From Promethearchaeota archaeon (lineage in GTDB: Archaea; Asgardarchaeota; Lokiarchaeia; Sigyniarchaeales; SOKP01): a stretch of DNA of 10,770 nucleotides. This document shows positions 1-10,770 of this stretch, one piece after another. Each line of letters starts with the position of its first letter. Within the stretch, counting starts at the first letter, position 1. The stretch is taken from positions 1-10,770 of the forward strand of contig JAFGGO010000121.1 of assembly GCA_016930515.1 (NCBI GenBank). Reading direction: 5' to 3'. The position numbers were made by a program, and so were the translations under genes. The notes under the pieces are model-generated. The model saw only the letters and a list, made by a program, of their open reading frames with translations. It made no database searches and was not told where the DNA came from.

Positions 1-72
1 AGGAATGAAGCATTTCCAATGGATTTTTCGGTTTATTAAATATTAAATGGAAAAAAAAATAAAAAAAATATC

Positions 73-175
73 CGAAATGGTGTAAACTCATTGATTCGTT
101 CATTATATCAAATAATATCATGTTCTTTCTTCAAATTGTTATTATGCTTCCTGAGGAATTAATTATACCATTTCG
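73..175. repeat. 13-bp imperfect inverted repeat enclosing 77 nt
   Basis: cgaaatggtgtaa (73-85) pairs with ttataccatttcg (163-175): 12 Watson-Crick pairs plus one G-T. Confidence 0.5.
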
Positions 176-384
176 ATGCATAATGATGCATTAATAGAAG
201 TAAAAAAAATAAGTCGCAAAATTGTTAGATCCAACTATAATGAAATAGTTTCTTGAATCAGTATCAATTTTGAATCATAATGCTTCTAAGATTGTGATAT
301 CCTTCAAGTTTAAATACAATTACATGTTCTTACATAAGAAGGATCGTTTACTTAGCTTTACATAATTGTTTTAGGATATTAAAA

Positions 385-708
385 ATGAAAAAAGAATTAT
401 CAGACTTGTATGAAGAGCTTAAAACCTTGAATTCAAACTTTAAAGAGCTCTCTGGAAACATATCACGCATGGTAAATAACCTATCAGGTGGTATTGACAA
501 AGTTGCCGAGCAAGTTCAAGATTTGAATAAAACGATTAATGAATCCATGAGTTCCGCAACTAAAGCTGTTATTGATATGACTGAAGCGTTTGGAAAGGTA
601 TTAAATATTCTCACAATAGGATCCGATGCAAAAGATAATATCATTAAAGGATTGGGAATTGATAATTTGATTCCCGATTTCATGAAGAAGAAGAAAAAAG
701 ATATTTAA
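385..708 (+). CDS. Hypothetical alpha-helical/coiled-coil protein (107 aa) with polybasic C-terminus
   Basis: ATG-started ORF after an AT-rich intergenic region. Regular hydrophobic periodicity (LYEELKTLNSNFKELSGNISRMVNNLSGGIDKVAEQVQDL) and a C-terminal FMKKKKKDI. No family recognised. Confidence 0.75.
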   Translation: MKKELSDLYEELKTLNSNFKELSGNISRMVNNLSGGIDKVAEQVQDLNKTINESMSSATKAVIDMTEAFGKVLNILTIGSDAKDNIIKGLGIDNLIPDFMKKKKKDI

Positions 709-914
709 ACAAGACTTTTTTTTGTATAATGCCGTACTAAAATGGCAATCGTCAAACTTAAAATATATAAAACGGTAAATATTCCCCAAAAGGAAATTTT
801 AACAGGATCGTTTTCAATTACTCCTTGGATGACCAAATAAACAAAAAAGATCGAAAGTAAAAGAAGTAATTGTAACCTTTTTTCCCAGGTATCCATTTTT
901 CCCCAATTATTCAT
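705..914 (-). CDS. Small two-TM membrane protein (69 aa)
   Basis: Two hydrophobic segments (LLLLLSIFFVYLVIQGVI; ISFWGIFTVLYILSLTIAILV) with basic flanks. Convergent 4-nt overlap with 385..708 and divergent from nfnA. Confidence 0.65.
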   Translation of the reverse strand: MNNWGKMDTWEKRLQLLLLLSIFFVYLVIQGVIENDPVKISFWGIFTVLYILSLTIAILVRHYTKKSLV

Positions 915-1099
915 TTCTGATCAAAAATTTCTCTAATTCTGTATTTAATAATGAAAATCTTCCATTGCATTAAAATAATCGCATCCTATTTCATTTCTCG
1001 TTTGTATTTTAATTACTTTCTTACAAAAGTAAATAACAAATTAAATATTGTATTTTTTATTTACCTAAACAGTATCAATTATTCGATCAAATTCTAAAA

Positions 1100-1984
1100 A
1101 TGCCATATAAAATTTTAAAGAAAATAGAACTAGGAAATAGCGGCTCGTTGATTGAAATGGATATCAAAGCGCCATTGATTGCCAAAAAAGCCAGGGCAGG
1201 AAATTTTTTATTGTTACGAATAAATGAAACTGGCGAAAGATTTCCCTTAACCGTTGCCGATTACGATAGAGAAGCGGGAACAGTCACAATAGTATTTCAA
1301 GTAGTAGGAAAAAGTACGAAACATTTAGCATCTTTATCCCAAGGAGGCGAGATTTTAGATGTTGTTGGACCTTTAGGAAACGAGATACATGTGAAAAAAT
1401 ACGATAAACCTATCGTTATTATTGGAGGGGGGGTTGGAATTGCACCTTGTTATCCTCAAGCAAAGGAACTCAAGGAGGCGGGAAATAAAATCATCACGAT
1501 AATCGGAGCACGAAACAAGGAATTACTTTTTTGGAGGGAAAAAATGGCCGCTGTTAGCGACGACCTTATAATCTGTACTGACGACGGAAGCGAAGGAAGA
1601 AAAGGCGTCGTCACTGAACCTTTAAAAGAAATCATTCAAAGAGAAGAAATCGAACATGTTATTGCCATAGGTCCATTGATCATGATGAAATTTGTAACAT
1701 TAACAACAAACGGAAAAGGTGATCTTCCATTAGTCAAAACCTTCGTGTCATTGAATACCATCATGGTAGACGGAACAGGAATGTGTGGAGGTTGTAGGTT
1801 TCTTACCACCAATGGAGATATATATTTTGCTTGTGTGGACGGTCCTGATGTCGATGGTCATATAGTTGATTTCGACAATCTTTTAAAGCGCGCTCGCTAT
1901 ATGGTGGACGAAGAAAAAGTATCGCTTGAAAAATACGATCACGAATGCAAAGCTCTTAAGAAATATGCTCAGGAGGGACATTAA
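1100..1984 (+). CDS. nfnA: NfnA/SudB-type small subunit of NADH-dependent reduced ferredoxin:NADP+ oxidoreductase (FNR/PyrK-like; FAD, NAD(H), [2Fe-2S])
   Basis: Motifs ERFPLTVAD, VVGPLG, GGGVGIAP, TDDGSEG, AIGPLIMMK, SLNTIMVDGTGMCGGCR (Asp/Cys [2Fe-2S] ligands) and FACVDGPDVDGH. Lies directly upstream of an NfnB-domain gene. Confidence 0.93.
   Translation: MPYKILKKIELGNSGSLIEMDIKAPLIAKKARAGNFLLLRINETGERFPLTVADYDREAGTVTIVFQVVGKSTKHLASLSQGGEILDVVGPLGNEIHVKKYDKPIVIIGGGVGIAPCYPQAKELKEAGNKIITIIGARNKELLFWREKMAAVSDDLIICTDDGSEGRKGVVTEPLKEIIQREEIEHVIAIGPLIMMKFVTLTTNGKGDLPLVKTFVSLNTIMVDGTGMCGGCRFLTTNGDIYFACVDGPDVDGHIVDFDNLLKRARYMVDEEKVSLEKYDHECKALKKYAQEGH
1971..1976 (+). promoter_or_regulatory. Shine-Dalgarno sequence for the fusion gene
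   Basis: AGGAGG 9 nt upstream of ATG 1986, which lies 1 nt after the nfnA stop codon (ends 1984). Confidence 0.7.
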
Positions 1985-1985
1985 A

Positions 1986-4700
1986 ATGACATCCGTGTTG
2001 GTAAATATTTTAGAATATAATAAAGATAAAATTATTAAAAATGGAAAATATACAGAAGAGACCTTTCAAACCTTCATTGAATCTTTAAAGGTTGCTGAAG
2101 AAAAACGAGAACAAATAAGGAACAAAATACTGGAAATAGGAAAATTCGACGAAGAAAGATTAGCGAACGAAACTGGTTTTTCTTCCCAAGAACTTTTGCT
2201 TAATGTGGAATACTTATCTGAATTGGGTGTTTTAGAAAAAGCAAACATAAAACCAAATGTATTCAAAAAGCAAGGTAAGTTATCCAAGGTTGAAGGTACT
2301 TTTCCGACGATTGCAATGGTTCGGGACGCAAATCTTTGTTGTGCTTGTGGTTTATGCGTTTCTACTTGCCCTTTAAGTGCGATAAAATATAATGGAGATA
2401 CCCTCGAACTTGACGAAGATATCTGCGTAAATTGTGGTTTGTGTTATGCGTGTTGTCCTCGGACTTTCTTTCCTAAAACACTCAAAACTCACGAGGGATT
2501 TCCAGAAAGAGGCTCAAAATATCTTCCAGCTTTAAACTCGTTTAGTAGTGTTTATACGGCGCGAACTACCGAAGAATCGCTAAAAGATCAAATTCAAGAC
2601 GGGGGAATCGTGACAACATTGCTACTTACCGCTTTTAAAGAAAAGTTGATAAACGCAGCTTTAACCGTGGAAAGTTCGGATAAACCACTTGAACCACGTC
2701 CCGTTATAATCGAAAGCGAAAACGACCTTATAAAGACCTCGGGTACGAAATATGCCAACGCTCATTCTCTGAGCGTTCTAAATTCGATTCAGAAATATGA
2801 TCGAATTGCCGTCGTCGGTACACCCTGCATGATGGAAGCGCTTGAAAAATCTACATATTATCCCCTTGGTAAGTCAACCTATGACAATATTGTTTACAAG
2901 ATAGGATTGTTTTGCATGGAATCGTTTGATTATGAAAGCATTGTTGATCTCGTAAAGAAGGAGTTCAAGAAGAATCCCGAAGACGTGAAAAAAATGGACA
3001 TTAATAAGGGGCGCATGTTTGTAATAAGCAAGAATAACGAGGTTTCAGACATCCCCTTGAAACAAGCACACGCATATCCTCGCTTGGGCTGCTTTTTTTG
3101 CGACGATCTAACCGCAGAACAAGCCGATATTTCGGTGGGTTCCATCGGGTCCGATCCTGGGTGGTCAACCGTTATCGTAAGAACACAGAAGGGTGCAGAT
3201 CTTTTTAAAAAAGCCTTGGAACTTCATCTCGTAGAAAAAAAAGAACTTGATGAGGAAAATAAGAATTTCAAGGCTTTAAGTAGAATTGCCGGATTTAAGC
3301 TTAAGAATTATAAAGAAATCGAGAGAATCAAGATGAAGGAACAACCACCCGAAGAACGAGTAAAAAATTTCGAGGAGGTTCCTTTTGGATACACTTCAGA
3401 GATGGCAATAAAAGAAGCCGAGCGTTGCTTGCAATGCAATAACCCTCAATGTGTTAAAAGTTGTCCGGTCAACATAGACATCCCTGCATTTATCAAACAA
3501 ATCAAGGCAGGAAAATTCCAAGAAGCGATTGCCACCATTAAGGATTATAATGTACTTCCCGCAGTGTGCGGCAGGGTATGCCCTCAAGAAGTACAATGCG
3601 AAGGAGCTTGCTTGTTAGGCGAATGTTACGAACCAGTTGCCATCGGAAACTTAGAAAGGTTTGTCGCTGATTGGGAGCGACAAAGTGCCGTTCGTTCTTG
3701 TCCCGAATGTAAAGTCCCAAATGGTAGGAAAGTAGCGGTCATAGGTTCTGGTCCTGCCGGTTTGACGGTTGCTGCGGATATGGCTCGACAAGGATACGAA
3801 GTAACCGTTTTCGAAGCGTTCCACAAGGGAGGTGGTGTGCTCGTTTATGGAATTCCAGAATTCCGATTACCAAAAGCGATCGTAGCAGAAGAAATAAATA
3901 CGCTCAAGGATATGGGAGTGAAGTTTGTATACAACGCCATTATAGGAAAAATTTTAACCATAGAAGACTTGCAAGAGATGGGATTTGAAGCTTTTTTCGT
4001 GGCTGTAGGAGCAGGATTACCGATAATGATGAAAATGCCTGGTCTCGAATTAAATGGTGTGTTGAGTGCTAATGAATTCCTCACGCGAACCAACCTCATG
4101 AAAGCATATAAGTTTCCAGAATACGATACACCTATTAAAATCGGAAAGAATGTTGCAGTGGTTGGGGGAGGAAATGTGGCAATGGATTCAGCGCGGGTTG
4201 CGTTACGACTTGGTGCGGAGAAAGTGTATCTCATCTATCGAAGGAGCGAAGCTGAGATGCCCGCAAGAAAAGAAGAATATCACCACGGCAAGGAAGAAGG
4301 CATAAAGTTCACATTTTTAACAAACCCCGTTAGAATAATCGGAGATGATAACGGAAATGTGTCCAAATTGGAAGTGATCAAGCAGGAATTGGGTGAGCCC
4401 GACGATTCTGGCCGCAGGAGTCCAAAACCAATACATGGATCAGAATATCAAATCGATGTGGATCTTGTAATTTTAGCTATTGGTACTCGCGCCAATCCCA
4501 TACTCACGAGTTCTTATCCTAAGTTGGAAATTAACAAGTGGGGATATATTTCGACGGACGATCTTGGGAAAACCAACCTCGATTACATGTACGCAGGAGG
4601 TGACATCGTCACTGGTGCCGCCACGGTCATTTCTGCTATGGGCGCTGGAAGAAAAGCTGCCAAGGGCTTATTGATGTATTTTAACAACCACGAGGAATAA
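1986..4700 (+). CDS. nfnB: Fusion protein (904 aa): wHTH-like region + 2x[4Fe-4S] ferredoxin + FrhB/FpoF-like F420-binding domain + NfnB/SudA (GltD-like) large subunit
   Basis: Ferredoxin motifs CCACGLCVSTCP and CVNCGLCYACCP (about 2337-2460). FrhB motifs QDGGIVT, SGTKY, VVGTPC, IGLFCMESF and GCFFCDDLTAEQADISVGSIGS..GWSTVIVRT (about 2550-3310). NfnB motifs from about 3324: EAERCLQC..PQCVKSCPV, CGRVCPQEVQCEGAC, IGSGPAGL, YGIPEFRLPK, GGGNVAMD, YRRS and AGGDIVTGAATVISAMGAG. Start moved from TTG 1926 to ATG 1986 because of the SD and to remove the overlap with nfnA. Confidence 0.92.
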   Translation: MTSVLVNILEYNKDKIIKNGKYTEETFQTFIESLKVAEEKREQIRNKILEIGKFDEERLANETGFSSQELLLNVEYLSELGVLEKANIKPNVFKKQGKLSKVEGTFPTIAMVRDANLCCACGLCVSTCPLSAIKYNGDTLELDEDICVNCGLCYACCPRTFFPKTLKTHEGFPERGSKYLPALNSFSSVYTARTTEESLKDQIQDGGIVTTLLLTAFKEKLINAALTVESSDKPLEPRPVIIESENDLIKTSGTKYANAHSLSVLNSIQKYDRIAVVGTPCMMEALEKSTYYPLGKSTYDNIVYKIGLFCMESFDYESIVDLVKKEFKKNPEDVKKMDINKGRMFVISKNNEVSDIPLKQAHAYPRLGCFFCDDLTAEQADISVGSIGSDPGWSTVIVRTQKGADLFKKALELHLVEKKELDEENKNFKALSRIAGFKLKNYKEIERIKMKEQPPEERVKNFEEVPFGYTSEMAIKEAERCLQCNNPQCVKSCPVNIDIPAFIKQIKAGKFQEAIATIKDYNVLPAVCGRVCPQEVQCEGACLLGECYEPVAIGNLERFVADWERQSAVRSCPECKVPNGRKVAVIGSGPAGLTVAADMARQGYEVTVFEAFHKGGGVLVYGIPEFRLPKAIVAEEINTLKDMGVKFVYNAIIGKILTIEDLQEMGFEAFFVAVGAGLPIMMKMPGLELNGVLSANEFLTRTNLMKAYKFPEYDTPIKIGKNVAVVGGGNVAMDSARVALRLGAEKVYLIYRRSEAEMPARKEEYHHGKEEGIKFTFLTNPVRIIGDDNGNVSKLEVIKQELGEPDDSGRRSPKPIHGSEYQIDVDLVILAIGTRANPILTSSYPKLEINKWGYISTDDLGKTNLDYMYAGGDIVTGAATVISAMGAGRKAAKGLLMYFNNHEE

Positions 4701-4730
4701 TTTCCTCTTTTTTTATACTTCTTTTATTTT
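4701..4730 (+). terminator. Possible archaeal oligo-T terminator after nfnAB
   Basis: tttcctctttttttatacttcttttatttt immediately follows the stop codon. The AT-rich background lowers specificity. Confidence 0.4.
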
Positions 4731-4866
4731 GTTAGAATATATTCGAAATTATTTCTAATCTTAAACAGTTAATACTAACTAATAAACTGTAAAAAAGTAA
4801 ATTTCAAAAGTATATGGCAATTTATTGAATTTGAAATAATTTACAATGAATAGGAATTCGTGAAAC

Positions 4867-6072
4867 ATGAAAGAATTTATTGAAAACGCAAAAAAACATT
4901 TTGAAAACATAATTATCGAGCAATTAGCCAGAATAGAGCAACTTAACTCCCAGAAAGATTGGATGGATTTTTCTACTATCAGTCCTATTGTCATCGGAAT
5001 CGTGGGAGGTGACGGCATTGGCCCTGAAATATCAAAACACGCTAAATCAGTCTTGGAATTTCTTTTAAAGGAACAAATAAAGAACAATAAGGTACAATTT
5101 AAAACAATCGAGGGTTTAACGATAGAAAACCGTGCAAGAGTCTTAAAAGCTATTCCCGATGATGTTCTAGAAGAACTTAAGGATTGTCATGTAATCTTGA
5201 AAGGTCCAACAACAACCCCTAGAAAGGGAGATAAATGGCCTAATATCGAAAGTGCTAATGTATCAATGCGCAGGGAACTTGATCTTTTCGCTAATGTCCG
5301 ACCTGTAAAAGTTCCTGAATTGGACATAGATTGGATGTTTTTTCGAGAAAATACTGAAGGAGCTTATGTGTTAGGTTCCAAGGGGATAAATGTTACGGAC
5401 GATCTAGCTGTTGATTTCAAGGTTATCACGACCCAAGGATCGGAACGTATCATTCGACTAGCGTTCGAGTATGCAAAAAATAATAACATCAATAAGCTAA
5501 CAGTTGTAACAAAAGCAAATGTCGTAAAAACTACGGACGGTAAATTTCTAAGTATTGCCGAAAGAGTTGCAAAAGATTATCCCGAAGTGGAATGGGACGA
5601 TTGGTATATTGACATAATGACGGCAAAGTTGATCGATCCAGCTCGAAGGAGCCAATTCAAAGTCTTAGTGGCTCCTAACCTCTACGGAGACATCATTACC
5701 GATGAGGCAGCTCAAATTCAAGGTGGTGTAGGAACTGCAGGATCAGCTAACATAGGAAAACGATACGCCATGTTCGAAGCAATACATGGTTCAGCACCTC
5801 GAATGGTAGAAGAAGGCAGAATTCAATTCGCAGACCCGTCTAGCATGATCAAGGCAGCTTCACTCTTGTTAAATCACATAGGATATGTAAATTTATCGAG
5901 AAAATTAGATATGGCACTCGACATTTGTGTAGTCTACGAAAAAGATTTTAAAATGACCGGAAGGTCTAACGGCGCTACAGGAGAGCAATTTACGCAATAT
6001 CTCCTAGAAACTCTTCACGACGATAACTTAGAAAAGAAATGGTCTACATTTCAAGCACAAACAAAGAAGTGA
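4867..6072 (+). CDS. icd: Isocitrate/isopropylmalate dehydrogenase family protein, probably isocitrate dehydrogenase
   Basis: GDGIGPEI, LKGPTTTP, ESANVSMRRELDLFANVRP, RENTEG, KANVVK, PNLYGDIITD and FEAIHGSAP. The S-x-N pair matches the isocitrate-binding Ser113/Asn115 of E. coli IDH rather than LeuB. Family assignment is strong, substrate less so. Confidence 0.8.
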   Translation: MKEFIENAKKHFENIIIEQLARIEQLNSQKDWMDFSTISPIVIGIVGGDGIGPEISKHAKSVLEFLLKEQIKNNKVQFKTIEGLTIENRARVLKAIPDDVLEELKDCHVILKGPTTTPRKGDKWPNIESANVSMRRELDLFANVRPVKVPELDIDWMFFRENTEGAYVLGSKGINVTDDLAVDFKVITTQGSERIIRLAFEYAKNNNINKLTVVTKANVVKTTDGKFLSIAERVAKDYPEVEWDDWYIDIMTAKLIDPARRSQFKVLVAPNLYGDIITDEAAQIQGGVGTAGSANIGKRYAMFEAIHGSAPRMVEEGRIQFADPSSMIKAASLLLNHIGYVNLSRKLDMALDICVVYEKDFKMTGRSNGATGEQFTQYLLETLHDDNLEKKWSTFQAQTKK

Positions 6073-6076
6073 TCAA

Positions 6077-6232
6077 ATGTCTGAAAGAGAAAGATGTGAA
6101 AATGAAAAAGATAACAATATTGACGACGAATTAGACAAACAATGGGAAATGCAGGATCAAATACATCATAAGTGCAAAATGCGGGACGATCCTGAAGAAA
6201 AACTGAAAAAATGGAAAGAAAAACACGGTTGA
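6077..6232 (+). CDS. Small charged hypothetical protein (51 aa), absent from the ORF track
   Basis: Manual translation: MSERERCENEKDNNIDDELDKQWEMQDQIHHKCKMRDDPEEKLKKWKEKHG. ATG lies 4 nt after the icd stop, with SD-like GTGAT overlapping that stop. Purine-rich, and fills the gap to the next convergent gene. Confidence 0.6.
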   Translation: MSERERCENEKDNNIDDELDKQWEMQDQIHHKCKMRDDPEEKLKKWKEKHG

Positions 6233-6242
6233 GTTCCTTATA

Positions 6243-6647
6243 TTAGTCGCAATAGGGGTTATCCATGCACATTTCTTTTAATATATGCGAGAACTGCTTA
6301 AATTGAGACACGTTATAAGGATCGAATTTACTTGTGAATTGTTTAATAAATGATCTGGCTATTTTTTCGCCTTTTTCCCTCCAAAGATCTATAGGATCTG
6401 CTTGATCTACTAAAATGATGATATTGATTACATCATCAGGAATAATAATGCAATTATGTCCCTTGTGACCTATAGTGGATATTAATACGACCGTTCCGAT
6501 ATTTAATTCAGCGGATATTTTTTGGATCGCTGAAAGAAATCCACTAAATATATCTCCATGTTCTTCCTTGAATTGAGTGTGATCTTGTCGGTATTCTAAT
6601 AGATTAATTCCTGTCTCAGCGTGTTGAATTAATATTATATCAAGCGT
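6243..6647 (-). CDS. Stand-alone longin-like domain protein (about 134 aa) with no canonical start codon, absent from the ORF track
   Basis: Frame open from 6683 to the TAA at 6243-6245. Manual translation from ACG 6647: (T/M)LDIILIQHAETGINLLEYRQDHTQFKEEHGDIFSGFLSAIQKISAELNIGTVVLISTIGHKGHNCIIIPDDVINIIILVDQADPIDLWREKGEKIARSFIKQFTSKFDPYNVSQFKQFSHILKEMCMDNPYCD. It shows a longin-like beta-beta-alpha-beta-beta-beta-alpha pattern and a DIFSGFLSAIQ helix parallel to DLVSGLLTALN in 8377..9219. Start position is uncertain. Confidence 0.75.
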   Translation of the reverse strand, partial: TLDIILIQHAETGINLLEYRQDHTQFKEEHGDIFSGFLSAIQKISAELNIGTVVLISTIGHKGHNCIIIPDDVINIIILVDQADPIDLWREKGEKIARSFIKQFTSKFDPYNVSQFKQFSHILKEMCMDNPYCD

Positions 6648-6680
6648 ATTATATTCACTATTATTATTTATTAGAAATAT

Positions 6681-6688
6681 TATTTAAA
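6681..6688 (-). promoter_or_regulatory. Candidate TATA box for the 6243..6647 gene
   Basis: TTTAAATA on the - strand, 33 nt upstream of ACG 6647. The AT-rich context makes chance occurrence plausible. Confidence 0.35.
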
Positions 6689-6756
6689 TTCCCGTAATTG
6701 ATATTGTGCACTTTATTTTAATTTTATTGTAATCAATTTGATTTGTAATCTAGATC

Positions 6757-8124
6757 TTAGACTAAACCAAATGTAAATGTAAGGAAATTTAATACGAGCA
6801 AGTATAATATGGATGCTCCTATATGAATTGCCGCAAAAGAAGCACCAACTTTAGTCAATCGCTTGATATTTAAATTTTCAACCCCATTATCTTCGGCGAT
6901 TTTTAGCGTCATCATATCGCATGCCGCCCCTTGAGGAAGGAAGTTTCCTCCGAGATTAATTCCAATTATGAAAGCGAAGAAAAGAGGGACGGCAGGGATG
7001 CCTTGTCCGATAAGCGTCTGGACGATGGGGATGAATATAAGCGCTGTGGGCGTGTTCGCAACGAAACCTGACATGGCGCTAACGATTAAAAGAATTATTA
7101 AAGACATTACAAAAGATGTTATCATTGCCGAAAAAGGATCTTGAGATGCTATATCGATGCCACCAAATATCAGGGTAAAAATGTCCCGAAATCCTGCGAC
7201 TAATAAACAATGAATAACGACATATAACGATATGAAAAAGAAGATGATTTCCCATTCAATATCTTTAAGCATTGCACTTAATTTGCTTTTGGTATATTTT
7301 GCATTAATAAGAACCATTACAAGAGCACTTATTGCTGCTACAAGAAACAACCATGGCAATACAGCAAATAATATGATTGTTATGATTATAGCAATGCTGT
7401 TGAAATAGAATAAGGTTCGATTTTTTACTACAACATCCGTATCAATTAATTCGAGGACAAACTTTTTCTGTTGATCTTCAATTTTTGGTTCCTTTCTTAA
7501 AATAAATCTCTCTATGAGAAATATAGTTAAGAAGAGGAGAGAAAAAGAAAAAATCCAAAAATATTTGATAAAATACTCCGTATTCAAGAAGAATTGAGTG
7601 GAAATGATAATATTTTCTCCACTGGAAAAAGGAGTAATGATGCTACCAATGTTGATACAAATGGTCATGCCTAATAGGTATGTTCCTGATCGTATTTTTA
7701 GAAAATGGCACAATCTTATAACCACGGGAGCAAGTATTAATACTACAACCACATCGCTTATGATCGAAGCGAGAAGTGTTGTAATAACACATAATAAGTA
7801 AAAAAAAGTTCGTGGATTCCCTTTTGATATTTTAAAAAGCTTGACTGCCAAAAATTCCAAGATGTTGGAGTCTTGGGCTACTTTGGTAATGATGCTCATG
7901 CTGAATATGATTATTATTGCTTGCCATTCTATTGCCTCTGCTATGAATTCTTCGAAGGTTGTTCCGTATATGAACCCCGTAATAGCGGCAGCAACGAAAC
8001 AACACAATAAGGATATTGCAACGAAATCTAATTTTTGAATCGAATAACTCGCTATTATGAGCGCGAAAAACACAAACATCGTGATGAGAATTGGTAAATT
8101 GGAGATTAAGTTTTCGACCGACAT
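6757..8124 (-). CDS. ArsB/NhaD/SLC13 (ion transporter superfamily) permease, P-protein/OCA2-like
   Basis: 455 aa with more than 10 hydrophobic segments and an internal two-fold repeat: IEWQAIIIIFSM vs IEWEIIFFFISL, ASIISDVVVVLILAPV vs SGFVANTPTALIFIPI, NIGSIITPFSSGENI vs NLGGNFLPQGAACDM. Substrate cannot be determined. Confidence 0.85.
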   Translation of the reverse strand: MSVENLISNLPILITMFVFFALIIASYSIQKLDFVAISLLCCFVAAAITGFIYGTTFEEFIAEAIEWQAIIIIFSMSIITKVAQDSNILEFLAVKLFKISKGNPRTFFYLLCVITTLLASIISDVVVVLILAPVVIRLCHFLKIRSGTYLLGMTICINIGSIITPFSSGENIIISTQFFLNTEYFIKYFWIFSFSLLFLTIFLIERFILRKEPKIEDQQKKFVLELIDTDVVVKNRTLFYFNSIAIIITIILFAVLPWLFLVAAISALVMVLINAKYTKSKLSAMLKDIEWEIIFFFISLYVVIHCLLVAGFRDIFTLIFGGIDIASQDPFSAMITSFVMSLIILLIVSAMSGFVANTPTALIFIPIVQTLIGQGIPAVPLFFAFIIGINLGGNFLPQGAACDMMTLKIAEDNGVENLNIKRLTKVGASFAAIHIGASILYLLVLNFLTFTFGLV

Positions 8125-8376
8125 TCTGGAAAAACCGTGAATAAATTTTAATTAGTAAAATAAATTACAAGTAATAAATCTTGAACTTTTCTTTTAATAC
8201 TACTCTTTAATCTCATAATTTGCTATTAGAGGCAATATATATTTTATTTTTAAAAAAAGAGATAAAATTGAATCAGTAATAATAACTTTAGAAATAATAT
8301 AAAGAGAATTCAAGCTAAAAATAATAATTTATTACACTAAGTAGAATTTAATGATAAAAGAAAAGAGAGGAAAATA

Positions 8377-9219
8377 TTATAATAAAAATAGCTTGAGTAA
8401 AAGTATGTCCAATTCGAGCTCTTTTATCAAGGAGAAATTATTAAGAATGTAATCAAAGATTTTTTCTTTGATGTAGTAATTCACGCGAGATGTGTCATCC
8501 ACGTGTTCTTTAATTAATTCCGTAACTCTTTTAACTAAATTGACGATTTGTTTCTCAACGACGACCATGTCGCAATTCATTGGATTAATGTTGATAATAT
8601 TAATACCGCTATTTCTATTAAAGCTTATTTTCTTTAATTCCTCGTTAGATTGAACATAATCATTGTTTGCGTAATTTTTAAACATGTGTTCGATTTTTGA
8701 ATAAATCATGTCTTTTTTAACGAGAGTGAGATGCCCCTCGATTACATTTTGTAATAAGTTTAATATTTGTTGGAAAATACCTAGGAGATCAAAGAATTCT
8801 GCTACATCCATTACGACTTCTGCTTGTTTCCATTGTGTATAATACTCGTCAATTACTTGTTTGAATGGTTCGAAAATATCCGTATTACCAATCCAACTTT
8901 TAGCCCAATACTCTTCGTCTCTGACATATTCTTCTAAGAACGCGTGTTTAATGACATTCAATCTTGACCTGATGAGTTCTGAACCAACGGCCTTGTCGTC
9001 TGCCGCAATAAACAGAAGATTTGAAGTTTTATCTGAAAGATAGACCCACCTCAAGCCACCCATTTCTATGGATTCGATACCTTGCTTGAATTCTACTTCA
9101 GTAAATTGATTTAATGCCGTAAGGAGTCCCGATACGAGATCTTCATTAACAGAAAATTCTTTATAAGGCTTATATAATAACGTAACTCCTGAATTGCTAT
9201 CCATTATCCAAATGTTCAT
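8377..9219 (-). CDS. N-terminal longin-like domain protein with unknown helical C-terminal domain (280 aa)
   Basis: MNIWIMDSNSGVTLLY...EDLVSGLLTALNQF...IESIEMGGLRWVY...LLFIAADD...LNVIKHAFLEEY...NTDIFEPFKQVID follows the longin pattern typical of Asgard proteins. Recognised by eye. Confidence 0.75.
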   Translation of the reverse strand: MNIWIMDSNSGVTLLYKPYKEFSVNEDLVSGLLTALNQFTEVEFKQGIESIEMGGLRWVYLSDKTSNLLFIAADDKAVGSELIRSRLNVIKHAFLEEYVRDEEYWAKSWIGNTDIFEPFKQVIDEYYTQWKQAEVVMDVAEFFDLLGIFQQILNLLQNVIEGHLTLVKKDMIYSKIEHMFKNYANNDYVQSNEELKKISFNRNSGINIININPMNCDMVVVEKQIVNLVKRVTELIKEHVDDTSRVNYYIKEKIFDYILNNFSLIKELELDILLLKLFLL

Positions 9220-9356
9220 ATATGCTTTAGGCTCCCAATACTCGATTTTTAAAATTGATAATAAAATTTTCTATTATATTATTTTTACTTATTTTTTATT
9301 AAAATGCGTCATTGATTGAAAGGGTCCATATCATATATTTCTTTTGAGAGTTTATC

Positions 9357-9854
9357 TCATAATAACTGTTTAAGATCGCTTGTCTTGCAATAATTTTCTA
9401 AATTCCTTAATAACGCCGTTAATTTATTTCTTAACACTAATTCAGCAGCATTTTTCCCCAATAAATTCATAAAGTCGTTAGTTACCTTTAAATTATCGAT
9501 ATAGACGCCAATTTTTGTTTTTGTAGGGGATAACGCCTTTATTCTGAGACGCCCTTCTAAAGCTTGAACATCCTTGTTATTCCGAACATTTAATTCTATC
9601 AATCTCCCCTTGTTTTGTTCCTCGCCCTTGTCGTTCATAACTAATTCACCGGTTAACTCCACAGGAATATTTACAACATCAACTTGATCGACTATATTAC
9701 TCCGAAAAACATTGGGAGATATAAATTCTATATCGATCTTCTTTACAGGAGCGCATTTTTCCCAGATCCCTGGCTTGAAAAGGGCTTTGAGAAAAACATC
9801 CTTGCTGCAATTTTCTATTTCCACAACTTTTGATATAATGTTATTTTTTGACAT
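9357..9854 (-). CDS. Hypothetical protein, probable SRPBCC/START (Bet v1/CoxG-like) fold
   Basis: 165 aa. N-terminal strand then SKDVFLKALFKPGIWEKCAPVKKI (resembles the CoxG-like 'vw..l.dp..l..c.P' pattern), several alternating beta-strands, and a long C-terminal helix (ELVLRNKLTALLRNLENY). Confidence 0.6.
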   Translation of the reverse strand: MSKNNIISKVVEIENCSKDVFLKALFKPGIWEKCAPVKKIDIEFISPNVFRSNIVDQVDVVNIPVELTGELVMNDKGEEQNKGRLIELNVRNNKDVQALEGRLRIKALSPTKTKIGVYIDNLKVTNDFMNLLGKNAAELVLRNKLTALLRNLENYCKTSDLKQLL

Positions 9855-9912
9855 GATTTCGTATGAAATAGTATATGTTTAATTTAATAAAAACTCTAAA
9901 GTTTTTAATAGT

Positions 9913-10434
9913 TTAGATAATGGGAATAATACAATTATGAAAGAATAATTCAGAAATGATAATGAAAAACAATTCGAGTATGGTAAATAAAAGTAAAATT
10001 ACGAGACGAAATTGAAGAGATTTCTTTTTAAGTTCATGATATTTCTCTTGGAGGATTATATGATTCTTAATTTTAAAAATTTTATCCACGAAAAAACCAC
10101 AAGCAAGAAAGAAGAAAGCAAAAAAAGTTATCCAAACATTTAATTCAGGGACTATCTTTAGGGTTTGAACAACTTCGATAAACCAGAATGGAAAGGAAAA
10201 AAGAAAATAGAGACCAATTAGAGGGATTGAACTTAAAAGCGTAAGGAAGCTAGCCACCAAGCATAATTTAAGCACTGATATCGTATTGGTCAGAAAAAAA
10301 CTAGTTAATAAATAATTCGAAAAAGTAATGACGATTGATAAAATGAATGATAAAACTAGAGTGCTTAATATTTGAGAAACGATATAAATTATACAAGTAT
10401 TTTTTTTAGACTCTTCAAGCGAGGGCATTAGCAC
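9913..10434 (-). CDS. Hypothetical integral membrane protein (about 4-5 TM)
   Basis: Very hydrophobic 173-aa ORF. Start is GTG 10434 or ATG 10428, preceded by purine-rich GAAGGGG. No family recognised. Confidence 0.6.
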   Translation of the reverse strand: MLMPSLEESKKNTCIIYIVSQILSTLVLSFILSIVITFSNYLLTSFFLTNTISVLKLCLVASFLTLLSSIPLIGLYFLFSFPFWFIEVVQTLKIVPELNVWITFFAFFFLACGFFVDKIFKIKNHIILQEKYHELKKKSLQFRLVILLLFTILELFFIIISELFFHNCIIPII

Positions 10435-10568
10435 CCCTTCTCTTTCGCAAATAAGCCTCAGCCTTCCTCAGATTTTTTCATTTTTAATAAACTTAAATCA
10501 TCCAAATTTATATTCATCATTGGCTTGTTAAGGGAATAACGCGATATTTGAGTTTAAAAATCGAAATA

Positions 10569-10770
10569 TTATTCTCTAATTAATCTACTTTTTTCAACCG
10601 AATTTTCTGCCTTACAATTCGGACATATCCAAACTGAATCGTTTTTTTTTACTGAATTAATGCAATTTGAACATATCGCTATATCGCAAATACAATAATG
10701 TAGGGTGTCGATAGAATTCTCAAAATTTTTAGAACAAGAAAAGCACGCAGGAGGATTTGCTTTTTCTGGC
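10569..10770 (-). CDS. 5'-truncated Cys8 zinc-finger protein, C4C4 RING-like; absent from the ORF track
   Basis: Manual translation of 10769->10569: PEKANPPACFSCSKNFENSIDTLHYCICDIAICSNCINSVKKNDSVWICPNCKAENSVEKSRLIRE*. Spacing is C-x2-C-x13-C-x-C-x4-C-x2-C-x12-C-x2-C. The frame is open to the window edge. Confidence 0.8.
   Translation of the reverse strand, partial: PEKANPPACFSCSKNFENSIDTLHYCICDIAICSNCINSVKKNDSVWICPNCKAENSVEKSRLIRE

Follow-up and report, generated by a model that had tools for sequence, protein, structure and literature searches.

A ferredoxin-FrhB module fused to NfnB in Lokiarchaeia: a putative F420-coupled, electron-bifurcating transhydrogenase

Gene locus and domain organization

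The window analyzed is a 10,770-nucleotide stretch of DNA from a Promethearchaeota archaeon (contig JAFGGO010000121.1). On its forward strand, an open nfnA frame of 294 amino acids is followed after 1 nt by a second frame that starts at ATG 1986 and is open through 4700, as a sequence-only reading had described. This ATG matches the starts of homologs, so TTG 1926 was rejected as the start of the fusion. The locus has the following features:

1100..1984, + strand: nfnA (NfnS), with FAD, [2Fe-2S] (D224, C229, C232, C245) and NAD(H) site; high-potential arm
1986..4700, + strand: fusion ORF (winged helix-turn-helix, ferredoxin, FrhB, NfnB), 904 aa, uninterrupted
1986..2261, + strand: N-terminal helix and winged helix-turn-helix, aa 1-92; homology to the extended MvhD tail and the N-terminus of hdrA-linked FrhB
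2301..2480, + strand: 2x[4Fe-4S] ferredoxin domain, aa 106-165 (C118/121/124/128, C147/150/153/157)
2532..3305, + strand: FrhB-type FAD/[4Fe-4S] F420 module, aa 183-440 (QDGG 204-207, GTKY 253-256, C281/310/369/372)
2919..3071, + strand: lid subdomain at the F420 access channel, aa 312-362 (conserved basic K336, K341, R343, K359); lost in two branches
3297..3344, + strand: FrhB-NfnB junction, K438 to Q453; 16 residues in 106/106 fused proteins
3324..4700, + strand: complete NfnB (NfnL), aa 447-904; two [4Fe-4S] (7 Cys and E557), bifurcating FAD with R627, NADP(H) site YRRS 751-754
4867..6072, + strand: isocitrate/isopropylmalate dehydrogenase family gene; genomic context, possible NAD(P)H source

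Pfam domains (Fer4 dicluster 118-159, FrhB_FdhB_N 189-265, FrhB_FdhB_C 272-423, Fer4_20 458-567, and Pyr_redox_2 582-888) and the open frame bear out that ferredoxin, FrhB, and complete NfnB parts share one chain. The earlier list of parts was incomplete, as it had missed the N-terminal winged-helix domain of about 90 residues. Across 87 full-length homologs there is no variation at the eight ferredoxin, four FrhB, and seven NfnB cysteines, E557, R627, or R752/R753, and the conserved ligands are consistent with the predicted content of three FAD, one [2Fe-2S], and five [4Fe-4S] clusters (2+1+2).

Residues 1-92 share homology with the tail at the C-terminus of extended MvhD (hhalign 94.8%, E 5e-8) and with the N-terminus of hdrA-linked FrhB proteins of about 500 residues; the MvhD [2Fe-2S] domain is absent. 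This is the least conserved part of the fusion (0.58 vs. 0.74-0.84 elsewhere). An ESM Atlas search with the N-terminus gave helix-turn-helix leads only, all below 0.9. Regulators of the Lrp/AsnC type match the fold with Z values reaching 6.9, but such matches are generic, and for this reason DNA binding is not claimed.

The AF2 model of the 904 residues has a pTM of 0.80, and by our reasoning two independent halves would limit this value to near 0.5. Together with the fixed junction length, it suggests rigid packing of the halves. In the same model, the last residues of several structurally aligned FrhB-type chains fall on residues about 549-558, no more than a hint that the C-terminal end of FrhB lies against the NfnB Fe-S domain. 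Complex prediction between the NfnB half and the ferredoxin-FrhB half scored 0.00 and was counted neither for nor against contact. A single-sequence fold of residues 1-470 was poor apart from residues 1-90.

Nfn identity and bifurcation residues

In NfnA, D224/C229/C232/C245 and GGGVG are kept in 12 of 12 fused loci. The subunit scores 281 bits against P. furiosus NfnI-S (5JCA_S) and 155 against Xfn (5VJ7_B), and by these scores it classes as NfnI-like, not as non-bifurcating Xfn/NfnII-like. The NfnB half scores 593 bits against T. maritima NfnB (4YLF_B; 58% identity) and 292 against GltD (6S6S_G; 34% identity), and its neighbor is nfnA, not gltB. The cluster ligands between C481 and C542, E557, and R627 are invariant, as are Y751, R752, R753, and R761 of the NADP(H)-type site, which align with 4YLF_B. 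The expected bifurcation-linked Arg and the YRRS motif are thus both kept. The Glu of CPQE (E535), which had been proposed as a cluster ligand, is not the residue to which the alignment points; this is E557 in LERF. E557 aligns with T. maritima E117 and P. furiosus E126, which we take to be the non-Cys cluster ligand in the NfnB structures. The Fe-S domain shows few, mostly conservative differences from unfused NfnB. By sequence, the NfnAB part is a canonical NfnI-type flavin-bifurcating transhydrogenase, predicted to catalyze NAD+-dependent reduction of ferredoxin by NADPH.

Mis-annotation had been foreseen, and the database names are glutamate synthase small chain and sulfide dehydrogenase alpha. 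These names would fit a non-bifurcating enzyme that works as NADPH:F420 oxidoreductase or as an NADPH input subunit of the GltD/SudA type, and in DPD and NfnABC, GltD-like modules do feed tethered ferredoxin domains without bifurcation (PMC12018979). The identity values, the invariant Glu ligand and Arg, the NfnI-like small subunit, and an nfnA that is adjacent and intact in every locus with a flank argue against such an enzyme, which we regard as improbable.

FrhB module and F420 site

The module carries the four-Cys [4Fe-4S] site (C281, C310, C369, and C372, all kept as first read) and the QDGG FAD pyrophosphate motif. It had been likened to FpoF/FqoF; the ferredoxin-FrhB architecture agrees, but the family score is nearer FrhB (263 bits, cut-off 269) than FpoF (137.8 bits, cut-off 475). 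The module would thus work like FpoF in architecture yet appears to fall outside the FpoF family. The closest solved relatives of the N-terminal half are FrhB (6QGR, E 6e-53) and FwdI (8RJA, 1.6e-50), followed by CODH-zeta (8RIU, 2e-49) and Fsr (1e-43), with plant HCAR at only 2.4e-7. Structural comparison gave Z values of 40.9 for zeta, 36.8 for FwdI, and 29.5 for HCAR. The nearest solved relatives are F420 users.

Some 95 of the 98 complete copies retain both the QDGG motif and the lid (PMC3930138), along with a basic cleft conserved at the sequence level (K336, K341, R343, K359, and R366). The module is predicted to bind F420 and transfer hydride. In two separate branches the lid alone is deleted and the FAD motifs are eroded, while every cluster ligand, including all 12 module cysteines, is kept. 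Such a variant is the sole Nfn in one genome (G012). Lid loss with retained cluster ligands suggests that intact copies have a working F420 site which can nevertheless be lost, and that ferredoxin probably keeps access. That such variants survive as the sole Nfn indicates that some lineages can do without an F420 outlet.

Distribution and origin

The architecture, present in many uncultured Lokiarchaeia, is common to about 105 protein clusters (NCBI, JGI, ENA, and Logan) and occurs in 17 of 151 genomes of the phylum, confined to one Lokiarchaeia family that includes Lokiarchaeum GC14_75. Wherever the flank is present, nfnA lies directly upstream, in agreement with the linkage noted earlier. 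The fusion occupies the same locus as unfused nfnAB, and it is the only NfnB in 10 of 11 carrier genomes examined. Unfused NfnAB persists in nine F420-making genomes of the same family, and a family without cofG, Mtd, and the fusion (f2) has kept unfused NfnB. Adjacency of the co-oriented dehydrogenase gene is kept within the genus.

An assembly chimera or one-off fusion, to which a single in-frame TAA (codon 378) in the nearest relative (G003) might lend color, is untenable given independent assemblies and more than 100 clusters of the same architecture, and a near-identical copy (L165) is open. Proteins of 626-635 residues named 'FrhB_C + NfnB' were considered as a split form; the two that were checked are mis-called starts of open ORFs of 914-924 residues. 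Searches of the literature available without subscription turned up no account of the architecture, in line with the earlier statement that no characterized Nfn of this kind was known.

The fused FrhB module forms one clade (SH-aLRT 98), and the genes of its sister proteins lie in hdrA operons. The NfnB tree has three changes, pointing to separate fusions; both are quick trees with no bootstrap. In a recombinant (G013), the FrhB module kept its NfnB Fe-S domain, and the FAD domain came from an unfused lineage. Independent origins were judged less likely because of the single module clade and this mosaic. By these trees, the module appears to have been recruited once, from hdrA-linked FrhB proteins.

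F420 metabolism of the hosts

F420 biosynthesis genes were sought in the source genome (94% complete): cofG, cofH, cofD, and cofE score over cut-off and cofC just under (95.5 vs. 105 bits). Mtd is also over cut-off, while Mer and FrhA have no match over cut-off in this genome. F420-dependent Mtd is present in 11 of 11 carrier genomes examined and cofG in nine; the other two have cofD and cofE. An Fno-like gene scoring below cut-off is also present and could offer a simpler link between NADPH and F420 than the fusion.

Proposed mechanism and alternatives

Our preferred reading, with a probability of roughly 0.58, is an NfnAB whose large subunit carries a tethered F420-reductase module of the ferredoxin-FrhB type, acquired a single time from FrhB subunits associated with hdrA. 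The attached module probably lets F420 replace or supplement ferredoxin as the low-potential partner. The NfnB FAD would take up a hydride from NADPH. One electron would pass through the NfnA [2Fe-2S] cluster and FAD to NAD+, a route established for NfnAB. The other would cross the two NfnB clusters, enter the fused 2x[4Fe-4S] domain, move on to the FrhB cluster and FAD, and be delivered to F420 as hydride. For the module, this chemistry is established in CODH-zeta, FwdI, and Fsr. Direct wiring of the NfnB clusters to the fused clusters, within the chain or across a dimer, is the step we infer. The net reaction would be 2 NADPH + NAD+ + F420 <-> 2 NADP+ + NADH + F420H2, most likely toward NADPH oxidation. 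NADPH from neighboring dehydrogenases, possibly including the isocitrate/isopropylmalate dehydrogenase family enzyme, would thus yield NADH, as well as F420H2 for Mtd and HdrA-FrhB complexes.

Intact bifurcation residues in NfnA and NfnB count for this reading, as do the F420-using nearest relatives of the module, the retained QDGG motif and lid, the fixed junction length, the pTM, and the F420 genes of the carrier genomes. Counting against it, F420 lies only 20-60 mV below NADP, and with textbook pool ratios each turnover that bifurcates onto F420 would waste about 15-27 kJ. The lid-less variants with eroded FAD motifs, the Fno-like gene, and the unfused NfnAB in nine F420-making genomes of the family also speak against it. 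Modules of this type have precedent in CODH-zeta and FwdI for redirecting ferredoxin-level electrons to F420, which replaces ferredoxin as acceptor (PMC11493965). Free ferredoxin probably still exchanges electrons with the wire, giving a four-carrier hub and not a closed circuit. Both a hub and a hard wire had been proposed earlier; the lid-less variants favor the hub reachable by ferredoxin, and the exclusive hard wire is less favored. A strict form, in which all three substrates are obligate hydride carriers (NADPH, NAD+, and F420) joined by an internal five-cluster wire to F420 as the final low-potential acceptor with no need of free ferredoxin, has slightly under an even chance. In that form, the enzyme would allow these Asgard archaea to keep F420 strongly reduced at the expense of fermentative NADPH, with no F420-reducing hydrogenase.

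Soluble FpoF is reported to act as a ferredoxin:F420 oxidoreductase. The fused module might likewise be a separate enzyme of this kind, tethered but not wired, with NfnAB reducing free ferredoxin; the net chemistry would be the same, but diffusing ferredoxin would be needed. Where a lid-less variant is the only Nfn, NfnB is able to pass on its electrons independently of the F420 site, and the near identity of the NfnB Fe-S domain to its unfused counterpart also fits tethering. In Fsr, the route to the C-terminal fused domain runs via the partner subunit and not along the chain itself (PMC10229431). Against this, the invariant junction and pTM suggest rigid packing, the cysteines retained in lid-less variants fit a kept wire, and the G013 Fe-S domain stayed with the module when the FAD domain was exchanged. 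We consider tethering without wiring unlikely.

Some enzymes of the FrhB fold, HCAR among them, use ferredoxin rather than F420. The FrhB FAD might react with a non-F420 partner, or the MvhD-derived tail and ferredoxin domain might plug Nfn into an HdrA-type complex as a docking or wiring adaptor. The homology to the extended MvhD tail and the hdrA operons of the sister proteins fit such an adaptor. The fused loci, however, have no conserved hdr-gene neighborhood, the N-terminal domain is the least conserved part and lacks the [2Fe-2S] domain of MvhD, and the lid and basic cleft resemble those of enzymes that use F420. Either form of this reading is quite unlikely.

If the F420-coupled NfnAB works as proposed, the Nfn family gains a new reaction. 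Redox models of a large Lokiarchaeia family, including Lokiarchaeum GC14_75, would then need revision; there the gene goes under the names sulfide dehydrogenase or glutamate synthase. The two-gene system has optically readable substrates, with natural controls in the unfused NfnAB of the same family and the lid-less variants. An NADPH-driven F420H2 regenerator may also be of use in biocatalysis.

Comparison with known systems

To our knowledge, the final acceptor on the low-potential arm of known bifurcating enzymes is ferredoxin, flavodoxin, or a bound enzyme that reduces CO2; F420H2 serves only as the donor that is split. NfnAB/NfnI of T. maritima (4YLF) and P. furiosus (5JCA) shares with the fusion the gene order nfnA-nfnB, two complete subunits (58% and 52% large-subunit identity), the Glu-ligated cluster, the Arg at the bifurcating FAD, and the Asp/Cys3 [2Fe-2S] cluster. 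It lacks the 446-residue N-terminal addition with three further [4Fe-4S] clusters and a third FAD; in the fusion, the low-potential partner is probably F420, alongside or instead of free ferredoxin. CODH zeta (8RIU) and FwdI (8RJA) of Ca. Ethanoperedens thermophilum have the same ferredoxin and FrhB module, but as separate subunits on non-bifurcating C1 enzymes, whereas here it is covalently joined to a bifurcating flavoprotein. In Fsr (7NP8, 7NPA), as here, an N-terminal ferredoxin-FrhB part is fused to a C-terminal redox domain, but F420H2 donates to siroheme without bifurcation (PMC10229431). HdrA2B2C2 of Methanosarcina acetivorans and Fdh-Hdr complexes combine F420 and flavin-based bifurcation in one system (PMC8498797); in these, the mid-potential donor being split is F420H2, while in the fusion F420 would end the low-potential arm. 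The ANME-1 HdrA-NfnB insertions also place NfnB inside a larger redox protein and are likewise uncharacterized (PMC9012536), but their partner is HdrA, with no nfnA and no FrhB in the chain.

Locus and Domain Architecture

The fusion 3' of nfnA is a real, conserved and uncharacterised protein. The window, contig C177, comes from a 4.0-Mb genome (completeness 94%), and named homologs in the protein database search come from Promethearchaeota/Lokiarchaeota. The features are as follows:

1100-1984 (+), nfnA (ORF reading)
1986-4700 (+), 904-aa fusion ORF, stop-free, starting one base past nfnA
Fusion aa 118-159, ferredoxin dicluster (Pfam)
Fusion aa 189-423, FrhB N and C (Pfam)
Fusion aa 458-567, Fer4_20 (Pfam)
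Fusion aa 582-888, Pyr_redox_2 (Pfam)

The Pfam order (ferredoxin dicluster, FrhB N, FrhB C, Fer4_20, Pyr_redox_2) agrees with the ferredoxin, FrhB and NfnB succession of the sequence-only reading, which left out a winged-helix domain (wHTH) formed by the ~90 N-terminal residues (predicted structure, fold comparison).

The window also encodes a 107-aa coiled-coil-like protein (385-708, +), an isocitrate/isopropylmalate dehydrogenase family protein under every NCBIfam cut-off (4867-6072, +), an ArsB/CitMHS-type permease (6757-8124, -), a 280-aa protein whose N-terminus looks longin-like by eye (8377-9219, -) and a 165-aa coiled-coil-like protein (9357-9854, -). The last three also border unfused nfnAB of relatives and mark the ancestral locus. 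NAD-specific enzymes of the dehydrogenase family have Asp at the position of the Arg in HGSAPR; the window's protein carries the Arg, a hint of NADP preference.

Distribution and the Nfn Half

The fusion occurs in ~105 clusters (90% identity), with nfnA immediately 5' in all loci having sufficient flank. Scores then fall abruptly to unfused FrhB proteins, and no distant fusion in the same domain order was seen in the protein database searches. The FrhB-NfnB junction, K438 to Q453, is 16 residues in 106/106 proteins. Among 41 related genomes, which as kin are not independent, so that counts here describe distribution and carry no statistical test, the fusion occurs in 11 of 25 from the window's family and in none of 16 from three other families; all 17 carriers in a phylum-wide sample of 151 belong to the window's family. 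It is the sole NfnB in 10 of the 11 carriers. One member, KKK42183.1 of Lokiarchaeum GC14_75, is named sulfide dehydrogenase alpha in the database. Genomes G110 and G169 have two copies each. The closest relative (locus L092, G003 contig C297) has a single in-frame TAA at fusion codon 378, either an assembly error or a recent inactivation; the near-identical L165 copy is open.

The Nfn half is canonical. The C-terminal half shares 58% identity with T. maritima NfnB versus 34% with GltD, and seven cysteines, E557, R627 and the YRR NADP-type motif are unchanged across 87 sequences. NfnA is nearer to bifurcating NfnI-S than to Xfn, and its [2Fe-2S] ligands are kept in all fused loci. The motifs listed in the sequence-only reading were found, with the glutamate ligand misplaced: alignment moves the non-cysteine cluster ligand from the Glu of CPQE to E557 of LERF, opposite T. 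maritima E117 and P. furiosus E126, the ligands in those two NfnB proteins. Ligation of the NfnB-type cluster is by three Cys and one Glu (PMC12018979).

Putative F420 Module and Proposed Mechanism

Ferredoxin-FrhB modules let F420 be reduced at the expense of CO or formyl groups, which are oxidised (PMC11493965). The nearest solved relatives of the fusion's module are FrhB, FwdI, CODH-zeta and Fsr; HCAR is much more distant (sequence and structure comparison). In FrhB, QDGG is the FAD pyrophosphate motif and residues 128-188 line the F420 channel (PMC3930138); both are found in the fusion with conserved basic residues, and the attached module resembles an F420 reductase. The expected F420 biosynthesis genes were recovered from the window's genome by profile search (cofG, cofH, cofD and cofE above cut-off, cofC slightly below), together with F420-dependent Mtd. 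Mtd is present in 11/11 carriers and cofG in nine, the remaining two having cofD and cofE. In another family, f2, cofG and Mtd are absent from all 11 genomes searched, and NfnB is unfused only.

Three fused variants, P0096 (7 members, genome G012, L157:7451-10039), P0098 (5 members) and P0097, have cleanly lost the 51 residues 312-362, the lid lining the F420 access channel. Their FAD motifs are eroded, and all 19 cysteines, E557 and R627 are retained. In the NfnB tree P0096 and P0098 fall on different branches, both well supported; lid loss arose on at least two. Because lid and FAD motifs decay jointly while the clusters persist, they suggest one function, flavin/F420 chemistry, selected in the intact majority. 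The enzyme seems viable without this site; therefore another acceptor, most likely ferredoxin, could reach the wire.

NfnAB is established to split NADPH between NAD+ and a low-potential arm, and the ferredoxin-FrhB module to lead from one-electron clusters through FAD to F420. Electrons would hop from the NfnB arm to the fused module, as the fixed-length junction and an AF2 pTM of 0.80 over the whole chain suggest. We consider wired F420 coupling, the low-potential arm ending at a third FAD that reacts with F420, somewhat better than an even bet (about 0.58).

Textbook cell potentials are -380 mV for NADPH and -280 mV for NADH. F420 lies at -340 to -380 mV (PMC8498797). Calculated from these potentials, the forward reaction releases ~15-27 kJ/mol, with the low arm drivable to -480 mV; the reverse would hold NADPH at only about -330 mV. 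NADPH oxidation is for this reason the likelier direction. Neighbouring dehydrogenase genes, as putative NAD(P)H sources, would fit it: an IDH-family gene adjoins the fusion in the window's genus, glutamate dehydrogenase adjoins unfused copies and that of G012, and an Mpt_N-type NAD(P) methylene-H4MPT dehydrogenase adjoins other fused copies. No FrhA scored above cut-off in the window's genome, so the fusion enzyme may be a main F420H2 source; a sub-cut-off Fno-like gene there would be an alternative.

Origin of the Fusion

Fused modules form a single clade in a quick tree (SH-aLRT 98), sister to ~500-aa wHTH-ferredoxin-FrhB proteins encoded in hdrA operons. Homology links the N-terminal wHTH to the tail at the C-terminus of extended MvhD (hhalign 94.8%), and a degenerate MvhD still precedes this domain in one relative; most simply, therefore, it would be a carried-over structural tail, and a regulatory role is hypothetical. 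Fused and unfused nfnAB have flanking genes in common, which means that the module entered between nfnA and nfnB. Three fused/unfused changes are required on the NfnB tree. One fusion with later recombination fits, because the window's lineage is the deepest branch of the module tree and genome G013 joins a fused-type Fe-S domain to an unfused-type FAD domain.

Loci L085:1413-2909 (-) and L160-L164 carry split hdrA pieces, then a ferredoxin-FrhB gene, sometimes two, with an HdrD-like gene and another hdrA after them. They are candidate F420-linked Hdr complexes and a candidate source of the fused module.

Comparison with Related Complexes

A second, wider Asgard family (250 matches at E <= 1e-30, named Loki, Thor, Hod and Heimdall) is represented by an 823-aa protein at L084:1434-3905 (-) (G000 C94:24133-26604), encoded within an hdrCBA-mvhD-mvhG-like operon. 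Here a ferredoxin-FrhB protein contains an inserted GltD-like NAD(P)H module at the place of the F420 lid, the wHTH is C-terminal, and the cluster-ligand position is Lys, not Glu. It looks like NAD(P)H input in place of F420 input, a mirror image of the nfnA-linked fusion. Locus L089 (G000 C111:92555-100108), where a ferredoxin-FrhB gene comes after hdrA-mvhD and Flx/Asr-like genes, encodes another possible F420-linked bifurcating complex. An HdrC-like, GltD-like and CCG-domain fusion of about 904-917 aa occurs at L086:660-3374 (+) and L002:1886-4639, in the latter directly 5' of nfnA.

The wHTH-ferredoxin-FrhB-NfnB architecture was not described in the literature searched, which covered papers outside subscription. 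Each half of the fusion is already known, and recruitment of FrhB modules is a recurring theme; if the coupling holds, what is new is F420 as the terminus of the low-potential arm.
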